In this document: piece after piece, positions 1 through 64,000 of the stretch
Numbering within the stretch: the first letter of the stretch is position 1
Layout of the letters: each line of letters starts with the position of its first letter
IMG/VR virus record: IMGVR_UViG_3300038366_000033
Span: 14,378 to 78,377 of that record
Strand: one strand, 5' to 3'
Source of the DNA: a virus
DNA length: 64,000 bases
The notes under the pieces: generated by a model
Databases searched by the model: none
What the model saw: the letters and a program-made list of their open reading frames with translations, nothing else
Told to the model about the DNA's origin: nothing
Position numbers and translations under genes: made by a program

Positions 1-48
1 CCGGAGAGTCTGAATGTCCACACTGTGAGACCACCCAGCAGGTGACAG

Positions 49-168
49 ATGATGAGTAAGAGATGTTGTGGCGACACAGACATCTTCCAAGACATAGACG
101 GACAGATAAGATGTTCGTCATGCGAAAACATCATCTATGACTATGTATCAACAGGTGATATAGAATGA
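49..168 (+). CDS. Cys-rich microprotein (39 aa, not in ORF track)
   Basis: MMSKRCCGDTDIFQDIDGQIRCSSCENII...; ATGA overlap with ORF 165; GGTGA upstream. Confidence 0.6.
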   Translation: MMSKRCCGDTDIFQDIDGQIRCSSCENIIYDYVSTGDIE

Positions 169-563
169 AGATGGTCGATTCTCACAAACTTACCTGCGAG
201 TGTGGAGAGGAAATCGAGAACATAGACGAAGCCAAGGAACACTTCCAGTCCCGACCCGACGAGATGAGAATGAACGAACACCTAGACGGTTACAACTTCC
301 ATGGGTTCGAGTTTGTCGGGTTCGATGCCCACACTCACAGTGCCCGATGGTCGCATCAGGACCTCGATTTATGGTTCTACGCGACACCTGCCTCATGGTT
401 CATGCCGGACGAGGAAGGTTATGTGCAGTTCCAGGTTGAGGGCGGCGGAGCCTTCAGGGAGCTTCAGGGGCAGGTCGTCCACAAGGCTTTCTTCGAGGAG
501 ACCCTGAGCTTTCAGGAATACAGGGAAATGGTAAAACACTTCATAGAGGATCACTTCCTATGA
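165..563 (+). CDS. hypothetical protein, N-terminal CxCG/His zinc-finger-like
   Basis: acidic ORF, GGTGA RBS, ATGA coupling. Confidence 0.7.
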   Translation: MKMVDSHKLTCECGEEIENIDEAKEHFQSRPDEMRMNEHLDGYNFHGFEFVGFDAHTHSARWSHQDLDLWFYATPASWFMPDEEGYVQFQVEGGGAFRELQGQVVHKAFFEETLSFQEYREMVKHFIEDHFL

Positions 564-742
564 AGGAGACCTACGAGGTTATGCTGTATGAGGACCCCGA
601 TACCTACATACACTATGCCGACACCCGGGATAATGTCCCGAGATACGTGGAAGAACACGCCGAAAACGTGGAAAAGGCAGATCTGAGCTATCTGGAAGAC
701 AACTTTGTTACCGGCGACATCAGCCGTCTACTTGAGGAGTAA
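560..742 (+). CDS. hypothetical protein
   Basis: acidic, translationally coupled. Confidence 0.6.
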   Translation: MKETYEVMLYEDPDTYIHYADTRDNVPRYVEEHAENVEKADLSYLEDNFVTGDISRLLEE

Positions 743-764
743 CTCTCCTCGGCGGCTATTTCCT

Positions 765-1001
765 ATGACATATCCTATTACCGAGAGTATGTACGAGTTA
801 CTTGAAATCTTCGAAAACAACAACCAAAACCTATCAGAGATCGCGGAAGAACACGACATGGACTACTCGACTCTCTCACGCACAAAAGACCTTATGAAGG
901 ACAGAGGCTGGATCAACGAGGATCCTACGTACAATTACTCTGTATACTTCAACAACGAGAGAGGTCAGAAAGTCCTGAAACTGTTGAGGGAGATGCCATG
1001 A
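765..1001 (+). CDS. winged-HTH transcription regulator (MarR-like)
   Basis: NLSEIAEEHDMDYSTLSRTKDLMKDRGWI...NERGQKVL; start moved to ATG 765. Confidence 0.75.
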   Translation: MTYPITESMYELLEIFENNNQNLSEIAEEHDMDYSTLSRTKDLMKDRGWINEDPTYNYSVYFNNERGQKVLKLLREMP

Positions 1002-1594
1002 CCCAGACGTTCATGAAGACCCTCAACAACATATCCAAGGCCCTCTGGGAGAAGAGTGACGACGGCGAAATATCCGAACAGGAGATCAAAAAGACCATCA
1101 AGGTCGAGGCAGGATATACGGTCGTCGATAAGTACTGGGACGAGCTTCACGATTTCAACAGAGTCGAACAGGTCCCGGAGACCCAGACGTGGATAGTCTC
1201 GAAACCCGAGAAAGTTGGTATAGAAAAGACCAATACGGACGTCGAGAAGAGATCGAAGAAAGTCCTAGTGCCGGAAGATGTTTTACAGGCAGCGAAACAG
1301 TACGGCGTCGATTTCTCGAAAGTCTTTACGGAGGCACTGATCGAGGAAGTTTCCGACGTCAAGTCCTTTCTCGAAACCTACATGGGCGGAAAGTACAACG
1401 ACACTGAGTCAAAGTACATCTTCGAGCTATTCAAGAAGGGTCTCGATACCCATGAAGGCAGAGATACAGAGAGAGCCAGGAGAGATAAGAGACGCAGAGA
1501 GCTCTACAAGGACATCTTCGAGACCAGTAAAGCCGATAGAGAACACATAGGCGAACTCAGGAAGAAGGCGGCAGAGCTTGGCCAAATACTATAA
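998..1594 (+). CDS. protein with internal CcdA/RHH-like segment
   Basis: KKVLVPEDVLQAAKQYGVDFSKVFTEALIEEV resembles the CcdA-type ribbon-helix-helix pattern. Confidence 0.55.
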   Translation: MTQTFMKTLNNISKALWEKSDDGEISEQEIKKTIKVEAGYTVVDKYWDELHDFNRVEQVPETQTWIVSKPEKVGIEKTNTDVEKRSKKVLVPEDVLQAAKQYGVDFSKVFTEALIEEVSDVKSFLETYMGGKYNDTESKYIFELFKKGLDTHEGRDTERARRDKRRRELYKDIFETSKADREHIGELRKKAAELGQIL

Positions 1595-1618
1595 AAGACT
1601 TTGGTGATAGTAACAAGT

Positions 1619-2833
1619 ATGGGACTCGACACGAACAAGGGGTTGTTAAAACACAACGCCGAGCAGTACGCGAAGAAGCGCAACGTAGACCCAGCTCTCA
1701 TTGACTTCGAAAGCATTATTGACACAGAACTTTCTGACGGTGAGAACTGGAGAAAAATCGACAACCAAGTAAAAAAACACATGGACCCAGATGCAAAGCT
1801 GGATGAGGAAACACCTCACAAGGACGAGATCGCTGCCAAGGAGAGAGAGATTCAGGAAAAATACATAGAGGAAATAGAGAAAGATAAGAAGCTCGATCTC
1901 CACAAACAGTTCAAGGACGATATGCACGAGGAGGTACAGTCCTTTTACAGTATGTTCAACTACTACCTCAAGTCCATATGCCGCGGACATCATACTTCAT
2001 TCATGGTCAACGCGGATCCTGGAATCGGTAAGTCGTATCAAACCACACAGACTCTGATCAACGAGGTCGGCGAGGACAAGTTCACCAAGTCCCCTGCCGT
2101 TGCCTCGCCGTTCCAGTTTTACAAACAGCTTTGGGAACTTGAGGAGTCACAACAGGACATTCTGGTCCTTGACGACATCGAAGGTCTGCTTCGAAGTAAG
2201 AAGGCACTCGCCATTCTGAAACAGGCGACGTGGACAGAGACCGAGGACAGATTTGTCGGTTGGAACTCTTCTCCCTCGAAGCTTCAGACCAAAAACGGGA
2301 AGGACATACCGAAGGAGTTCAAGTTCACTGGCAAACTTATCATGATATTCAACGAAGTGCCAGAGGACGACATCATCTTCGAGTCACTGCGAGATCGATG
2401 CTTCTACTATGAGCTCTCCTTTGACTATGAACAGAAGTGTCAACTTCTACGGGCTCTCGCCGACAAGGGTATGGGTTACGATGTCGATCAGGCCGATCGC
2501 GAGGAGATTGCATCGTGGCTCATCGATGTCTCGAACCCGGCGACGTCGGATCTGAACTTACGTACGTTCGAACTTGCACTCAAACACTTCAAGGGTGCGC
2601 GTGACATTCAGGACATCGATGTTACGTGGCGTGACGTCATACGTACAAACATGGACATCGACAGAAAGCTCGAAGCGGCACGTGAGGTCATCAAGGATCC
2701 TTCACTCACATCTCCTGGAGAGAGACAGGACGAGTTCAAGTCCATGACAGGACTCTCCAAGAGAACTTACAGGAACGCACGTGAAGAGCTACGTGAAAAC
2801 TCACAGGAGATCAGGGAGATTCTGGACCAGTGA
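1619..2833 (+). CDS. AAA+ ATPase of a widespread phage family
   Basis: Walker A ADPGIGKS, Walker B ILVLDD, IPKEFKFTGKLIMIFN, SLRDRC Arg finger; start moved to ATG 1619. Confidence 0.85.
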   Translation: MGLDTNKGLLKHNAEQYAKKRNVDPALIDFESIIDTELSDGENWRKIDNQVKKHMDPDAKLDEETPHKDEIAAKEREIQEKYIEEIEKDKKLDLHKQFKDDMHEEVQSFYSMFNYYLKSICRGHHTSFMVNADPGIGKSYQTTQTLINEVGEDKFTKSPAVASPFQFYKQLWELEESQQDILVLDDIEGLLRSKKALAILKQATWTETEDRFVGWNSSPSKLQTKNGKDIPKEFKFTGKLIMIFNEVPEDDIIFESLRDRCFYYELSFDYEQKCQLLRALADKGMGYDVDQADREEIASWLIDVSNPATSDLNLRTFELALKHFKGARDIQDIDVTWRDVIRTNMDIDRKLEAAREVIKDPSLTSPGERQDEFKSMTGLSKRTYRNAREELRENSQEIREILDQ

Positions 2834-2874
2834 GTTGGAAAACTGGAAACAGTATATGGAACACGCGTTCATCA

Positions 2875-2916
2875 AGCAGTACTGGTCGCTCGGGGGTTCG
2901 ACTCCTCCGGCTGCTA
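2875..2916 (+). ncRNA. tRNA-like minihelix (acceptor + T arm, no D or anticodon arm)
   Basis: AGCAGT pairs with GCTGCT+A; GGGGG-TTCGACT-CCTCC T arm; GAAACAGTATAT promoter-like element at 2846-2857. Confidence 0.55.
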
Positions 2917-2972
2917 TCTATGGTAACAACTACCATGCATACCATACAACTTTACGGCGAGGTAAAATCACA

Positions 2973-3338
2973 ATGATGGATCAACCATTTTACATGGTCG
3001 AGGTATCAAGATCGGACGCGGAAAAGATGCAGACGTACATGTTCGAAAACAACCTTCAGCATTACTTCGACATGGACGAGAGAAGAGTCGAGAAGGTCGA
3101 GAGAGTACCACTGGAAAAGATCAACCACTTCACAGAGGAACACGTACAGGAACTCTTCAGAAGCCTAGAACAGGAATACGACTTCAGCTTCGAGAAGGAC
3201 CACTCGGACATGAAGAAATCTGTCCAAGAGATGAGAGAGGCTATCAGAGATGCTCTGGTAAGTGAGCTCATCCAGAAGGGAGATAAGGACGACACGTTCT
3301 CAGAGGCTCTTTTGAGAGGTGTAGAAGATGCCGGTTAA
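2973..3338 (+). CDS. hypothetical protein
   Basis: acidic portion of ORF 2781 from ATG 2973, GAGGT RBS. Confidence 0.7.
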   Translation: MMDQPFYMVEVSRSDAEKMQTYMFENNLQHYFDMDERRVEKVERVPLEKINHFTEEHVQELFRSLEQEYDFSFEKDHSDMKKSVQEMREAIRDALVSELIQKGDKDDTFSEALLRGVEDAG

Positions 3339-3501
3339 AGAGGTAACAGTCGAGGATCCTGGAGACGGATATATCAAACACGAACTCGGCGACGCCAAAG
3401 TCGAGGTAATTTACCGGGCGGACGACGAACTAGAGGTGGTCTTTACAAACGGCGACCGCTATGTGTACCCGATTTCAAGAGTGGTGTACTACGTAAAATG
3501 A
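3328..3501 (+). CDS. 57-aa protein, KTSC-like motif (not in ORF track)
   Basis: MPVKEVTVEDPGDGYIKHELGDAKVEVIYRADDELEVVFTNGDRYVYPISRVVYYVK; coupled on both sides. Confidence 0.6.
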   Translation: MPVKEVTVEDPGDGYIKHELGDAKVEVIYRADDELEVVFTNGDRYVYPISRVVYYVK

Positions 3502-3959
3502 AAAGGAGAGTGAGAGTAAAAACAGGGGTGTCGATGCTTTCAGTCGCCTTACTTGTTGTTATCTCATTCGTACTGGGACAGGCGACATCGAACCCCGAGC
3601 TCACATTGAATCAGGCCGAGACCCCAGCATGGGAGTACATGCACGTCAACTACACGGGGAGCTTTCACTCTGGCGGATACCACTTTCACTTCAGACAGCA
3701 AGGCGAGGGCATGTTAAGAAACAACTCTGTGGGGATTACAAGAGCCAAGGACCCCAGAAATGACATATACATCAGGACAGATAGGTCCGGCAAAGCGATC
3801 ATCAGGACGTGCCGACACGAGGTCCTGCACCACTACTTCCCGAACTACAAGCACCAAGATGATGTCAGCAGGTGGGACGACCCTATCTATATGTTAGAGG
3901 ACAACGTCGAGTTCGCCACCTGTAAGTACATGATGCAGAAGATTCAGAGACTATCCTAG
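3498..3959 (+). CDS. membrane-anchored zincin-like metallopeptidase domain protein
   Basis: N-terminal hydrophobic helix; HEVLH (HExxH) after IYI strand. Confidence 0.55.
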   Translation: MKRRVRVKTGVSMLSVALLVVISFVLGQATSNPELTLNQAETPAWEYMHVNYTGSFHSGGYHFHFRQQGEGMLRNNSVGITRAKDPRNDIYIRTDRSGKAIIRTCRHEVLHHYFPNYKHQDDVSRWDDPIYMLEDNVEFATCKYMMQKIQRLS

Positions 3960-4219
3960 GCCGGGACAAAATACCGGCCCTCTCCACATTCTGGACACTC
4001 GAAGTGGAATAGCTCCTTACCTCTTTCGATATCGTCATCTAGGTGACGATCACCTGTTTTCTTATATACTTCTAGTACCTCTTCGATTCCCTTCCAGATA
4101 CGTCTTCCCTTGATCGTGATATCGCACTTGTTTGGTCCGGTCGGTTTCATCTCCTCGGAGGTTCTCGCTTTGAACTTGGCCTTGATCTTCTCGGTCTTCT
4201 CGTCGAAGTCCATATACAC
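3956..4219 (-). CDS. CPxCG zinc-ribbon protein
   Basis: FHFECPECGE. Confidence 0.65.
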   Translation of the reverse strand: MYMDFDEKTEKIKAKFKARTSEEMKPTGPNKCDITIKGRRIWKGIEEVLEVYKKTGDRHLDDDIERGKELFHFECPECGEGRYFVPA

Positions 4220-4234
4220 ATATTAGAGACCCAG

Positions 4235-4396
4235 ACACATAAAGGTATTTAAAGCGGGAACTTTGGGCTTGTGTGTGTGTCTCACCGAATGAGTGTTCAA
4301 TTCCAGAAGTTTCCACATGAAACCAAGGTAAACACAAAAAGGTATTTAAGGTGGGAAAGTTGCCGCCGTGTGTGTGTCTCACCGAATGAGTGTTCA
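4235..4396. repeat. imperfect tandem repeat, 97-bp period, perfect 29-bp core
   Basis: GTGTGTGTGTCTCACCGAATGAGTGTTCA at 4271-4299 and 4368-4396, each preceded by AAAGGTATTTAA. Confidence 0.95.
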
Positions 4397-4502
4397 GATT
4401 CAACCTGCATTTAAAAGGGCCCATCTTACAGAATCTGTAAACGTTTCTGAACAGTTTTCCACATAACCTTTTTGAATGACTTTTACATGACAACAGCTTA
4501 CA

Positions 4503-5258
4503 ATGGCATTAGACAGAGATAAGTTGAAGAAAGCCGGCAAAGCTGCCGGTCTCGGTGTCGTCGGAGCCGGAGTTGGGGCACTAGGATCCCAGCAGGTAGA
4601 CGACGCACCATCAAAGGAGAAAGTACAAAACCTACAAGATCAGAAAGCTGACCTAGAGGAAAAGGTCGCCAATCTGGAAGAGAGACCTACCCAGGAGGAC
4701 CTAGACAATAGAGTCGCGGACCTCAAGGAAGATACGGTAGCTCAGAAGGAGTATCTAGAGCTCAAAAACAAGTACGAACAGGCATACACTCAGGAAGAGG
4801 TAGACGCGCTAGTCGCAGACGCCGAAGAGAGAGAAGGACTTGTTGGCTACCTACCAGTACTGGTAGACGAGGAAGTCGAGCTCAGGAACGGCGATGTCGA
4901 GGCCAAACATGACGTACAGGCAACAGACGGCAACCTAGAACACCATGTGGTCGCAGATGACGCTGACTTTGACGAGTCAGATCTCGACAACGAGGAATAC
5001 GACCAGATCAGAGCCGTTTACAGACACGACGACGGTCATCAGTATGAAGTACTTGTCAGAGCCTTCGAGGACGGAGACGACGCAGACGAGTACGAGGGAG
5101 AGCTCAGACAGGCAGTAGAGTTCGCAGACTACGACGACCAGATAGATGCAGACGCAGACGTCATAAGATCGGGCGATACAGTACTGTACCTTAAGGGCGA
5201 GGCAGACGTAGACGACTACGACACTTACAGGTACGACAAACTTGTAGGCCAGTATTAA
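4503..5258 (+). CDS. N-terminally anchored, coiled-coil, very acidic surface protein
   Basis: basic N-terminus + AAGLGVVGAGVGALG, heptad region, D/E-rich C-domain. Confidence 0.75.
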   Translation: MALDRDKLKKAGKAAGLGVVGAGVGALGSQQVDDAPSKEKVQNLQDQKADLEEKVANLEERPTQEDLDNRVADLKEDTVAQKEYLELKNKYEQAYTQEEVDALVADAEEREGLVGYLPVLVDEEVELRNGDVEAKHDVQATDGNLEHHVVADDADFDESDLDNEEYDQIRAVYRHDDGHQYEVLVRAFEDGDDADEYEGELRQAVEFADYDDQIDADADVIRSGDTVLYLKGEADVDDYDTYRYDKLVGQY

Positions 5259-5280
5259 TCTGGCCCCCTTTCTATTTATC
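5247..5280 (+). terminator. hairpin + pyrimidine tract
   Basis: GGCCAG-TATTAAT-CTGGCC then CCCTTTCTATTT. Confidence 0.5.
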
Positions 5281-5318
5281 AAAACTTACTTAAAGTTGCG
5301 AGAGCTCATTGAACCATA

Positions 5319-5501
5319 ATGCCAAAGTGGGAAGACGACAAGCAACAGCTTATTGACAACATACTCGACGAACTAAACCTCCTATCCTCTGAGACTGAAA
5401 AACTCATGCTCATTTACGAGGTCATGATGTCACTCGACAAGGAGAAAATGCCAAAGATGATGAGGTCGGCACTTGACTGGCCGGACGATGATGTCATATG
5501 A
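5319..5501 (+). CDS. hypothetical protein (leaderless)
   Basis: AAAACTTACTTAAA promoter-like element upstream. Confidence 0.65.
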   Translation: MPKWEDDKQQLIDNILDELNLLSSETEKLMLIYEVMMSLDKEKMPKMMRSALDWPDDDVI

Positions 5502-5686
5502 AGTATTCTCTATGTGCGAATTGCGGCCTCAGGATCGATTACACCCAGATGCGGTGTGCGATGCACAAAAACAAAGACAGAAAAACCTCAGCAGTGAAGA
5601 TAGATATACCATGAACTGCGACCATGAAACATACACAGACAGGTGCAAATCATGCTTCATAAGATATCTGATGAACTTTGTGAGAG

Positions 5687-5893
5687 TTGGAGATGACTGA
5701 ACTAAGATGTAAGGACTGCGGCGACAGAACAGAACACCTCATCTACAAACAGAACCTGTACAAATACAAGGGCGAGAGAGTCAGATCCTGTAAGAAATGC
5801 GGCAAACTCCGGACGGAAAACAACGAATATGTATCGGAGAGAGAAATGATACACCTGCCGTCACAGAAAAAAGTTAAAAACATCGAGGACTAG
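5687..5893 (+). CDS. zinc-ribbon protein
   Basis: CKDCG...CKKCG; start may be ATG 5693. Confidence 0.7.
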   Translation: MEMTELRCKDCGDRTEHLIYKQNLYKYKGERVRSCKKCGKLRTENNEYVSEREMIHLPSQKKVKNIED

Positions 5894-5901
5894 AATAGCA
5901 T

Positions 5902-6147
5902 ATGCCCTACGACGAAGAGGACGAATACGTAGTCGACTTCAACGACCTTGAATCCGTGTTCGAGGACCTCCGCAGGTACGACGAAGAGGATGATGAGACA
6001 AACTATGGCGCTGTCCAGGCTTCACTGTACGTAGCACTGGAAGATCATATGTATACAGGCGGCGCTGATGCCCTGAACGTTGCCAGACACCTAGAACGCG
6101 GAGAGATAGACGAGGCACAGGAACTGACTGAAGAGATGCTTGAATAA
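5902..6147 (+). CDS. hypothetical acidic protein
   Basis: composition and position. Confidence 0.7.
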   Translation: MPYDEEDEYVVDFNDLESVFEDLRRYDEEDDETNYGAVQASLYVALEDHMYTGGADALNVARHLERGEIDEAQELTEEMLE

Positions 6148-6318
6148 TCAGTGCCCGTGTTCCTCAACCATCTCCTCTATTAAATCCGACATTTCTTCGT
6201 AGAGTTCTTCGCCTATCGGGTTGTCGCTAGAAACCCGTACCGAAACCCTGTTCCCGGCTACGTCTGTTGAGTGTGTCTGAACCTTGCCATTGTAGTCGTC
6301 AAACTTGCCCTCGCTCAT
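6148..6318 (-). CDS. hypothetical protein
   Basis: acidic part of ORF 6148-6420 from MSEGKF. Confidence 0.55.
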   Translation of the reverse strand: MSEGKFDDYNGKVQTHSTDVAGNRVSVRVSSDNPIGEELYEEMSDLIEEMVEEHGH

Positions 6319-6504
6319 GTCTCGGAAATAGACCTGAAACTTTTTATCTCTCACGCCAAGCTTTATTTGGCAGCGTAACAAAGCACATATCATAAAGATG
6401 ACAGAGTTCTGGCGTATCAAGGAATCAGCACCGCCCTACGAATACCCACTTGAATGGGTCAACGAAAGAAAAAAGACCAGCGCTGTGCTGGAAAAGTGGC
6501 GAGA

Positions 6505-6888
6505 ATGAGTACACGATCAAAGGGAAATGCCAGAGAACGGCAATGTGTACAGACTCTCGAAGAGGCAGGCTGGCATGTCCACAAAAAAGTCAACAACACC
6601 TACGACTCGGGCGACATGTTCGAGCTCTTTGACTGCGTCTCTCTCCGCAAAGGGTATGCTCCAATATTCATCCAAGTCAAATCGAACCGTACTGACGGAG
6701 CTTTGAAAGCTATCTCAGAGGCCGAGTTTGTAGACCCGGCACAGATCACACCAGAGGTATGGGTCTTCCATGACAGAGAAGGCTGGCGCGTCAAACGACT
6801 TACGGAAGATGGCTGGGAAACGATAGTGGACGAAAGAGACAATGGCATGAACACGACCGAAGAAACTATAAAGCTTTATTCTGAATAG
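6505..6888 (+). CDS. hjc: Holliday junction resolvase, archaeal Hjc-like
   Basis: SKGNARERQCVQTLEEAGW...FD...FIQVKS; start 6505 coupled by ATGA to a 36-aa ORF at 6398-6508. Confidence 0.8.
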   Translation: MSTRSKGNARERQCVQTLEEAGWHVHKKVNNTYDSGDMFELFDCVSLRKGYAPIFIQVKSNRTDGALKAISEAEFVDPAQITPEVWVFHDREGWRVKRLTEDGWETIVDERDNGMNTTEETIKLYSE

Positions 6889-6895
6889 GTATCAT

Positions 6896-7303
6896 ATGAC
6901 AACCGACAGATTTTCTGTGGACAAGACGTTTACCCACTGTGGATATACGTGTGTCATAGCTACGATCAAGGACGACTACCACTGTGGATATATCGCGATC
7001 CCTGACGAACACAATATGGCCGGAAAAGATTATACGGAGATCGACGTGACCGTACACGGCGGACTCACCTTCGGACCGCAAAACGACCTTCACGGCATGG
7101 GCGAGGACGATGATACAGTCTGGTACGGCTTCGACTGTGCACACGCCGGAGATCATACGAGATCGATGCCTGGCGGCACAAACTGGCAGTCAGAAGACGT
7201 CAGGGAAGAGCTTCTCAATCTGGCCGAACAGTTCAGGGACCTAGACACCTCGGAGACAAAAAGTATTTATAGCCTGATGCAGGGATTCTTACCATGGAAC
7301 TAG
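6896..7303 (+). CDS. conserved phage hypothetical protein
   Basis: CGYIAIP..H, VHGGLTF and WYGFDCAHAGD motifs. Confidence 0.75.
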   Translation: MTTDRFSVDKTFTHCGYTCVIATIKDDYHCGYIAIPDEHNMAGKDYTEIDVTVHGGLTFGPQNDLHGMGEDDDTVWYGFDCAHAGDHTRSMPGGTNWQSEDVREELLNLAEQFRDLDTSETKSIYSLMQGFLPWN

Positions 7304-7461
7304 ATAGATACGAGACCCACCGGTACATCAGAACACGCATACAGAAATGCTCTGACGAAGACCACGTCCAGCAAGTCGCTTACTCTGCCTACGAGGACGG
7401 TCTGACACAGACCTGTTTCACGTGTGACAAGGTCAGGACAACAATAGGTATGGAAGTATGA
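7294..7461 (+). CDS. 55-aa Cys/His microprotein (not in ORF track)
   Basis: AAAAAGTATTTATA promoter upstream; C..H...CFTC. Confidence 0.55.
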   Translation: MELDRYETHRYIRTRIQKCSDEDHVQQVAYSAYEDGLTQTCFTCDKVRTTIGMEV

Positions 7462-7514
7462 GCTATTTGTAACACAGAAAATATTTTAAAGGCAACTAAA
7501 GTCTTTGTCTTGTT

Positions 7515-7865
7515 ATGAACTCCTCTTTCATGAAAACATTTCTCAACGTCAGAGTAGCTGACACGCCCGAGGAGAGAAAGACGGGACTTCAGGGCAGAGA
7601 GAAACTACCCGACTACGAGGCACTTTTACTTGACTTTGATCAACCCGGCAACCACAAGATATGGATGAAAGATACACATGTCCCTCTCGACATAGTTTTC
7701 ATGGACGAAGATGCCAACGTCACAGACATCAAACACGGCGAACCACTGGACACCACCAAACTGTCCGCAGATGATAACGTCTCTTACGTCCTAGAGCTCA
7801 AACGCGGGAAGGCAGAGGACTTCGGTATTGAACCCGGAAACTCTATGGAGGATATAGTACTATGA
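7515..7865 (+). CDS. DUF192-family protein
   Basis: VADTPEERKTGL, IWMKDTHVPLDIVF, YVLEL. Confidence 0.85.
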   Translation: MNSSFMKTFLNVRVADTPEERKTGLQGREKLPDYEALLLDFDQPGNHKIWMKDTHVPLDIVFMDEDANVTDIKHGEPLDTTKLSADDNVSYVLELKRGKAEDFGIEPGNSMEDIVL

Positions 7866-8005
7866 CATGTGATTCATGTGTAATCGTCGCCGCCTTACTT
7901 GTTGCAATGATCACGTCCTACTTTCTTGCTATATACAATTATGTTGGACACGAAGACTGTCACCACATTTCCAGTGAAGATGAACAAAAGAGTTTAAAAG
8001 CATAG
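7862..8005 (+). CDS. 47-aa single-TM peptide (not in ORF track)
   Basis: VIVAALLVAMITSYFLAIY; ATGA overlap. Confidence 0.5.
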   Translation: MTCDSCVIVAALLVAMITSYFLAIYNYVGHEDCHHISSEDEQKSLKA

Positions 8006-8021
8006 ACACGTAATTATGTGA

Positions 8022-8156
8022 TAGTGGTCGGTCATGGGTTGTCGACCAAAGGTTGTTGCGATTGCATCGGTTGATTTCGGTACGCGCACCTTTGCGGTAC
8101 CGGATAAAGGGTGCATGTGACCCCTATCGTGGAAGATAAGCGTAGGGGGGCACCCA
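8022..8156 (+). ncRNA. candidate structured ncRNA (four stem-loops)
   Basis: promoter-like AAAAGAGTTTAAAAG at 7986-8000; stems TGGTCG/CGACCA, TTCGGTAC/GTACCGGA, GGGTGC/GCACCC enclosing CCCCTA/TAGGGG. Confidence 0.6.
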
Positions 8157-8201
8157 CATATTATCCAAAGCTTTTTGAACCTGACTACATAATATACGTA
8201 T

Positions 8202-8555
8202 ATGGATAACAGACTTGACCTCCTCTCCGAAACTGTACGGGATTCCGAATACAAAGACTTGTTTCCTGCAACTTCTCCCGAAGACGCCAGATCTGACCGT
8301 GAAAAAGTCAAGGAAGCGATATTTCAGGTACACCACATGATTTACGACGAGAACCTGAGACAACTCGCAGTCTCAAGCGATGCAGGACTGATACCTTTTG
8401 AGGACGTTCTTAACTCGTGTAAAGACATGGACGACCGTGAAAGAGCCCGGACACTGCTGGCTTCAGACATCACAGAGTTAGAGGACGGCACAGAGGTTGT
8501 CATGAGATCGGACCTACTAAACGTACTGAAATCTCAGAAGGAGGCGGTCCGGTAA
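8202..8555 (+). CDS. hypothetical protein
   Basis: leaderless, acidic. Confidence 0.7.
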   Translation: MDNRLDLLSETVRDSEYKDLFPATSPEDARSDREKVKEAIFQVHHMIYDENLRQLAVSSDAGLIPFEDVLNSCKDMDDRERARTLLASDITELEDGTEVVMRSDLLNVLKSQKEAVR

Positions 8556-8758
8556 TGGCACTCTGTGACAGAGACCACTGCAGCGAAGGAGCCACTACAC
8601 GCATACAGAGATCCGACAGAGACAATCTGTACTTATGTGACGAACACAAGTCAAAGCTCGCCGACAAGATAAGAGACAAAGTCGTGGAAAAGTTCGATGA
8701 CCTCTCGGAGGAAGAAATCAAAGACCGGATGCTTGACGGGGGCGCAGACCTGCTGTGA
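8555..8758 (+). CDS. small Zn-binding protein
   Basis: CDRDHC...LCDEH. Confidence 0.65.
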   Translation: MALCDRDHCSEGATTRIQRSDRDNLYLCDEHKSKLADKIRDKVVEKFDDLSEEEIKDRMLDGGADLL

Positions 8759-9288
8759 CTGACATCCGCGACAAGCACGACGAGATAGCCGAGGAGACAG
8801 ATGTCGACCTAAAAGATTTCAAATACTACGCGGTCGGATTTCACGTCGCGGACTCACTGATAGGCAAAGACCCCGGACAGCCGGAGTTCGTCGTGACGGA
8901 AGAAGACCACGAGTCGATGGTCGACCGCGGCTTCAACCATCTCGAAGAACGGTACTATGACCTAGACGGAAGATACGTCTTCACTCTCGCGGAGGGCGAC
9001 AACTCTCTGGAAGCTCACCTCAGACGAAAGAGAACTTTCACTGTCGAGGCCATCGCCATGAAACCGGGAGAGCAGAGTTACCACTTTCCGCTTATGAACA
9101 CGTTTGACGACGACAGAGAGAGACCGGAGAAACCGGTGGATCCGATAGCTGATCTCAAGAACGGGGTCATTCGCCACACGACAAAGGAGGCGGTCGAGAA
9201 CGCCGGTGACTTCCAAGAAGAGCTAGAGGACATCAAGCACAGATATCCGGACTTCGAGCTCGCAGAAGAGACAAGAAAACTGATGTGA
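8755..9288 (+). CDS. degenerate class II tRNA nucleotidyltransferase (CCA/poly(A) polymerase head domain)
   Basis: YYAVGFHVADSLIGKDPGQPEFVV; SLEAHLRRKRTFTVEAIAM; VDPIADLKNGVIRH. Confidence 0.65.
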   Translation: MTDIRDKHDEIAEETDVDLKDFKYYAVGFHVADSLIGKDPGQPEFVVTEEDHESMVDRGFNHLEERYYDLDGRYVFTLAEGDNSLEAHLRRKRTFTVEAIAMKPGEQSYHFPLMNTFDDDRERPEKPVDPIADLKNGVIRHTTKEAVENAGDFQEELEDIKHRYPDFELAEETRKLM

Positions 9289-9289
9289 G

Positions 9290-9775
9290 ATGGGCTTTGA
9301 TCTTGACTCTCTCAAAGTCGCCGAGATATCGGGAGAGGGCGCCCGGAAGAAGGTAGATCACATCATAGAACGGAACCACTACCTGCAGTCAGTACCCTTC
9401 GTGCCTACAAAACACAGATACCTGATCACCTTCGGTCTCAAAGGCGTGGTCGGTGCCGCAGCGTGGGGCAAGCCGGTCGCACGTATGGAGGACCAAGAAG
9501 ATACTGTAGAACTCCTGAGGTTCTGGACCGCCGACTCCACGCCGAAGAATACTGAGTCCAAGGCCCTAGGGTACATGATGCGAGACATGAAGGACAAGGG
9601 CTATGAGAGACTGATCGCCTACGCCTCCGAGGGAGAAAACCACGAAGGGACAATCTACAGGGCGACGAACTGGGAGATAGAGAAGAGAACAAACAGGTCG
9701 GGCACGTGGGAAAACAGATCCGGCAGAAACGACCGCGACAAGGCAGATAAGATCAAGTTCTGTAAGCAACTGTAA
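9290..9775 (+). CDS. Mom-like (GNAT-fold) DNA modification enzyme
   Basis: NHYL, GAAAWGKPVAR, ELLRFW, PKNTESKAL, IAYAS...HEGTIYRATNW. Confidence 0.8.
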   Translation: MGFDLDSLKVAEISGEGARKKVDHIIERNHYLQSVPFVPTKHRYLITFGLKGVVGAAAWGKPVARMEDQEDTVELLRFWTADSTPKNTESKALGYMMRDMKDKGYERLIAYASEGENHEGTIYRATNWEIEKRTNRSGTWENRSGRNDRDKADKIKFCKQL

Positions 9776-9798
9776 CTCTTATCACGTTTAATATACAA

Positions 9799-10635
9799 TT
9801 AAGTTTGTTTGAGCCTATTAAGTGACTGATTGATGTACTCTTGCTGCGTTTCCATTCCGATATATTCTCTATCTCTTCTCTTAGCCGCCACTAAACAACT
9901 TCCGCTTCCAGCAAAGATGTCTACTACTTTGTCTCCTTTGTACGAGTAGAATTTGATTACTCTTTCAGCCAACTCTACTGGGAAAGGGCAAGGATGGTCT
10001 GTTTCTTGAGGTGCTGTAGGTCTAATCTTCCAGGCATTTTTGCTTTGCTCTCCCTGATAGTCAGAAAGATCTATTTCATTCTCTTCCTTTTGCTCTTGAC
10101 TTTTGTCGTGGTAGATATTCTGTTTTGAGTCGCTTTCTGCTGGTTTCTGGAAGACGAAAATATATTCTGTCACTAGACTTGGATAATAATAACCAGGGTA
10201 TGGATGCTGCATCAACACTCCGGATCTTCTATCCTTAGCAACTGGTTTTTCCCAGACTATATCCTCTTGGAACTCCCAGCCAATCTCTTCCATCCAGCTG
10301 ACGAAATGAAAGGGTAATGCAACTCTATCTCCGTTCCAGGAGACAGGAGCGATGTTAACGACATTATATCCACCGGGCTCTGTTATTCTGAATAGCTCTT
10401 CAAACCTCTCAGTCAGAAAGTCTCTGTACTCATCATAATTTATATCCTCCCTCTCCCATTTTTCGTCATTGTCTAAATTTTGCGTGTGTTCATCATAATT
10501 CACAGCATTGAGGTATGGTGGAGATGTGAAGCACAAAGTAATCTCACTCTTGTCTATATCCCTCATCACATTAAGACAGTCACCTTTGATAATAGTCCCT
10601 TTGGATCCAAATGTTTCATAGTCGGAAAATTCCAT
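9799..10635 (-). CDS. beta-class DNA amino-methyltransferase (probably m4C)
   Basis: TSPPY motif IV precedes DIFAGSGS motif I; HPCPFP. Confidence 0.9.
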   Translation of the reverse strand: MEFSDYETFGSKGTIIKGDCLNVMRDIDKSEITLCFTSPPYLNAVNYDEHTQNLDNDEKWEREDINYDEYRDFLTERFEELFRITEPGGYNVVNIAPVSWNGDRVALPFHFVSWMEEIGWEFQEDIVWEKPVAKDRRSGVLMQHPYPGYYYPSLVTEYIFVFQKPAESDSKQNIYHDKSQEQKEENEIDLSDYQGEQSKNAWKIRPTAPQETDHPCPFPVELAERVIKFYSYKGDKVVDIFAGSGSCLVAAKRRDREYIGMETQQEYINQSLNRLKQT

Positions 10636-10719
10636 ATTTGTTATTAGTACTGGATTTTGATATATCCTTCCGTCGACAAAAGTACTATAAGTGAGTATAA
10701 CTTTGTGTAGTAAGGGACG

Positions 10720-10983
10720 ATGGCAGAGTACGAGGAAACCACAGATAAGATATACGAAAAAGCATACGAGCGAGTTGACGGAGACTCATTTGTTTACGCT
10801 ACAGATACTTACGACGACGGACTAGAGTATACACAGACAGACTTTGACGACTTTGAGGACGACAGGTATGAGGTAAGACACACGGATCCACTTGCACCGA
10901 CCGAGAGAGACGACACGGTTCTCTACACTTCTATGAACTGGGACGAGGCCGAGAGGTTTCTCGACGCACTTGTCGAAGAATGA
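10720..10983 (+). CDS. hypothetical acidic protein
   Basis: promoter-like element upstream, composition. Confidence 0.65.
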   Translation: MAEYEETTDKIYEKAYERVDGDSFVYATDTYDDGLEYTQTDFDDFEDDRYEVRHTDPLAPTERDDTVLYTSMNWDEAERFLDALVEE

Positions 10984-11261
10984 TCCTGTCCCAGATGATG
11001 ATCGACTTCCTACTGGCACTGGGAGGTCTGATAGGTCTGGCCACGAAGCTTTACGCACTTCTTGACGAACAGACGATATGGTCAAGACGAAGCTCTGGCT
11101 TCAACACTCTCTCATACCCGTTCACAGCACTGTTGCCGTTCGCGGCCCTTGGTCTGCCTTTCACATTCCTGACGTCATTCTGTAACTTTCTTGTCTGGGT
11201 CGGCATCTTTATCTACCGGGCACCGGAGGACGAAGACTGGCTAGGTCGTGAAAAGACTTAA
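10980..11261 (+). CDS. small 3-TM membrane protein
   Basis: three hydrophobic segments. Confidence 0.7.
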   Translation: MILSQMMIDFLLALGGLIGLATKLYALLDEQTIWSRRSSGFNTLSYPFTALLPFAALGLPFTFLTSFCNFLVWVGIFIYRAPEDEDWLGREKT

Positions 11262-11694
11262 AAAGGTCGCTCACTCTTTCTCCTCTATGAAGCAGGTAGA
11301 TGACAACCTTCACGTCGGTACAGTAAGCGAAGCCGCCAAAGTCGAATACAACATATTGAACCTTAGCGAACAGTGTATAGAAACACACGAAGACGCCGCT
11401 TATGTACACTTTCCTATATCAGAAGACGGCAGCGACGAATCCGAGATCATAAAACAGGTAATTAGGGCAGGAAGAGCTCTTCGCAAGAGAGGAGAAACGG
11501 CAGTAGTAAGTGATACTCTTTCCCAGAAGGCAGCGGTCATAGCCGCCGCAGTCATGTCTCTTGACAACTACGATTTACTCGGATCGAACCTAGAGAAGAT
11601 AAGCTATGTCAAGTCAGGCGTCGACACGGAGAACAACCTGACAAGGGAGGTCCGACAATGTCTCCTGAGTATGGGCGAGACCCAAGATTTTTAA
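11248..11694 (+). CDS. dual-specificity phosphatase-fold protein lacking CX5R
   Basis: QVDDNLHVG, ILNLSE, YVHFPISED, RKRGETAVV-SDTLSQK-AAVIAAAVM. Confidence 0.55.
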   Translation: MKRLKKVAHSFSSMKQVDDNLHVGTVSEAAKVEYNILNLSEQCIETHEDAAYVHFPISEDGSDESEIIKQVIRAGRALRKRGETAVVSDTLSQKAAVIAAAVMSLDNYDLLGSNLEKISYVKSGVDTENNLTREVRQCLLSMGETQDF

Positions 11695-11720
11695 AAGCTG
11701 AGATCTCTGATACTAATATT

Positions 11721-12089
11721 ATGACTGTAAGTAGTTGTGTGCAATGTGACGATTCAGTGATGAAGTCAACAGACGAAGTACCGTTTCTTTGCAGTTCGTG
11801 TAGAGACGATCTTACCGAAGAGATCAATAGGATTGACCGCAACTCGGACAGATACACAAAGAGAGGCAAACTCAGAAATCGTCTCAGCGATATACCGGAC
11901 GAGGCAATTCCGAAAGATATGGCGTTGATGATTGAAGAGGTTGCAGACCCTGAGGTCGAGGACCGCCAGTATAAATTAGGCAACATGGAGGAGATAAAGA
12001 AGCTCGACGACAACGAGATACACTCTCTCAATAACGACCTGTCTGAAAAAGATCGAGGCAAGATAGTTCTCAAGAAGCGATACAGGTAA
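11721..12089 (+). CDS. zinc-finger protein
   Basis: CVQC...CSSC; start moved to ATG 11721 behind TTTTAAAA. Confidence 0.7.
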   Translation: MTVSSCVQCDDSVMKSTDEVPFLCSSCRDDLTEEINRIDRNSDRYTKRGKLRNRLSDIPDEAIPKDMALMIEEVADPEVEDRQYKLGNMEEIKKLDDNEIHSLNNDLSEKDRGKIVLKKRYR

Positions 12090-12460
12090 TGGTAAAGCGA
12101 AGCTTCAAGACGCCGACCAAAGACGACCTGTTGATGGATATGGTAAAGACCAATCGCAGGACGCCTGGCGAGACAATGACCTCTTTAGAATATACGGAAC
12201 ACGGCGAATACGACCGGCACCACGCCACAAGACGATACGGTAGCTGGGAAGAAGCCAAGGCCGCTGCTGGTATCTACAAGTACGGGGACCAGTATCAGAT
12301 TTCGGAACAGGAACTCTTGGCCGACATCAAAAGGGTCGATTCGGAGGTGGACGGCAAGGTAACCGTTGACGATTACAGAGAACACGGAGAGCATCATCTT
12401 CAGACATATTACCACAGATTCGACGGTTTCGCCGAAGCAAGAGACAGGGCGCTAGACTAG
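12089..12460 (+). CDS. homing-endonuclease-associated repeat protein (2 repeats, no nuclease domain)
   Basis: Y.EHG.Y...RRYGSWEEAKAAAG and YREHGEH...HRFDGFAEARDRA. Confidence 0.75.
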   Translation: MVKRSFKTPTKDDLLMDMVKTNRRTPGETMTSLEYTEHGEYDRHHATRRYGSWEEAKAAAGIYKYGDQYQISEQELLADIKRVDSEVDGKVTVDDYREHGEHHLQTYYHRFDGFAEARDRALD

Positions 12461-12535
12461 AACACAAACCGTTTTCAATGCAGTTTATTTTAGTGTAGTC
12501 TTACACACTACACATGTAACCAAGGTGATTTTTTC

Positions 12536-13534
12536 ATGACAGAGACAAAACAAACAACACCAAATATATTCCAGGCAAGAACGAGCCTAAAACCGTACGA
12601 ATACTCGGACTTCCTTGACTACAAGGATGCAATCAGAAACTCATACTGGGTACACAACGAGTTCAACTTCTCGGGAGACGTACAGGACTTCAAGGTTGAT
12701 ACCACAGACGTAGAGAAAAGTGTAATCAGAAAAACGATGCTCGCAATATCACAGATAGAGGTATCAGTCAAGACCTTCTGGTCTGACATTTACGAGGAGA
12801 TGCCTAAGGCAGAGATTTCATCTGTCGGACAAACTTTCGCAGAGTCAGAGGTAAGGCATATGGACGCATATTCACACCTTCTCGACATCCTCGGAATAAC
12901 AGAGGACTTTGAAGAGGTAACAGAAGTACCTGCCATCAAGAACAGAATAGACTATCTGAACGAGATGAAGGAGGGCGCAGACTCGGACGACCGTAAAGAG
13001 TACGTCAAGTCCATCATGCTTTTCTCGACCTTCGTAGAACATGTATCGCTATTCTCACAGTTCTTGATCATGACGAGCTTTGACAAATATGAAAAGAAGT
13101 TCAAGGGAATCTCCAATGCCGTCGAGGCCACAAGTAAAGAAGAACAGATTCACGGTCTCTTCGGTGTCGAACTTGTTAATCAGATCCGGGAAGAAAACCC
13201 TGAGATGTTTGACAAAGAGTTCGAGCAAGAGATTCAGGATCACTGCATGAAAGCGTACGAGGCAGAACAAGACATCCTTGACTGGATATTTGAAGAAGGA
13301 GAGTTAGACTTCTTGCCACGTAAACACATCGACGAGTTCCTGAAGGACAGATTCAACCAGAGCATGGAGAATGTGGAGGTAGAACCGATTTTCGAGACAG
13401 ACGACGACCTACTAGAAGAGACAAGATGGTTTGACGAGGACATTATGATGACAAAAGACAACGACTTTTTCAGTAAGAGATCGACCACGTACAACAAGAA
13501 CACAAAATCCGTCACGGCTGGTGACATGTTCTAA
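12536..13534 (+). CDS. nrdB: ribonucleotide reductase class I beta subunit
   Basis: ESEVRHMDAY, EHVSLFSQF, KEEQIH diiron motifs; DFFSKRSTTY tail. Confidence 0.95.
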   Translation: MTETKQTTPNIFQARTSLKPYEYSDFLDYKDAIRNSYWVHNEFNFSGDVQDFKVDTTDVEKSVIRKTMLAISQIEVSVKTFWSDIYEEMPKAEISSVGQTFAESEVRHMDAYSHLLDILGITEDFEEVTEVPAIKNRIDYLNEMKEGADSDDRKEYVKSIMLFSTFVEHVSLFSQFLIMTSFDKYEKKFKGISNAVEATSKEEQIHGLFGVELVNQIREENPEMFDKEFEQEIQDHCMKAYEAEQDILDWIFEEGELDFLPRKHIDEFLKDRFNQSMENVEVEPIFETDDDLLEETRWFDEDIMMTKDNDFFSKRSTTYNKNTKSVTAGDMF

Positions 13535-15219
13535 TGGAGAACGTACTGGCCAAGAAACGAGAAGAACACAAAGAGCCTTGGTACTGGCTAAACGATGACG
13601 CCAGAGAGTTCCTAGACAACGGCTACCTCCTAGAAGGAACCGGACCGAAGGAAAGAGTCCGCGATATCGCAGAACGGGCAGAAGAGATACTCGGCGAAGA
13701 GGGCTTCGCAGACAAGTTCTACGAGTATGTATCCAAGGGTTATTACTCCCTTGCAAGTCCGATCTGGTCCAACTTCGGTCTCGATAGAGGGTTACCTATT
13801 TCCTGTTTCGGGAGCTACATGGAAGACAACATGGAAAGTATACTTTACACCCATGCCGAAGTAGGAGAGATGACCAAACAGGGTGGTGGAACCTCAGGGT
13901 ACATGGGGAACCTGAGACCTAGGGGTGCGCCAATTACTAACAACGGCAAGTCAAACGGAAGCTACTCATTCACCGAGCTATTCGATACAGCCATCAATGT
14001 CATCTCTCAGGGCGAGACAAGAAGAGGTCAGTTCGCAGGATACATCGACGTAGAACATGATGACCTTGACGAATGGCTGAACATCAAGACCGAGGGCGAC
14101 CCCGTGCAGGATATTTACTACGGCGTCATCATAGGTGACGAATGGTTCGAAGAAATGGTCAACGGCGACGAGGAAAAGAGAGAAACATGGGCCGAGATCA
14201 TCGAAACCAGAATCAACATCGGCGTACCTTACATCATCTTCAGAGGCAACATGAACGAGGGCAAGCCACAGGTATACAAGGATAAAGACTACGAAATCAA
14301 CGCCTCGAACCTCTGTACAGAGATCGCACTTCCGGCGACACCAGACGAGTCATTTGTTTGCTGCCTCTGTTCAATGAACGCACTGCACTACGACCAGTGG
14401 AAAGATACTGACGCAGTAGAAACATTGACGTACTTCCTAGACGCAGTCATGGAAGAGTTTATACAGGAAGCCGAGGGAGTCCAGTTCATGGAGAGGGCCG
14501 TCAAGTTTGCCAAGCGCCACAGAGCTATCGGCATTGGCGTACTCGGATGGCACAGCTATCTACAGTCAAAGGGCATACCTTTCGACAGTATGGAAGCCAT
14601 GAACCACAACAGGGAGATCTTCTCTCATATCGAAGAAAAGTCTTACGAGGCATCAGAGGAGCTAGCCGACAAACTTGGCGAGCCAGAGATGCTAGAGGGC
14701 TACGGCAGACGTAATACGACCACGATGTCTGTCGCACCGACAAAGTCAAGTTCGATAATTCTTGGCCAAGTATCACCAAGCATCGAGCCACTAAAGGCAA
14801 ACTACTTCGTGAGAGACGGAGCTAAGTTGAAGTCCACACAGAAAAACAGATTCCTAGAAGCCATCTTACAGGACCGTGGAGAAGACAACAGAGAGACATG
14901 GGATAGTATCGCCCAGAAGGACGGAAGCGTACAACATCTCGACTGTCTGACCGACGAAGAGAAAGAAGTATTCAAGACTTTCTCAGAGATCCCTCAGATG
15001 GCGGTAATCAATCAGGCGGCTCAAAGACAGAACTACATCGACCAAGCACAGTCAGTCAACATTTCCCTAGACCCCGCAGAAGTGCCACTTGAAGACATCA
15101 ACGAACTTTACATACAGGCATGGAAGAAAGGCGTAAAATCACTCTACTACCAGAACTCTGTCAACGCTGCACAGAAATTCAGCAGAGACATTCTGGACTG
15201 CAAGGCGTGTGAAGGATGA
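13534..15219 (+). CDS. nrdA: ribonucleotide reductase class I alpha subunit (no ATP cone)
   Basis: LPISCF, SNLCTEI, APTKSSS, KSLYY, C-terminal CKAC. Confidence 0.95.
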   Translation: MENVLAKKREEHKEPWYWLNDDAREFLDNGYLLEGTGPKERVRDIAERAEEILGEEGFADKFYEYVSKGYYSLASPIWSNFGLDRGLPISCFGSYMEDNMESILYTHAEVGEMTKQGGGTSGYMGNLRPRGAPITNNGKSNGSYSFTELFDTAINVISQGETRRGQFAGYIDVEHDDLDEWLNIKTEGDPVQDIYYGVIIGDEWFEEMVNGDEEKRETWAEIIETRINIGVPYIIFRGNMNEGKPQVYKDKDYEINASNLCTEIALPATPDESFVCCLCSMNALHYDQWKDTDAVETLTYFLDAVMEEFIQEAEGVQFMERAVKFAKRHRAIGIGVLGWHSYLQSKGIPFDSMEAMNHNREIFSHIEEKSYEASEELADKLGEPEMLEGYGRRNTTTMSVAPTKSSSIILGQVSPSIEPLKANYFVRDGAKLKSTQKNRFLEAILQDRGEDNRETWDSIAQKDGSVQHLDCLTDEEKEVFKTFSEIPQMAVINQAAQRQNYIDQAQSVNISLDPAEVPLEDINELYIQAWKKGVKSLYYQNSVNAAQKFSRDILDCKACEG

Positions 15220-15365
15220 CAGACGAGTGTATTGCGTGCGGTGACGGTGCAGATTCGGCAGAGGCGCTTCAGGAGATCATCGAGGAGAAGAAAGAAGAAT
15301 GTCCCGAGTGTGGATCTGAAGATTACGACGCCGAAGACGGTTGTCCAGATTGCAGTCGCGAATAG
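15216..15365 (+). CDS. 49-aa triple-CxxC microprotein (not in ORF track)
   Basis: MTDECIACGDG...CPECG...CPDCSRE; ATGA overlap with nrdA. Confidence 0.7.
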   Translation: MTDECIACGDGADSAEALQEIIEEKKEECPECGSEDYDAEDGCPDCSRE

Positions 15366-15548
15366 CCCTACTATTTTCCCACTGTACCGGGTGATTTTCC
15401 CGGTTATTCTTCCCCTATTTAACTGAGTTTTACCTGCCCGAAAACCATTATGATTGAGAAAAAACACATCATATTACATGTTGATATCGATACACAAATT
15501 CTTCTGTCGCCAAGTGAGAAAGCTAAAATGTAACTGCCACGACCACAG

Positions 15549-16397
15549 ATGAGTGAGGATGACGCCGGAACTGAGAGAATAAGGCGTTACCTCGACGGAG
15601 AAGATAAACGACACTACGAGAGGGACGACACCGACGTTTACTCCGTCACGACGATTCTCGACGAAGAAAATGACGGGGAGCCATATTACATCCAGCAGTG
15701 GAAGAAAAACAACGACGGCAAGGGCGACAACGCATACTGGAAAGACATACTCGAATACAAGAAAAACCGCGGCACGATGGCACACTATGCTGCACTATCT
15801 CAACTGGAAGAACACCACCCTCACGCAGAAGAGCTCTGGAGCGGCGATGAAAAGTCTTCACTTGACGCTATCATGGACAGAACGGGAGACAAAGACTTTC
15901 TGTACTCTGTTCTCAAAGACCGTGGAATGATAGAATCACGTGACGCCTACGAACCGATAAAAGACGAGATAGAGCTTACCGACATTTTCTACAACGACAT
16001 GGACTATTTCAAGGACGCCTTCGCAGAAACTATGATAGATAAAGGTGTCACGCCAGAGGACGTAGAATCCGTAGAACACATGTTTGCGCTACCGGAGGGT
16101 CAGAACCACTCAGGTTACGGAGGCCAGGCCGACATGATCTATGAGGATCCTTACAACGGTGACCACGTAGTAGTAGATCTCAAGACGTCAAAGAACGTAT
16201 ATGACAAACACAAGAAACAGGCGGCAGCATACGCAGAGGCAGCCAAACAGTCACCAGACATGAACGGCGACTACATTGATAGAGCGGAAATATGGCGATT
16301 CTTTCCTGACGAAGAAGAAAAGGAGATATATGAAATCGATGACCACAGAGAGTACTGGGACGACTTTGCCCAGCTCACTGATGAAGCTTACGACTAA
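15549..16397 (+). CDS. PD-(D/E)XK exonuclease
   Basis: YSVTTIL, RGTMAH, YGGQAD, VVDLKTS, QAAAY. Confidence 0.85.
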   Translation: MSEDDAGTERIRRYLDGEDKRHYERDDTDVYSVTTILDEENDGEPYYIQQWKKNNDGKGDNAYWKDILEYKKNRGTMAHYAALSQLEEHHPHAEELWSGDEKSSLDAIMDRTGDKDFLYSVLKDRGMIESRDAYEPIKDEIELTDIFYNDMDYFKDAFAETMIDKGVTPEDVESVEHMFALPEGQNHSGYGGQADMIYEDPYNGDHVVVDLKTSKNVYDKHKKQAAAYAEAAKQSPDMNGDYIDRAEIWRFFPDEEEKEIYEIDDHREYWDDFAQLTDEAYD

Positions 16398-16675
16398 AGC
16401 CCTAGGAGACCGGCCACATAGATCGCCGATCCGATTGCACCGTACTTCAGAAGATACGATGAAACAAGCAGATAGATGTAGTAATGCTTGTCATTCTCCT
16501 CGAACTCTTTGAACGGTCTGTCTCTGAAAGATTTGAGGGCCTCCGCGAAGTTGTCGGGACGCCAGTACTTTACCATACCGTCGTAGATGCCTCTGTGAAT
16601 TTCTCTTGCTTCCTGTGCGGTGTTCGGACCAATACCTTTGGCCCAAGTGACCGCGTACTTAACCTTTTCTTTCAT
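16394..16675 (-). CDS. small membrane protein
   Basis: C-terminal hydrophobic helix; coupled to ORF 16672. Confidence 0.6.
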   Translation of the reverse strand: MKEKVKYAVTWAKGIGPNTAQEAREIHRGIYDGMVKYWRPDNFAEALKSFRDRPFKEFEENDKHYYIYLLVSSYLLKYGAIGSAIYVAGLLGL

Positions 16676-17202
16676 CTTTCTAGCTTATTGGGTTCGTGAA
16701 TCGTAATCACGCCCTTTTCCTCATACTCCATGAGTTTTTCCGATAACTGGATTGCGGTGTTGTTTGTTACCTCGACGTTGTTTATCTGAGTGTTGGGTGT
16801 TGTTGCCTCTTCGATATACTCCTTCTGGAACTCCATGAGTTTACGGACCTCTTTCATGACTTGAAGGATCTGACCTACGTCCTGTTTGTTCTGTTCATCA
16901 AGGGTCACTTCCAGAATCGTGTCAAGCTTGTCTTCCATCTGTTCTATCTTGTTCCCGTACTCAAGTATGAGCTCCTGTTTCTCCTGAGCCAAATATCCTT
17001 TGTTCTCTTCGGTCATACGAGCGAGTCTTTCATCCTTGTTGTTGTTGAGATAATTCTTTACCGACTCGTGGCTGATATCTGTGTTGAACCTCTCGCTGAC
17101 CTCGTCCGCTATGTCTCTGAGTGACTTTCCCTGAGCGTGAAGACTCATTACCGCGGACTCACAAGTCCATCCGTTTTTCTTGACTTTGTTTTTCCTTCCC
17201 AT
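16672..17202 (-). CDS. HTH + coiled-coil protein, candidate terminase small subunit
   Basis: GKSLRDIADEVSERFNTDISHESVKNYL; helical core; NTQINNVEV strand. Confidence 0.55.
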   Translation of the reverse strand: MGRKNKVKKNGWTCESAVMSLHAQGKSLRDIADEVSERFNTDISHESVKNYLNNNKDERLARMTEENKGYLAQEKQELILEYGNKIEQMEDKLDTILEVTLDEQNKQDVGQILQVMKEVRKLMEFQKEYIEEATTPNTQINNVEVTNNTAIQLSEKLMEYEEKGVITIHEPNKLER

Positions 17203-17288
17203 ACCGAGACTACATATTTAGCTCATTAATAAAGATAACGCGGTTTTGACCGAAGAGCATAAAAGTACTGATAAACAATATGTATAAT

Positions 17289-17543
17289 ATGACAGAGGTC
17301 GTTGAAATAAGAAAAGAAGATCTAGCGAAGCTACTTGAACTTATCAATTACGACCTTGAGCTCCTTGAAGATGTCCCGGTCCTGGTGGACGAAGAAAGGG
17401 ACGCAGAAATTAGCAAGAACATAGGCAAACTGCTAGAGATAAATTACGACAGTATGAACAAGTTGAAGAAGAGATATTCATTTATCAGAGATTATCAGGG
17501 CCCGGACTCGGAGCTCGAAAAACTAGAACAAGAATTTCTTTAG
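17289..17543 (+). CDS. hypothetical protein
   Basis: first gene of the radA unit. Confidence 0.6.
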   Translation: MTEVVEIRKEDLAKLLELINYDLELLEDVPVLVDEERDAEISKNIGKLLEINYDSMNKLKKRYSFIRDYQGPDSELEKLEQEFL

Positions 17544-17553
17544 GTGACAACCA

Positions 17554-18546
17554 ATGACTGAACCAGACGACAACGTAAAAGAGCTAGACGGTGTTGGACC
17601 CAAGACCGGAGCGGACCTGAAAGCGTCAGGACGTGGCACGGTCAGGAAGCTGGCAACAGCGAACCCTGACACCTTACCAGAAAACACCTCGCTTGGCGAG
17701 AAAAAATCAAAGGACTTGGTCCAGACGGCCAGAAACGCTTTACGTGGCGGAAGCCCGTTCGAAAACGGACTGGACTTCGAGAAAGAACAGAATAATATGG
17801 GAACTATTAGCACAGGATCTGATGACCTAGACGGCTTACTCCGTGGAGGCATCGCCGTAGGCTATCTCACCGAGGCTTTTGGTCTTTCTTCCTCTGGCAA
17901 ATCACAGCTGGCTTTCCAGTTGTGTGTCAACGCACAGTTACCGGAGGACGAGGGAGGCGCCGGAAACGGAGACATGGTAATATTCATAGACGTAGAAGAG
18001 ACCTTCAGGGCTGACAGGATTAGGTCTATGGCGAAGGCGGCAGGACTTGACCCGGACGAGGCACTCTCGAACATAGAGGTCGCAAGACCTACAGACGTGA
18101 CGGATCAGGAAAGAGCCATACAGGAGACAAGACAGTTTGACCTGGACAACGTCGCGTTGATCGTGGTCGACTCTATATCAGGCCACGTCCGGAACGAGTA
18201 TCAGGGTCGAGAAAACTTTGGTGAGCGCAGCGACCGCTTCGGTGGTATGCTAGAGGACTTGAGTAAGATGGCATCCGGAGAGACAGGTCATGACATCGCT
18301 GTGTTCTATCCCAATCAGGCAGGGAAGAAACCACAGAAACAGTACGGCGACCCAGTCTATTCCTATGGAGCATCGACTCTCGAACACCAGAGCTCTTTCA
18401 GGATGAGACTGGACGCCAGAGGATCCAAGGGATACAACGCCTCTCTGGCTGACTCACCAAACCTGCCTCCGGGTGAGTGTTATTTCGACATATACGAATG
18501 TGGCATCAACGATCAGGACCACGAGTGTGAGATATGCAGTGATTGA
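17554..18546 (+). CDS. radA: archaeal-type RadA recombinase
   Basis: N-terminal HhH LDGVGPKT, ISTGSDDLDGLLRGG, GLSSSGKSQ, FIDVEETFR, LIVVDS. Confidence 0.92.
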   Translation: MTEPDDNVKELDGVGPKTGADLKASGRGTVRKLATANPDTLPENTSLGEKKSKDLVQTARNALRGGSPFENGLDFEKEQNNMGTISTGSDDLDGLLRGGIAVGYLTEAFGLSSSGKSQLAFQLCVNAQLPEDEGGAGNGDMVIFIDVEETFRADRIRSMAKAAGLDPDEALSNIEVARPTDVTDQERAIQETRQFDLDNVALIVVDSISGHVRNEYQGRENFGERSDRFGGMLEDLSKMASGETGHDIAVFYPNQAGKKPQKQYGDPVYSYGASTLEHQSSFRMRLDARGSKGYNASLADSPNLPPGECYFDIYECGINDQDHECEICSD

Positions 18547-19055
18547 CGAAGACCCGGAAGACATCGATTTCCCGTGGACCTGTTACATCGAGGACATGGA
18601 AGAGATTACAGTGACACAGGAGGAATGGCAGAAGGCTGCGAACATCATGGACGAAAAGACAGAACTTGAGGCGGCCCGCACCATCCTACAGAGAATAGCA
18701 AAATAATACTATGGAACACGCACCATCTGACGAAGCAGAAGAGCTCGTAGAAGGCGTAGTAGACAACGGTAGAAGGCAAATCATTTCAGATCACAGTGAC
18801 TTGATAGACAGAGCAGCGGAGGAATTACAGAACTTCAGACAATTCAACGCAGTAATGTCAGAGATCAGGAGGAGAATCTAAGTGAACAAATCACAGGAAA
18901 GTTACATCAAAGGACAGATAGACCGGGCGAGAGCTCGGTTAGACTTACCTGAAGTGAACCAGCACGATGTAGAAAAGGTCAGGACATATCTCAAGGAGGC
19001 ACTCGGGGAACTACCCGAAGATTGAAAAACCTCCGGTACTTACTTTCTTTCTAGG

Positions 19056-21122
19056 ATGACAACCTTCAAGGAAGAGACTGACACTCTCAAAATTATGGTC
19101 GAAGACCCTGAAAAAGACGAGGATCAAAACCTAAGAGCTCGTGTCCACGCGAAACCGCAAGGACATGAGATGAACTCATATGACGAACGTATCAAGTTCT
19201 CAGGCAGATCTGCACAGAGCTATGCTAATACCGTACAGGACGTATTCGACTGTGGCGACGACCTTGTCAACGAGCTCAAAAAAGAGATACTGAAACTGAA
19301 AAACAAGGTAAGAAACGAAGCCGAGCCTGAAAATGACTATGACCAAGACGGAGAGAGTCAGCGCTCACAGGAAGACAAAAGACAGAAGCTGTTCAAGATC
19401 ATGGAACAGATAATGAAAGCTGGCGACTCCATCGAACAGGAGGCGGTAGAAGAGACTCTAGGCCTAGAAAACGTATGGGATATAGTTGATGACGTTGACA
19501 TAGACGCAGAATACATAATACCTGATGGAGACGACTCTATCAGACTTACCGACGAGGGACGCAGCGAGCTCAAACAACACCTCGGCTTCGAGACTTTTGA
19601 CGGGGACCCACAGGCTGAGGCACAGAGACAGCTAGAATCAAACAATCCTCTGCGATATTACCTAGACGCCTTCAATAAGATACACAAGGGCGATCACCTT
19701 TTGAAATGCTGGGAGATGATTTCGGCACTATCAAGCAAGTGCGCGGACCGTCAGATCCACTCTTGGGCAGTAGGACCTTCTGGTACAGGTAAGTCACACC
19801 TCAAACGTAAACTTCTGGAGTTCCTGCCAAACAAGATGTACAAAAGAAAAGAGAGCTTCTCTCCAAAGGCACTTCAGTACAAGTCAAAGACCGAAGGGCC
19901 GTCTTTCATGAACAACAAACTTATCTACTTCGATGAAGTCGGAGAAGAGGATGTAGACAACGCTATTGAGCTCATGCGTCTTATGACTGACCAGGACCAA
20001 GATATCGTGACTCACGAGACCGTAAAGGATCAGGAGATCATGACAATCACTCTCGACGTCTCTAATATCACGGTATGGTTTACCTCGGTCGTAGCCATAC
20101 AGGACGAGCAACTCAAAAACAGGTTCATACTTACCAACCCGGATTCATCCTCCGCACAGAATGAGACGGTCAACATGCACCAGCAAAACATCCTGAACTC
20201 CGGAGGAAGCCTAGACTTCATACCGAAAGAGACACCAGTAATACAGGCTATGGTACAGGACATTCGCGAAGAGACGCCAGGATACCGCCCGGTAGTCCCG
20301 TTTATGATCGACTGGAAGCAGGAGTTCAACCGCAGACTGTACCCGTTTTTCTACACACTGATGGGTATGATAGCGAAGATTCACATCAGGAACCGCGTCA
20401 CCAAGGACGGATTCATCTTCGTCACACGAGCTGACTTTGACCTCGCAAGACTTATCTGGTCCCGACTCATCGATACCACCGTGGCCCAGACGGATGAGAA
20501 GAGCATATCTTTACTCAAAGAGCTCCCGAACTCACAGACAGCGTCTCTATCGAGAAAGGAGCTCAGAAACAGGCTCACAGGATTTACCACACAGGACATC
20601 AAGGATACTGCTGACTCGCTGATGGAGACCGAGGAGCTACAGTTGATAAACTCCGAGTACATAGAGGGCGAAGTATACTACTGGGCCGGTGCCGACGTAG
20701 AACAGTTAGTTGATAACGTACCGGAAATCATGGGAGAGCTCACAGACGAGAAGATAGAGAGCCAGTGCCGTGAGGCAGGCGTAGAACCGACACAGGAGAT
20801 CAGGGACTCAATTTACAACGCGGAGATCCCGGTCATCGACTTCCTGCGTGACTCTCTTGGAGAAGACACCGAGACAGAGCCTCCAGAACTGACAGAAGAA
20901 GAGGTCTACTTCCTGAGGACTCTCGAACAGATGGAATGGGGGATCACGATAGACTCTGCCAGAGACTTCTTCGAGACAGATACAGAGACCCCGGATGCAG
21001 ACATACACGAGATAGTCGAGTCACTTGAGGATAAGGAGGTCATAGAGGTGGATGGAGAGAACAAACCTTCACCTCTCCCTATGTACGACAGGCTGAATAG
21101 CCAAGGGGCGATGGAGATATGA
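19056..21122 (+). CDS. MCM-like/primase-associated AAA+ ATPase, candidate replicative helicase
   Basis: GPSGTGKS, SFSPKALQY, LIYFDE, DEQLKNRF; flanking wHTH-like regions. Confidence 0.7.
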   Translation: MTTFKEETDTLKIMVEDPEKDEDQNLRARVHAKPQGHEMNSYDERIKFSGRSAQSYANTVQDVFDCGDDLVNELKKEILKLKNKVRNEAEPENDYDQDGESQRSQEDKRQKLFKIMEQIMKAGDSIEQEAVEETLGLENVWDIVDDVDIDAEYIIPDGDDSIRLTDEGRSELKQHLGFETFDGDPQAEAQRQLESNNPLRYYLDAFNKIHKGDHLLKCWEMISALSSKCADRQIHSWAVGPSGTGKSHLKRKLLEFLPNKMYKRKESFSPKALQYKSKTEGPSFMNNKLIYFDEVGEEDVDNAIELMRLMTDQDQDIVTHETVKDQEIMTITLDVSNITVWFTSVVAIQDEQLKNRFILTNPDSSSAQNETVNMHQQNILNSGGSLDFIPKETPVIQAMVQDIREETPGYRPVVPFMIDWKQEFNRRLYPFFYTLMGMIAKIHIRNRVTKDGFIFVTRADFDLARLIWSRLIDTTVAQTDEKSISLLKELPNSQTASLSRKELRNRLTGFTTQDIKDTADSLMETEELQLINSEYIEGEVYYWAGADVEQLVDNVPEIMGELTDEKIESQCREAGVEPTQEIRDSIYNAEIPVIDFLRDSLGEDTETEPPELTEEEVYFLRTLEQMEWGITIDSARDFFETDTETPDADIHEIVESLEDKEVIEVDGENKPSPLPMYDRLNSQGAMEI

Positions 21123-21289
21123 GACACGACATCAGGATGATATGCCAGAGGATAAGGTGTATTATCTTCGGTCATGAGTACACTTACAAGCGTAAAAGCA
21201 AGGAATACTACTCCGAAAACGTGTACGAGTGTATTCACTGTCCCCGTCACAGGAAAGTTTAAAAAAGTATAGTACAGTACTTTACCATA

Positions 21290-21372
21290 AGGTTGTCACC
21301 CAGGTGGCAGTATAGTAGGGCGTGATCGTGTCGGGTCCCACATCTTGACACAACTCACGCCCTCCCACCTCC
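21290..21372 (+). ncRNA. candidate long-hairpin ncRNA
   Basis: GAAAGTTTAAAAAA promoter-like element at 21253-21266; nested AGGTGG/CCACCT, AGGGCGTGA/TCACGCCCT, GTGTC/GACAC. Confidence 0.55.
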
Positions 21373-21424
21373 ATAATCACACAAAAATTATTTAACTGAA
21401 GATAACTACACTACAGTATATCAC

Positions 21425-21724
21425 ATGAATATAGAAGAACTTGTTGATCAAGCATACGAACTGACACTTGCCGAGGACGACCTACCTGTAGATGACAGAC
21501 GTTTCTTTGTAGAACAGGGCGACGAAGAGGGAGAATATGAGGTACGTAAATTTCACAATGAAAACGCCTCCGAGTCCGGCTTTGACAGTAAACAGGATGC
21601 TATTGATGCCGCAAAGGACATGGCGAAAGAGGCCAGCGGACCCGAGACAAAGGCACAGGTCAAGGTCAGGGATGGCGGCAGCTTCTCAAAGGTCATGGAC
21701 TTTGTCGATGGCGAAAGAGCATGA
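21425..21724 (+). CDS. DUF2188-like protein
   Basis: YEVRK...AS..FDSKQDAIDAAKDMAK...VKVRDGGSF. Confidence 0.7.
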   Translation: MNIEELVDQAYELTLAEDDLPVDDRRFFVEQGDEEGEYEVRKFHNENASESGFDSKQDAIDAAKDMAKEASGPETKAQVKVRDGGSFSKVMDFVDGERA

Positions 21725-21845
21725 ATGAGACAAAGGAAAAGTACGGTGACGTTGCCGCAGTCGTAGCCTCGGTCATCGTGGTGCAGTTTCACATCGCAGA
21801 GGCTCTGTTCAAAACTATCTTCAGAATACTAGAGGAACTACCAAA

Positions 21846-22457
21846 ATGACACTTTACATTGACAGCAGAGAGCCAGTAACTGTTCAAGCTATTGTTCAGA
21901 CGACACTGGCCGACAGAGATACAGACGCAGAAACCGAGGTCAAGGAGCTCAAGACTGGAGACTTTGTTTACAAAAACGTGGTCATAGAGAGAAAGGAGGC
22001 AAGCGATCTCGCTTCATCGATCAAGGACAGACGCCTCAAGGAACAGACCCGGCGCATGACAGAGGACTTTGAACACCAGTATATCATCGTAGAGGGTGAC
22101 CCGTATGACCTACAGTACTCCAACCTTCACGATAACTCTTTCATCGGCACTTTGGTATCCCGTAGCCATGCCGGAATCAGTATTGTCTATACGCCGGACG
22201 AAGAGGGCACCGCCTACGCCGTGAACAAGATCGTCTCGAAACACGAGGACGACGAGGAACACAGAACGATCGAGCTAGGAGAGACCACGGTCAGCGACGT
22301 AGATACAGAGGTCGCCATGCTTATGCAGATTGACGGCGTCAGTAAAAAGAAGGCCGAAAGGATCCTCGACCAGAGGGAGTTTGGAAAACTGGAAAGGCTA
22401 TGTGAGATACGCGGTATCGGCGAAGTGCTTGAGGACCGCATTAAATCAGTACTATGA
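21846..22457 (+). CDS. ERCC4/XPF-family nuclease with HhH
   Basis: IDSRE, GDF, IERKEASD, IDGVSKKKA, IRGIGE. Confidence 0.9.
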   Translation: MTLYIDSREPVTVQAIVQTTLADRDTDAETEVKELKTGDFVYKNVVIERKEASDLASSIKDRRLKEQTRRMTEDFEHQYIIVEGDPYDLQYSNLHDNSFIGTLVSRSHAGISIVYTPDEEGTAYAVNKIVSKHEDDEEHRTIELGETTVSDVDTEVAMLMQIDGVSKKKAERILDQREFGKLERLCEIRGIGEVLEDRIKSVL

Positions 22458-22663
22458 AACAGGACAAGCTAGAAGACGCTCTCGCCAACGCAGGCGAACT
22501 TATGGTAGTACTTGAATCAGACAGGGAATACGATCTTCATCCACACGATACGGAGATCGAGGACGGATACGTCCACACGGAGGGATTGAAGCACGGAGAT
22601 TACCTCGAAGTGACATTTCCTGTCGAGAGAGTCGAGCACTACTACCTACACAGGGAGGCATAA
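22454..22663 (+). CDS. hypothetical small beta-rich protein
   Basis: coupled ORF. Confidence 0.6.
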   Translation: MKQDKLEDALANAGELMVVLESDREYDLHPHDTEIEDGYVHTEGLKHGDYLEVTFPVERVEHYYLHREA

Positions 22664-22708
22664 TCTCCCTACAGTTAATTTTTTGAATGTTCTTTCTTAA
22701 CCACAGTT

Positions 22709-22957
22709 ATGGCAACCGAATACATGCAGAGAGCCAGAGAGATAAACACTCTCGATGAGGTAAAGGACCACCTGTTCTTGGTAGAAAATCACCCGGACGC
22801 AGATGAGGTATTTCTGGACTTGAGAGATGACAAGTGTTCTCTGTACGGATACGACGAAGACGGAAACTCAAAAAATGTAACTCATACTGTAGCCACAAAG
22901 GAGATAAGAAACAGGTATGACGCCCAAGGAACCAGTAAGCTGGATGAGTTCGTATGA
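22709..22957 (+). CDS. hypothetical protein
   Basis: leaderless, coupled to the methyltransferase. Confidence 0.6.
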   Translation: MATEYMQRAREINTLDEVKDHLFLVENHPDADEVFLDLRDDKCSLYGYDEDGNSKNVTHTVATKEIRNRYDAQGTSKLDEFV

Positions 22958-23457
22958 AGGAGAACATTCTTGATGCGACCTGTGGCGGAAGAAGCATCTG
23001 GCACACGGACAACAAGAACAGGGACGATGTGCTATACATTGACAAGCGAGAGGAAGAGCCTGGCTTCACAGGACAAGAGAACAGGACTTTCAGCATAGAA
23101 CCGGACGAGGTACAGGACTTCCGAGATTTGCCGTATGATGATTCTTCTTTTGACCTGATAGTCTTTGACCCGCCCCATGTAATAAGAGAAAACGGCATGC
23201 AGAATCTATCCGGCTACATCGACAAGAGCTACGGCGCACTGCACGCAGAGACATGGCAGGCGGACCTGAGAAACGGATTCGAGGAGCTATTCAGAGTGCT
23301 TGAAGACGGAGGTGTTTTGATCTTCAAGTTTGCAAATAGGGCTGCTGACTTCAGAGAGGTGCTTGACCTTGCACCGACAGATCCTCTTTTCGGGACGATG
23401 ACCGATCAGGACTCGAACTGTGAAAACAGATTCTTCGTGTTCCAGAAGAACGCATAA
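22954..23457 (+). CDS. small phage-type SAM-dependent (DNA adenine) methyltransferase
   Basis: ILDATCGGRSIW motif I, FDLIVFDPPH motif IV, FRVLEDGGVLIFK. Confidence 0.85.
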   Translation: MKENILDATCGGRSIWHTDNKNRDDVLYIDKREEEPGFTGQENRTFSIEPDEVQDFRDLPYDDSSFDLIVFDPPHVIRENGMQNLSGYIDKSYGALHAETWQADLRNGFEELFRVLEDGGVLIFKFANRAADFREVLDLAPTDPLFGTMTDQDSNCENRFFVFQKNA

Positions 23458-23494
23458 ATTCTTTAAAGTGCGAATAACCTTTGACACTTTTATT

Positions 23495-23626
23495 ATGCCA
23501 GAACACAGTTGCCCGCACTGCATGATGGAGAACATGTCAGCCCATGAGCTTTCAAAGCACATGATGGCAGAGCATCCAGACGAATCGCAGATGGCGGAAC
23601 ACAAGAACATGTCCTACCACGGTTGA
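23495..23626 (+). CDS. C2H2 zinc-finger microprotein
   Basis: CPHC-x13-HMMAEH; start at ATG 23495. Confidence 0.7.
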   Translation: MPEHSCPHCMMENMSAHELSKHMMAEHPDESQMAEHKNMSYHG

Positions 23627-23741
23627 TTCTAAACTAGGACAACTAACTTAAAGATTGCTTCCCCTTTGTTCTTTTAACGGAGTTAGATTCTCCTATATTC
23701 AAAACCTGAAGAAAGACTACAATATGGAGGTGACAACACAA

Positions 23742-24113
23742 ATGAGCGATCAGGAAGTTATATTTGACGGTAGCGAGGACATAGAAGATTGGGACTCGAT
23801 TAACTCCTCAACAGAGAACGCAGACTTCAATGACTACGACCTAGAATTTATCGACATGGACGAGGTAGAGGAAGGCGACTACTGGGTCGGTGAGTTCACA
23901 GGAATCCGAGAGATCGGAGGAGTTGAGAACGCAATCTTTGACGTTCACGAAGAAGAAATCAGTTACGGGTTTACGCCACACGCGATTCTCAGAGATAAAC
24001 TGGAAGAAGTAGAAGAGGGCGACACCGTAGCAGTTGTGTACGATGGTACTGTGGAAATTGAAGATCAGGCCAACGACGCACACGTCTGGGACGTAAGGAC
24101 TCCACCAGAATAA
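23742..24113 (+). CDS. OB-fold ssDNA-binding protein (putative)
   Basis: GDYWVGEFTG...ILRDKLEEVEEGDTVAVVYDG; GGAGGTGA RBS. Confidence 0.6.
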   Translation: MSDQEVIFDGSEDIEDWDSINSSTENADFNDYDLEFIDMDEVEEGDYWVGEFTGIREIGGVENAIFDVHEEEISYGFTPHAILRDKLEEVEEGDTVAVVYDGTVEIEDQANDAHVWDVRTPPE

Positions 24114-24126
24114 ACAAGGAGTCTAC

Positions 24127-24390
24127 TTATTCCCTTTTTATTACGATCTGCAAATCGGTCACGTGTACTTCCTTGCCATCATCATTCTCGAACATAGCTG
24201 TCTCTGTAGAAATATCATCTACAACCACGCTATCTTTCTCACGCCTGTTGATTTCGGCCAGGTCCAGTGCCTTCCCGTTGTTTTCCTGTCCACGGGAGAG
24301 AACATGTACCTCGTCATGGTCCTCAAGCTGTGTGTTCACAGCATCCTGATAGCGGCTTAGTCTCTTATCACCGATCATCACTTCTGTCAT
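24127..24390 (-). CDS. albA: Alba DNA/RNA-binding chromatin protein
   Basis: VMIGDKRLSRYQDAVNTQL..DEVHVLSRG..NGKALDLAEINR...ENDDGKEVHVTDLQIVI aligns end to end with the Alba pattern; GGAGGT RBS. Confidence 0.85.
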   Translation of the reverse strand: MTEVMIGDKRLSRYQDAVNTQLEDHDEVHVLSRGQENNGKALDLAEINRREKDSVVVDDISTETAMFENDDGKEVHVTDLQIVIKRE

Positions 24391-24401
24391 TTGTATACCT
24401 C

Positions 24402-24695
24402 CTAGAGTTTGTCTTCCTTGTTGTGGTTTAACTTGTCTCTGCGTGTGATAGCCCATGACCCATCGTCAAGCTCGTAAGCTTCGATAGAGCCTTTGCCGGG
24501 CACACGGATATATTCAATATTGTTTTTCTTGGTTCCTGTATCATCATAGACCGTGGCACCGAGTCCTCCGCCCTCGCTTCTGTGGCTATCCTGTGCATAA
24601 ATGTCTCTTGTAAGGCTGGCGGAGATTCCATCCGGGAACAGTTCGTCCAAGCTCTCAACTACTTCGTCACAGTTTTCACGCTTGTAATGTGTCAC
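24402..24695 (-). CDS. hypothetical protein
   Basis: coupled late ORF. Confidence 0.6.
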   Translation of the reverse strand: MTHYKRENCDEVVESLDELFPDGISASLTRDIYAQDSHRSEGGGLGATVYDDTGTKKNNIEYIRVPGKGSIEAYELDDGSWAITRRDKLNHNKEDKL

Positions 24696-25624
24696 TTGTA
24701 AACACCTTCAGGGTTCAGTGACAGTCCTGTTTCTTCTAGTACGTTTTCGATCTTGTTTGCCACTGTTACCTCACTCGAACCCGCGAATAGCAATCCAACC
24801 AGTTCACCTGCTTCATTGACCACGGCCGAACCTGAGTCGCCGCCTGCAGAGATGCTTTCGGTCAGTATCTGGTCCGTGAACTCTCGGGCCCCGTCGCCAA
24901 ACCTCACGTTGATCCGGGCGTCAGTAGAAAGAACTTCACCTTTCTTCAATCCGGTAGTTCTTCCGAACTTCTTGACCTTATCACCTCTACTCACTTCTGC
25001 AGTCTCTGTCGGCACACCGACACTCGGGATGTAACTGTTCGAGTCCCTTCCGTCAATAGTGTACCAAGATACATCTACAAGGTTGTCCTCTTCAACGATT
25101 TCAATATAATCATGAAGCTCACCTATCTTATCGCCGCCCCCATCATATGAGCCAGGCTGGATAATCTTGTCTCCGCGATTGGCTTTGTTTACATTGGCCC
25201 CGACATGGTTGTTGGTAACTCCGACAGGTTCGGGATACTCGATTCCGTTTTTCTCCTTCTTCCTCCACGCGATGAATCCGGCAGTTCCCGCGGTTACATC
25301 TGGGTGACCGATTGATACTCCCTGTGGATTTGGTCGATATTCTTCCGTGGTATTGATTTCGCCAGTATCTTGTGGTTTTTGAGGTGTGATTTCCTCGATT
25401 CCGATTTCTCCCACTGGTTGAACATCGACTTTGACGCCTTCAACCTCCTTCGGAAGAACGTCATCTTCGTCGAGCTCTGACTCTGCCTTTTTCTCCTCTA
25501 CGAAAGCCACTACGGCTTCTTCGTCGTTTTCATGCCTCTCTCCCCGTCCGTCCCCATGCCCAACTGCGGTGACTAAGGGGTATGCAAGAAGCTCCTTCTT
25601 AACTGATTCTGAAACTCTGGTCAT
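24692..25624 (-). CDS. trypsin-like (Nal1-type S1) serine protease with prodomain
   Basis: TAGTAG, VTNNHV (His), VDVS (Asp), KFGRTTG, GGDSGS (Ser). Confidence 0.85.
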   Translation of the reverse strand: MTRVSESVKKELLAYPLVTAVGHGDGRGERHENDEEAVVAFVEEKKAESELDEDDVLPKEVEGVKVDVQPVGEIGIEEITPQKPQDTGEINTTEEYRPNPQGVSIGHPDVTAGTAGFIAWRKKEKNGIEYPEPVGVTNNHVGANVNKANRGDKIIQPGSYDGGGDKIGELHDYIEIVEEDNLVDVSWYTIDGRDSNSYIPSVGVPTETAEVSRGDKVKKFGRTTGLKKGEVLSTDARINVRFGDGAREFTDQILTESISAGGDSGSAVVNEAGELVGLLFAGSSEVTVANKIENVLEETGLSLNPEGVYK

Positions 25625-25857
25625 AGTACTTTGTTTTCCTCGATATCTGATAAAATAGATTTGTATTCTTCAATAGTTCTCCTGAGATCCTCGTTATTCT
25701 TGCGGACCGAGTTGACTTCGTCGGCCAGATCTTCATTTCTACTGACAAGTTTGTCGACTTTCTCCTCAAGACCTTTGACCTTAGTCGTCAATCTGTTGTT
25801 TTTCCGTCTGAGCTTGGAACAGAAGAAACGCTGTAGATAATCATACAGGCTCATCAT
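25621..25857 (-). CDS. small coiled-coil protein
   Basis: heptads; coupled on both sides. Confidence 0.65.
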   Translation of the reverse strand: MMSLYDYLQRFFCSKLRRKNNRLTTKVKGLEEKVDKLVSRNEDLADEVNSVRKNNEDLRRTIEEYKSILSDIEENKVL

Positions 25858-26345
25858 TCTACACCTATCGCGTCTTTGACAACTTCGTCAACACTTTTCT
25901 CCATTTCAAGAAGTCTTTCGTATTCATCGACAAACTGGTCGATGTTCAGTCCTTCCTCTCTGGATAGATAGCCTTCCGCCATATTCTCTTTCAGGTATGT
26001 GCGGATGCTCTCCGGTTCATCAAGTTTTACATCCATACTGCCAGATTGATTATTCTCCTCCTTAAAAGTTTCTGAGCCATACCTTTTATTCTCAAAATGG
26101 CTTCCATGTATCTTAGCTTCTTCAGTTGAGATATTCTGTATTTGAGTTCTTTCCTCTCTTTTCTTCTTCTCCTCGTATTTCTGTTTAAGCTTCTTCACAA
26201 ACCTCGGGTCTCCCGAATCAGGCTCATTAAAGAAACCCATGTTTTTTGGAAAAGTGTGTGCGATAGCCTCTCCATTAACAAGTGCCTCTACGCTGACTCC
26301 TTTTCCGCTGTCGGCTGTATGCCTTATCTTCACATCATAACTCAT
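25854..26345 (-). CDS. hypothetical protein
   Basis: late-operon ORF. Confidence 0.65.
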   Translation of the reverse strand: MSYDVKIRHTADSGKGVSVEALVNGEAIAHTFPKNMGFFNEPDSGDPRFVKKLKQKYEEKKKREERTQIQNISTEEAKIHGSHFENKRYGSETFKEENNQSGSMDVKLDEPESIRTYLKENMAEGYLSREEGLNIDQFVDEYERLLEMEKSVDEVVKDAIGVE

Positions 26346-26511
26346 TTAGTTCAACACCATGATTTTCTACTAGGTCAATCTTCCATTCTTGAATATATTT
26401 CACACCATCGTCACTCAGAAAGGGTTGTTCATCAAACCAGTCAGAGCTGTAGTTTAACTTTTCCGATTCCAGCTCCACAGTGACACTGTTGTCAGTTTTC
26501 TCTATATTCAT
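26335..26511 (-). CDS. 58-aa protein (not in ORF track)
   Basis: MNIEKTDNSVTVELESEK...; ATGA overlap with the 1798-aa gene. Confidence 0.55.
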   Translation of the reverse strand: MNIEKTDNSVTVELESEKLNYSSDWFDEQPFLSDDGVKYIQEWKIDLVENHGVELNEL

Positions 26512-29500
26512 TTTGAATCCTTCTTATGTTCTATTGATACTTTTGCTTTTGTCTGCGTAGGTTGGTCTGGCTGAAGTTGAAGCTGGTATGGACCCACATC
26601 GTTTACCAGTCTTAGCTCTACTTCGCCACCTGAACCCCCCGAAACGTTTTCATTTACACTGATAGTAGTCTCGTTTGCAGCTGAGTCGAAAGATGTTCCT
26701 GACACTGTGAAGTCGCCATCATCGCTGCTTGTTCCTGAAACTCTCAACGTGTCGCCCGATTTTAGGAAAGATGTTTTATCACCAGAGATAACGAACTGGT
26801 TAGGTGATGATGACAGTATGTCAAATGTGCGATTAATCTTTTTGCCTTGGTCGCTGTTCCTCCCAGAGTTATTTTGTCCAGGATATAGCAGACCGGTGAT
26901 GTCTCTTGAAGTGTTAGTCGAATTGTCTTGAGGTTCTGTATCGAGAAAGATATCGTAGTTGTTGGCTACCGCGTTAGCGTCGGCGATAAGACCTGTACTG
27001 ACATTTGTAGCAACATCTTCTATACTACCGTTTCTTTTGTCTACAGTGGTCTTTGTCTGTTCCTCTTTAGCCGATGAGAAACGTGAGTTTGTTGCTGTTG
27101 CTGCGAGATTCACTCCATCATTGCCAGAGACATCTCTGACTTCGAAAGGTTTCTCATCCGATGCCGCATCAATCTGTACGAAAAGTTCGTCGTCCTGATA
27201 ACTGTTGGAGGTCACGGCTGTTCCGTTGTTGGCGGTTATGGTCTCCTGTCGTGAGAGATTGCCGTCCTCATCTTCGTTTGCTACAGTTATAGAAACATCG
27301 TTAGCGTTTTCTGTCGTATCAAGGACTATACTTTCATTGTTCGAACTGAAGTCAAGAAGTACGTCACCTTCATCATTTACCGCTGTTTCAAAGGATATCT
27401 CCTTGTTTTCAGCACCTGCACCTACATCAGTCAAAGTGTTGCTGAAGTCAGCACGTCTTGGAACGTCGTGAGTGTGGTTCAACTGCTTCACCTTCACATC
27501 GCCTTGAAGCGAATCAATCTTTCTAACCGCGTTATCAAGTATTGTAACATAAACTTCATATCTACTTGAGATATCCTGATACGGTATAAATGTCTGCTCT
27601 CTCAGATAGAAGTCGTTTGTAGGCGCTCTCTGTTCTCCGACATTAGGCACTGAAACGGACTTGACTGTATCACCGCTGACTGTCTGTGTCGTGACTCCTT
27701 GTGAGCCTCCGACACCTCTTTGTGAGCTTGTTCTTACTGTTTCACCGTCAACTCCAAAACCGACAACCTGCTGCTCTACGTTAGACAGACCTCTCTCATC
27801 GTATACTTCTAAGGTGACGTCGTAAACGTTTTCCTGTGTGTATGTATGAGTAATGTCGCCGCTTTTGTTATCTGGCTGAGGAACATCAGCGACATATATT
27901 AAACCTTGCGCTTCTTCAGTTAAACCGAGTATATTATTTCTTGAGTCTTTTGAGGAGAAAGCAACTATACCTTCACCGTTAGAGCCTGTACTTCTTATCT
28001 CTTCTACATTTACACCGTCGTTCGGTCCAACCTTATCACCTTCGTTTGCGACCTGAGTGGTTCCATCTACAGTTATTGTTGCCTCGTCACCGTCAGCCTG
28101 AACAAAGGTTGTACCTAAAGTCAACTCGTTACCATTTACAGTAACTGTAGTGGTGTTACCTGTTTCCGTCACTGCGAAGTTTGATATATTTATTTCATGA
28201 GAGTTAAGTTTTATCTCCTCTAACTTGACAGCATCACCGACACCACCGCTGTTAGTTGCTTCGAAAAGGTCAAGAATATCGCCCTCCTGTATCTGACTCT
28301 CAGAGCCTTCATACTCTACCCTGACTGCAGCGTCCTTAATGAATTTTGTAGTGCCGTCTCCAAGGTTCCACTCCCAAGCGATTATTGTATTATCTCCCTC
28401 CGGGTCTGTTGAGTTATCTATAAAATCTATAGGATTACCGACTGATGGTTCGGGAGGGTCAAGGGCGAATTTAGCATCTGGAGCATCGTTTTCTTCAACA
28501 GTGAAATTTATACTATCTGTAGCAAGTGCTGTATTATTTATTTCGTCGTTGTCATCGTTATACTCTGCCTCAATCTCAAGTGTGTGCGTTCCTGTAGACA
28601 ATCCCGTAATCAGGATGTCTCTCTTCTGATACAGCTCAAAATAAACGCCTTTTACGTCAAAGTCTGTATTGTTACTAATCTTTGATATATGTGCTTTGTC
28701 TCCGCCTCCTAAGTCAATCACATCAAATCGCTGTACGGTTTCTAGGTTGCTACCAACTATTACATCAGCTTTTTTGGTTCCGTTGGATTCGAAAACATTA
28801 ACAACTTCTAGGCTTATTGTTCCCTCACCATAATCCCAAGAAGTGTTTTCGTTCTCAGTTAAGTGTTTACTGCTGCCCGATGAAACAAAAGATCGAGACT
28901 TGGGGTCAATAGGTTTTACTCTTGAAGATGATATAACATTCCCATCAAGAATAAGTTTGAAATCTGAGAGCGCCTCCCCTGCAATGTATTCGAACTTGAC
29001 AGGGAGAGACGTATCATTGACTGTTTTAGATGTGTTAGGCTGGCTTATGAACGCTTCTTCCAGCGTAACGAATAGAGGTCCGAATTTTTTCCGCGATAGG
29101 AAGTTTTCTGTATTTAATTCGGTGAACTCTATAATGTAATTATAAGTTCCAGCGCCTTCTATGGCGAAATCAGGGTTGTCGAATAGTTCCACTTGTTCAG
29201 GAAAGTCGTATTGCTCGAAGTTAGGTTCGAAGAAATCGTTGATGTCATCATCAATAAGATTAAAAACGCCGAAGAAATCATTCTGCCCATCAAAGAATCT
29301 GTCTGGAAAAACTAAATCTACATCTATCTCACCGCTTCTCTCGGAGTCTATAGAGCCATCAAAAGGTATGAATGTCTGACCTCCTTTTGGCATTGAGAAC
29401 GTTGTATTGTTGTCAGGAGAACCTTTCGCAAGAGTGGTGTCATTAGCCTCGAACAGGGTTTCTTGAGCAGAAATATCTGTTTTCTTAACGTTCTGTTCGT

Positions 29501-31904
29501 GAATAGTCTGTGCGTTCAGCGGTGGTGCTACTTTAATATCGAGACCTACGCTGTCAAGATTATTCCCGGAGCTGTCAAGGATAACCATGCCTACTGTTAC
29601 CTCTCCTTCGAACTGTGCTGTATTGTTTGTCTGGTCTTCTTGAATATCATCCAAGGTTAGAGTAGTCTCAAAGTTTGCAGAGTCAAAGGAGACGTTCTGT
29701 ATGATGAATGTTTTAGCTGCCTCAGGTATGAAAAGTTTGTTGCCTGCAGATGTCTGGTCATCTATCTTGTTAGCTATCAGTATCTGGTTATTTGCCACAT
29801 CTGTGCTGGCGATATTCTCTTCATTAAACGTGTGTTCAATCTGTGCGCCACCGTCATCTCTTGTTGAGCCGTCAACGCTTCTTCCGTTCGGAAGAGCCCA
29901 GTCAAAGCTGGCTGTGAAGTCTCTGGTAGAGTTTTCTGTCAGTGTTGCAGTCTGACCTGCAGGCGGGTTAAGAGGATTGATGGTAAAGTTTGCTACAATG
30001 TCTTTTGCCACGAAAGCAATCAAAAGATCTCTTGTCGGAGTGCCATTAGCATCTGTTATTTCAGTTACTTCAAACTGGAAGCTGTGAGAAATATCCAGCT
30101 CAGGTCTGTCAGTGGTTACTGTACCTACCGATTTCCAGCTGGAAGAATTAACAGATACATCAAACGGACCATTATCTAATGAAACAGATTTCTGCCTTAT
30201 TGAGCCGGCTGTTGCCGTAGCGCTGCCAACAGGGTGTGTATGCTCTTCTATGTTTGATTTTTCCATCGTCACGCCGCTCGGTGGAATACTTGTTCCGACC
30301 ACTTTTGTGCCAGGGTTGAAGTTACTCACTTCTGTGGTTTCAGCTTCAGCGGACGCCTTGAACGCTGCCGAATCATAGCTCAGGTTTACATCAGTTATCC
30401 TGTTTTTGCCTGTGACGTCTTTAACCCCGTCAGGAACCTCAAAGTCAAGTTTCAAAGGCTCTGGCTCTGTTGCATTACCGTTTTCTTTCTCGGTCTGTGT
30501 GTTTCTGCTGCCTTGCCCGAAATCTGTCTGACTCTTCGTAGTATCGGATAGGTTGCTGAAGTCATCGTAGAATGAGGCAGGTTTGTTACTGAGATGTACC
30601 GTAGACTCCGCCTCGTTCTGGTCAAATCTTATCTTCAGACGAGTCTTAACAACCCGGAAAATCCCTTTGACCTTTGCATCTTTATCCACTACCTTGAAGA
30701 CGCTGCCAAGACCGTAAAGCTTGTAGCTGTCAGAAGGAGTAACCTCTACGTCTCTGTATGCAATGCTTCTTTCTGCAAGTATTCTGAGAACTGTTTTTTC
30801 GGCCTCTTCTTGGGATACAATTGTTTTATCCGTAAATATCTTTGTCTTTTCATCGCCTACAGCATCAACCGTGTAAACCATGGTTCCGCTGCTGCCGCCT
30901 AAACTAAATGCACCGCCTGTGTTTTTTTCTACGTTACCGGTGACAGATACCGTGGTCTCATTGTTATTACTGTCGAAAGAGGTGGATGCCACTGTAAATT
31001 CATCTTTCTCTGATTTGCCGCCTCCCAGCAGACCGGACTTCTTTCGTATCTTGATAATGTCGCCCGAGTTTATGACTCCGGTCTTATCCTCTTTTACCGT
31101 AAATGTGTCGTTCTGTTTGTCAGAGGCGACTATCTCTGCACGTTCAGCGGATGCTGTAATCTGGTCGTCACCGTCACCACTGCCACGTACAACTGCTGCC
31201 TTGAAATCTCCCTTGTTTTTATTGGTGTTCTGTTTTATTTCTCTGGCGTTTGGGTTCGGTCCCTCCGTCGTAAAAGTGTCTATAGGTGAACCATCGCCGG
31301 CTGTATTTGTTAGAGTGGTTTCTATGTTGAGAACAGGATTGTTTGAGTCGTCAAAGGTCACATACCACTCTAATCCGTATTCACTTGTCAGTCTGTTCAG
31401 GTCTTTGATAGCCGTCTCCTTAACACGGAACTCATCTACATTAATCGTTGTAGGCAGCTCAAATGAAGTCGAGAATGTTTTGCCAGTCGACTGAACAGTA
31501 TATCCGTCTACTAGAAAGTTAATTATCTCTGTTGCTGTGGCATTGTCTTTAGGCTTGAAAACCTTGTCATTTTTGCCTTGAAGCTCTTTACTGTATCCTG
31601 CGACCTGTAGAAGTGACTCGCTCCCGGTCTTGTTTTCAGCTTGTTGGACGACACCTCTGAACATCTCGAAGCCCTCTTTCTCTAGGACCAGTTCTTTACC
31701 CTGTACCAAGTCTGCGTTGAACCTCTGGGCGCCGGATAGTTTGACGTTGACCTTAGATGGCTGGTTGATTGCAAATTCAGTCTCGAAGTAGTCAATGTTG
31801 CCCTTGAGATCCGTCGGACCCAGTTTTACGTTCCATTCTGTGTCAGGGCTTGAAAATTTCTCTGCAGCTTCTAGGAAGTCTTTTCGTCTCTGTGGTATAT
31901 TCAT
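26508..31904 (-). CDS. tail tip hub/central fibre protein with PKD and adhesin domains
   Basis: second gene after the tape measure; hub-like N-terminus; PKD motifs (AWEWNLGDG, THTYTQENVYDVTLEVYD). Confidence 0.8.
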   Translation of the reverse strand: MNIPQRRKDFLEAAEKFSSPDTEWNVKLGPTDLKGNIDYFETEFAINQPSKVNVKLSGAQRFNADLVQGKELVLEKEGFEMFRGVVQQAENKTGSESLLQVAGYSKELQGKNDKVFKPKDNATATEIINFLVDGYTVQSTGKTFSTSFELPTTINVDEFRVKETAIKDLNRLTSEYGLEWYVTFDDSNNPVLNIETTLTNTAGDGSPIDTFTTEGPNPNAREIKQNTNKNKGDFKAAVVRGSGDGDDQITASAERAEIVASDKQNDTFTVKEDKTGVINSGDIIKIRKKSGLLGGGKSEKDEFTVASTSFDSNNNETTVSVTGNVEKNTGGAFSLGGSSGTMVYTVDAVGDEKTKIFTDKTIVSQEEAEKTVLRILAERSIAYRDVEVTPSDSYKLYGLGSVFKVVDKDAKVKGIFRVVKTRLKIRFDQNEAESTVHLSNKPASFYDDFSNLSDTTKSQTDFGQGSRNTQTEKENGNATEPEPLKLDFEVPDGVKDVTGKNRITDVNLSYDSAAFKASAEAETTEVSNFNPGTKVVGTSIPPSGVTMEKSNIEEHTHPVGSATATAGSIRQKSVSLDNGPFDVSVNSSSWKSVGTVTTDRPELDISHSFQFEVTEITDANGTPTRDLLIAFVAKDIVANFTINPLNPPAGQTATLTENSTRDFTASFDWALPNGRSVDGSTRDDGGAQIEHTFNEENIASTDVANNQILIANKIDDQTSAGNKLFIPEAAKTFIIQNVSFDSANFETTLTLDDIQEDQTNNTAQFEGEVTVGMVILDSSGNNLDSVGLDIKVAPPLNAQTIHEQNVKKTDISAQETLFEANDTTLAKGSPDNNTTFSMPKGGQTFIPFDGSIDSERSGEIDVDLVFPDRFFDGQNDFFGVFNLIDDDINDFFEPNFEQYDFPEQVELFDNPDFAIEGAGTYNYIIEFTELNTENFLSRKKFGPLFVTLEEAFISQPNTSKTVNDTSLPVKFEYIAGEALSDFKLILDGNVISSSRVKPIDPKSRSFVSSGSSKHLTENENTSWDYGEGTISLEVVNVFESNGTKKADVIVGSNLETVQRFDVIDLGGGDKAHISKISNNTDFDVKGVYFELYQKRDILITGLSTGTHTLEIEAEYNDDNDEINNTALATDSINFTVEENDAPDAKFALDPPEPSVGNPIDFIDNSTDPEGDNTIIAWEWNLGDGTTKFIKDAAVRVEYEGSESQIQEGDILDLFEATNSGGVGDAVKLEEIKLNSHEINISNFAVTETGNTTTVTVNGNELTLGTTFVQADGDEATITVDGTTQVANEGDKVGPNDGVNVEEIRSTGSNGEGIVAFSSKDSRNNILGLTEEAQGLIYVADVPQPDNKSGDITHTYTQENVYDVTLEVYDERGLSNVEQQVVGFGVDGETVRTSSQRGVGGSQGVTTQTVSGDTVKSVSVPNVGEQRAPTNDFYLREQTFIPYQDISSRYEVYVTILDNAVRKIDSLQGDVKVKQLNHTHDVPRRADFSNTLTDVGAGAENKEISFETAVNDEGDVLLDFSSNNESIVLDTTENANDVSITVANEDEDGNLSRQETITANNGTAVTSNSYQDDELFVQIDAASDEKPFEVRDVSGNDGVNLAATATNSRFSSAKEEQTKTTVDKRNGSIEDVATNVSTGLIADANAVANNYDIFLDTEPQDNSTNTSRDITGLLYPGQNNSGRNSDQGKKINRTFDILSSSPNQFVISGDKTSFLKSGDTLRVSGTSSDDGDFTVSGTSFDSAANETTISVNENVSGGSGGEVELRLVNDVGPYQLQLQPDQPTQTKAKVSIEHKKDSK

Positions 31905-32797
31905 GTGTCTGTTCCTCCTTTACGTAGTTCTAGTTCAATCTTGAAAATGTCTGGATTCTCTGATTCTGAAACAATATTGACACTTTTAGGCGTTACGAGG
32001 TATTCTCTTGCACTCTTCTCATCTGACGGCGCAGTAACGGATTTCTTATCAAGCCGCATGACCGCAGGATTGCCTAACTGTGCCATTCTTCTTATGAGTG
32101 AGGCGATGTTCTGTGCTGTAACTTCAAAGTCGTACTTGACTGTGATATCTTCGTTAATTATTGTCCTGTCGCCTAGGTCTACGAAGCCAAAAGGTCCCTT
32201 CACCTGTTCCTCGGTTTTACTTAACTGATCTTGCAAGATAGTTATCTGTCCTCTGTCGTAGTCTAGTTTGTAGTCGTCACCCCTGTCTAGCGAACCTTTA
32301 TCAGTCCCTTCGACAGTCTCTGAGTCAAAAATTATACCTGTATCCCCAAGTGGCTGTGCCTCACCGAAACCGCCGACTTTGATTGTATCTGTAGTAATTG
32401 TTGCTGTTCCGTCACCGTTTCTCAAGTGGCTGCTATTTGTGGGGTCTGCCGGGCTTCTGAAAGGTGGAAGGCTGTGTATAATCTTACCACCGGGTCTAGA
32501 GTCATCTTGGTCGCCTCTGGCATAGACGTAAGCAGATATCTCAAAAGTATGTTTTGCCTTCATGGTGTCGACAACCAATGTCTTATCTCCCTTGAAGTGC
32601 TGGTCAGGTCCTTTGTTTATGCTCTGAAACTGCGGTTCCTTCTTGAACACTTCTTTGATGCTCTCCGAGTAAAGTTTGACTTCAAAACCATCAGCCACAG
32701 AAGGAGTGTTTCTCTCTGCCTCGTTAGGAAGTGGTTGATACTGAAGTGTTAATGTCCTTTCTGGAATACCGCCGTCAGTCACGTTTACATTTGCCAT
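31901..32797 (-). CDS. distal tail/baseplate protein
   Basis: directly after tape measure; DYKLDYDRGQITI insert. Confidence 0.6.
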   Translation of the reverse strand: MANVNVTDGGIPERTLTLQYQPLPNEAERNTPSVADGFEVKLYSESIKEVFKKEPQFQSINKGPDQHFKGDKTLVVDTMKAKHTFEISAYVYARGDQDDSRPGGKIIHSLPPFRSPADPTNSSHLRNGDGTATITTDTIKVGGFGEAQPLGDTGIIFDSETVEGTDKGSLDRGDDYKLDYDRGQITILQDQLSKTEEQVKGPFGFVDLGDRTIINEDITVKYDFEVTAQNIASLIRRMAQLGNPAVMRLDKKSVTAPSDEKSAREYLVTPKSVNIVSESENPDIFKIELELRKGGTDT

Positions 32798-32801
32798 AGT
32801 A

Positions 32802-34856
32802 TTAGTTGAAGAATCTGTTCCGTCTGTTTGTCTCGTTACCTATTGCTTGGCCGACTTGTCTACCTGTTTCACCAGCGGTCTCTTCGCTGTTATTAACTTC
32901 GGCTTGGACGTTTATATTATTTTGCTGGACGTTGTTGTTTCCGCCCGATCCTCCGTTTCCTCCTCCGGGAATACCGCCAACAGTGTTCGAAACACCAGAG
33001 ATAAGGTTACTTCCTGCTTTGGCTATACCGCTTCCGATATTCTTCACGGCTGATCCTGCACCGATCAGGGCATCGACGACAAAGTCAGGTAGTATTCCTT
33101 TGAACGCCTCGAAGATTGATGAGCCTACACTGGTCAAACCGTTGACGATTGTAGCGACAATGGACTGCCCTATGCCGGCAATCTTGCCAGGTATGCTCAT
33201 AATGAACGAGACGATGTTTGCTACCATGTCAGGTATTATTGAGTTACCCACGATAGCCTTAGCCAACTTCCCGAAGAAACCGACCACACCTTTGAATATT
33301 TGCTTTCCTATGTTGAGAAGCCCTTTGAGCAAGCCCATGAAAATACTGACTCCTTTACTGACAATAGATGATACTATACTGATTATCTTATCACGGAATA
33401 CGAATATGATACCTAACAAAGCACCGATGGCCGCTCCTGCAAGAGCTAACGGTAGTAGCACACCACTCGCTATGACTGCGCCGATGCCAGCTATGACAGC
33501 GATTATTGTTCCAGCCACGGCAGCAACTTTCTTGCCGAAGCGTGCGGCAATAGAAGTCACGAGCTTGAATCCTACCGCTATACCACCTATCAATGATCCA
33601 ATCATTGAAAGAACTCCCAAAACGCCTGTCTGAAGAATGCCAGCTAACAAGGTCAGGAATGATGACAGCGCACCGCCGACCGTGGTCAAAACAGAAATAA
33701 TTGTAACTATGGGTGAAGCAAGAATAGTTAACAACGAACCGAAGGCAGCCACTGCGGCAGCGGCCAGCAAGAAGTTTCCGATAGATTCACGAACACTCTC
33801 ATCAAGACCCATGATGAACTCTTGGAAGTCAAGCACAATATCTAAGACGTTCAACGCCGAAGGCAGGAAGAAAAACCGCAAAGTGTTTCCAAGAACCTCA
33901 AAGACTCCTACTGCGCCCAAGGCCCCAGCCGCAAGCCCTCCAAACACAAATGCAAGAGTTAGTAATGTGAACTGCAGACCAAGTAAACGCATCTGCAACT
34001 TTTGAGCTGACGGTGCGGCCCGGCCGAGTTCCCTCGTAAGTGCGCCCGTCATACGTGCTGTGTTGGACATCCCTCTGCCAGCACGACCTAGAGAACCCCC
34101 TAGTTTCTTCGTGAGCCCTGCCATAGATTGTGTAGCTGGTGCAGCTCTATCGAGAGCCGTCCTGAAAACCGGTATAGAACGGGCAAGTCTCTGGAATTTC
34201 ATGTTGGCGGTCTCAAGCCTAGATCTGTCAAGGTTCTCAACAGTCTGTACATTTATTCCTTGAGAGGCTGAGGAAACTTCATCAAGACCTGTGGTCACAT
34301 CAGAAATGCTGCGCACTGCCTCTTGTGCCCCAGCGCTTAACTCTGATAGAGGAGTCCCTTCTACTAGCTTTGCCGTATCGAAGCTGTTTGAGAGACCATC
34401 GTTGAGAGTATTTAGGTTTCTTGGTTCAGGAGTGAGATTATCTGAGACGGTTGGAGATGGTATTTCGAACCTGCTTGGATCGAAGTCATCCTTTAGCATG
34501 TCCGCCGGACTTCTCATCTCGCCGAAGCTGATATTTATAGGTGTACCGTTTCTCAAACGCCTCAGGGCGGCGGCAGTTTGTGCAAGCACCTCTTGCTTAT
34601 CCTTGAACTTACCGTCCGCACCCCTAACTTTGCTGCCTCCTTCTTCAAAAGATACATCTAAATTAGCCTCAGCTAGGGCGTTGTCTAACTTATTGACGCT
34701 TGCACGTAGCTGATTGAACTCCTGAACCTGTCTGAGGAACCCCATACTGCCCGCCATCTGGGCTTCAGTCTTACCTAACTCTTTTCGGAGTCTCTTGAAG
34801 CCGTCCGAATCAAGACGGGTCTGGATGTCTATGTTGAGCTCTTCTCGAAATGCCAT
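32802..34856 (-). CDS. tail tape measure protein
   Basis: A/G-rich helical protein with hydrophobic core, HSIIPDM-like NSIIPDM motif, position. Confidence 0.85.
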   Translation of the reverse strand: MAFREELNIDIQTRLDSDGFKRLRKELGKTEAQMAGSMGFLRQVQEFNQLRASVNKLDNALAEANLDVSFEEGGSKVRGADGKFKDKQEVLAQTAAALRRLRNGTPINISFGEMRSPADMLKDDFDPSRFEIPSPTVSDNLTPEPRNLNTLNDGLSNSFDTAKLVEGTPLSELSAGAQEAVRSISDVTTGLDEVSSASQGINVQTVENLDRSRLETANMKFQRLARSIPVFRTALDRAAPATQSMAGLTKKLGGSLGRAGRGMSNTARMTGALTRELGRAAPSAQKLQMRLLGLQFTLLTLAFVFGGLAAGALGAVGVFEVLGNTLRFFFLPSALNVLDIVLDFQEFIMGLDESVRESIGNFLLAAAAVAAFGSLLTILASPIVTIISVLTTVGGALSSFLTLLAGILQTGVLGVLSMIGSLIGGIAVGFKLVTSIAARFGKKVAAVAGTIIAVIAGIGAVIASGVLLPLALAGAAIGALLGIIFVFRDKIISIVSSIVSKGVSIFMGLLKGLLNIGKQIFKGVVGFFGKLAKAIVGNSIIPDMVANIVSFIMSIPGKIAGIGQSIVATIVNGLTSVGSSIFEAFKGILPDFVVDALIGAGSAVKNIGSGIAKAGSNLISGVSNTVGGIPGGGNGGSGGNNNVQQNNINVQAEVNNSEETAGETGRQVGQAIGNETNRRNRFFN

Positions 34857-34860
34857 TCTT

Positions 34861-35202
34861 CTAGTTGAAAGTCTGGTTCTTCATGCTTTGTTTCGCCTTC
34901 TGTTTTTTCCTCTGCTTTTCCTTCTCTTCTTGATGCTCTTTCAGGAGCTCAAGATATGCAGCCAGTGTCTTCAGGGGCATCCCACGACGCCTGACCATCT
35001 CTGTGGACTCTACCTTTCTCTTACCCACGATGTAGTCCAGAATCCCTCCAAGTGGTCCTTCTCTGTCTACCTTCTTCACGAAAGTGACTGGTTCCTCGTA
35101 TCCGAAGATCTCTCTGTGGTTCATCCCTCCTTCTTTCACAAGCTGGTAGACGGCTTCAGCCAGATCCCCGTCAGGGACTTGGTTACCTACCGACTCCAGC
35201 AT
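34861..35202 (-). CDS. tail assembly chaperone, downstream (T) frame
   Basis: between chaperone and tape measure; -1 frame relative to upstream ORF. Confidence 0.65.
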   Translation of the reverse strand: MLESVGNQVPDGDLAEAVYQLVKEGGMNHREIFGYEEPVTFVKKVDREGPLGGILDYIVGKRKVESTEMVRRRGMPLKTLAAYLELLKEHQEEKEKQRKKQKAKQSMKNQTFN

Positions 35203-35213
35203 CTGTCGTCTCT

Positions 35214-35621
35214 TTATGCTTCTGGGGCTGGAAAATCCTTATCAGACATATCTACGCCATCGTTCCAGCCGAGTGAAGATACAAGCTTGTTTATCAGTAC
35301 AGGAAGCTTACGAACGAGCAATCCGTTGATGAATTTCTTCGCCTCTTCGTTTTCCTGTTGTCTTGATTCGTTCAGACTCTCAGGCTCCTTCTCTCTTACA
35401 TCATCGTAGTAAGGAAGGTAAGTTCTGTAGAGAATCTTCTCGAATGTGTCTGTCAGTTTCTCAACATCTTCTTCCGAGATGTCCTGACCGCCTTGACCGC
35501 CCATGGACATCATAGGTACGATATCCTCTACCCTGACGTCAAGTTCAAGCTCTTCGCCTTCTATCTCGATTTTGATGGGTTCGTCCATCGACATGCCTTC
35601 AAATTTGTTTTCTAGTGTCAT
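35214..35621 (-). CDS. tail assembly chaperone (G)
   Basis: position; GGATTTT near 3' end. Confidence 0.65.
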   Translation of the reverse strand: MTLENKFEGMSMDEPIKIEIEGEELELDVRVEDIVPMMSMGGQGGQDISEEDVEKLTDTFEKILYRTYLPYYDDVREKEPESLNESRQQENEEAKKFINGLLVRKLPVLINKLVSSLGWNDGVDMSDKDFPAPEA

Positions 35622-35654
35622 AGATCGTAGTAAACCTCTTCAAATATCGTGTTT

Positions 35655-35957
35655 TCAGTCGCCAAGTGTTGGCGTTAAGTCATCATCTTCATCGTCCGTG
35701 GATTTGCCTATCATTGCTTTCAACGCGGCAACTTCGTCCTGAAGCTGCGATACACGTTCCTGAAGGATGTCCACGCGACCGAACTTATCCTCCTTCAGTG
35801 ATGCCATGGCGTCGGCCATGACCTTCCAAACATCGTCGTCGTAGTGAAGCTTCGCCATTGAGATGTAATCGTTTTTGAGCTCCGTAGGTACATCGTAAAT
35901 CTTGAAGTCAGTCGGATTCTCCGGCTGCCAAACTTCGTTGTCTTCTTCTTCTGTCAT
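35655..35957 (-). CDS. small RHH-like/coiled-coil protein
   Basis: FKIYDVPTELKNDYISMAK pattern. Confidence 0.55.
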   Translation of the reverse strand: MTEEEDNEVWQPENPTDFKIYDVPTELKNDYISMAKLHYDDDVWKVMADAMASLKEDKFGRVDILQERVSQLQDEVAALKAMIGKSTDDEDDDLTPTLGD

Positions 35958-35967
35958 AATAGTATGA

Positions 35968-35985
35968 ACTCCCCGAAGGGGGAGT
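35968..35985 (-). terminator. stable hairpin after tail tube gene
   Basis: ACTCCCC-GAAG-GGGGAGT. Confidence 0.55.
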
Positions 35986-35991
35986 GTTGTT

Positions 35992-36597
35992 TTAAGGCGA
36001 GGGTGCTAGGTTGTCTTCAATGAACCTATCAGCCACTCTACAAAGTGCCGTACCTGTGATTTCTGCCGCTCCGTCTCCGGCAAGAGAAATCTCTCCCATC
36101 TGCTGGAAGATTGCGTTGTTCATCAGGTAATTCACTATCTCGTTGTCTGTGTCTGTTCCAGGATTAACCTTCTCTACCCTGAACAGGATTGCCTTGTTAG
36201 GACGGTTACCAATCGTGGTTCCGCCTTCGATACGTCTAAACTCACCGTTACTTGTGTCTGTGTCTGTAACTGTGGTTTCGGGCTCACCCATAAGCTCTTC
36301 GACAAGCGAGATATCTTGGAATCTTGCTGTAAACTCGATTTCCACAAGATCATGAGGGCTCTCTGTCATTACCTGTCCGCCAAACGTGTTCTGAACTTCA
36401 ACACTGGCCTCAGGGTCTGTCAGAGTTATCTCAGTAAGAATCCCAGATCTGTCCTCTCCTGTAATCTGAGTGTCAAGAGTCGAGCTAGAATCAATAGTGC
36501 TGAGAGCAGGTCCTATAAGCACCTGTGCCTCACGACCGTGGAATACACGGTTATCTGCGTTTGCTGGTTGAGCTGATGCTGCTTCGTTATCTGCCAT
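35992..36597 (-). CDS. major tail tube protein
   Basis: VFHGREAQV N-motif, beta-rich, precedes chaperones. Confidence 0.7.
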   Translation of the reverse strand: MADNEAASAQPANADNRVFHGREAQVLIGPALSTIDSSSTLDTQITGEDRSGILTEITLTDPEASVEVQNTFGGQVMTESPHDLVEIEFTARFQDISLVEELMGEPETTVTDTDTSNGEFRRIEGGTTIGNRPNKAILFRVEKVNPGTDTDNEIVNYLMNNAIFQQMGEISLAGDGAAEITGTALCRVADRFIEDNLAPSP

Positions 36598-36812
36598 TAT
36601 TCAATTTCACCTCCTTCGTCTGATTCTGTCTCTGATTTTTCTTCATCCGGCTCGTCGTCAATTTCCTGTGGTTCGTTGTCTTCTTCCAGCAAAAAACGTC
36701 TGTCTTCTCTATATCTCTCTATGTTGTCTATCTCTACGTCTTTTGTCTCTTCTGTCTCAATCCTAGTACCTTTGATCAGCACTGGATAATTTGAAACATT
36801 TGTTAGCTTCAT
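36597..36812 (-). CDS. small virion-module protein
   Basis: MKLTNVSNYPVLIKG..., acidic tail. Confidence 0.55.
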   Translation of the reverse strand: MKLTNVSNYPVLIKGTRIETEETKDVEIDNIERYREDRRFLLEEDNEPQEIDDEPDEEKSETESDEGGEIE

Positions 36813-36819
36813 AGTATCT

Positions 36820-37362
36820 CTAATCAAAAAATTCAGCAAGGCTGACCGAGGCCGCATTCTGTGATGACCTCATCCTCTTCCTCATTTTTCCGATAGCTTT
36901 TGTCACGGCAGGCTCCATGAAACTCCCTTCTTCCTTGTTGATTGGGGTGACCTCTAGTCTCCATGTGTCGTCGTAAATGCCTCTCATTTTTGCCCACTTG
37001 ATGAGCTCCCTGTTCGGATTGTCACTCCTGTCTGTGTAGTAGGCGTAATGCGATTTCTTCGAGTACTCGTGCCATGCAGCATAGTTCGTATTATCGTCGC
37101 TGTAGGCGTTTGCCGTTACCTCGTACCTGACACCGTCGGCCGTGTCTCCTTTCTTGTGAGCGTCTACGTTGTCGTGCAGGTCTCCCTCAAATCTGTCGAA
37201 CTTCCTGCGAACAGATTCTTTGATGGCGTCCTCAAGATCCTCTGCAAGCTCTTCGGCGGTCCGGTTCTCAATCCTAGAAGCGTTTTCGATAAACTGACCG
37301 GTGTTACCTTGGACCTTCCTTGTATTGCTCTTGAACTGTATGTTGAGGTTAGTTACTGCCAT
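36820..37362 (-). CDS. tail completion protein (HK97 gp10-like)
   Basis: GDLHDNV, YAAWHEY, FMEPAV. Confidence 0.7.
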   Translation of the reverse strand: MAVTNLNIQFKSNTRKVQGNTGQFIENASRIENRTAEELAEDLEDAIKESVRRKFDRFEGDLHDNVDAHKKGDTADGVRYEVTANAYSDDNTNYAAWHEYSKKSHYAYYTDRSDNPNRELIKWAKMRGIYDDTWRLEVTPINKEEGSFMEPAVTKAIGKMRKRMRSSQNAASVSLAEFFD

Positions 37363-37838
37363 TATACGTTAAACTCGAAACCTGCGGAAACGGTCGCAGT
37401 GTATTCATGGATTTTAAGGTCGGCTCGCTGTTGTGTCAGTACGCTCTTGGACGTATCCGTGACGCTGATGTTGTACAGTCGCACGCTCTTGAGATCAGTA
37501 TTGTTTCTCAGACACGCAACCGCTTTCTCCACAAACTTTGGTGGGTGTTCGGCACGGGTGTCGTAGACAGTGATGTCGATGCTCAATACCGACTCCGTAC
37601 GGCGGAACCCGATGATGCTCTCGTCGAACTCAGGTGTCATCAAGATGCCTATCGGGTATCGGTCCTCATCCTCAATGATTTCTCTGTCGGGATAGCTTCC
37701 TAGCCAGTAGTTGCCACTCTCTGTTTCATCCAGTTCAATAGTATCTCCTCCTAGGTTCTGGATGGTTCTAACATTCTCGTTCAGCACTCCGAATACCTCA
37801 CTGAACGTATCCGAAACCAAAGTGGCTTTCTGTACCAT
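37362..37838 (-). CDS. tail terminator-like protein
   Basis: YPIGILM...IDITVYD; position; start moved to ATG 37838. Confidence 0.6.
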   Translation of the reverse strand: MVQKATLVSDTFSEVFGVLNENVRTIQNLGGDTIELDETESGNYWLGSYPDREIIEDEDRYPIGILMTPEFDESIIGFRRTESVLSIDITVYDTRAEHPPKFVEKAVACLRNNTDLKSVRLYNISVTDTSKSVLTQQRADLKIHEYTATVSAGFEFNV

Positions 37839-37921
37839 AGTTGCTCTACCCGACACGGGTCAACTGAGAACCAGTCCACTCCGACACGGAGTCATCTGTC
37901 CTCTGATAAGAAGTCACGACT

Positions 37922-37937
37922 TTAGTCGCATTTATAA
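37922..37937 (-). promoter_or_regulatory. late promoter motif TTATAAATGCGACTAA (copy 1)
   Basis: identical 16-mer at 52049-52064. Confidence 0.75.
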
Positions 37938-37940
37938 GAA

Positions 37941-38261
37941 TTAACGTGTCTTGGTCCGTACAAGCTGAACCTTGTCACGGTTCAACGCGGTGTCGCCCTG
38001 GAAGCTGCCACGTACCTCAACCTCGTACTCTCCGAGAGGTAAATCTTCTGTAGTCTGCCAGTCGTACTTGAACTCGGTGTCGCTGATCTCGTCCATCTCT
38101 TCATTCTCCACGACGTCGCCAGAAGACAGATCTGTGATCTCAATATCGACATCATGGTCGCCGTTTGTGGCATCCGGCTCTATAATATTGCCTTCATCGT
38201 CTCTGAAAACCGTCTTGAATCGGGCCGTGTCACCAGCTTCATACTCTTTTATTATAGGCAT
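37941..38261 (-). CDS. Ig-like/BppU-like virion protein
   Basis: GDTARFKTVF...FKYDWQT..LPLGEYEVEV. Confidence 0.6.
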   Translation of the reverse strand: MPIIKEYEAGDTARFKTVFRDDEGNIIEPDATNGDHDVDIEITDLSSGDVVENEEMDEISDTEFKYDWQTTEDLPLGEYEVEVRGSFQGDTALNRDKVQLVRTKTR

Positions 38262-38287
38262 AGTTTGAACACGGGTTTAACTCGTTT

Positions 38288-41200
38288 TTAAGTTTTTTCC
38301 AGCCCAGCCTCAGAAACAGTCTCCTTGTCCAGTTCAGCCACGGCCTTTCTGACGGCGGAAAGATTCGTTATGGCCTTCTGCAGTTTGTCTATCTCGACCG
38401 TCTCTGCAAGATCCAAGGCTGGTTCGAACGATGTAACTACATCATCTATATTGAGAAGCTCCTGTCGCTGCTTGGCTATGAGAAGCCGTATGTTGTCGAC
38501 AAGGGTTATTGACTCTTGTACTGGTCGAAGCAATCTCTTACTGAATACATCTAGCGGCGAGATGCTCGCTGAAAGCCCACGTAACAACTTCGCCTCGGAA
38601 CGAACTTTATCAGAGGATAGTATAGCCTCTACAATTACTCGGGAAAGATCTACGGCTTCAGTATCATCAGGAATTATGGCCTCCGCTAATTCACGTAATA
38701 ACTCAGCCTCAGTTTCGACTGTGTCATCTAGCTTCGCTCTTTCTGTAAGAGGCTTGGCTATATTCTTTATATCCGAGTCAGCTAGGTCGAGTGTCGCTGA
38801 TAATCTGCGTAGAAGCTCTGCAACTGTTTCGACTCTATCTTCTACATCTACCTCCTCATTTCTCACAAGGTTTGTAAGGCTCTGTGTCTCATCTAAGGCA
38901 TTTACGTCCTCTAATACCTGTCTGGATAGAATCTTAGAGAAAACATCTTGGATAGATTGTGACTCAGATAGAACCCTCTGTAAAAAGAGTTCTTCTTGAT
39001 CTGAGAGAGTCACGGCTTCGGCGACAGACCTGAATAACGCATTACGAGAATCATCTGAAAGGACCACGGCTTGAGCCACGACTCTGAAAAGTTCTGCCTC
39101 AGTCTCCACATTATCCTCTGTAACAATATCTTGGCTTACAACCTTACCTATCTCCCTAACATCAGAGTCACCAATGTCAAGCGAGGCGGAAATATCTCTC
39201 AGTAATGTTGCAACAGTCTCAACTTTGTCTTCCGGTTGAATGCTTTCAGATTCTACCACACGGGCGGTCTTCGACACGCGGTCCTCTACGCGGAATGAGT
39301 CGTCTACAACAAGGTCAACAGACTTCCTCACGGTATCCGCAACATCAACTAATTCATCGAGACCTCTGAACAGGCTGGCTTGAGTCCTGACATCGTCTTG
39401 GAGCGCTGCCGCCTCAGAGAGAACTCTTAACAACTTTACATCGGCGTCATCAGAAGAAACTATGTCCTCTGCGAAGTTTCTGAACAACCGGGATTCGGAG
39501 GCGGCACTGTCTGACAGCACCTGTGTTTCCGACAGCGGTTTTGCCAACTGCTGTATATCAGAGTCATTCAAATTCATTGATGCTGTGAAAGCTCTGAGGA
39601 ACTCAGAGCTCGTCTCAACGTCGTCGCCTACATCACTCGTTTCAGATAAAAATCTCGATAGAAGGTTTCTCAAACTGTCGTCAGGCTTCACCGACTGTAG
39701 GATATTTCTCGAAACAAGCACTTTTTCTACATCTTGTACATTTACAGACTCTTCCAGGAACTTGATAACTGAAGTCGTGGCATCTATATCAGTAGGAGTC
39801 ACTTTCTCGGAGAAAGCTCTCAGAAGAGTCGCCTTCGCAGAAGCGTTGTCCTGAATATCTGACGATTCTATCAAACGTATGGCTCTTACAGAAAATGAAG
39901 ATATGCTGTCATTTATATTAGGAGCTTCTGTTAGCTGTCTAAATAGCTCTGACTCTGACGCCACATTATCCGAAAGAGGAACGCCTTCAAGAATGGATAG
40001 TGCGAGCTCAAATTCTTCAGAATCGTTCAAAACGATATCTTCAGATACAACTTTAAGCAGACGTGATGTCTGTGTATCAGACAGAGGGATGTTTTCCGAA
40101 ATATCTCTGAAAAGCTCTGACTCTCTATTTACTACATCATCAGTTGATGCTGACTCAGAAAGCTGTCTGAGAAGTCTTACCGACTCACTGTCTATCACAC
40201 TTGCTTGTTCAATAATACTTCTGAACAGTTCGGACGATGATGTGGCATTGGATGACGTAACAACAGACTGTATTTTCAGAATTGATACCGTCTTACTTAA
40301 AACATCGTCAAGAGATATGCTCTCTTTCTGGCTACGCTGTAAACTGGATACTGGTTGAACAGAGTCGTTTACAGACTCACTCTCCTGCACAACCTTTGAA
40401 AGAGACTTCCTGAAACTGTCCGAAGGATTTACGGACTCGCTTCGCTTAAGAGACGTAACAACGTTAGCCAAGTCATCCGTCTCAATTTGCTCGTTTCTAT
40501 CCCTGAAGAACTGTGCCTCTCTGACAGCGGTATCTTGGACAATAGGTGATTCTTCAAGCGGTTTTGAGATTTGTTTGATGTCTGCGTCACTCACAACAAG
40601 CGAGACATCAAGTGAACGTTTGAGGTCCGAGACGTTTTCAACTGTGTCAGACAAAGATTCAGCTTCTGTAAGCTCTCTTAAAACACTCTTATTGAAGTCG
40701 TCATTCACACTCACTGTCTGAGTTTTCACAGCTCTAAGAGACTTCTTTACGTCTGTATTAGGCACCACAACCTCATCAAAAATTCTTTCTAAGCTTGCGT
40801 CTTTATTAATTTGCGCAACGGCGTTGAGTGTTTCGCCGAAACTTCTGAACAACTTTGAAAGGGGTTCTAGCTGTTCTAGTAATGTAACTTGTTCGCTCCT
40901 GTCTCTCTTTAAATCTGCCTCGCTATTTATCAATATGTTGTTACTTAGGGATTCATTCTGTACTCTAAACAGGTCAGCGACATTATTAACTTGTGAATCG
41001 GTTACTAGGGCTTCACTTTGAGGTGATGAGAATAAGAATACAATTACATCATTAGGAATCACAGATTCAACTCTCTGTCTGAAGTATTCTGTGTCGCGGA
41101 CAAAAGAATCACTTGCTGGTAATGTTTCTTGGACATCCTTGGCAACCTGTTTTAAATCTGAGTCACTCACGGTAGTAGACGCAGTTTGAACGGCTTCGAC

Positions 41201-42160
41201 CTGTTTAGTCACTAGGTCTGGGAAGTTACCCGCACTGTACTCCGAAGTACCTCCGCTGAACTCTGAGACGAAGAACTTTCCGCCGGCTCTGACGTCTGTA
41301 GCATCACCGCTGAAAGTAAATCCGGCCGGCTCCGATTCATCAAGTGAGAAGTTTGTAACAGGGTCAAAGGAGACAGATGTTCCAAAGTCAAAAGAGCTAT
41401 TGAATTTATAGGCATAGGCGGTTGCACTGTTTCGTCCTGTGATAAACATTCTTTTCCCATTCGGACTGAAAGCCACACCTCTGGGGTTTGAATCAGCTCT
41501 GTCAACGGAGAAGCTCTGACTAAATGAGGCTGTTGACAGATCAAATGCCGTGTTGAGAGAAAATTTTGACACGGACTGATTATCTTCATTTATCAAAAAC
41601 AATGTGTTCCCGCCGTTGGCAAACTCTAAATCAGCAAACCTTGTATTCTCCCCTAGAGTTGTCTGAAATGTAGGATTACCAATATCAAATGGCGTAGCTA
41701 GATTATACTCAGCAACGTTTACACCTACCGAATCAACTATAAATAGTTTGTTTCCGGAGTCACCAAACTCTGCTGCACCAGCTCTGTCAAGGTCTGTAGC
41801 AGTAAAAGTCTTCTGGTTGCTGGCGGTGGAAACATCAAAAGGCGTTGACAAAGTATATTGATATAGTGTATCTGTGTCAGAATCTCCTCCTATAAGCACT
41901 GTACCGTCGTCGCTAAATCCGACCCCGCTGTCAATATTTAAGCTACTTATGGAGTTTCTTGACGCACCGTCAAGCCTGAAGGGTGCATCTGCGTTTGCGA
42001 TGTCTACAGCTTCAGTTAAAACCTGGCTAATAGTCTTGGCGGAGGCAATGTTGTCAACAAATGAGACAGACTCGTTTACTGACGCAGTTATAACGCTAGA
42101 GAGGTCATCGCTAGAGAGGTCAAACTGTCTTTCATCATATTGAGCAGAATCAAAAAGCAA
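38288..42160 (-). CDS. long fibre protein: beta-propeller + about 19-21-aa repeats
   Basis: YxLxTPFDxSTA blades; serial ES...SD....LxR repeats; TTG start. Confidence 0.75.
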   Translation of the reverse strand: MLFDSAQYDERQFDLSSDDLSSVITASVNESVSFVDNIASAKTISQVLTEAVDIANADAPFRLDGASRNSISSLNIDSGVGFSDDGTVLIGGDSDTDTLYQYTLSTPFDVSTASNQKTFTATDLDRAGAAEFGDSGNKLFIVDSVGVNVAEYNLATPFDIGNPTFQTTLGENTRFADLEFANGGNTLFLINEDNQSVSKFSLNTAFDLSTASFSQSFSVDRADSNPRGVAFSPNGKRMFITGRNSATAYAYKFNSSFDFGTSVSFDPVTNFSLDESEPAGFTFSGDATDVRAGGKFFVSEFSGGTSEYSAGNFPDLVTKQVEAVQTASTTVSDSDLKQVAKDVQETLPASDSFVRDTEYFRQRVESVIPNDVIVFLFSSPQSEALVTDSQVNNVADLFRVQNESLSNNILINSEADLKRDRSEQVTLLEQLEPLSKLFRSFGETLNAVAQINKDASLERIFDEVVVPNTDVKKSLRAVKTQTVSVNDDFNKSVLRELTEAESLSDTVENVSDLKRSLDVSLVVSDADIKQISKPLEESPIVQDTAVREAQFFRDRNEQIETDDLANVVTSLKRSESVNPSDSFRKSLSKVVQESESVNDSVQPVSSLQRSQKESISLDDVLSKTVSILKIQSVVTSSNATSSSELFRSIIEQASVIDSESVRLLRQLSESASTDDVVNRESELFRDISENIPLSDTQTSRLLKVVSEDIVLNDSEEFELALSILEGVPLSDNVASESELFRQLTEAPNINDSISSFSVRAIRLIESSDIQDNASAKATLLRAFSEKVTPTDIDATTSVIKFLEESVNVQDVEKVLVSRNILQSVKPDDSLRNLLSRFLSETSDVGDDVETSSEFLRAFTASMNLNDSDIQQLAKPLSETQVLSDSAASESRLFRNFAEDIVSSDDADVKLLRVLSEAAALQDDVRTQASLFRGLDELVDVADTVRKSVDLVVDDSFRVEDRVSKTARVVESESIQPEDKVETVATLLRDISASLDIGDSDVREIGKVVSQDIVTEDNVETEAELFRVVAQAVVLSDDSRNALFRSVAEAVTLSDQEELFLQRVLSESQSIQDVFSKILSRQVLEDVNALDETQSLTNLVRNEEVDVEDRVETVAELLRRLSATLDLADSDIKNIAKPLTERAKLDDTVETEAELLRELAEAIIPDDTEAVDLSRVIVEAILSSDKVRSEAKLLRGLSASISPLDVFSKRLLRPVQESITLVDNIRLLIAKQRQELLNIDDVVTSFEPALDLAETVEIDKLQKAITNLSAVRKAVAELDKETVSEAGLEKT

Positions 42161-42163
42161 AGA

Positions 42164-44068
42164 TCAATCCACCTTTTCAATAGTAACATTTGCATTTAGC
42201 ACATCTGTTTCTCTACCTCCCTTTTCCTCGTTAGAAAATACCTCCAGACTATCGTTTTTACTCAGGTCTAATATGTGGGTGTTTCCAACGCCGTTCTGGT
42301 CTCCCGTTCTATCATTCCTAATGTAACACCTACACTCCGTCTCAGGTGTAAGGTTGTTAGAATTTACTCTAACAAACGATTTCATTATCTGTCTTCCTCC
42401 TCCTCCAATCTGTTTAAAATTGGTTGTATAACTTATTCTATATCTTCCTGCTTCGTTCACCGTTATTTTAGAGTCAGAGTTTTTTGTGAAGGGAGAGTCA
42501 TTCTGCTCAACATTCTTGAATATATTTACAGCCACACCATTTTCTGCTCCTCCCTGCTGATTATTCAAATTTGATACGAATATGTCGCTAGAAGTGTTTA
42601 ACGAATTTATCTCATTTTCTAAAGAGTTTATCTCAGTAACTAACGGGTCATAAGTTCCCTTAGTCCATCTATTAGCAATTGCCGTTCCATCACTAAAACT
42701 TTGAGCTGTTGTGTCTTCTTGACCACGAAATACGCTCTTGAGAGTGTTTCCGCTTTTTTCATTGACACTAACAATCTCTCTCTTGTTGCCTTCTTCTAAA
42801 CTTGCTAGAAACGGAGGACTCGGAAAAACAGATGCGTCTTTTACATCAATACTATCACTATTGGTTGAGATAGAACCGTTTAAACTGGTCTCTGCTCTAT
42901 TGTCTACGTTTACAAATCCTGAAAGTCTTTTCTTTTCCGTAGAAGCATTCAAGGTTAAAGAAAAACTTGTGGTACTTGCAATATCTTTTGTTGCTGTGAA
43001 TTGCTCTCCACTCCAACTAAAGAAAACCTTTCCTCCCTTGTCAGAGGCATCAAATCTACCTAAGATTTTATTTGGTGTTGTCTTAGAATCCATAACCGAC
43101 ACTTCATCAACGATACCATTGAAGTGGTCACCATTCACACCATTAGCACTTCCTCGTCCAATATTTAATTCAAGTCCTGATAAATCCAGGCTTCCACCCG
43201 TTCCTTGGCTTTTATTAGTAGTTGTGCTTTGCTCGACTCCATCAACAAATAATCTGACTCCTTGTGGTCCATTTCCTTTAGACGTATCTCTTATTGCATC
43301 TATCTTATGTATTCCAGAAGAAAGCGTATTAGTTGTTGCTACTTGGGTGGTGCTTGCGTTTGAATCTGTAAATCTTAATCTAAAATTACTTGCACCAAAA
43401 TCTATATAGGCGTGAGGATTACCGTTAAACGAGCCTCCTGACGGCCCTACAACCGTTCCACTTGGTGAACCACCAATATCTACCCATGCCGATATGGTAA
43501 AATTAGATGTGTTTGGCATAACATCACCAAAATCAATAAAGTCGTCAATTCCGTCAAAGTCATATCCGTCCTCAAAAACAGCAGATACAAGGTCAGGTCC
43601 GTCTATTGTACCGTCATTGTTATTATTTGTAGAATCATTTGCATCTCCATTAAGATGAACTTTGGTTACGAAACTATCTGTTGAACTAGCCCAAGGATTA
43701 TTCCCAACGCCTCCTGTTGCATAATTAGTTCCGTCACCTGAACCTAAACCGATTACAATTTGGTCGTTACTATTCGAGTTCCAAGCCCCATAGACCCAAA
43801 TCCATGCCTCTTGATTGGTGTCGTCAAAATATCCAAATTCATAATCCCTTGTAGTATCTTGGTCACCTTCAGTTATTACAAGTTCAGACCTTGAGTTAAT
43901 ATCATTGGTAAAAGCTGCATCTCCGTTGCCAGAATTTGTTGAGCTGTTTCCCCAAGTCACCTTAACAGGGACTACAAGATTTAATCCTGTAAAACTTGTA
44001 CCATCGCTTAAGCTGTTTATTGAACCAGCTTGCCTCTTATCCCAGTCATTTATGTCTACTGTCGCCAT
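42164..44068 (-). CDS. virion adhesin: DUF2341-like + LamG + C1q-like domains
   Basis: GYDFDGIDDFI, FTISAWV, LFVDGV, FNGIVDEV; ITVNEAGRYRISY. Confidence 0.75.
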   Translation of the reverse strand: MATVDINDWDKRQAGSINSLSDGTSFTGLNLVVPVKVTWGNSSTNSGNGDAAFTNDINSRSELVITEGDQDTTRDYEFGYFDDTNQEAWIWVYGAWNSNSNDQIVIGLGSGDGTNYATGGVGNNPWASSTDSFVTKVHLNGDANDSTNNNNDGTIDGPDLVSAVFEDGYDFDGIDDFIDFGDVMPNTSNFTISAWVDIGGSPSGTVVGPSGGSFNGNPHAYIDFGASNFRLRFTDSNASTTQVATTNTLSSGIHKIDAIRDTSKGNGPQGVRLFVDGVEQSTTTNKSQGTGGSLDLSGLELNIGRGSANGVNGDHFNGIVDEVSVMDSKTTPNKILGRFDASDKGGKVFFSWSGEQFTATKDIASTTSFSLTLNASTEKKRLSGFVNVDNRAETSLNGSISTNSDSIDVKDASVFPSPPFLASLEEGNKREIVSVNEKSGNTLKSVFRGQEDTTAQSFSDGTAIANRWTKGTYDPLVTEINSLENEINSLNTSSDIFVSNLNNQQGGAENGVAVNIFKNVEQNDSPFTKNSDSKITVNEAGRYRISYTTNFKQIGGGGRQIMKSFVRVNSNNLTPETECRCYIRNDRTGDQNGVGNTHILDLSKNDSLEVFSNEEKGGRETDVLNANVTIEKVD

Positions 44069-44077
44069 TCAAATACC

Positions 44078-44431
44078 TCATAAAGTCCAGACATTTCCTA
44101 AACTACATGGTTTACTTTCATCAGAACCATGTTTACAATCATGAATCCTTAATCTTGCCTGTTCAAAAGCTGACGAATTGTTTTGAATGTAGTTTTTAAT
44201 CCAGTCAAATAAGTTATTTCCGTCCTTTGCCAATCCACATTCAACTACAACTCCGAGAGTATAAACTGTTTTTATCTCTCCATCACTTACAGTCTTAGAA
44301 CCTGTATTAACATTTCTTTCATTTATTTCATAGTTGCCACTATCGAGCTGATTCTTAATGTCTGTTTGTTTTGAGTCAGCAGTAGTAGAATCAACAAGCT
44401 CGCTGTCAAGCTGTACAACTCTATGAGCCAT
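44078..44431 (-). CDS. hypothetical protein
   Basis: GAGGT RBS; HDCKH...C. Confidence 0.6.
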   Translation of the reverse strand: MAHRVVQLDSELVDSTTADSKQTDIKNQLDSGNYEINERNVNTGSKTVSDGEIKTVYTLGVVVECGLAKDGNNLFDWIKNYIQNNSSAFEQARLRIHDCKHGSDESKPCSLGNVWTL

Positions 44432-44465
44432 TTTTTAATTACCTCCTCTTAAGCAAAAAAGGGTT

Positions 44466-44897
44466 TTAATCCTGGCTTCCTCCAATATTTGATACCTCCA
44501 ATGTATTTATCTGACTTAAATCTCGTGACTGACTCAAAGCACCGTTAAAGAATAGGTGGTCAGTATTACTTGAGTCACCTGTCTCATCAGAGGTAAAGTT
44601 CACGACTGTAAAGTAAGCATCTACAGTCTGAGAGTTTCCTGATACATCAAAAGTCTGAGTCGGGAACGTAATCACAGCATCAGTACCCGAGGTATCAACA
44701 GTAAGATTTGCAGCAGACTCACTCTGCCTAGCATAAGTATTAGCAGTATTCGGTTCTGAAGTAATCGCAGCCAAATCACTTGAATCAGTAAGGCTGTCAG
44801 TAGAGTCATTATACAATCCTACATCAAAAGATTTACCGCTTGTTTTAATCAAGTCAACTACAAATTCTTCGCCTGTTTCAACCAAGTTAAAAGCCAT
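44466..44897 (-). CDS. virion structural protein (fibre-associated)
   Basis: VGLYNDS...ITSEP...YARQ pattern. Confidence 0.6.
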   Translation of the reverse strand: MAFNLVETGEEFVVDLIKTSGKSFDVGLYNDSTDSLTDSSDLAAITSEPNTANTYARQSESAANLTVDTSGTDAVITFPTQTFDVSGNSQTVDAYFTVVNFTSDETGDSSNTDHLFFNGALSQSRDLSQINTLEVSNIGGSQD

Positions 44898-44945
44898 TTT
44901 TCAAAACCCGTTATAGTATGTATGGGTTACTTTCACATAAAAAAC

Positions 44946-45635
44946 TTACTGAGGGTCGTCCTCCTCAGCATCCGCCACAATCTGAGCAAACTCAGTCAAA
45001 TCAGTCTTCCTGTAATGACTGCAAACATACTCCGCAGACACATACACATCCACGCCTTTCTCACGTAGCTTCTGGGCGAAATAAAAGTCCTCTCCGAGCT
45101 TTAATGTACCGTCCTCGTTGTACATGAACTTGAACCATGGAGGCTGCATCTCCTCGAAAATACTTCTATGCACCAATAAACAACCTGTGCCAACTCCGTC
45201 GACCCCGATCAGACCATCCTCGGTCACTTCATCGTTGAACTCGTCGAGGCTGATGCGTCGAAGCTGTCCATCATCGCGTTCTTTAACAATAACTGGATGC
45301 GGCACACCCTCTTTCTTGATAGTTACAGTACCAGAAACAACTTTCTCCCCGTGGTCGACCATCTTCAGGATGTCGCCAGGAGGCACAACATCGTTGTCAA
45401 TCATCAGCATCCACTCATTGTCCTCGTCATCAAGAAAGTCTTTCACCATCTTGTTGCGGTTAGCATCAACCGGTTGAAGGTAATTGAAAGAAACTTTCAA
45501 GTTGTAGTCGCCGGACTCGGGCATGTTCTCCGAGCCGACCTTGTGTATAAAGTTTGCAAGCTCTGCGTTGATTTGTGAAGCCGCAGAACGGTTTGGAATA
45601 GCTAAAACTATGTTCTTTGTTTCGTCGTCCGTCAT
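44946..45635 (-). CDS. GT-A fold glycosyltransferase
   Basis: ANRNKMV, LMIDNDV (DxD), GVGTGCLLVHR, GEDFYF, CSH. Confidence 0.85.
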   Translation of the reverse strand: MTDDETKNIVLAIPNRSAASQINAELANFIHKVGSENMPESGDYNLKVSFNYLQPVDANRNKMVKDFLDDEDNEWMLMIDNDVVPPGDILKMVDHGEKVVSGTVTIKKEGVPHPVIVKERDDGQLRRISLDEFNDEVTEDGLIGVDGVGTGCLLVHRSIFEEMQPPWFKFMYNEDGTLKLGEDFYFAQKLREKGVDVYVSAEYVCSHYRKTDLTEFAQIVADAEEDDPQ

Positions 45636-45683
45636 TGTAGTATACACTCTTTCGAAAAAATGTAAATAGTTTACGTAATCACT

Positions 45684-46028
45684 TTACTGGATTTCTACAT
45701 CCCATGTAATCTCCAATGTGTCGCTCGTCTGAACGTTGACAGTTGAAATAACCTGTCTAGCTAGAAGGTCGTCACTGACGCTTTCGAAAGCAGTAGCTTC
45801 CCTGACAGTCGCTGAATTACCTGTAAAGGTTCCGACTAAAGTCAGTGTGCTGCCGCTTACCGATGCGGTTAGACCTGTTGCAGTATCAACTGTGGTGCCT
45901 AGGCTTCCGTCGCCGTCTGAGAACGCTGTAGAATCTGAACCGATTCCAACTCCGTCGTAACGATTTCCTCCTGTCCCAGCTCCTATCAGCTTTGCAACGT
46001 TGTTTCGAGCTTCGCTTGGTACTCCCAT
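45684..46028 (-). CDS. virion structural protein
   Basis: GIGSDSTAF, VREA, LLARQV, DTLEITW. Confidence 0.6.
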   Translation of the reverse strand: MGVPSEARNNVAKLIGAGTGGNRYDGVGIGSDSTAFSDGDGSLGTTVDTATGLTASVSGSTLTLVGTFTGNSATVREATAFESVSDDLLARQVISTVNVQTSDTLEITWDVEIQ

Positions 46029-46055
46029 ATCTAATTTTTCACCTCGTAGTATTGT

Positions 46056-46268
46056 TTAAATCTTAAATTCCTGTGACTCTACCTGCTTCTCATTACCGTC
46101 CTCATCAATCACACGGGCTGTTATCTCTCCCTCCATGTTCACATCCTGAAGCAGTCCTGAGGGGGTGTCGCCGTCTTCAAGCTTGTTGTGAAGCTTTTCT
46201 AGCAGTTCTATCTTATCCTTTTTTGGCTTCTCTTCAAAGTTGTCGAAATCTATGTCTTCTTCTGTCAT
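46056..46268 (-). CDS. hypothetical protein
   Basis: coupled ORF. Confidence 0.55.
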   Translation of the reverse strand: MTEEDIDFDNFEEKPKKDKIELLEKLHNKLEDGDTPSGLLQDVNMEGEITARVIDEDGNEKQVESQEFKI

Positions 46269-46603
46269 TTTCTTGATGCACCTACCTCGATGTGTCCTTC
46301 ACCGGCTACGGCGTATCTCTGGACATCTTGGATTCTGTATTCCTTATCTTGGAAGACTAGGATGTTACCTTCTTCGATGTTTTCGAACCCTGCGGGTATG
46401 TACGCACGCAGATCTCCGGAATCAAAGTTACCCTCTGTGACCTCCTCTCTTTCGTCGGAAAGGAGCTCAAATACTCCTGTAATCTTCTTTTCAGTTACGG
46501 ATTCGTCCGCGTCACCGTATCTGTTAATATCGCTTTTCTCAACGACTTTGAGGGTCGCCCTCTCTTCGCCGGTAGACTTAACTATATCGTCTATATAGCT
46601 CAT
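46265..46603 (-). CDS. head closure/stopper protein
   Basis: NRYG, IEEGNILVFQDKEYRIQDV; position. Confidence 0.7.
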   Translation of the reverse strand: MSYIDDIVKSTGEERATLKVVEKSDINRYGDADESVTEKKITGVFELLSDEREEVTEGNFDSGDLRAYIPAGFENIEEGNILVFQDKEYRIQDVQRYAVAGEGHIEVGASRK

Positions 46604-46637
46604 AAATTAATCTCACATTAAAAGATTTTCACTGCCG

Positions 46638-47006
46638 TCAGTAATAACTTGCGCTATCACAGGCAGAAATTAAGATATTCTGTGATTTTCCCTTACTGTC
46701 AAAATCGTCGTTCAAAAGACCTTCGGAGTATGCTTCACGTCGAGCCTTATTCCTGAAGTATGATTTGTGTACCTCAATGAACAGCTTTGGTAAGACCTGC
46801 GCTATAAATATACCAGCCGCCACGGCCGGAAGCTGTCCTGCAGGAACCTCTGTCAGAAAACTCGTCACTGCGGTTGCGGATGCACTTGATAGTATAGATA
46901 CAACTGTGTTCAAGACTATGCCTTTATAATCTATTTGATATCTCTTACGAGCCTGTTTGAGCGCCTCTTTTTTCTTCTGTTCGCTAATAGACGCCACCTC
47001 CTCCAT
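46638..47006 (-). CDS. 2-TM membrane protein (holin-like candidate)
   Basis: two hydrophobic helices, charged termini. Confidence 0.5.
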   Translation of the reverse strand: MEEVASISEQKKKEALKQARKRYQIDYKGIVLNTVVSILSSASATAVTSFLTEVPAGQLPAVAAGIFIAQVLPKLFIEVHKSYFRNKARREAYSEGLLNDDFDSKGKSQNILISACDSASYY

Positions 47007-47727
47007 CGTTCATATTGTTCAATGCACCTCTGACAGTGTTCTCGTTTTCTCCTGACTGAATAACTTGGGTCTGGTTGATTCGTCTGCGAGTAGCCATGTA
47101 GTTCTCTCTCATGATGCGTGCACCTTCGGACTGACTGTTGATCGTGACGTTGCCTATGCTGAAGTCCTTGAGCTTGGATGCCTCGATATTCGTGAAGGCG
47201 TAGGCGGATGTAAGCTGTGCACATGCTGTCTCGATTAGAGGGTTTGGTCCTCCTGTTTCAAAGTCCGTGCCCTCGTAGCCGTCTTGGTCAACAGGTGATA
47301 ACACGTAAGAAACATAAAGCTCTCCTTGATCAAGTGCCGTGCCGTCGGCGAGTTCAACTGAGAATCTACCGACCTCTCTATCTTCGAGAACTACGTTTAA
47401 ATCCTCTACCCTCTTGTCGTCATCCTCTATGAAAAATACCTCTAGGTCAGAAGCATTTACTCTGCCGTCATCGTTTTTATCACCGACCTGCAACTCAGAT
47501 CTGTGAGTTCCCTTGAGGTGAAAGGTCTTGTTTTTTCCGTTGATATTATTGTCCTTTTCGCTTGACAACTGTTCGAATATTCTCTCGTCCTGACGCTTCT
47601 GGTTGATATCCTTGTTGAGCTCAGAGGTCGCGACCTCATCACGCAAGTCTCTAATCTTCTGATCGCCGATATCCTGTGAGTCTAGGCCAGAAATCAGGCG
47701 AACCTTGTTTACCGAACAGTATGTCAT
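46984..47727 (-). CDS. head-tail adaptor with inserted domain
   Basis: MTYCSVNKVR N-motif; IETACAQLTS, FSIGNVTI. Confidence 0.7.
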   Translation of the reverse strand: MTYCSVNKVRLISGLDSQDIGDQKIRDLRDEVATSELNKDINQKRQDERIFEQLSSEKDNNINGKNKTFHLKGTHRSELQVGDKNDDGRVNASDLEVFFIEDDDKRVEDLNVVLEDREVGRFSVELADGTALDQGELYVSYVLSPVDQDGYEGTDFETGGPNPLIETACAQLTSAYAFTNIEASKLKDFSIGNVTINSQSEGARIMRENYMATRRRINQTQVIQSGENENTVRGALNNMNDGGGGVY

Positions 47728-47728
47728 T

Positions 47729-48016
47729 TTATTCTACCTGCTCAAGTAAAGACTCAGCCCTAGTCTCCCCTATGCCCGAGATATCTGACAGTGATTCAAC
47801 GTCTGCCTCTTCTACAAAATTGCTGTAATCTCCGTAAACCTGTCTGATTTCGTCTGCCAGTTCATCACCGACACCTTTCAGATCCTCATATTTTCCGTCG
47901 GTGTCAGAGGTTTCAACCTCTCTATCGCCATGTATTTTTCGAGCAACCTCTGTGGCTTCTTCAGTTCTACCATCTCTCAGAGCCGAAGCATACTCCTTTT
48001 CTAAATCGTGTGTCAT
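47729..48016 (-). CDS. helix-hairpin-helix protein
   Basis: DLKGVGDELA, ISGIGETRA. Confidence 0.7.
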   Translation of the reverse strand: MTHDLEKEYASALRDGRTEEATEVARKIHGDREVETSDTDGKYEDLKGVGDELADEIRQVYGDYSNFVEEADVESLSDISGIGETRAESLLEQVE

Positions 48017-48072
48017 AGTATTGTTTTGTGCTAGCTATAAAAAGAGTTTGAAGGGTGTGTTCCCTTTGTGTG

Positions 48073-48330
48073 TTATCTCCTGTCGTCGTTGAAAGCTATG
48101 AAGCCGACATCTACATCTGATGAAGCGCCAGTTCCCAGCGTAAAACCGTTCTGGTCTTTACTGACTACAAAAACGTTTGCGTCAGACTGAGCGGTGGCGA
48201 CAACTTCAGGCTCGCTTTTCATCGAACGATTAAAAGCAAAGCTTGTATCAGCTCCTCCGGAAAGAGTTACAGCGCCAGCTCTTAGATTCCTGGTCTGAAC
48301 TCCTCCTTTGCTAAAGCTTGCATCTCCCAT
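48073..48330 (-). CDS. small capsid decoration/fibre-like protein
   Basis: directly after capsid gene; GAGGTGA RBS. Confidence 0.55.
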   Translation of the reverse strand: MGDASFSKGGVQTRNLRAGAVTLSGGADTSFAFNRSMKSEPEVVATAQSDANVFVVSKDQNGFTLGTGASSDVDVGFIAFNDDRR

Positions 48331-48363
48331 TTTAATTTTTCACCTCTTAGTATTGGTTATATT

Positions 48364-48572
48364 GTGGTTTTGGCGTGTACCGTTCGGCCTTCGGCTCGAC
48401 ATTGCCATCCTGATTGGATACAGGCGTTGACTCCGTGGTGTCCGAGCTCACGCTTTCGCGTCTGGCCGCCCCACCCAGATAAATGAAAAACGGTCGGGGA
48501 TAAAGGGTATAGTGGCTTCGCCAAGAGACTTACGTAGTTTTGCCTCAGGGCGTCACCGGAAAGTCAGACTAG
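48364..48572 (-). ncRNA. candidate structured RNA downstream of capsid gene
   Basis: GC-rich ORF-free gap with multiple stems and a possible pseudoknot. Confidence 0.55.
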
Positions 48573-48576
48573 GTTT

Positions 48577-49551
48577 TTACGCCTTTGTCTGAATCAAGCT
48601 AAGAGCGTCTGGCTGGACTGTGTTCGTTTCGAACGCGTGATCGTAGTAGATCCTCTGTGCGTTCTCTTCCCTGTTGTACTGCATGTCCATGTTCGGAAGC
48701 TCCTTGTAAGCAAGAAGCGGTCCGACTGCACGGCCATCAGGTCCTTCTCCAACTAGGTAAGCGAACTCATCTCCTGCGTCATCTCTGACAGCTGCCTGTG
48801 TCTTCATAACTGAGACACCTAGGTACTGTCCAATCTCTCCTTCCATAACTACTTCGTCATCTCCGTACTCGGAAGCGTTTGTGAACTGAGAGTCTTTTCT
48901 GAGATCATTAATCTGTGCAGGTGATACTATGAGGAATCTTGGTGTGTAGTTATTACGTTCGACGTTCTCCATTGCATCAGCAATAGCTTCAGGTGTAAGC
49001 TCTCCTGAGCCAGTCTGATCAACGACATTTGCTGCAGGTGTTGCGTCTACAATCTCATCACGGATTGCTAGGTCAACGTCCTCTGCGATCTGTTGAGTTA
49101 CCGCATTACGCGCTTCCTCAACAAGATCAATGTTCGTTGTCATCATAGCTTGCTTACTTATCTCGATACCGCCTGAGACAAACGAATCTGCCGTAATAGT
49201 TGTCTCAATGGTGTCAAGATTCTCAAGCTGCTGGTAGGTTCTGTCTTCTCCCTCAACTGACTGTTGATCAGTCAAGTCAAGGTGACCTGTCGTCCTCGGA
49301 ATCTCCAAGGTGCTGTCTCCAACATCAACAAGGTCATCATAGACTGAAGCAACTCTTTCGAACACTCTTCTTTCTTCAGCGTCTCGAATTACTCTTTCGA
49401 GGAACTCAATCGCTGTAAAGTCGGAAAGATTGTCTCCTGCGTTCGTGGTGGTGCCTGTAGTTGTGGCTCCGCCTGTTGCCTGCAGTTCAGCTACCTTCTC
49501 TGAAAGCCTCTGCCTATCTTTGGCTTTCTTTCCTTTTGCCATTCTTGTCAT
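48577..49551 (-). CDS. major capsid protein (HK97 fold)
   Basis: GDSTLEIP, QQIAEDVD, RFLIVSPAQINDLRKD, GEIGQYLGVSV. Confidence 0.9.
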   Translation of the reverse strand: MTRMAKGKKAKDRQRLSEKVAELQATGGATTTGTTTNAGDNLSDFTAIEFLERVIRDAEERRVFERVASVYDDLVDVGDSTLEIPRTTGHLDLTDQQSVEGEDRTYQQLENLDTIETTITADSFVSGGIEISKQAMMTTNIDLVEEARNAVTQQIAEDVDLAIRDEIVDATPAANVVDQTGSGELTPEAIADAMENVERNNYTPRFLIVSPAQINDLRKDSQFTNASEYGDDEVVMEGEIGQYLGVSVMKTQAAVRDDAGDEFAYLVGEGPDGRAVGPLLAYKELPNMDMQYNREENAQRIYYDHAFETNTVQPDALSLIQTKA

Positions 49552-52034
49552 TGGAACATCATCTCCTTTGTTGCTGAAACTCCGCTATCAGAGTTCATCT
49601 GTGAGAAAATCTGGGCGTGAAGTTCTTCGTCAGAAAGCTCTGATACTTCCTCACGTAGGTCTTCTGGGCCCTCCTCATCGCCTGATGCCTGAGTAGCTCT
49701 CTGAGGGTTGGCTACCTTCTCAGATAGTTCTTCAACTTCCTCATCTTTCTCCTCAAGCTTCTCTTCAAGGTCTGAGATTTTTTCCTCGAACATCTGTGTA
49801 ACTTCGTCGATCTTTTCCTCGACATCTTTGTTCGATTCTTCGAATTTCTCAGCAGCCTCTGATAGACTCATATCTGGATTTTGCTTCCGGAACTCCTCAA
49901 ACTCAGAAAGTTCCGTGTCAGGAGCTTCTGATTCTTCGACGCTGTTTCCAGCCTCTTCTTCTTCCTCGTCTCCAAGTTCTTGCTTCAGAGAGTCGACGAC
50001 TTCACTTTTGAAGTCCTCTAGCTCATCCGCTGTAACGTAGTCCTCAACAGTTTCTTCTTCCTGTTCGGAAGCTTCTTCTGCCTTCGGCTCTTGATTTTCT
50101 TCTGCCATAGGATTTTTCACCATAACATCTTTTTCGCTGCTCTCGGATTCACCCTTCTTCGGGTGACCGTCAGGGAGCAAGTCATTATCTTGTGTGTATG
50201 CGTCATTCTCGGGGTTACCGTTCCTGACTAGATATAGAAATGCGTTCACTCGGGCCATCGACCACTGTTGTGCTGACATACCTGGTCTGTGCGTATCTTC
50301 GTACGCGCCCATTCCTCTGTTGTATACTTTCTTGAGCATGGTCTTGGTGACCTTCTTACCTTCTTCGTCGCCATGCTTCTCGTTATGTTCTTCTACCTTG
50401 CTTTCGATAGCCTTCTCTTGACTGTCGCTAATTAGCTCCATAGTATCTTCATTTTCGATGGCGTCACTGATCGAGTCGCTGATTTCATCTTGATCCTCCT
50501 TGTCAGGATCAAACTTTCTGACTGGTGAGGCGTTTGTAATATCTTCAAGCCTCTCATCACTGATAGCATCATCGCTTGGTGTATTCCCCCACGGTCCGAC
50601 TTCGTCCATATCCTTTCTGCGGACGTCCCCGGTAGGGTGCCATACGCCGTCATCGTCCTGAACATACATTCTGATGTCGACCTTCAGTTGACCGTCCTCG
50701 CTGTCTGGCTCAATTACACGAATGACTTTACCGTGTGCTTCGAACCCTTCCTCCGGTTCCCACTGTACCCAGTCGTCTTCTCCGACGGGCATGTCCTCTG
50801 CCATATCAACCTCGTCAAAGCTGGCGTCCTCGAAGTTCGAGTTTGCCATCTCTGTCAACATCTCCTGTACCTCCAGTACTGTGTCGCTGTCGATGCCTTC
50901 AACCTGAGATGCTCTTGCCTTCGCGTTTCCGAGTGCGGAAAGTGAGAGCTCTCCATCTGGGAATACTACAGGCAGTGAAAGGTCGCCGTAGTTTTCGGCC
51001 GGGAAGCCGGAACTTGATAGTACAAATTTTTCTTCAATCATCTCTTTCTCGTCGTCCGGAAGCTCTGAGTATGTGTCCTCCGAAACGTCAAAGTCCTCTA
51101 GGTCTGGTCTGGACCAATCTCTTTCTGGTGCCAGTCCGTCAAACTCTGGCTTGTGTACTTCGTAACTCATCTCCTGCATAGAGACGAATCTGTCGTCACC
51201 GAAGTCTGCGTCAAAGTTGCCGTTTGCAAGGTTGTCTGTAAGTTTCTCTACACGCTCGATCTCGCTGTCCTCGATACCTGATACCTGTGACACGCGAGAC
51301 TTTGCTTGCTGTAGTGCGCTTCTGTTGAGCTCTCCTTCAGTAGTCACGACTGGAAGAGCGTAGTCTGTGTACTGGTCTGCAGGGAACCCTGACTTACTGA
51401 CCAAAAAGTGCTTGCCGATCGCGGTCTTCTGTTCTTCAGATAGTTCACTGTAGTTGCTGTGACCGACAAAGTCCTTCAGGGAAGGTGCGTCAAACTCGCT
51501 GTCGCCTACTTCTCTGTACTTTGGTCTGTGTACACTCAGGTCCTCAAGTACGCTTGTGATATCTTCGTTCAGCCAAGTCGTCTTGACCGCAGGATTAATC
51601 ACAAGTGAAAAGTTCTCGAACTCGAAGTCCTGCATCTTGTTCTGGTCGTCGACCATGCCGTCAGCCTTTGGCGATACTCCGAAAGGAGCACCGTATTCTA
51701 GGTTCATGGCCGCTTGCTTGTCTGTAATCACGAGATCGCTGACTACATCGTCTCCTTCCATTCTCACGTTCTCGACTTTACCGACGTACATGTCAGCGGA
51801 TCTGTCGTCGTGATCGTAGAAAAGAGATGCGTTTGGTGGATTCTGGTCGCCAGGTTGCTGGTCCATATTGAAATCTGTACGATTAACTGCTTCTCTGAGC
51901 TCCTGTGCCGTCCACTGTAGTCCGTTCCACTGTCCCTCGCTCAATACTGTAGCATCTTCGACGCGATACGGAACAGATACCTCGCTCTCAAGATCCATGA
52001 CCTCATCGGCCGAGAGCTTTGTTACAGACTCCAT
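49548..52034 (-). CDS. prohead protease-scaffold polyprotein with inserted accessory domains
   Basis: EGQWNG, FYDH, VGKV, GVS, FSLVINPA; acidic coiled-coil C-terminus; start moved to ATG 52034 behind the late promoter. Confidence 0.8.
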   Translation of the reverse strand: MESVTKLSADEVMDLESEVSVPYRVEDATVLSEGQWNGLQWTAQELREAVNRTDFNMDQQPGDQNPPNASLFYDHDDRSADMYVGKVENVRMEGDDVVSDLVITDKQAAMNLEYGAPFGVSPKADGMVDDQNKMQDFEFENFSLVINPAVKTTWLNEDITSVLEDLSVHRPKYREVGDSEFDAPSLKDFVGHSNYSELSEEQKTAIGKHFLVSKSGFPADQYTDYALPVVTTEGELNRSALQQAKSRVSQVSGIEDSEIERVEKLTDNLANGNFDADFGDDRFVSMQEMSYEVHKPEFDGLAPERDWSRPDLEDFDVSEDTYSELPDDEKEMIEEKFVLSSSGFPAENYGDLSLPVVFPDGELSLSALGNAKARASQVEGIDSDTVLEVQEMLTEMANSNFEDASFDEVDMAEDMPVGEDDWVQWEPEEGFEAHGKVIRVIEPDSEDGQLKVDIRMYVQDDDGVWHPTGDVRRKDMDEVGPWGNTPSDDAISDERLEDITNASPVRKFDPDKEDQDEISDSISDAIENEDTMELISDSQEKAIESKVEEHNEKHGDEEGKKVTKTMLKKVYNRGMGAYEDTHRPGMSAQQWSMARVNAFLYLVRNGNPENDAYTQDNDLLPDGHPKKGESESSEKDVMVKNPMAEENQEPKAEEASEQEEETVEDYVTADELEDFKSEVVDSLKQELGDEEEEEAGNSVEESEAPDTELSEFEEFRKQNPDMSLSEAAEKFEESNKDVEEKIDEVTQMFEEKISDLEEKLEEKDEEVEELSEKVANPQRATQASGDEEGPEDLREEVSELSDEELHAQIFSQMNSDSGVSATKEMMFQ

Positions 52035-52048
52035 ACTAAGACCGGAAA

Positions 52049-52064
52049 TTAGTCGCATTTATAA
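52049..52064 (-). promoter_or_regulatory. late promoter motif TTATAAATGCGACTAA (copy 2)
   Basis: TATA about 25-30 nt before ATG 52034. Confidence 0.75.
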
Positions 52065-52080
52065 AATTTTGTTAGGCTGT

Positions 52081-52239
52081 CTATACGACATCAAAGTCAT
52101 TCTGGTATCTCCACACTGTTCGCTTTGCGACACCGACTTCATCTGCGATGACCGGGCGTTCTTTGCCCTCTAGTGAAAGTTCTACAATCTTTCTGATCTG
52201 TTTTACACTGACCTCCCGACTTCCAACAGGTCTTGCCAT
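52081..52239 (-). CDS. 52-aa Hin-like HTH protein (not in ORF track)
   Basis: MARPVGSREVSVKQIRKIVELSLEGKERPVIADEVGVAKRTVWRY; TGATG overlap. Confidence 0.75.
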   Translation of the reverse strand: MARPVGSREVSVKQIRKIVELSLEGKERPVIADEVGVAKRTVWRYQNDFDVV

Positions 52240-52727
52240 CAGGAAACACCCATCGGGTTCGGGACCATGATGGCATCGTCTCCGTAAAGTGCCTCGTAGT
52301 CCTTGATCAGGACGCCCTCGCTGGAGTCCAGAAGTCTAAACAGTTTTACGGCCTCTTCCATCTCCTCACGCTCGGTGACCACGAGTGGCCTGTTCATCTT
52401 GACCGCAGAGTTGTATCTGAACTCGTTCCTCAGAATCTTGTATCTCGTAGGCCACTTCTCGCCTCTCATGTCCTCGCCGTCATAGAAAAGAACGTCGCTG
52501 GCATAGAAGGTCTTGTCATCGACATATCCTTCCAGTAGGAACTCGTTGTCTGCGATGACAGATGCCACGCGGTTGTCTACATCGTTCTCTGGCTCAAACG
52601 TCGCGTCCTTACCGCTGCAGTAAAATAGTGATTTTTCTCCGTCAACCTTTCTCTCAACCACATACTTATCTTTCAATTTGAATGGTAAATCGTCTCTCTT
52701 TCTCATTGTATTCTTTAGTTCTGCCAT
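52239..52727 (-). CDS. stand-alone ATP-dependent ligase-like adenylation domain
   Basis: ERKVDG, LLEG, SDVLFYDGEDMR, EGVLIKD; no OB domain. Confidence 0.75.
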   Translation of the reverse strand: MAELKNTMRKRDDLPFKLKDKYVVERKVDGEKSLFYCSGKDATFEPENDVDNRVASVIADNEFLLEGYVDDKTFYASDVLFYDGEDMRGEKWPTRYKILRNEFRYNSAVKMNRPLVVTEREEMEEAVKLFRLLDSSEGVLIKDYEALYGDDAIMVPNPMGVS

Positions 52728-54100
52728 ATCTGGTCTAGAGCGTCCTGTACGTTCTCGGAGACTTCTACGTTCTCTCCTCCTTCAATCTTGTGAATACTGA
52801 CCGGATCAACACGGACGCCGTCGTTATCGCTATTTTCTGTCATTCTCTGTTGGTCGGCGTGGAAAACCTCAGCCGCCCTTCTCTCTTCACTCATCTCTTC
52901 CGGCACAACTCTGTCCGTCCAGTTGCTGTGCTGTGCGCCAGGCATGTAGTAGATTGTCGAGTCCTGAAGTACGTCTTCCGGGACTTCTTCCGGAGGCAAA
53001 AAGACCATAGGATGTAGATGTGTATCTTCGAGTCCGAGTTGCTTTGCCCTCTGCATAGCGTCCTCGTTGTTCTCATACAGGACCTGCTGTGGTACCGGAG
53101 ATATCTCATAGTCCTCTTCAGCCACTTCGGCCCAGTCCGAGTGTTCGCCGCCTGCCATATTGTATACTGTTACGTCGTCCATCAGGTCGTCTGGTATCTC
53201 TTCTGGAGGTCTGAACACGACAGGGTGTCTGTGTACTCCGTCCAGTCCGAGCTCTTCAGCTCTCTCCATGGCGTCGCCACGGTTTTCGTAAAGTACCTGT
53301 TGCGGTATCGGAGCGAACTCGTAGTCGTACTTCTGATCTTCCTGAAGCTCCTCGACAGGATTATTCTTCACGTCTCTGATTGTCGGACTGATCTTGTTCT
53401 CCAACAGATTTATCATGTTTATCATCTGTGCCCGCATGTCTCTGACGTTGTCTAAGTCCTTCTCGCTCTCAAGGGCTACGGCGAGATCATTGAACTCACT
53501 CGAAAACATCTGCATGACGTCTGTCATGGTCCATGCGTGGTGTGCTAGATTTTCTGCTTCTTTTATGTTCCTACGTTCTTGTAGTTCACTACTCATAGTA
53601 ATACCGTCAACTGGTTCTAAATCATTCTTTACTTCGCTGTTCGGTTCAGGTATGCTGTCAAAGGGATTGTACGCCCAGTTCAGAAGTGATATGGCCCACG
53701 GGCTCGGACAGCCATGCGTTCCCTCTCGGGGACTGTCTGGTCTCGCTCCTCTCATCCTGTTTATGAAGCTGATAGTTCTCTCGGCGTCGTCGTAGTCCTC
53801 TTCCGTCCAGTCTGATTTGTTTTTTGATAGAAGTCTTAGATTACGTTTTATTACTGCCTCTGGGTCCAGACTCGCCTCCCGACTACATGGGTTTTTACTC
53901 CACCTCGTAAGTTGGTTGGCGGTTATGTTTACTGTGTCGTCCCACTCGCTGTATATTTCATCTCTGTCTCTGTCCTCGTCAAGCTCTATTTCGAGCCCAA
54001 AGTTCTCTACAGATCTCTCGTACTGTGCCAGAAACAGGTCGCGTTCAAACTGTGATCTCTCTTTTCCGTACTTAGATCTGAGACGGGAGATAATACTCAC
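52715..54100 (-). CDS. head-module protein: DUF3140-like domain + two His-containing repeats
   Basis: VNITANQL..W...DWTEEDY...WAISLLNWAYNP; two PQQVLYEN..DAM.RA..LGL...H.HP repeats. Confidence 0.65.
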   Translation of the reverse strand: MSIISRLRSKYGKERSQFERDLFLAQYERSVENFGLEIELDEDRDRDEIYSEWDDTVNITANQLTRWSKNPCSREASLDPEAVIKRNLRLLSKNKSDWTEEDYDDAERTISFINRMRGARPDSPREGTHGCPSPWAISLLNWAYNPFDSIPEPNSEVKNDLEPVDGITMSSELQERRNIKEAENLAHHAWTMTDVMQMFSSEFNDLAVALESEKDLDNVRDMRAQMINMINLLENKISPTIRDVKNNPVEELQEDQKYDYEFAPIPQQVLYENRGDAMERAEELGLDGVHRHPVVFRPPEEIPDDLMDDVTVYNMAGGEHSDWAEVAEEDYEISPVPQQVLYENNEDAMQRAKQLGLEDTHLHPMVFLPPEEVPEDVLQDSTIYYMPGAQHSNWTDRVVPEEMSEERRAAEVFHADQQRMTENSDNDGVRVDPVSIHKIEGGENVEVSENVQDALDQIWQN

Positions 54101-55323
54101 TCTTCGTCACCTACTTTTGTGAGGGGCTCACCACTGTTGCTGAGGACATCGTCATTGTCCATCTCTCCTCCATATCCGAGGGGTACGTCTGTATCAAACT
54201 CGATCTCGGGAACATCGTCTATATCGTTGAACTCGGCAATCTGGTCAAACAGTTGAGATTCTAGGTTTCTGGATGTTCTACTTATGATGTCTCTGAGTGA
54301 GATCTGGAACATCCGGTCCTGTATTCTGAGTGTGGCGCGGTTAACGTCCTCACCTTTACCCATGGCGATTGCATTTGCTACACCGAGTCCTGCGGAGATT
54401 TCTTTGTTGAAGTGCTTGAAGAACTCCAGTACGGATGCCGGGTTGTCAGACTCTAGCATCTCCATGTTGACATAGTACGGGTATGTCCACTCCGTAGAGT
54501 TTCTGGCGTCTTTCATCTGGTCGTTGATCTCTGCGATCTGTTCGGGCTGTGGCTCGTGGTTCTCATCGCCGACATACGAGACTCTTGTGGGCATCAGACT
54601 CTGGTGTGCGAAGTCGCCGTAGTCTTGCTTCAGAAGATGACTCCTTTCTGCGTCATCATAGATAGGTCCTACGAGTCCGGTCGGGTAGAATCCGTCTCCG
54701 GTCTCGTACATCTTGAGGTGAATCATAGAATCGGCAGGTATGAATATTTCGTTATTAGAAAGCGATACTCCTTCGGGAACTTCGTGAACTTGGTCTACCA
54801 TATCGCCCTCGTAGTACTCTACTTCTTGGACGTAACCCACAGGGTTCTGGTATTCATCAAGTGCGATGTCCTGTCCGGCGCCGTATACACCCGACCCGGT
54901 GGATCCCTGACGGGCATAGTCGACACGTTTCGGGTCTACAAACGCAAGGTCGAGTGGCTCTCCTGTGTCTGCGTCACGTATGATTTCGATAAATGACTCG
55001 CCGTAGATAAGTTTGTACTTGTATGCCTTGCTGTGTATCTCGCTCCATGGCGCATGTCCGCCTATCTCTCCGACATTGGAAAGCCAGTCGCGGAAGAACT
55101 CGGTGTTTTCTCCGACCAGATTACGGTCGCGTGACATGATTGTCTGGAATATTTTGTTTATACCGTTGAATACCGCAGGTACGTTCTCATAAGCGTTTTC
55201 TAGTTGTTCATCATCAACGCTTGTATCTCTGGTAGAATCATCTTTTATAGATGCCTGCTGGCCTGAAGAGCTCACATCCTGTAACTCTTCGGTATCGCTA
55301 AGTACTTCTGTTATGCTTCTCAT
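54097..55323 (-). CDS. portal protein
   Basis: after terminase; LIYGESFIEI, VDPKRV, MIHLK, ISAGLGV. Confidence 0.85.
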   Translation of the reverse strand: MRSITEVLSDTEELQDVSSSGQQASIKDDSTRDTSVDDEQLENAYENVPAVFNGINKIFQTIMSRDRNLVGENTEFFRDWLSNVGEIGGHAPWSEIHSKAYKYKLIYGESFIEIIRDADTGEPLDLAFVDPKRVDYARQGSTGSGVYGAGQDIALDEYQNPVGYVQEVEYYEGDMVDQVHEVPEGVSLSNNEIFIPADSMIHLKMYETGDGFYPTGLVGPIYDDAERSHLLKQDYGDFAHQSLMPTRVSYVGDENHEPQPEQIAEINDQMKDARNSTEWTYPYYVNMEMLESDNPASVLEFFKHFNKEISAGLGVANAIAMGKGEDVNRATLRIQDRMFQISLRDIISRTSRNLESQLFDQIAEFNDIDDVPEIEFDTDVPLGYGGEMDNDDVLSNSGEPLTKVGDEE

Positions 55324-55329
55324 AGATTC

Positions 55330-55680
55330 TTATGCCTCTTTCCTGAGACTTGGCGTCATCTTGGTGAAGACATACCAGAGAGACCCCCAAGCCACAACAC
55401 TGTAAATCGTCAGAGGGAAGCCCAAGAAGTAATCGAAAACTATGTTCAGTATCAAACCGTTGGCCAATGTGATCCATAAAAACTCGTTGAAGACGTAGTC
55501 TAGGGCTGGCTTGTAGGTCGTTCCCCAGTTCTGACGTAAGTATTGCCTGAAGAGTCTGTATCTTGTCTTTGTCTTGTATAACTTCAGCTTCAGGCCTAGT
55601 TTTTGCCATACCTGATTACGGGCGTCACTAATCTTGCCACGTAGGTTCCTGTATACTTTCTTCAAATCAGGCACGGACAT
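55330..55680 (-). CDS. basic 2-TM membrane protein
   Basis: two hydrophobic helices; TATA-like element upstream. Confidence 0.6.
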   Translation of the reverse strand: MSVPDLKKVYRNLRGKISDARNQVWQKLGLKLKLYKTKTRYRLFRQYLRQNWGTTYKPALDYVFNEFLWITLANGLILNIVFDYFLGFPLTIYSVVAWGSLWYVFTKMTPSLRKEA

Positions 55681-55721
55681 TATGATTAAATGTGTTTTCC
55701 TTACTTAAAACCTTTTGTGTG

Positions 55722-57284
55722 TCAGTAGGCTAGCATTGCCTCGACGGGTTGCTTTCTCTCTATCGAGGATACTGCCATAGCGAGGGACATGACGGTGTCG
55801 TCGTGCTTTGCCGTAGACTCGTAAGTGATTGACCCAGACTGTGTCTCTGACGTGCCGAAACCTAATAGTTCGTTGTACAGCTTGTCTATGAGTTTCTGTG
55901 ACCTCTCTCCGCCTCGTGGTAGGATAAACTCTTCTGATTCTATCTCGTTCTTGAGACCGACCATCAGGTTGTTTCTGGCCTTCATCTTGAAGTCCTGTCC
56001 GGTGATTGGAAGTCCGGCTTGCTTGAGATTCTTCTTGGCCGTAGATCCGAAGTTGGTCTCGTCCAGAACTATGTCCTCAAAGTTAAATATTGAGTGAAGG
56101 TCACGAATCCTGTCCTGTTGAGAGTCGAGTCCCATGCCTCTGAGTCTCTCTATCCAGCGGACAACAGGCTTGCCACCGTCGTCGGGAACCTCGATAACGG
56201 TAAAGACCGAATAGTCTCCCTGGTGTGAAATAGCGAAGTCCGCACCCATGTAGTATCTGGCGTCGTCTCGTGGATTTTGACTGAAGCTCTCCTCGTTGTC
56301 GTAAAGTTCAATTATGTCATTCGGATCAAAGAGGTCTCCCTCGACCGCCAGAGGCTGGCACAGGTACTCTTTCTGAAACATGGTCATGTTCTCCTCTCGC
56401 AGCTTCATGATTTTCATCCTGTCGAAGTTCTCTGGGAAAAGTGGCTTGACGTTTTTACCTTCAACCTCAAAGCTACCTTCCTCGTCCTCCGGTACCTCTT
56501 CGTGGACGGAGTATGTCTTGTTCCAGTAACCCTTCGCAGAGATGTTGTCTCCTCCGTCGAGTTCATGATCGTTAAGCACGCCGTGGTCTGGACATTCGTA
56601 GGCCCCGTCATCGTTCTTGTAGGCCTCGGATCTACAGAGCTTACAGGTCGTAGGCATGTCGCCTTCTGAGACGTTTGCCATCAGGTCGTTCTCATGTACA
56701 GGTGTCGAGATGAGACAGATGTCTCCGCCCTGAGACTCTACTCGTGTTCTGACATTTCTGTGGAACTTCTCTTGGTCGTCGAACTCTGCGGCCTCGTCAC
56801 AGATTGCTAGGTCGACGTGAGCTCCCTTGACTGCCTTGGCTCCGTTTCCGACAGGCTTGCACTTAATCTCTCCGCCAGTGGTGAACTCGACCTTGGACTT
56901 GGACCATGAAGCGGATCTGTCCTCTGGCTTGAGGTCCTTGAGGTAGTCAGCGTGTTCGATGTGGTGTTTGATCTCGTTAAGGATCCTTGTCGCCTGAGAA
57001 AGTGTTGCAGAGATGATAAGTATTGATGTCTCCGGGTCTCTGAAGATACGCCAGAGCGGATAGAGAACTCCGGGAATAGAGGTCTTGCCCGATCCGGTGA
57101 ACGCCGTAATCGCCACCTTCTGGTTGTTTTCGAGAGCTCCGACCCACTCCTTGTGATAGTCCTTGATTATAACTCCAGACTCGGTGCTGTAGTAGTCTTG
57201 GTCTATGAAATTATCATTTGTGGCGAAGCTCTCAAAGCTCGTCTTGGCCTCGATTACCTGTCCAACGTTTGCGCCCTCGCTCAT
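55722..57284 (-). CDS. terL: terminase large subunit
   Basis: FTGSGKT, AICDEAA, ISTP, FQKEYLC, MGADFA, HDDTVMSLA. Confidence 0.95.
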   Translation of the reverse strand: MSEGANVGQVIEAKTSFESFATNDNFIDQDYYSTESGVIIKDYHKEWVGALENNQKVAITAFTGSGKTSIPGVLYPLWRIFRDPETSILIISATLSQATRILNEIKHHIEHADYLKDLKPEDRSASWSKSKVEFTTGGEIKCKPVGNGAKAVKGAHVDLAICDEAAEFDDQEKFHRNVRTRVESQGGDICLISTPVHENDLMANVSEGDMPTTCKLCRSEAYKNDDGAYECPDHGVLNDHELDGGDNISAKGYWNKTYSVHEEVPEDEEGSFEVEGKNVKPLFPENFDRMKIMKLREENMTMFQKEYLCQPLAVEGDLFDPNDIIELYDNEESFSQNPRDDARYYMGADFAISHQGDYSVFTVIEVPDDGGKPVVRWIERLRGMGLDSQQDRIRDLHSIFNFEDIVLDETNFGSTAKKNLKQAGLPITGQDFKMKARNNLMVGLKNEIESEEFILPRGGERSQKLIDKLYNELLGFGTSETQSGSITYESTAKHDDTVMSLAMAVSSIERKQPVEAMLAY

Positions 57285-57340
57285 CGGTATAGTAAGGGGA
57301 AAAGAGTTATAAAAAGTTATGCGTGTAACTATGATAGACT

Positions 57341-57655
57341 ATGACAACCTTTGACGAATATCAGACGAAAACTGGAGAAACTGTTGAATATCCTGAGGAC
57401 CAAGCTCTCGAATACTTGGCTCTCGGATTGAACGGTGAGGCCGGTGAGGTCGCAGAAAAAGTAAAAAAACACATAAGAGACGGAAAAAATCTTGATGAGA
57501 ACTTCGCTAAGGAGCTGGGTGACGTACTTTGGTATCTTGTTAGGCTTGTAGACGAGCTCGATTCCGACATTGAGACTGTTGCCATTCAGAACCTAGATAA
57601 GCTCTTTGACCGCAAGGAGAGAGGTAAGATTCAGGGCTCAGGTGATAACCGGTGA
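57341..57655 (+). CDS. MazG-like NTP pyrophosphohydrolase
   Basis: GLNGEAGEVAEKVKK, KELGDVLWY, GSGDNR. Confidence 0.9.
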   Translation: MTTFDEYQTKTGETVEYPEDQALEYLALGLNGEAGEVAEKVKKHIRDGKNLDENFAKELGDVLWYLVRLVDELDSDIETVAIQNLDKLFDRKERGKIQGSGDNR

Positions 57656-58464
57656 TTTCAGAAATGCTGGGTCTAGACGAAGACGACGAAGACCTTCTGG
57701 AGAATGGTGTGGAGAAGGTGAAAGAGAGAAGAGAATTGGATGAGGAAGTCAAGTCAGACAGAGACAGACTAGCAATGAAGCTATATAGTGAGAGTAAGCA
57801 TTTTCTTCCGTACTGGGACTCCAAGGATCGAGAGGTCAGCGAAGACACTGTAGGATTCATTTTCGAGTGCGAGATCACGATGCCTGACTCCTCAGACGAT
57901 GAAGAGGAGCTCGTAGAAGAAGACATCATAGACCAAGCCACTTCCGGGCTGACAGACAGGCACTGGGACGCCGTTACCGTTCTTGTAGACAAGAATGATT
58001 TTATCTCTGCCGAAGAACTGGCCGAGGAACTTGACATCACGAAGAACTACGCTAGGGTTCTGATCTACAACGTAAAACAAGAGGTTGACCTTGAGATGAA
58101 GAAAGACGGACGCAGAAAGCTGTACAAAATCCCTGAGGAGACTACAGACAACATGGTTATGCGACGTAAGTTCCTCAGCGAGATTTCTCACAATCAAGAA
58201 CAGGACCTAGAGACACTTAAGGAGAAAAACAGTGACTACGCAAATGACGGCGATCCGTTCAAGAACTTCCGCATGGTAGAGGACTCAGGCCTAGTATCTG
58301 TCGAGAAAGGTATCGCCGTCCGCATGAGTGACAAGATGCAGAGGACCTTCAACCTCTTAGAGAAGGACGCGGATGTTGACGACGAGACGATAGAAGACAC
58401 TCTCAGCGACCTCAGGAACTATGCAAACATTCTACAGGTCTACCTTGACGAGGAACGTGACTGA
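57652..58464 (+). CDS. wHTH fused to DUF1599/Nmad1-like domain
   Basis: ISAEELAEELDIT; KNSDYA..DPFKNF, VRMSDKMQR, DETIEDTLSDLRNYA. Confidence 0.75.
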   Translation: MISEMLGLDEDDEDLLENGVEKVKERRELDEEVKSDRDRLAMKLYSESKHFLPYWDSKDREVSEDTVGFIFECEITMPDSSDDEEELVEEDIIDQATSGLTDRHWDAVTVLVDKNDFISAEELAEELDITKNYARVLIYNVKQEVDLEMKKDGRRKLYKIPEETTDNMVMRRKFLSEISHNQEQDLETLKEKNSDYANDGDPFKNFRMVEDSGLVSVEKGIAVRMSDKMQRTFNLLEKDADVDDETIEDTLSDLRNYANILQVYLDEERD

Positions 58465-58730
58465 TGCAGACGACAGTGATTATAGCACACGACCTTGAGA
58501 GACAACTCGATGAGGTCCGGAGACGGAACCCTCACGACTTCAAGGTCAACAGAGACCATATGATAGTCACCGACAACAGGCATAAGATTCTTTTCAAGGA
58601 GCCACACGCACACTTCGTGAAAAACTGTGAGGCTGACGCAGTGATAAACAAGACAGACAAGGAAGAGCTCACTAAGAAAGCTCTGAGACCACAGGCGGAT
58701 GTAGATGTCGCCATGATGCAGCATGAATGA
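58464..58730 (+). CDS. hypothetical protein
   Basis: coupled ORF. Confidence 0.6.
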   Translation: MQTTVIIAHDLERQLDEVRRRNPHDFKVNRDHMIVTDNRHKILFKEPHAHFVKNCEADAVINKTDKEELTKKALRPQADVDVAMMQHE

Positions 58731-59085
58731 TCGCGAGCTCAGGGAGAAAAGGAATCAGAGCCTCCGTAACCTCGTCCAGGAAGACCGGAAAAAGGTCAAC
58801 AAACTCGATATCCACAGACAGAACAGTAAGAGACATGAGAAGAAGAAGTTTGAAATCTGCTGGGATCTTCTGCAGCGTGAAAAACAGTTTGTGACTGAGG
58901 CGAGGTTCAAGGACAGGGACTTGCGTGCCGATATCTATGTTCTCGACGACGATGAGATACACGAGGTCGAGACAAGCAAACAGGAGCTCATGGATCGCAA
59001 AGATAAGTATCCTCGGGCCAGCACATATGTCTGGCCTCTTTATTCTGACGAAGAAGTATTCACTCTCCAGCACAAAAACCTTTAA
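58723..59085 (+). CDS. restriction-endonuclease-fold protein (putative)
   Basis: FVTEARF...RADIYV...HEVETS. Confidence 0.5.
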   Translation: MNDRELREKRNQSLRNLVQEDRKKVNKLDIHRQNSKRHEKKKFEICWDLLQREKQFVTEARFKDRDLRADIYVLDDDEIHEVETSKQELMDRKDKYPRASTYVWPLYSDEEVFTLQHKNL

Positions 59086-59299
59086 CTGGCGCGAGCCCCC
59101 ATTTTTTCTTGATGGCAAAGGACGAGTGGACTGCATATGATCCCGAAACTGACCGCCTCAAAACTCTCGTAGCCGAGACACATCTTGAAGCTATTCGGAA
59201 AGCATACGAGAAAGGAGTGAAGCCACAGAGAACCGAGGACGTAAGACCAAGGACCTGTGACCGTGAGCTCCTTACTCAGGAGGAGTTTGAAGATTTACT

Positions 59300-59398
59300 A
59301 TGAAGTTCGAGTGCAAACACTGCGGCAAGACGTTCCGCAGTAAAGACAACAGAAGAAGACATGAAAATGACTGCAATACGGTTCAGAGAACACTATGA
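59300..59398 (+). CDS. 32-aa C2HC zinc-finger peptide (not in ORF track)
   Basis: MKFECKHCGKTFRSKDNRRRHENDC; ATGA overlaps on both sides. Confidence 0.7.
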   Translation: MKFECKHCGKTFRSKDNRRRHENDCNTVQRTL

Positions 59399-60363
59399 CA
59401 GAACATCTTATTTTCGGTGTAGACGGCCTCAATCATGATTTCGTACAGATGTTGGTTGACAGAGGTCTGATGCCAAATATAAAAAAGCTACAGCAACACA
59501 TAGACACTGAGTATGGAGAGTTCGAGTCATACATCTGTGACGGATATGATATGCCGCACACAGGACCGAACTGGACCTCTCTGTACACTGGTCTAAAGCC
59601 ACAGGAACACGGTATCACATCGGGTGGCTGGAACGACGGTGACTCCGAGTTTCATGTCATGAACACCATCTGGGACGAGCTGGGTGATGCCGGGCACGAG
59701 ATGTTCCTATACGGTATGCCTATGACCTACAAGGCAAAGGAGGTCAACGGTAAGATGGTTTCGGGTTTTATATCTACAACCTTGAAGAGTATGTTCTCGA
59801 ACTGTGTGTCGCCTGAGAGCTTTGAAGAGGATATACCTGATGACTTCATCGAAAATACTTCGAGTTACGTGGCGCGAGTGAAGACAGACGGTGCAAAGCC
59901 CAGTACTGACACCGACGAGTTTTACTCTGTCTTGAGCCCTGCAGAGAATGAGAGGCTACAGACGTTTCTGGACGTCCACGATGATGAAGACATCGTTGCA
60001 TATGGCACGACTCTGGTAGATAAGATCGGCCATGTGGCAGGGATTACCGAGGATTCGGAAAAAGCAAGAGAGGCGTATATTTTTCTTGACATGATACTTG
60101 GGGAGCTTCTGGAAGAGCTAGAGCCAACACATGTTACCATCATAAGCGATCATGGGTTCAGTGAGTTCTCTCACGACCTGCACGGGTACTTCTTAGACAA
60201 CACCGGACGTGGAATGAACAACATCTTTGACTTTACCCCATACATGGAGAGTATTTATGGTCTGGAAAACACAGACTACGGACCGACGGAAGAAGATAAC
60301 GACCTGACCACGTCTGAGGTTGACGATATCAAAAAACAACTAGGAGATCTGGGGTATTTCTAA
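59395..60363 (+). CDS. alkaline phosphatase superfamily (NPP/phosphodiesterase-like) protein
   Basis: FGVDG, HTGPNWTSLYTG.P.EHG, DKIGH, ISDHGF, C-terminal LGDLGY. Confidence 0.85.
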   Translation: MTEHLIFGVDGLNHDFVQMLVDRGLMPNIKKLQQHIDTEYGEFESYICDGYDMPHTGPNWTSLYTGLKPQEHGITSGGWNDGDSEFHVMNTIWDELGDAGHEMFLYGMPMTYKAKEVNGKMVSGFISTTLKSMFSNCVSPESFEEDIPDDFIENTSSYVARVKTDGAKPSTDTDEFYSVLSPAENERLQTFLDVHDDEDIVAYGTTLVDKIGHVAGITEDSEKAREAYIFLDMILGELLEELEPTHVTIISDHGFSEFSHDLHGYFLDNTGRGMNNIFDFTPYMESIYGLENTDYGPTEEDNDLTTSEVDDIKKQLGDLGYF

Positions 60364-60535
60364 ATGTACGACAAGCCTGAAGAATATCTGGACGAGGAAG
60401 AGGAAAAAGAGAAGAAAAGGAGGCGCTGGTGTATCGACAAAGCACTTGCGCTTGCGGAAAAACGGTCAACGAGTGACGAGAGGACTGATATGGGGAACAC
60501 CGAAGTCGTGGAGACGGCGTCCAGATTCCACGAGT

Positions 60536-60868
60536 TCATAACTCAAGAATCCGATTCTTGATAACGTCCCAACCGTAATCCTCGAAGTGATCTTCGACGC
60601 GGTCAAGCTGCTGTTCAGCCTTGTACAAATCCCTGTAATTCGTTTTGATCTCCTTGACGTATAGGACTTTGTTCTCTATATCAACTAGACCCACGTCGAT
60701 GTCGCCCTTCATCCTGCCTTTGTCGGGAGGATGGTCTCCGAACGGAACTTCGTCGTTCTCGTAGTAGTTGTATTCCTTCAGCGCGATGTCATACAGTGCG
60801 TCGTCATTATCAACGGCGTGCTCTGCCGGTATGTAGTGTTTCGTGACCGCACGGGAGTGACCGTTCAA
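60536..60868 (-). CDS. PD-(D/E)XK nuclease-like protein
   Basis: GDIDVGLVD...VKEIKT...QL. Confidence 0.6.
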   Translation of the reverse strand: MNGHSRAVTKHYIPAEHAVDNDDALYDIALKEYNYYENDEVPFGDHPPDKGRMKGDIDVGLVDIENKVLYVKEIKTNYRDLYKAEQQLDRVEDHFEDYGWDVIKNRILEL

Positions 60869-60874
60869 CCACGA

Positions 60875-62071
60875 TCACCTGTAGTTGATGTACTCGACCC
60901 ATGCGAACGGATTGTCGTCGGTCGCACCATGCACGTAACTCATTGCGTCACCAAAGATACTTAACTCTTCCTCGTGGCTACCTGGCGGCATGATGCTCGG
61001 AGCCATGATTATCGGAACTCCCAAGACGTTCTCTACGCGGTGATTGTGGTAGTGTCCTCTGTATGCTATGTCAAAGTCGTGGTTGTGCAGGAATCCGCGC
61101 CAATCACGCTGGGGCGATGATGTGCCTATGTGGTCTTTGACGTTGTGGCCGTGTCTAAGATGTCCCCGGTGACCTCTGATAGAGAAGTTGGTGTAGTTCG
61201 CTCTCTCTGACATGACAAAGCGGACGTTCTCAAGGTTCTCACGATGGCTCATTAGTTCGAGGTGGTTGTATACTATGTCATCTGCGTTTGCACCCTTGCT
61301 CTGTCCTCTGCCCCTGAACTCTCCGTGGTTTCCGTGCTGACAGACTACTTTCACCATCTCAAACCGCTCCGAGATACGCTCAATCTGTTCCATGTATACT
61401 GTGGTAGCTCTGGCAATCTGTTGATCGATGGTCGCGTCTATCTCGTATGCCTGTCCCTCGTAGATAGCTTCGTTTGTGACTATGTCGCCGCCCAGAAGAA
61501 GTACACAGGAGTCGAAATCTGTCTCTCTGTTGTTAGCAATAGATATTGCGTCCGTGAAGTAGTTCCTGACTCGCTCTTCAGCCACGTCACTGTCAAACTC
61601 CACCACTCCTCTCTCATCCTCGACAACGGCACCGAAGTGGTCGTCCCCTCTGTGTAATACAAGAGACTGTCCGCCTTCGCGTAGCGGCTCCGTAAGATGT
61701 GGGTTGAGTGGTCCGAGCTCTTTCTTGGCCTCCTTGACGGTCTCTTCAAGCTCGATGAGGTACTGGTTAGCATCCTTTGTCACAGATCTCTTCGTTTGGC
61801 CGTCATCTCGCTTCTGAACTACGTCGTTCACTTCCTCAGCGTCCTCGGAAATCATGTATCTCTTCGGATTGTTTCGTACACCCCCCTCTTTCTTGACTCC
61901 GTATTCATGTTCGTTAAGGAGAGTGACCACTTTCTTTGCCTCGTACCTAGAGAGGTCATATTTCTCTTGGAAATCGCTGTAGGTCAACCCTGACGACTGG
62001 AGATCGTTAATAATTCGCTTTTGGTCTTCGTCGGAAACACTACGTATGTTCTCGGAGAGCTCAAGGCTCAT
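60875..62071 (-). CDS. wHTH + calcineurin-like metallophosphoesterase
   Basis: GDDHFG, GGDIV, HGNHG, RHGH, GHYH. Confidence 0.85.
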   Translation of the reverse strand: MSLELSENIRSVSDEDQKRIINDLQSSGLTYSDFQEKYDLSRYEAKKVVTLLNEHEYGVKKEGGVRNNPKRYMISEDAEEVNDVVQKRDDGQTKRSVTKDANQYLIELEETVKEAKKELGPLNPHLTEPLREGGQSLVLHRGDDHFGAVVEDERGVVEFDSDVAEERVRNYFTDAISIANNRETDFDSCVLLLGGDIVTNEAIYEGQAYEIDATIDQQIARATTVYMEQIERISERFEMVKVVCQHGNHGEFRGRGQSKGANADDIVYNHLELMSHRENLENVRFVMSERANYTNFSIRGHRGHLRHGHNVKDHIGTSSPQRDWRGFLHNHDFDIAYRGHYHNHRVENVLGVPIIMAPSIMPPGSHEEELSIFGDAMSYVHGATDDNPFAWVEYINYR

Positions 62072-62150
62072 AAACACTATATGTTTATCACTCGATACAC
62101 TTAAAGGCTGGGTAATACTTTATATGTCTCCGAATAAAAGTAAATACTGT

Positions 62151-62669
62151 ATGGCTGACGATCCTAAGAAAGGTGATGGCTGGGATTTCGACGAGAGTGA
62201 AACTTGGGAGGAAGCGTTCGAGACGGACGAGAACGGCGAGGTAGACCTAGACCAGTATGACGAGTTTGACAGTATGCACGAGCTCGCAGCACACATTTCT
62301 GGTGCTGACGGATCAAGAGCTTATACTCCTGGCCAAGAAGATTATGAGATGAAGAAGAGACAGATGATGAACGACCGCTGGGAGGTGCCGGGTAAGATCG
62401 AACAGATAAGCGAATACCTAGAAGAGGAGGAGAATCTTACTCCAAACGAAATCAATCTGGACCCGTCCGCCGAGACCGAAATCTACATAAGTCAACAGGA
62501 TGCTAGAGCTCGCGGTCATGACACCAAGTATACGGTCCACTTCCTAGCTTATGACCCTGATGAACAGCCGGAGGATGGAGTGATTGACGCACAGTTTATG
62601 ATAGAAGGATCGTGGTACGACAAGGATCCGTCGAATATGAATCTGGAAGATGTGTTTGGCTACGATTAG
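62151..62669 (+). CDS. hypothetical acidic protein
   Basis: TTTATAT about 30 nt upstream of ATG 62151. Confidence 0.65.
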   Translation: MADDPKKGDGWDFDESETWEEAFETDENGEVDLDQYDEFDSMHELAAHISGADGSRAYTPGQEDYEMKKRQMMNDRWEVPGKIEQISEYLEEEENLTPNEINLDPSAETEIYISQQDARARGHDTKYTVHFLAYDPDEQPEDGVIDAQFMIEGSWYDKDPSNMNLEDVFGYD

Positions 62670-63403
62670 TCCTTAAGGTTGCCGTCCGGTTCGGCACGGC
62701 CGAGTTCTTTCTTTACCTCTACCTTGAAGGTCTCCTTGCCGCAGTAGAAACATTCGTCCTCGCACTTGTCGAAAGGATTCTCGTACTCTGTGCCCTCTTC
62801 TTCAGCGTGTCTGACAGCCTGTGCGACCGCCTTCATATTCTCGACAGTCTTGTCGAAAAGGTCTTGGTCAAAGTCGAAGGTATGTCTTATCATCTTTTCG
62901 TCCTCAGGGAAGCTTCCGTCTCGCGTGACGTATTCTAACTGCCCTGTTTCTACGCCGTCGAGACCGTAGATGTACATGTTGACTTGGCGTTTGTCCTTGT
63001 CCTTTGGTGCGTCTGTTACGTAGTATGTGTTGCCTGTGTACTTGTGGTCATAGACGTTGCCCTCGTCGTCAACAGCGTCGGCCTCTCCGTAGACGTAAAG
63101 GTCGAAGTCTGCCTCTGTCTCAATCCTGACGCGGACTCTTGTCTCCGTGCGCAGCGCCCTATCATCTATGAGCTCCGGCAGGTTGTGTTCCAGCCAGAAG
63201 TGATTGCGGGTCCCGGCGTGAAGTATGCCCTTGATATCTCTGGGCATCGTTGTGAGAGAGAACTTGCGGTTGTACATCTGGCGCTTGCAGTACCCGGTCA
63301 TCGAGGGAGAAAACTGGTTGTATGGTTTTGGGGTTCGGCCGTAGTCCGGTTCGATTACCTTTTCCTCGACGATTTTGTTCAGGAACAGAGGATCCTTACC
63401 CAC
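62666..63403 (-). CDS. Cas4-like Fe-S nuclease (solo)
   Basis: SPSMTGYC, GTRNH, GEAD, YDHK, QVNMY, C-terminal CEDECFYC. Confidence 0.8.
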   Translation of the reverse strand: MGKDPLFLNKIVEEKVIEPDYGRTPKPYNQFSPSMTGYCKRQMYNRKFSLTTMPRDIKGILHAGTRNHFWLEHNLPELIDDRALRTETRVRVRIETEADFDLYVYGEADAVDDEGNVYDHKYTGNTYYVTDAPKDKDKRQVNMYIYGLDGVETGQLEYVTRDGSFPEDEKMIRHTFDFDQDLFDKTVENMKAVAQAVRHAEEEGTEYENPFDKCEDECFYCGKETFKVEVKKELGRAEPDGNLKD

Positions 63404-63785
63404 TCTCGAACAACTCCTTAGACTGTTTGTAAGCTTTCTCGAAGAGAGTGCGTTTGAGCTCCAGTAGCTTGACGGTCTCTTTGTCCTTTTCTCTGACCAT
63501 CGCCTCCATCCTGTCGAAGCGTGTGTTGGTTCTGAGCTTCAGAAGTCTGAGTCTTCCTACCTCTGTAACTTCCCACATGAGATCGTCGTTGACGCCCTCG
63601 GGGATCCGTTTGATGAGGTTCTGTGACTCAAGACCGCGCACCTCTACCTGTATTCGCTCTGGTTTACAATTATACTTGTCGCCGATTTCTTTTAGCGTGA
63701 GAGAAGGGTTCAGCGCCAAAACTTGGAACACCGATTCCTGATTTGCCGTGAGGTCACCCGTGACTCTGTCTTCCACCAAATCCAT
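63396..63785 (-). CDS. winged-HTH regulator
   Basis: LTLKEIGDK...LESQNLIKR...WEVTEVG; start at MDLVED. Confidence 0.7.
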   Translation of the reverse strand: MDLVEDRVTGDLTANQESVFQVLALNPSLTLKEIGDKYNCKPERIQVEVRGLESQNLIKRIPEGVNDDLMWEVTEVGRLRLLKLRTNTRFDRMEAMVREKDKETVKLLELKRTLFEKAYKQSKELFESG

Positions 63786-64000
63786 GGATGGTATCAAGTA
63801 AAGCACCCTTAAATAAGTGTTGACGCAATACCGACAGCACATGCTGCACGGACTACCGGAGATCGAGACACGCTGATGTACTGCAGAAGGTATGCTGCAA
63901 ATGCTCTGACAGAATTGCCCATGTATCCGAGTGACTCGGGAGTTATGCCGGACTCGCGGATGTCTCGCGAAGTATCTATGCCGTGATCGCCGAATACTTC

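Follow-up and report, generated by a model that had tools for sequence, protein, structure and literature searches.

Comparison with related loci shows that positions 2875-2916 of a tailed archaeal virus encode a conserved 42-nt RNA fold, a predicted copy of only the acceptor/T-arm stack of a tRNA. Positions refer to the window, the whole 64,000-nt stretch of viral DNA analyzed here. The element may well be a t-element-like processing or end-forming signal that is read by RNase P/tRNase Z in read-through transcripts. We regard the minihelix as confirmed at the level of sequence comparison, because relatives of the virus carry corresponding elements, because these elements differ by compensatory changes and because an independent covariance model matches the element in the window.

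Form and genomic setting of the minihelix

The window corresponds to bases 14378-78377 of a 78,377-base IMG/VR virus record. Bases 1-1670 of the record are collinear with bases 76708-78377 (window 62331-64000) at 92.3% identity. Because head and tail match over these 1,670 nt, the assembly wraps on itself around a genome of ~76.7 kb and is essentially complete, in contrast to the IMG/VR listing of the record as linear with a CheckV completeness estimate of 71%. The overlap joins two strain variants. The terminase, archaeal-type genes and promoters identify the virus as a tailed archaeal virus. It encodes a large terminase, a RadA protein with Rad51 and HHH_5 domains whose nearest clusters are archaeal and an ERCC4-type nuclease, together with a weak match to Alba. 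A ribonucleotide reductase, a Mom-like protein and a DNA methylase are also encoded. The sequencing runs that contain the virus are viral metagenomes and hypersaline-lake metagenomes. No cultured-phage relatives were found for the window or for three class-member loci of the kind described below, and the viral contig collection held no protein-level relatives of the virus.

Ten promoter copies in the genome place a TTTATAAG box ~30 nt before leaderless ATGs. Located upstream of the window (record bases 4076-10506), these copies precede small genes as units of the form oligo-T / TTATAAGG / N16 / TATAATACCG-ATG. They are predicted to be strong leaderless promoters and are the source of the spacing rule used below.

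The minihelix lies in a 139-nt gap between two packed gene blocks (165-2833 and 2973-3959), in an intergenic position and on the same strand as the flanking genes. The upstream block ends with a gene for a 404-aa P-loop NTPase (1619-2833, + strand; phrog_1250). This protein shares ~25% identity with T4-type nrdC.10 proteins of jumbo and T4-like phages. Between its stop codon (2831-2833) and the element lie 41 nt that contain a BRE/TATA-like box, GGAAAC-AG-TATATGG (2845-2859, + strand), which is a putative promoter; no oligo-T run is present in this interval. On the other side, an 18-codon ORF (2920-2976, + strand) starts 3 nt after the discriminator and ends in a TGA that overlaps the ATG of the next gene at 2973. 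This gene (2973-3338, + strand; 121 aa, no family) has a GAGGT Shine-Dalgarno-like site at 2960-2964 and opens the block that runs to 3959. Directly 3' of the minihelix is a second hairpin, ATGGTA-ACAAC-TACCAT (2920-2925/2931-2936). It is kept, with one compensatory pair, at 2575-2589 of the related locus L003, and an ATG lies in the 3' arm in both cases.

All parts of the element lie on the + strand. The acceptor-like 5' strand is AGCAGT(A) (2875-2881), of which AGCAGT (2875-2880) pairs with 2910-2915 to form a helix of five Watson-Crick pairs and one U.G pair. Pair 3:70 is C-G, and A2881 stands unpaired against G2909, which leaves an A.G mismatch at position 7:66. The 11-nt linker ACTGGTCGCTC (2881-2891) contains TGG; the 10 nt that follow the mismatched A (CUGGUCGCUC, 2882-2891) stand where a tRNA has its D arm, anticodon arm and variable loop. 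The T arm (2892-2908) consists of GGGGG (2892-2896), the loop TTCGACT (2897-2903) and CCTCC (2904-2908), which give a 5-bp stem with one G.U pair and a G53-C61 pair and a 7-nt UUCGACU loop. The acceptor-like 3' strand GGCTGCT (2909-2915) abuts the T stem with zero spacer, and the discriminator A (2916) is followed by TCT, with no encoded CCA. The element is 42 nt in total and has neither D arm nor anticodon arm. The preliminary description had given exactly these parts and coordinates; its account of an acceptor stem and T arm lacking a D arm, an anticodon arm and CCA can be read directly from the DNA and describes a conserved architecture. The BRE/TATA-like element that it reported just upstream is likewise present and is conserved in the related loci L003 and L006.

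For the isolated 42-mer, the minimum-free-energy structure is exactly the acceptor/T-arm minihelix, with an energy z-score of only -0.84, and an alternative extended hairpin (2883-2916) is equally stable in the window. The UGG of the linker is likely a mimic of D-loop G18-G19, and we infer a role in mimicking the tRNA elbow. Population variants in the gap fall, among those listed, at 2851, 2871, 2883, 2916 and 2947-2952, and none of the listed variants lies in a stem or in the T loop. The T>C variant at 2883 leaves the GG of the linker intact, and A>C segregates in the population at discriminator 2916.

Taken alone, the window element is not beyond chance, and the case for it rests on comparison. 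Its T arm by itself is at chance level for a 64-kb window. The sole Rfam match is a local match of the T arm to tmRNA (E 0.022 in 1 kb, which amounts to about one per 64-kb window), and the acceptor pairing has a shuffle p of 0.085.

Several other identities were rejected. For a canonical or intron-containing tRNA, ARAGORN (default settings, with or without introns) finds no gene in the whole genome, lowered thresholds give implausible folds and Rfam gives no tRNA match. A split tRNA of the Nanoarchaeota type or a permuted tRNA is opposed by the presence of the partner strand in cis and by the absence from the 78 kb of an AGCAGCC-type strand with D-arm-like sequence. The tRNA-like domain of tmRNA was set aside on the grounds that pair 3:70 is C-G and not G3:U70, that ARAGORN finds no tmRNA and that the Rfam match covers the T arm only. 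We know of no archaea with tmRNA. A short-peptide reading is contradicted by the T loop, which lies in different frames in L003 and L006, and by a CTG in the window where both relatives have ATG.

Relatives of the element and a wider viral class

We identified ~25 metagenomic homologues of the P-loop protein and recovered seven loci from a metagenome scan, four of which extend beyond the end of the P-loop gene. L006 and L003 have the same arrangement as the window directly after an orthologous P-loop gene; their P-loop proteins are 47-50% identical to that of the window and 79% identical to each other. Common to all three loci are a GA.AA..GA.AC-TATAT box and a 6-7-bp helix that abuts the T arm, and the TGGT of the linker and the G-TTCGA-N-TC of the T arm are invariant in the three. 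The pairing proposed from the window is kept in the relatives through compensatory changes. The acceptor strands differ and yet pair (AGCAGT/GCTGCT in the window, AGCACG/CGTGCT in L006 and TGTGTGG/CCACACG in L003), with G-C to C-G and U.G to G-C changes between window and L006 and further compensatory changes relative to L003.

A three-row alignment has 90.9% of cells paired, compared with 42-70% in slid controls, and five pairs changed on both sides, a covariation count that rests on trimming the alignment to begin at the proposed 5' strands. The fairer statistic, because of this trimming, is the per-locus shuffle p value for pairing, which is 0.028 for L006 and 0.0056 for L003. Conservation within the virus family covers three loci with the element, of which L003 needs two linker insertions to fit. 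The T stems of the relatives contain mismatches (U.U in L003 and G.A in L006), the fold-energy z-scores of the elements range from -0.8 to -1.7 and neither L006 nor L003 conserves the extended hairpin seen at 2883-2916. Pair 1:72 and the discriminator are variable (U.G and U in L003); the earlier argument for a tRNA identity from A1:U72 and A73 fails on this point, as neither is conserved. The window, L003 and L006 have different genes 3' of the element, and in each of them the discriminator is followed within 0-4 nt by a start codon.

The element is absent from L005 and from the distant L007. In L005 (1095-1135), the same gene boundary is occupied not by the minihelix but by a hairpin bearing a T6 run and, after it, a TTTTTATAAG promoter; this combination of terminator and promoter is a different solution to the same task. 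In L006, the TATA box is enclosed by a perfect 8-bp hairpin (795-821; CACCGTAT...ATACGGTG), the 3' arm of which could instead pair with CACCGT in the 3' half of the minihelix, so that the two folds could compete.

Exact-word scans of viral contigs with the window, L003 and L006 elements and their common promoter word gave no match. A pattern scan of IMG/VR, which required the linker word of L003/L006 and then the T-loop word, returned at least 119 loci. ARAGORN tRNAs contain 6 of the 119 matches listed. Many distinct listed matches are built from a 6-7-bp acceptor helix, (A)AUGGUUGA, another 1-5 nt, a perfect 5-bp T stem with a UUCGAUU loop and an acceptor 3' strand, a fixed geometry that is expected about once in 10,000 tries in random sequence. 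The linker position of class members is occupied by (A)AUGGUUGA or CUGGY, and further minihelices at the same loci have other linkers (CUGGC.. and CUUGGUGCAU..). Class members are 41-46 nt long, with linkers of about 9-14 nt that contain a conserved UGG.

To compare the window with this class, we used covariance model R2, which derives from alignment A8 of 17 elements of unrelated IMG/VR contigs, none of them from the virus family of the window; the elements were chosen for pairing, and the pair statistics are partly by construction. R2 matches the window end to end at 2875-2916 (model positions 1-42 of 42; 36.0 bits, E 3.6e-7), and the next-best score in the window is 12.4 bits. This test is independent for the window, because its linker and its T loop TTCGACT did not match the scan pattern. 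It is partly circular for the relatives, among which L006 823-867 scores 44.3 bits and L003 2519-2572 scores 22.3 bits (E 0.0028) in a match that uses exactly the proposed 5' strand. Class members score 28-57 bits under R2, and other viral genomes carry one or two strong copies each. A second copy of the minihelix was found neither in the window (models R1 and R2) nor in the whole 78-kb genome (R2). The unpaired 7:66 position occurs in 13 of 17 members and is a class trait.

The closest look-alikes of the window element among the matches listed are the 42-nt members at L017 8614-8655 and L012 7754-7795, which have in common with it an AGCA start, a CUGG linker start, a UC linker end and a UGCU end. 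The TTCGACT loop of the L017 member is identical to that of the window, and the linkers nearest in form to CUGGUCGCUC, again among the matches listed, are CUGGCACUUC (L017) and CUGGUGCAUAAG (L020). The window element agrees with the class in its length of 42 nt, 6-bp acceptor, unpaired 7:66, YUGGY linker, 5-bp T stem, UUCGAYU loop and lack of CCA, and it is likewise intergenic and co-oriented. It differs in its linker, CUGGUCGCUC, from the commonest class linker, AAUGGUUGA, and a 41-nt spacer with the promoter box lies between it and the stop codon, whereas many class members adjoin the stop. Its host, set against the class, is an archaeon of hypersaline water.

Among 37 distinct members in the matches listed, 28 are intergenic and 18 begin -8 to +12 nt from the upstream stop codon; 20 are co-oriented with the flanking ORFs and 1 has the opposite orientation. 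Judged by these predicted folds, the class is widespread, occurring between genes of many unrelated viral contigs and mostly on the gene strand, and a cross-domain distribution is suggested. Rfam at its curated thresholds gives no report at any class-member locus scanned. We found no Rfam family for the minihelix class, and no published description of such a class in DNA viruses in the literature searched.

Some contigs hold additional tRNA-like features. L012, L017, L056, L107 and ~50 sister contigs of 55-60 kb, all from IMG/VR sample 3300045988, have several minihelix types each: a 42-nt type (AGCAAGG..), a 46-nt type (TCGCGTG..), a 49-nt type (AGCGGTT..) and an L003-like type (CTCATGGTTGA...TGGGTTCGATTCCCTCC) with a weak T stem. 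At L106 3814-3894, 81 nt align with the full length of the Rfam tmRNA model (57.6 bits) and may represent the tRNA-like domain of a tmRNA that lacks its entire interior; a minihelix is 1.3 kb away, and a tRNA-Met gene is nearby. At L073 6116-6201 (- strand), ARAGORN calls an 86-nt tRNA-SeC (tca) that overlaps a minihelix-class match; the call may be false or may reflect a larger tRNA-like RNA.

Candidate functions of the minihelix

A t-element would act as follows. Transcripts of the upstream P-loop block would read through into the gap, since no oligo-T terminator lies between the blocks, and would fold the minihelix. Host enzymes that recognize the acceptor/T-arm stack and the elbow would then act on it, RNase P cutting at 2874/2875 and tRNase Z after A2916. 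The outcome would be either separation of the two gene blocks or an upstream message left with a protected tRNA-like 3' end. The downstream message would be released in near-leaderless form, beginning 3 nt before its AUG. Near-leaderless messages are translated well by haloarchaea. The conserved TATA box in the gap would serve as a second, internal promoter for the downstream block.

Several properties of the element are consistent with such a signal. What is conserved in it, namely the stack of acceptor and T arm, the T loop, a GG that could pair with this loop as in a tRNA elbow and the lack of CCA, is what RNase P, tRNase Z and the CCA-adding enzyme recognize (PMC4919913). RNase P reads the stack of T stem-loop and acceptor and needs the T loop and not the D loop, and CCA is an anti-determinant for tRNase Z (PMC4919913). 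In Haloferax, both RNase P and tRNase Z cleave t-elements, which also function when transplanted (PMC4326828). The variation of pair 1:72 and of the discriminator fits processing enzymes that read shape rather than a synthetase.

Promoter geometry bears on which transcript contains the fold. The TATA box of L003 ends only 8 nt before the 5' strand, so the promoter there cannot make the whole minihelix and only upstream transcripts could contain the complete fold. In halovirus HF2, the TATA box lies at about -24 to -28 (PMC8707807); the same spacing applied to the window predicts a start site at ~2879-2885, inside or past the 5' strand. These two observations argue that the fold forms in read-through transcripts and not in a transcript of its own, and the class context (co-orientation, intergenic position and proximity to stop codons) points to read-through too. 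The preliminary description had offered two functions, a signal for RNase Z processing of the downstream mRNA and a tRNA mimic or decoy. The processing signal fits better, given the L003 TATA geometry and the start-site spacing; the decoy is the less likely candidate.

Some features sit less easily with a t-element. The window element is 41 nt from the stop codon where many class members are adjacent to it, the alternative hairpin in the window is as stable as the minihelix and the family evidence comprises three loci, one of which (L003) needs its two linker insertions. Elsewhere in the class, the geometry would place RNase P cuts exactly at or inside stop codons, which would leave truncated messages; protection of an end may therefore describe the function better than cutting does. 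In addition, the conserved promoter just upstream could mean a self-standing small RNA. For such a gene, the BRE/TATA box would drive a leaderless minihelix of ~42 nt that, trimmed by tRNase Z and given a CCA, mimics a tRNA in trans without decoding, for instance as a decoy or sponge that captures host factors or defence toxins directed at tRNA acceptor ends. We consider this unlikely; what credit it retains comes from the promoter box, which is conserved in all three loci and whose TATAT begins 22-23 nt ahead of position 1 in two of them, the window and L006. The GG of the linker and the T loop are conserved as if the elbow must form, the virus encodes no tRNA of its own and antiphage toxins that read acceptor stems exist in bacteria, according to a preprint (bioRxiv 10.1101/2024.07.05.602228). 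The promoter of L003, however, cannot include the 5' strand, standard spacing places the start in the window some nucleotides too late and no terminator is conserved (a T4 run occurs in L003 only). The discriminator and the 1:72 pair vary, and many class members abut stop codons, which leaves no room for a promoter. A related proposal is that the 42-nt minihelix is excised, tailed with CCA and active in trans as a non-decoding tRNA top half, as one member of a universal class of viral RNAs, spread over viruses with very different hosts, that occupy or divert acceptor-end readers; this strikes us as rather unlikely. Candidate targets would be processing enzymes, the CCA-adding enzyme, elongation factor and defence toxins that target acceptor ends. 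Among ~40 ORFs of the virus scanned, no RNA-processing enzyme was found. ORF 8755-9288, previously proposed as a partner in the form of a degenerate head of a CCA-adding enzyme, has no Pfam match even at E 10 and no sequence match in the PDB, which leaves the assignment unsupported at the sequence level.

It is quite improbable that the element is a cis-acting structure in the 5' leader of the downstream block, with transcription starting inside it at ~2880 and stability or translation tuned, without any tRNA enzyme, by a T-arm-like hairpin acting alone or together with the second hairpin and the 18-codon ORF. Predicted starts do fall at a conserved A-N-UGGU motif in all three loci, the extended hairpin at 2883-2916 matches the minihelix in stability and the second conserved hairpin and upstream ORF follow directly 3'. 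A leader of this type leaves unexplained, however, the conserved pairing with the 5' strand, the exact T-loop sequence of a tRNA and the match to a class located behind stop codons in unrelated viruses, and the extended hairpin is missing from L006 and L003. Decay of a viral tRNA gene that has lost its D and anticodon arms and has no present function would account for the imperfect stems (a U.U in the T stem of L003, a G.A in L006 and the unpaired 7:66) and for the ordinary fold energies (z-scores -0.8 to -1.7), and truncated tRNA-like genes are kept by other viruses (PMC8707807). Such a relic is nevertheless very improbable: the T loop, the GG and the pairing survive where the protein of the neighbouring gene is ~50% identical, the stems change by compensatory steps, the 41-46-nt format recurs in many unrelated contigs and the 7:66 mismatch is itself a class feature. 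Fragments of tRNA 3' ends are classic attP cores. Halovirus HF2 has a tRNA-like attP (PMC8707807), and an attP site copied from the 3' end of a host tRNA gene and used by an integrase is an explanation that the preliminary description had itself raised as an alternative. It is extremely improbable here. Searches for tyrosine (PF00589), serine (PF00239) and SSV-type (PF16795) integrases found none in this essentially complete genome, and neither a 22-mer nor a 21-mer of the element has an exact match in 185,579 species genomes, among which the host is possibly not included. The matching 5' strand is not needed by an attP site, and the T stems of the relatives are mismatched.

Known tRNA-like elements and significance

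The closest known functional counterparts of the proposed t-element are those of haloarchaea and plant mitochondria; in form, the closest counterpart is the minihelix class itself. Haloferax volcanii has a tRNA-like structure upstream of 5S rRNA, as reported for Holzle et al. 2008 and 2012 in PMC4326828. Like the window element, the haloarchaeal t-elements are non-decoding tRNA-like folds that offer RNase P and tRNase Z an acceptor/T-arm surface with no CCA after it; they lie within a longer archaeal transcript, as the window element probably does. The known cases are cellular and not viral, and the window element has only two helices and a 10-nt linker. The t-elements of plant mitochondria and the mitochondrial tRNA punctuation model (Forner et al. 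2007, PMC1920247) share a position at cistron borders, with mRNA ends expected at the ends of the fold, and the contact with the stop codon that is frequent in the class is also a property of mitochondrial tRNAs. Most t-elements of organelles are degenerate versions of whole tRNAs, whereas the minihelix class is compact (41-46 nt), has a conserved linker and belongs to viruses of prokaryotes.

Two further systems invite comparison. Both the tRNA-like attP of HF2 (HrrHF2_450; PMC8707807) and the window element are truncated tRNA-like sequences of haloarchaeal tailed viruses, and tRNA finders reject them or give them low scores. The HF2 sequence is 57-72 nt long, adjoins an integrase and matches Halorubrum tRNA genes exactly, whereas the window element has no integrase and no host match and does have its 5' strand in cis. 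The tRNA-like domain of tmRNA, the only Rfam match, has an acceptor and T arm, an analogue of the D loop and no anticodon arm, and the window element differs from it in lacking the G3:U70 alanine identity pair, the mRNA-like part and the pseudoknots.

Precedents for tRNA-like processing signals come from plant mitochondria, a single haloarchaeal rRNA operon and a few long RNAs of eukaryotes; to our knowledge, such signals are not a regular feature of bacterial or archaeal viruses. The present comparison shows a compact acceptor/T-arm minihelix that is under selection in an archaeal virus lineage, matches a model derived from unrelated viral contigs and goes unreported by tRNA finders and Rfam. 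If these folds do direct host RNase P and tRNase Z, they would punctuate viral operons in a general way that annotation has missed so far, and would account for the splitting of long viral transcripts and for a possible post-transcriptional route to leaderless messages in archaea. If the minihelix acts in trans instead, it would be a new kind of tRNA mimic, and the synthetic "minihelix" would have a natural counterpart as a widespread viral effector. Either way, the class deserves a curated model.

Follow-up and report, generated by a model that had tools for sequence, protein, structure and literature searches.

The window, by which we mean the whole stretch of 64,000 nucleotides analyzed here, corresponds to bases 14378-78377 of a 78,377-bp IMG/VR virus record, which is estimated to be about 71% complete. 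Among its genes are those for a large terminase, a major head protein and a ribonucleotide reductase, and its proteins are strongly acidic. Strongly acidic proteins are typical of tailed viruses of halophilic archaea, and the source of this DNA is a tailed virus of salt-loving archaea. ARAGORN calls no tRNA gene in the window, nor in the 14.4 kb that precede it in the record, and no Rfam family is called across the window. The gene under study is the third in a coupled run of four, which encode, in order, a 117-aa protein, a zinc protein, a protein related to the head domain of CCA-adding enzymes (hereafter the head ORF) and a Mom-like protein. A DNA methyltransferase gene lies convergently beyond them.

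8202..8555, + strand: 117-aa protein, first gene of the coupled four-gene run
8555..8758, + strand: 67-aa zinc-ribbon-like protein (weak DUF7455), start/stop-coupled and directly upstream of the head ORF
8755..9288, + strand: truncated class II CCA-adding-enzyme remnant of 177 aa (head and first neck helices)
9290..9775, + strand: Mom-family GNAT of 161 aa, starting 1 nt past the stop of the head ORF
9799..10635, - strand: N4/N6 DNA methyltransferase, convergent; a variable insertion, missing in the near-identical contig L003

A 200-nt gap lies in front of the run and contains a TATA-like box some 25 nt ahead of the first ATG (8202). The non-coding stretch at 8021-8200, which ends with the TATA-like ACATAATATACG, is 100% identical between the window and L003, although the adjacent coding DNA varies, and it is predicted to fold, as RNA, somewhat better than shuffled sequence (z -2.08). 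Further upstream lie a PHROG 2164 protein with a weak MazG-like pyrophosphatase match (6896-7303) and a DUF192 protein (7515-7865), and this block looks like a region of nucleic-acid metabolism and anti-restriction genes.

The head ORF starts with a GTG at 8755 that overlaps the stop codon of the 67-aa ORF (GTGA), ends with the stop at 9286-9288 and is followed by the ATG of the Mom-like gene at 9290. It shares an N-terminal MTDIR and a C-terminal AEETxxx with its relatives. PHROG 2244 ('tRNA nucleotidyltransferase') matches residues 22-147 of the protein with an E value of 8e-7. A Pfam scan of the window protein alone gave no reportable match; PF01743 was matched by 4 of 8 close relatives in our own scan, and precomputed matches to it exist for two of three close relatives. 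When a profile built from four members of the clade was searched against 1.8 billion representative proteins, 485 were retrieved at E<=1e-3. Nearly all of them are class II enzymes of 330-460 aa, and the only further short-form representatives among them are P0005 (179 aa) and P0006 (257 aa). Other routes to relatives gave little: phmmer against PDB sequences returned nothing, scans of viral contigs with the head alignments, a single Mom protein and the zinc-protein alignment brought no further relatives, and a scan of genome contigs yielded only a weak partial match in a Rhodospirillaceae MAG. The homology of the head ORF to class II tRNA nucleotidyltransferases, over their head and first neck helices, is well beyond chance.

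The structural model agrees with this assignment. AlphaFold models the protein with a mean pLDDT of 92.3, a value that may be inflated by an underlying alignment rich in canonical enzymes. Foldseek matches the model to 7oqx and 1miv (E 1e-6), and VIA gives Z scores of 13.4 to 1miv and 15.5 to 3aqm across residues 1-177. In the PDB, the closest structures come from class II CCA enzymes and from E. coli poly(A) polymerase (Z 12-15.5). The 177-aa protein is thus predicted to retain a Pol-beta-like head fold followed by neck helices. Minimal nucleotidyltransferases of toxin and antitoxin systems, MenT among them, reach a structural Z of only 3.5-3.7, and PADLOC gave no meaningful match. Membership in the Gad2-type viral nucleotidyltransferases (PF26128) was considered and rejected, as neither the window protein nor its 8 relatives match that family; a search of the protein atlas had given only leads below its cut-off of 0.9, to short viral PolyA_pol and Gad2 clusters at 0.88-0.89, with the Gad2 lead at 0.88.

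The fold is kept and the motifs that define the active enzyme are not. We compared them with full-length relatives in alignment A2; the positions below refer to the window, and the canonical state is given from the family or from L004, a metagenome locus carrying an intact-looking viral enzyme.

8830..8868, + strand: remnant of the motif A helix, AVGFHVADSLIGK; canonical GGxVRDxLLG, of which the second G and the R are gone; L004 has AVGGQVRDSLLGK
8878..8886, + strand: Q42-P43-E44 in place of the catalytic DxD; L004 has D-F-D
8992..8997, + strand: site of a 16-residue deletion after E80, which removes the third carboxylate and its beta-hairpin in all short-clade members
9016..9051, + strand: remnant of motif B, HLRRKRTFTVEA; canonical DLxRRDFTINA
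9064..9144, + strand: clade-specific loop PGEQSYHFPLMN...RPEKPVDP, strongly conserved in the putatively dead short forms and in full-length viral enzymes
9199..9213, + strand: NAGDF (N149-A150-G151-D152-F153) in place of EDPVR, the base-reading motif D

Thus AVGGQVRD of the full-length relatives reads AVGFHVAD in the window, and RRRDFTINS of L004, whose RRD serves in ribose recognition, reads RRKRTFTVEA. The deleted hairpin is ARTE...GYHDF in full-length enzymes, with the third carboxylate of L004 lying within TEKSTGDGYHDFETET. The loop at 9064..9144 has the lowest confidence of the model (pLDDT 71-75). No member of the short clade has two carboxylates of the triad. The first DxD position varies among its members (Q, P, N, Y, R, K or D), the second, E44 in the window, is E in most of them, and P0004 is the sole member to keep KRD. 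The protein is also truncated: with AEETRKLM it stops at about residue 203 of the L004 enzyme, which has 461 aa, and beyond the first neck helices it lacks most of the neck as well as body, tail and HD domains. The C-terminal part of a CCA enzyme was not found elsewhere in the whole virus record.

Pol-beta-type transferases require these carboxylates for two-metal catalysis, and the window protein would therefore be unable to add nucleotides by that mechanism. In class II enzymes (PMC3925840) base recognition is a task of the neck, and the tRNA is held at its acceptor and T helices by body and tail. With both the carboxylates and these tRNA-holding domains gone, we infer that the protein is catalytically dead and lacks the main parts that hold tRNA.

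An earlier reading of the same DNA, the original prediction, had called this gene an intact, coupled ORF for a class II head of non-archaeal type that had lost its catalytic residues, and much of that description stands. The ORF is intact and coupled on both sides; the altered motifs it listed (VGFHVAD, QPE and motif B) and the missing EDxxR are confirmed against full-length relatives in A2; and the class assignment is borne out by PHROG 2244, by the 485 proteins of the profile search and by A2. A match to the Pol-beta fold had been set beforehand as a check, and the model, with its high pLDDT and its Z of up to 15.5 against class II enzymes, provides one. What had been overlooked is the 16-residue deletion, the truncation, and the descent of the gene from a full-length viral enzyme at the same locus.

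This descent can be followed in two metagenome loci. L004 encodes an intact-looking enzyme of 461 aa that scores with PolyA_pol, PolyA_pol_RNAbd and HD, and L005 encodes an intact-looking enzyme that runs off the end of the contig after 194 aa. Both keep GGQVRD, DFD or DYD, ARTE, RRRD and EDPVR, and both lie behind a homologue of the 67-aa zinc protein. Furthermore, the acidic and membrane ORFs 3' of the L004 enzyme are those found 3' of the methylase in the window, and the Mom-like gene and the methylase are both missing in L004 and L005. In a maximum-likelihood tree the short forms make up one clade (support 99/96), which is nested inside the full-length viral clade, beside L005, and which has a single origin. 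Its tip branches measure 0.26-0.51 against 0.11 in the full-length forms, and the short forms evolve 3-5 times faster than the active enzymes. P0006, with its 257 aa, is intermediate. It shares the carboxylate losses and the deletion, and eroded remnants of neck and body persist in it; catalytic death therefore came first and truncation later. The head ORF descends from a virus-borne class II CCA-adding enzyme of the E. coli type, with head, neck, body and HD domains.

Within 3 kb of the CCA enzyme, L004 also carries an RNA ligase (PF09414; 3469-4143) and a GatB/YqeY-domain protein (4600-5148), and the three together look like a gene set for tRNA repair and translation. No RNA ligase was found in the whole virus record, and a search of that record with the GatB/YqeY protein of L004 gave only a weak 64-residue match, at record bases 12996-13187.

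The isolate protein that comes closest to the L004 enzyme is the product of gene 242 of HGTV-1 (35.5% identical), ahead of phage CCA enzymes. The Halogranum virus HGTV-1 carries a tRNA nucleotidyltransferase (PMC8651126). The full-length enzymes of archaeal tailed viruses belong to the same lineage as the window protein, and those of L004 and L005 share with it the N-terminal helix, the YHFPLxN loop and the upstream zinc protein. These enzymes keep GG, DxD, the third carboxylate, RRD, EDxxR and the RNA-binding and HD domains, whereas the 177-aa protein has none of these. Bacterial multifunctional Cca and the CCA enzymes of phages (Vequintavirinae and others) have the same fold and family (Z 12-15.5; about 25-30% identity for the phage proteins), but they are active enzymes of four domains, in contrast to a head-only protein whose catalytic residues are gone. 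The 191-aa bacterial protein NP_344798.1 (PDB 2LA3), named 'CCA-adding enzyme head domain', is likewise a small protein consisting of the head-type fold alone (Z 9.1 over 145 residues) and is only 10% identical to the window protein. In the tree the window form arose independently, by truncation inside the viral clade, and nothing points to common descent with 2LA3 as a short form. We also noted that a 420-aa 'DNA methylase' of Serratia phage Kashira (ON287374.1; 4055-5317 of the locus) matches the CCA-enzyme head at its N-terminus. It was considered as a link to DNA modification and set aside, being most likely a misnamed CCA transferase, since 420 aa is the length of such an enzyme.

The pattern of substitution speaks for continued constraint on the protein. 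With synonymous sites saturated, we replaced dN/dS by codon-position distances and a neutral simulation. Between the head alleles of the window and L003, pN is 0.33 and pS 0.80 (saturated), and codon positions 1, 2 and 3 diverge by 0.39, 0.25 and 0.64. When substitutions were placed at random to equal divergence, the 141-codon frame stayed open in 1% of 20,000 simulations. Across 10 short proteins, which are 46-63% identical to the window's and include two pairs of near-identical cluster mates, 46 columns are invariant, and these include the surface loop PGxQxYHFPLxN, also found in the active viral enzymes. Random decay of the homologues, which the original prediction had named as an outcome that would speak against it, was not seen by these measures. 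These patterns show coding constraint that outlasted catalysis, in the form of relaxed purifying selection. In L003 the head copy is frameshifted by 1 nt after IIRHT, and from there on the shared PDFELAEETRKLM end is reached in the other frame. This may be real decay or, as the contig is old, a sequencing error. Only two short copies, those of the window and L003, were seen as DNA, and the protein-database members, which require a gene call, are biased toward intact copies.

The head gene also differs from its surroundings in how it varies between genomes. In DNA, the window and L003 are 90-100% identical on either side of it, zinc protein and Mom-like gene included, whereas the head gene between boundaries near 8740 and 9240 is 42-68% identical in DNA and 51% in protein. 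A single 2012 study supplies four viral metagenomes in which this stretch is present, and one of them may be its source. In the other three, the head allele of the window (8788-9207) is found as a single contig at depths of 7.8, 13.1 and 39.6, compared with summed depths of 57.5, 73.9 and 110 just downstream, on the Mom-like gene. Contigs on the Mom side have loose ends at 9246, from which they continue into different sequence resembling the L003 allele. The minority depth and these loose ends indicate that several head alleles co-circulate on one backbone. A second mosaic patch lies at 8381-8560, in the C-terminal half of the 117-aa gene, where otherwise near-identical genomes have 60-75% DNA identity. 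The methylase region (9796-10668) shows a polymorphism of presence and absence, with loose ends at 9766 and 10668 and a lower contig depth in the three viromes, and the methylase is missing from the near-identical L003.

The gene that starts 1 nt after the head ORF belongs to PF25680 and PHROG 1384. Mom of phage Mu was shown in 2026 to move glycine from Gly-tRNA(Gly) onto N6 of adenine in double-stranded DNA (PMC13219725). Equivalents of the Mu Mom (PDB 8BV8) residues H58, Y59, R111, S124 and Y159 are kept in the window protein, but those of D149 and R151 are not. With 161 aa against 231 in Mu, it ends before the HTH-like insertion (about residues 175-209 of Mu Mom) that is essential in Mu, and it is predicted from its sequence to be a minimal Mom. 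It has a conserved basic C-terminal tail. Mom-like proteins of about 160 aa make up 38 database clusters and 388 IMG/VR loci, compared with about 6 clusters of short heads, and a class II transferase was found within 3 kb at none of 80 IMG/VR Mom-like loci. Furthermore, the Mom-like proteins of the window and L003 are 98% identical, against 51% for the head. The adjacency of head and Mom looks secondary.

The second locus named by the original prediction is a minihelix at 2875, with a T-arm-like GGGGGTTCGACTCCTCC at 2889-2905. No tRNA is called there by ARAGORN and no family by Rfam, and its fold energy is ordinary, no better than that of shuffles (z -0.55). It (2846-2920) falls at the 5' end of ORF 2856-3338, inside its first 22 codons; the in-frame ATG of this ORF stands 22 nt after the stop of the previous gene, and the ORF has no homologues outside the record. 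The idea that a 410-aa ORF upstream of the minihelix is an integrase, with the minihelix as an attP tRNA fragment, was considered; the ORF matched no Pfam family.

The best explanation of these data, which we hold with somewhat better than even confidence, is that the ORF probably encodes a retained, non-catalytic protein descended from a viral CCA-adding enzyme. Its main rival, a serious one that we nevertheless think rather unlikely, is that the ORF is a slowly decaying relic without a function of its own. The CCA gene would have eroded stepwise after tRNA repair was no longer needed, and its 5' third would persist inside a coupled operon, where its translation would bring ribosomes to the Mom-like gene that begins 1 nt further on. 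The start/stop coupling on both sides of the ORF fits such a relic. Branches 3-5 times longer than those of active forms and the stepwise series of 461, 257 and 177 aa are as expected of decaying genes and count against a retained protein, as does the frameshift in L003, one of the two copies seen as DNA. The lack in this record of the RNA ligase and GatB/YqeY genes of L004 likewise suggests the loss of a whole tRNA-repair set and not a new role. Coupling alone, however, keeps the frame and not the residues, and second codon positions diverge least (0.25 against 0.64 at third positions). A pN well under a saturated pS, the 46 invariant columns with their surface loop, and the fact that all members have the same start and nearly the same end also argue against a mere relic. 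That the protein is still an enzyme, using non-canonical residues such as E44 for nucleotide transfer or another reaction, has next to no probability in our view. The glutamate at the second DxD position in most members and the kept fold, with its motif-B and motif-C helices, could be read in that sense, but every member is left with at most one carboxylate of the triad, the deletion takes away the third throughout, the first position is variable, and the motif that reads the nucleotide base is gone.

Two further explanations give the protein a partner encoded in the window. In one, which we consider improbable, the dead head is an accessory subunit of the adjacent Mom-like enzyme and holds the tRNA acceptor end or the DNA. 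A low probability also attaches to its extension, by which the pair would constitute a two-protein, aminoacyl-tRNA-dependent system of DNA hypermodification, the minimal Mom lacking a nucleic-acid-binding insertion of its own. The dependence of Mom on tRNA (PMC13219725), the 1-nt spacing of the two genes, the five Mu residues kept in a 161-aa protein without the essential insertion of Mu, and the joining of at least three head alleles to one Mom gene are all in keeping with a subunit. Against it, the head gene predates Mom at this locus, as L004 and L005 have the full-length enzyme and no Mom; Mom-like proteins of about 160 aa are far commoner than short heads, and none of the 80 loci has a class II transferase; Mom and head do not co-vary (98% against 51%); and the domains that would hold tRNA are missing from the head. 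The other explanation, that of the original prediction, is of a pseudoenzyme that binds tRNA 3' ends and, with the minihelix, acts as an RNA decoy or in tRNA protection; we consider it very improbable. The substrate of the ancestral enzyme was an acceptor/T-arm minihelix (PMC3925840), a basic RRKR patch is kept in the motif-B helix, and positions 2889-2905 resemble a T arm. The binding of tRNA 3' ends is nevertheless not supported, given the loss of body and tail, the absence or alteration of the base-reading residues of the neck and the deletion of the hairpin beside the catalytic site. The proposed partnership fares no better, as the minihelix has no tRNA or Rfam call and an ordinary fold, sits inside ORF 2856-3338 and is separated from the head ORF by 5.9 kb and many genes. 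Beyond the ancestry of the head protein, nothing supports a link between the two.

For the retained protein that we favor, the course of events begins with steps that the alignment and tree show. The ancestor of the short clade lost the metal-binding carboxylates together with the hairpin that bears the third of them, and everything past the first neck helices was lost later. The substitution patterns suggest that the dead protein is still made, kept folded and held under relaxed purifying selection. It would most likely act by non-catalytic binding, through surfaces shared with the active viral enzymes, namely the N-terminal helix, the basic motif-B helix and the YHFPLxN loop. Its partner would probably be a protein or nucleic acid, possibly one involved in virus-host conflict, a proposal made because strongly divergent alleles are exchanged on an otherwise constant backbone. 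Mosaic alleles are a common feature of viruses of halophiles and do not by themselves imply conflict.

[quoted passage not shown] What is new here is a small clade that has apparently lost catalysis, together with two thirds of its length, and that is nevertheless conserved and swapped between genomes as divergent alleles. The adjacency to a Mom-like gene, of a family that uses tRNA, offers a specific and testable hypothesis. Should the ORF be only a relic, it would document the stepwise loss of a tRNA-repair module in haloarchaeal viruses. As a retained protein, it would be a natural case of what a nucleotidyltransferase head domain does without its chemistry, and it could be a candidate for a protein of virus-host conflict in hypersaline systems.

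Follow-up and report, generated by a model that had tools for sequence, protein, structure and literature searches.

The gap that follows the major capsid protein gene in the 64,000-nt stretch of DNA analysed here (the window) carries, as judged from comparison of related sequences, a conserved structured RNA of two domains and ~190 nt (~48368-48557). It is read on the minus strand, which is the mRNA strand of the late genes in this part of a 78-kb IMG/VR virus record. From 5′ to 3′, the fold consists of a hairpin (H1-H3), a helix P0 with a U-rich loop, a three-way-junction core, the hairpin P5 and the sequence AAAA. An earlier note on this DNA had proposed a functional structured RNA beyond a simple terminator on the mRNA strand, and this is upheld by covariation seen in eight helices, by G-U pairs on the sense strand, by the lack of a shared reading frame and by a core conserved at least as well as the 3′ end of the capsid gene.

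The capsid gene (48577-49551, minus strand, 324 aa) lies directly upstream of the RNA. Its product matches Pfam Phage_capsid_4 (3.7e-11) and the PHROG major head protein (3.7e-17), and its homologues carry the JGI label 'N4-gp56 family major capsid protein'. The gap between this gene and the following small ORF is 246 nt long (48331-48576) and is the largest in the late module, where other genes overlap or are 1-56 nt apart. The small ORF (48073-48330, minus strand, 85 aa) is located 3′ of the RNA in every relative; it is syntenic in all seven RNA-carrying sequences and present also in relatives without the RNA. Its product seems to be H-type-lectin-like at sub-threshold level: Pfam H_lectin hits in the homologues of L151 (2707-3000, E 2.6e-4) and L011 (2724-2978, E 0.07) are both below the cut-off, and the window's own protein had no Pfam match. 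It may be a head-decoration or head-fibre protein. The ORF is longer in some distant relatives (133-275 aa), and in L018 its AUG is replaced by AUC (L018:2717-2719) at the usual SD distance (AGGUGA-UUAUUU-AUC). The L018 frame continues into the conserved protein; the AUC reflects a sequencing error or else is a start codon of non-canonical type. Upstream of the capsid gene, an 836-aa protein (49548-52058, minus strand) with a weak prohead-protease match and a DUF5824 domain looks like a large fused protease/scaffold/cargo protein.

We infer that the source is probably a tailed virus of halophilic archaea. The archaeal host is suggested by a RadA/Rad51-type recombinase with an N-terminal HhH domain (17554-18546, plus strand; Rad51 9e-48 vs RecA 2e-11), by a short XPF-like nuclease with ERCC4 and HhH domains (21846-22457, plus strand), by a plus-strand gene block that terminates in CCC-TTTTT, by TATA-like boxes ~30 nt before the leaderless-looking starts of plus-strand genes near this block end, and by the Altiarchaeum virus capsid (29 % identity), which was the sole match of the capsid in a tblastn search of GenBank phages. 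The RNA region itself had no blastn match among GenBank phages. Viral metagenomes contain the window DNA in full. Small word shares were found in one marine and one hypersaline-lake run, neither of which names a habitat; the marine run gave a single low-depth contig, ending short of the RNA core, and no contig of the hypersaline-lake run aligned. The published Haloquadratum viruses are 34 kb long and different from the window's virus (PMC12418951).

Capsid-protein searches of IMG/VR and metagenome contigs gave relatives that share the gene order of the window. Seven distinct sequences (the window and six relatives) from about five clades have retained the element in the gap that separates the capsid gene from the small ORF, and five IMG/VR records carry it. 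Capsid identity to the window is 81 % for L003 (an identical sequence was independently assembled as L009), 78 % for L004, 74 % for L005, 51 % for L018, 39 % for L011 and 38 % for L013. The RNA occurs in one copy per genome and always at the junction of the two genes. Its 3′ 105-115 nt, i.e. the core, show 68-92 % pairwise identity, compared with 63-88 % for the final 450 nt of the capsid coding sequence, and the core identity equals or exceeds that of the capsid 3′ end in 19 of the 21 pairs; the 5′ part has a pairwise identity of only 46-75 %. Around the conserved element, both flanks (stop codon to 5′ hairpin, and P5 to SD) differ in length and base sequence from one relative to the next. 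Several lineages have extra hairpins that lie 5′ of the element, on the capsid stop codon or immediately behind it (L003:3958-3995, L004:4004-4020, L005:4014-4034, L011:2427-2450, L018:2441-2456); the window is without one.

Motif scans of IMG/VR for further members recovered only the four relatives already known and chance coding matches. A motif scan of GTDB genome contigs says little, with at least 120 chance matches and none of the 80 loci listed scoring with the covariance model. The more distant capsid relatives, namely L014 and eight IMG/VR viruses at 23-34 % capsid identity, are without the RNA. Behind their capsid gene lie T-rich tracts, simple hairpins or both, and in most of them the homologous small ORF comes next. 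Two GC-rich hairpins (CUCCCCAUG..CAUGGGGAG and CCCCCU..AGGGGG) are located between the capsid gene and the small ORF in L014 (L014:1873-1965), with no U-tract.

The earlier note had suggested looking for covariation downstream of the capsid genes of relatives, and it is there. We built a covariance model, re-aligned all matches and used this model-fitted alignment of seven sequences for the main pair count. The core comprises 26 pairs, with 97.8 % of cells paired and compensatory double changes in 13 of the pairs. None of 500 shuffles reached any of the core pairing measures, and when the partners were slid by 1-3 columns as a control, at most two compensatory pairs appeared. P1, P2, P3, P5 and an approximate P4 had been read by hand from a MAFFT alignment; RNAalifold, run on the plain, unfitted MAFFT alignment, gave the same helices (P1, P2, P3, P4b and P5, also P4a) and split P4 into P4a and P4b. 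The P4a register that it supplied accounts for an otherwise odd CA-to-UG change in L004. G-U pairs, which would be A-C mismatches on the opposite strand, account for 25 of the 182 core cells, and the structure therefore belongs to the mRNA-sense strand. The folding energy is unremarkable, with z-scores of -0.26 for 260 nt and -0.65 for the window's core, so the case rests on conservation and covariation. The sole part that stands out energetically is the 5′ hairpin of the window (46 nt, z -2.83, reached by 0 of 200 shuffles).

Searches against known RNAs were negative. No Rfam 15 family matched at the gathering threshold over the 64-kb window, nor did any match 48250-48650 (E values up to 10) or the loci of five relatives (E values up to 1), and ARAGORN recovered no tRNA or tmRNA genes in the window. 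By eye, no strict bulge-helix-bulge was present on the consensus; tandem purine pairs (GA/AA beside H1 and GGA/GA beside P4a), again judged only by eye, lack the 3-nt bulge geometry of a K-turn.

The same comparison makes it hardly credible that the locus holds no RNA element at all and is instead a small protein gene or a DNA-level site such as an origin, a packaging site or a promoter array. Long sense-strand frames do occur in single sequences, frame +2 of the window is stop-free across the element, and a TATA-like motif lies just downstream. However, every frame is shifted by 1-2-nt indels that distinguish close relatives, and none is open in all seven sequences, which disposes of the conserved small ORF that the earlier note had named as an alternative explanation. 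Neither an SD nor a start codon precedes the frames, and the apparent shared peptides only reflect nucleotide conservation. Moreover, the stem substitutions are compensatory rather than codon-patterned, and the abundant G-U pairs make the structure strand-specific.

The 5′ domain (48514-48557, minus strand, as are all features below unless noted) is a long hairpin that appears in the MFE fold of all seven sequences folded separately. Its base is formed by H1, GGU (48555-48557) with GCC (48514-48516), which is CGU/GCG in L004 and AGU/GCU in L013. Next to it lies a 2x2 purine loop, GA/AA in the window and GA/AA, GA/GA or AA/AA among the sequences, with an irregular GGC/AGA in L005. H2, CGCC (48549-48552) with GGCG (48519-48522), has 3-7 bp and a wholly different sequence between clades. 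After an internal loop follows H3, GAGGC (48542-48546) with GUCUC (48525-48529), of the GGC/GUC type, and beyond it an RNAA/RWA loop and, in six of the seven sequences, a further hairpin H4, with a 12-nt loop in the window. On the plain MAFFT alignment, H1 and H2 together are 94 % paired, with compensatory changes in four of eight pairs. Another candidate, a long-range pairing of the bases that precede GUGAC with those that precede GGGG, was superseded by H1.

The two domains are connected by a pyrimidine-rich linker (48496-48513), in which ACCC (48505-48508) is the 5′ strand of the helix Pk and CCCC (48496-48499) that of P0. Then comes the U-rich loop of P0 (48473-48495), with U5 at 48486-48490 followed by UUUAU and with GGGU (48473-48476) as the 3′ strand of Pk, and finally GGGG (48469-48472), the 3′ strand of P0, which is invariant except for GGAGG in L013. 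P0 is thus CCCC/GGGG in six sequences and CCUCC/GGAGG in L013, which counts as one compensatory event. It is part of the full-element MFE structure of the window, L003, L005 and L013, and in L018 and L011 its register is shifted or extended. Within the window's subclade, bases 5-7 nt before CCCC can form Pk with the bases just before GGGG: ACCC/GGGU in the window, GCCC/GGGC in L003, CGGCGU/ACGCCG in L004 and CAGCGU/ACGCUG in L005, i.e. two compensatory events as read from the linker strings. The full-element MFE of L004 selects Pk over P0. Pk crosses P0 and their 3′ strands are 0-1 nt apart, so the two would form either a strained pseudoknot or, with greater probability, alternative conformers.

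A U-rich tract of 12-27 nt is present at this place in all seven sequences. The predicted unpaired probability of the loop is 0.56-0.85, compared with 0.39-0.51 for the whole element. Runs of 4-6 U are found in six of the seven sequences, several of which have more than one; L003 has only U3-U4. As in archaeal U-tract terminators, a U-run lies shortly 3′ of the stop codon. The arrangement of a bacterial intrinsic terminator, a GC-rich hairpin with a U-run within 0-2 nt, was not found in the element: the base of the 5′ hairpin is a weak 3-bp stem with a 2x2 loop, and the first U-run is 1-9 nt away in five sequences. In L004 and L005 there is no U-run near the 5′ hairpin, and the main U-tract sits in the P0 loop. 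The capsid message probably terminates, or has its 3′ end, in the U-tract. We also considered a promoter within this tract and rejected it, as transcription would then start inside P2.

As to function, at slightly below an even chance we favour a cis-acting element at the post-capsid U-tract that sets 3′-end formation, read-through and stability of the capsid message. The RNA would be read on the mRNA strand within the late transcript. The U-rich tract would be the site where the capsid message terminates or receives its 3′ end, with aCPSF1 in the archaeal host, and the 5′ hairpin would leave the abundant capsid mRNA with a protected 3′ end. The core and P0 (and Pk) would fold only on read-through transcripts and, once folded, would set the share of transcription and of stable RNA reaching the downstream head and tail genes. 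What speaks for such a cis role is that the U-rich tract is central in every copy and predicted to be unpaired; the CCC-TTTTT end of the plus-strand gene block and the single copy of the RNA, always at this junction, point the same way. We take the tract as the 3′-end site, and the flanking domains as its elaboration, because of the T-tracts or hairpins in distant relatives and because, according to PMC8716108, how well termination works in archaea is graded by the number and length of U-tracts in concert with aCPSF1. Of the three functions proposed in the earlier note (an abundant late ncRNA, a ribozyme or an mRNA-processing element), the last, understood as processing or 3′-end formation, appears to match the anatomy best, since the element is built around a U-tract that also follows the capsid gene in distant relatives. 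L003, without a U-run longer than 4, counts against this role of the tract, as does the bridging of the tract by P0 and Pk, so that at least part of the function should need read-through RNA. The main argument against a cis terminator or stabiliser is that the three-way junction, the GNRA loop and ~20 invariant unpaired bases exceed its needs; such constraint suggests, and is more typical of, aptamers or ribozymes.

These features belong to the three-way-junction core (48385-48468), in which every cell of P1-P4b is paired in the re-aligned pair count. P1, CGGCC (48464-48468) with GGCCG (48385-48389), closes the junction and has compensatory changes in four of five pairs, the relatives displaying UGGGC/GCCUA, CAGGC/GCCUG, CUGGU/GCCAG, GCAGU/GCUGC and UCAGC/GCUGA. 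P2 (48450-48461) has 4 bp, all four of them compensatory, under an invariant GAAA loop. P3, CUCGG (48442-48446) with UCGAG (48395-48399), is invariant apart from a G-U to G-C change (CUCGG/YCGAG). It is followed by a conserved purine-rich internal loop and then by P4a, GUCA (48428-48431) with UGGC (48404-48407), and P4b, CCUG (48421-48424) with CAGG (48409-48412), which are separated by an ACG/A internal loop and are compensatory in two of four pairs each. The junction bases are invariant while the stems covary.

The core is followed by an AAC linker, P5 and AAAA (48368-48384 together). The 3-bp stem of P5, GGU (48379-48381) with GCC (48372-48374), and the AAAA (48368-48371) are invariant, and the stem is 1-2 pairs longer in L018, L011 and L013. 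The remaining A/U-rich spacer (48331-48367) is poorly conserved and variable in length and sequence, with ~22-36 nt between P5 and the SD, and contains the invariant SD GAGGUGA (48340-48346). No conserved pairing between the RNA, including the core, and the SD was seen in the relatives compared. A near-copy (90 %, 30 nt) of the translation-initiation cassette ACUAAGAGGUGAAAAAUUAAA is located at 46032-46061 (minus strand) before the ORF 45684-46028, i.e. the SD cassette is repeated in the late module. The spacer also contains a TATA-like motif, (A/C)TATA(A/C), at ~48352-48359, which is kept in L003, L004, L005, L018, L011 and L013, ~8-10 nt upstream of the SD; from the motif to the start of the small ORF it is ~22-27 nt. 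An archaeal promoter could thus lie inside the late module here and yield a leaderless mRNA beside the SD-led read-through mRNA.

The motifs listed in the earlier note are all literally present on the minus strand where it had placed them, and of the helices it drew, ACGC-GAAA-GCGU survives as P2, as does the U-tract; most of the others are not conserved. In the 5′ domain, GACUU/AAGUC, GCC-CUGA-GGC and GGC-GAA-GCC give way to GGU/GCC, CGCC/GGCG and GAGGC/GUCUC. The UCUGG/CCAGA hairpin clashes with the covarying P0 and P1 and is absent from the consensus. The stem GCUCG(G)ACA/UGUCGAGC contains the CUCGG/UCGAG of P3 in a different register, and AUCC/GGAU with GCC/GGC is replaced by CCUG/CAGG with GUCA/UGGC. 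The proposed pseudoknot between the loop GUGGGGCGG and CGCC-AAAA-CCAC has to be given up, as CCAC varies (AUCU, UCUA, ACCU and others), P0 and P1 take up GGGG and CGGCC, and P5 takes up GCC. The description 'pseudoknot-capable' holds in another sense, through the crossing helix Pk in the window's subclade, and not through the loop-to-tail pairing.

DNA contigs of four runs were aligned to the RNA region; from run X6 no contig aligned. Runs X3 and X4, both from one virome study, each contain a mixture of related strains, two or three at the least (window 48299-48709). Two variant haplotypes change the P4b pair 48422/48411 from U-A to A-U, and among the positions listed, the 3′ strand of P1 is changed to GCCUG (the P1 5′ strand is not among these positions). 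Another variant, with the loose end GGCGAAGCC...ACCC...CCCC, keeps the 3′ strands of H2 and H1, the 5′ strand of Pk and P0. In one haplotype, 145 unalignable letters stand in place of 48477-48600, a segment that covers the RNA's 5′ half together with the last part of the capsid gene, while the core aligns, as expected if the core is under the stronger constraint.

An alternative but unlikely reading is that the core is an aptamer for a small molecule or protein that regulates read-through or downstream expression in the manner of a riboswitch or translational operator. Candidate protein ligands would include the capsid or decoration protein, or a Sm-like or L7Ae-type host protein. The three-way junction with its invariant GAAA opposite the conserved purine-rich internal loop, the invariant junction bases between covarying stems and the position upstream of a conserved ORF all fit an aptamer. 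The U-rich single strand between the two domains of the element also resembles the arrangement of a Sm site. However, no riboswitch or leader of Rfam matched (window at E up to 10, five relatives at E up to 1), and for a head protein of lectin-like type a ligand makes no evident sense. An expression platform of the usual kind is also missing, because the spacer varies and no conserved SD pairing was seen.

Many self-cleaving ribozymes are carried by phages, and a compact fold with invariant unpaired bases, at an intercistronic place where processing would be useful, would also suit a new self-cleaving ribozyme whose cut would part the capsid message from the one that follows. We consider this very unlikely. 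No hammerhead, twister, twister-sister, pistol, hatchet, HDV-like or other Rfam ribozyme matched, no candidate cleavage site can be named, and what support there is comes purely from the architecture. Taken more broadly, it is rather doubtful that the core represents a new class of complex-fold RNA of archaeal viruses which, as a ribozyme or as an aptamer that senses a ligand or protein, controls read-through beyond the capsid terminator. The alternative pairings P0 and Pk across the U-tract would then be the switch, and no riboswitch- or ribozyme-like regulator of virion gene dosage would have been known from archaeal viruses before.

The RNA might also be cut from the late transcript and act in trans as a stable, abundant ncRNA, be it a packaging, virion or assembly RNA or a titrator of a host factor. 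It is a discrete module with variable flanks, its two domains are joined by a single-stranded segment, and it is located in the most highly expressed late region. This is nevertheless quite unlikely, as neither a promoter nor a terminator of its own was recognised, the Rfam phage pRNA model and other families did not match, and the genome encodes an ordinary large terminase and portal.

Structured-RNA motifs have already been predicted from IMG/VR in large numbers, as 8,495 'DNAVirus_X' motifs with an average of 67 nt and a maximum of 151 nt (PMC10690425). The element resembles them as a case of intergenic covariation in uncultured viruses, and its five IMG/VR records exceed the threshold of three used in that study. 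Unlike them, it is ~190 nt long, and at best a fragment may be among those motifs.

With the phi29 pRNA, the element shares that it is virus-encoded, ~170-190 nt long and composed of two domains joined by a single-stranded stretch. It differs in that the pRNA model does not match, the terminase is standard, and the genomic place and timing are different, the pRNA being an early transcript encoded at the genome end. No complementary loops for intermolecular pairing, as in the pRNA, were identified in the element. The c-di-GMP-I (GEMM-I) riboswitch is a three-way-junction aptamer with a GNRA tetraloop that docks on a neighbouring helix. Here too, P1 closes the junction and a short GAAA-capped helix stands beside a longer helix with a conserved internal loop. 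However, the GEMM-I model is not matched, there is no expression platform, and the 11-nt receptor motif is not conserved, UAUGG being found only in L018.

Hairpins, partial terminators and stabilisers are known directly after the major capsid gene of tailed phages, such as T7 T-phi after gene 10, and the Rhodobacter puf operon contains intercistronic hairpins. The element is similar in its place directly after the most highly expressed late gene, in the combination of hairpin and U-run and in the presumed purpose of raising capsid mRNA relative to the downstream genes. Unlike these, it has ~190 nt and nine helices, with a three-way junction, a GNRA loop that never varies and many unpaired bases that are likewise invariant, and its U-tract lies inside a helix-closed loop and not directly behind a GC-rich stem. 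It is also similar to the aCPSF1/FttA U-tract terminators of archaea (PMC8716108, PMC7515710) in having a U-rich tract shortly after the stop codon; T-runs also close other gene blocks here and follow the capsid gene in relatives. The known terminators of this kind need no flanking structure, whereas here the tract lies between two folded domains and is bridged by covarying helices.

The element thus belongs to no Rfam family. In its probable mode of action it comes closest to the post-capsid terminators and stabilisers in late operons of phages and to archaeal U-tract terminators, and it is far more elaborate than either. To our knowledge, archaeal viruses have yielded very few structured RNAs, and we know of little on how their late operons set the excess of capsid over other virion proteins. 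What we describe is an elaborate and well-supported RNA exactly at the control point of capsid dosage. It offers an object for studying the control of termination and read-through in archaea and the protection of RNA ends in high salt, and possibly a new aptamer or ribozyme fold. If the terminator reading is true, a post-capsid terminator of the kind compared here has become a complex RNA machine within a narrow clade of viruses.
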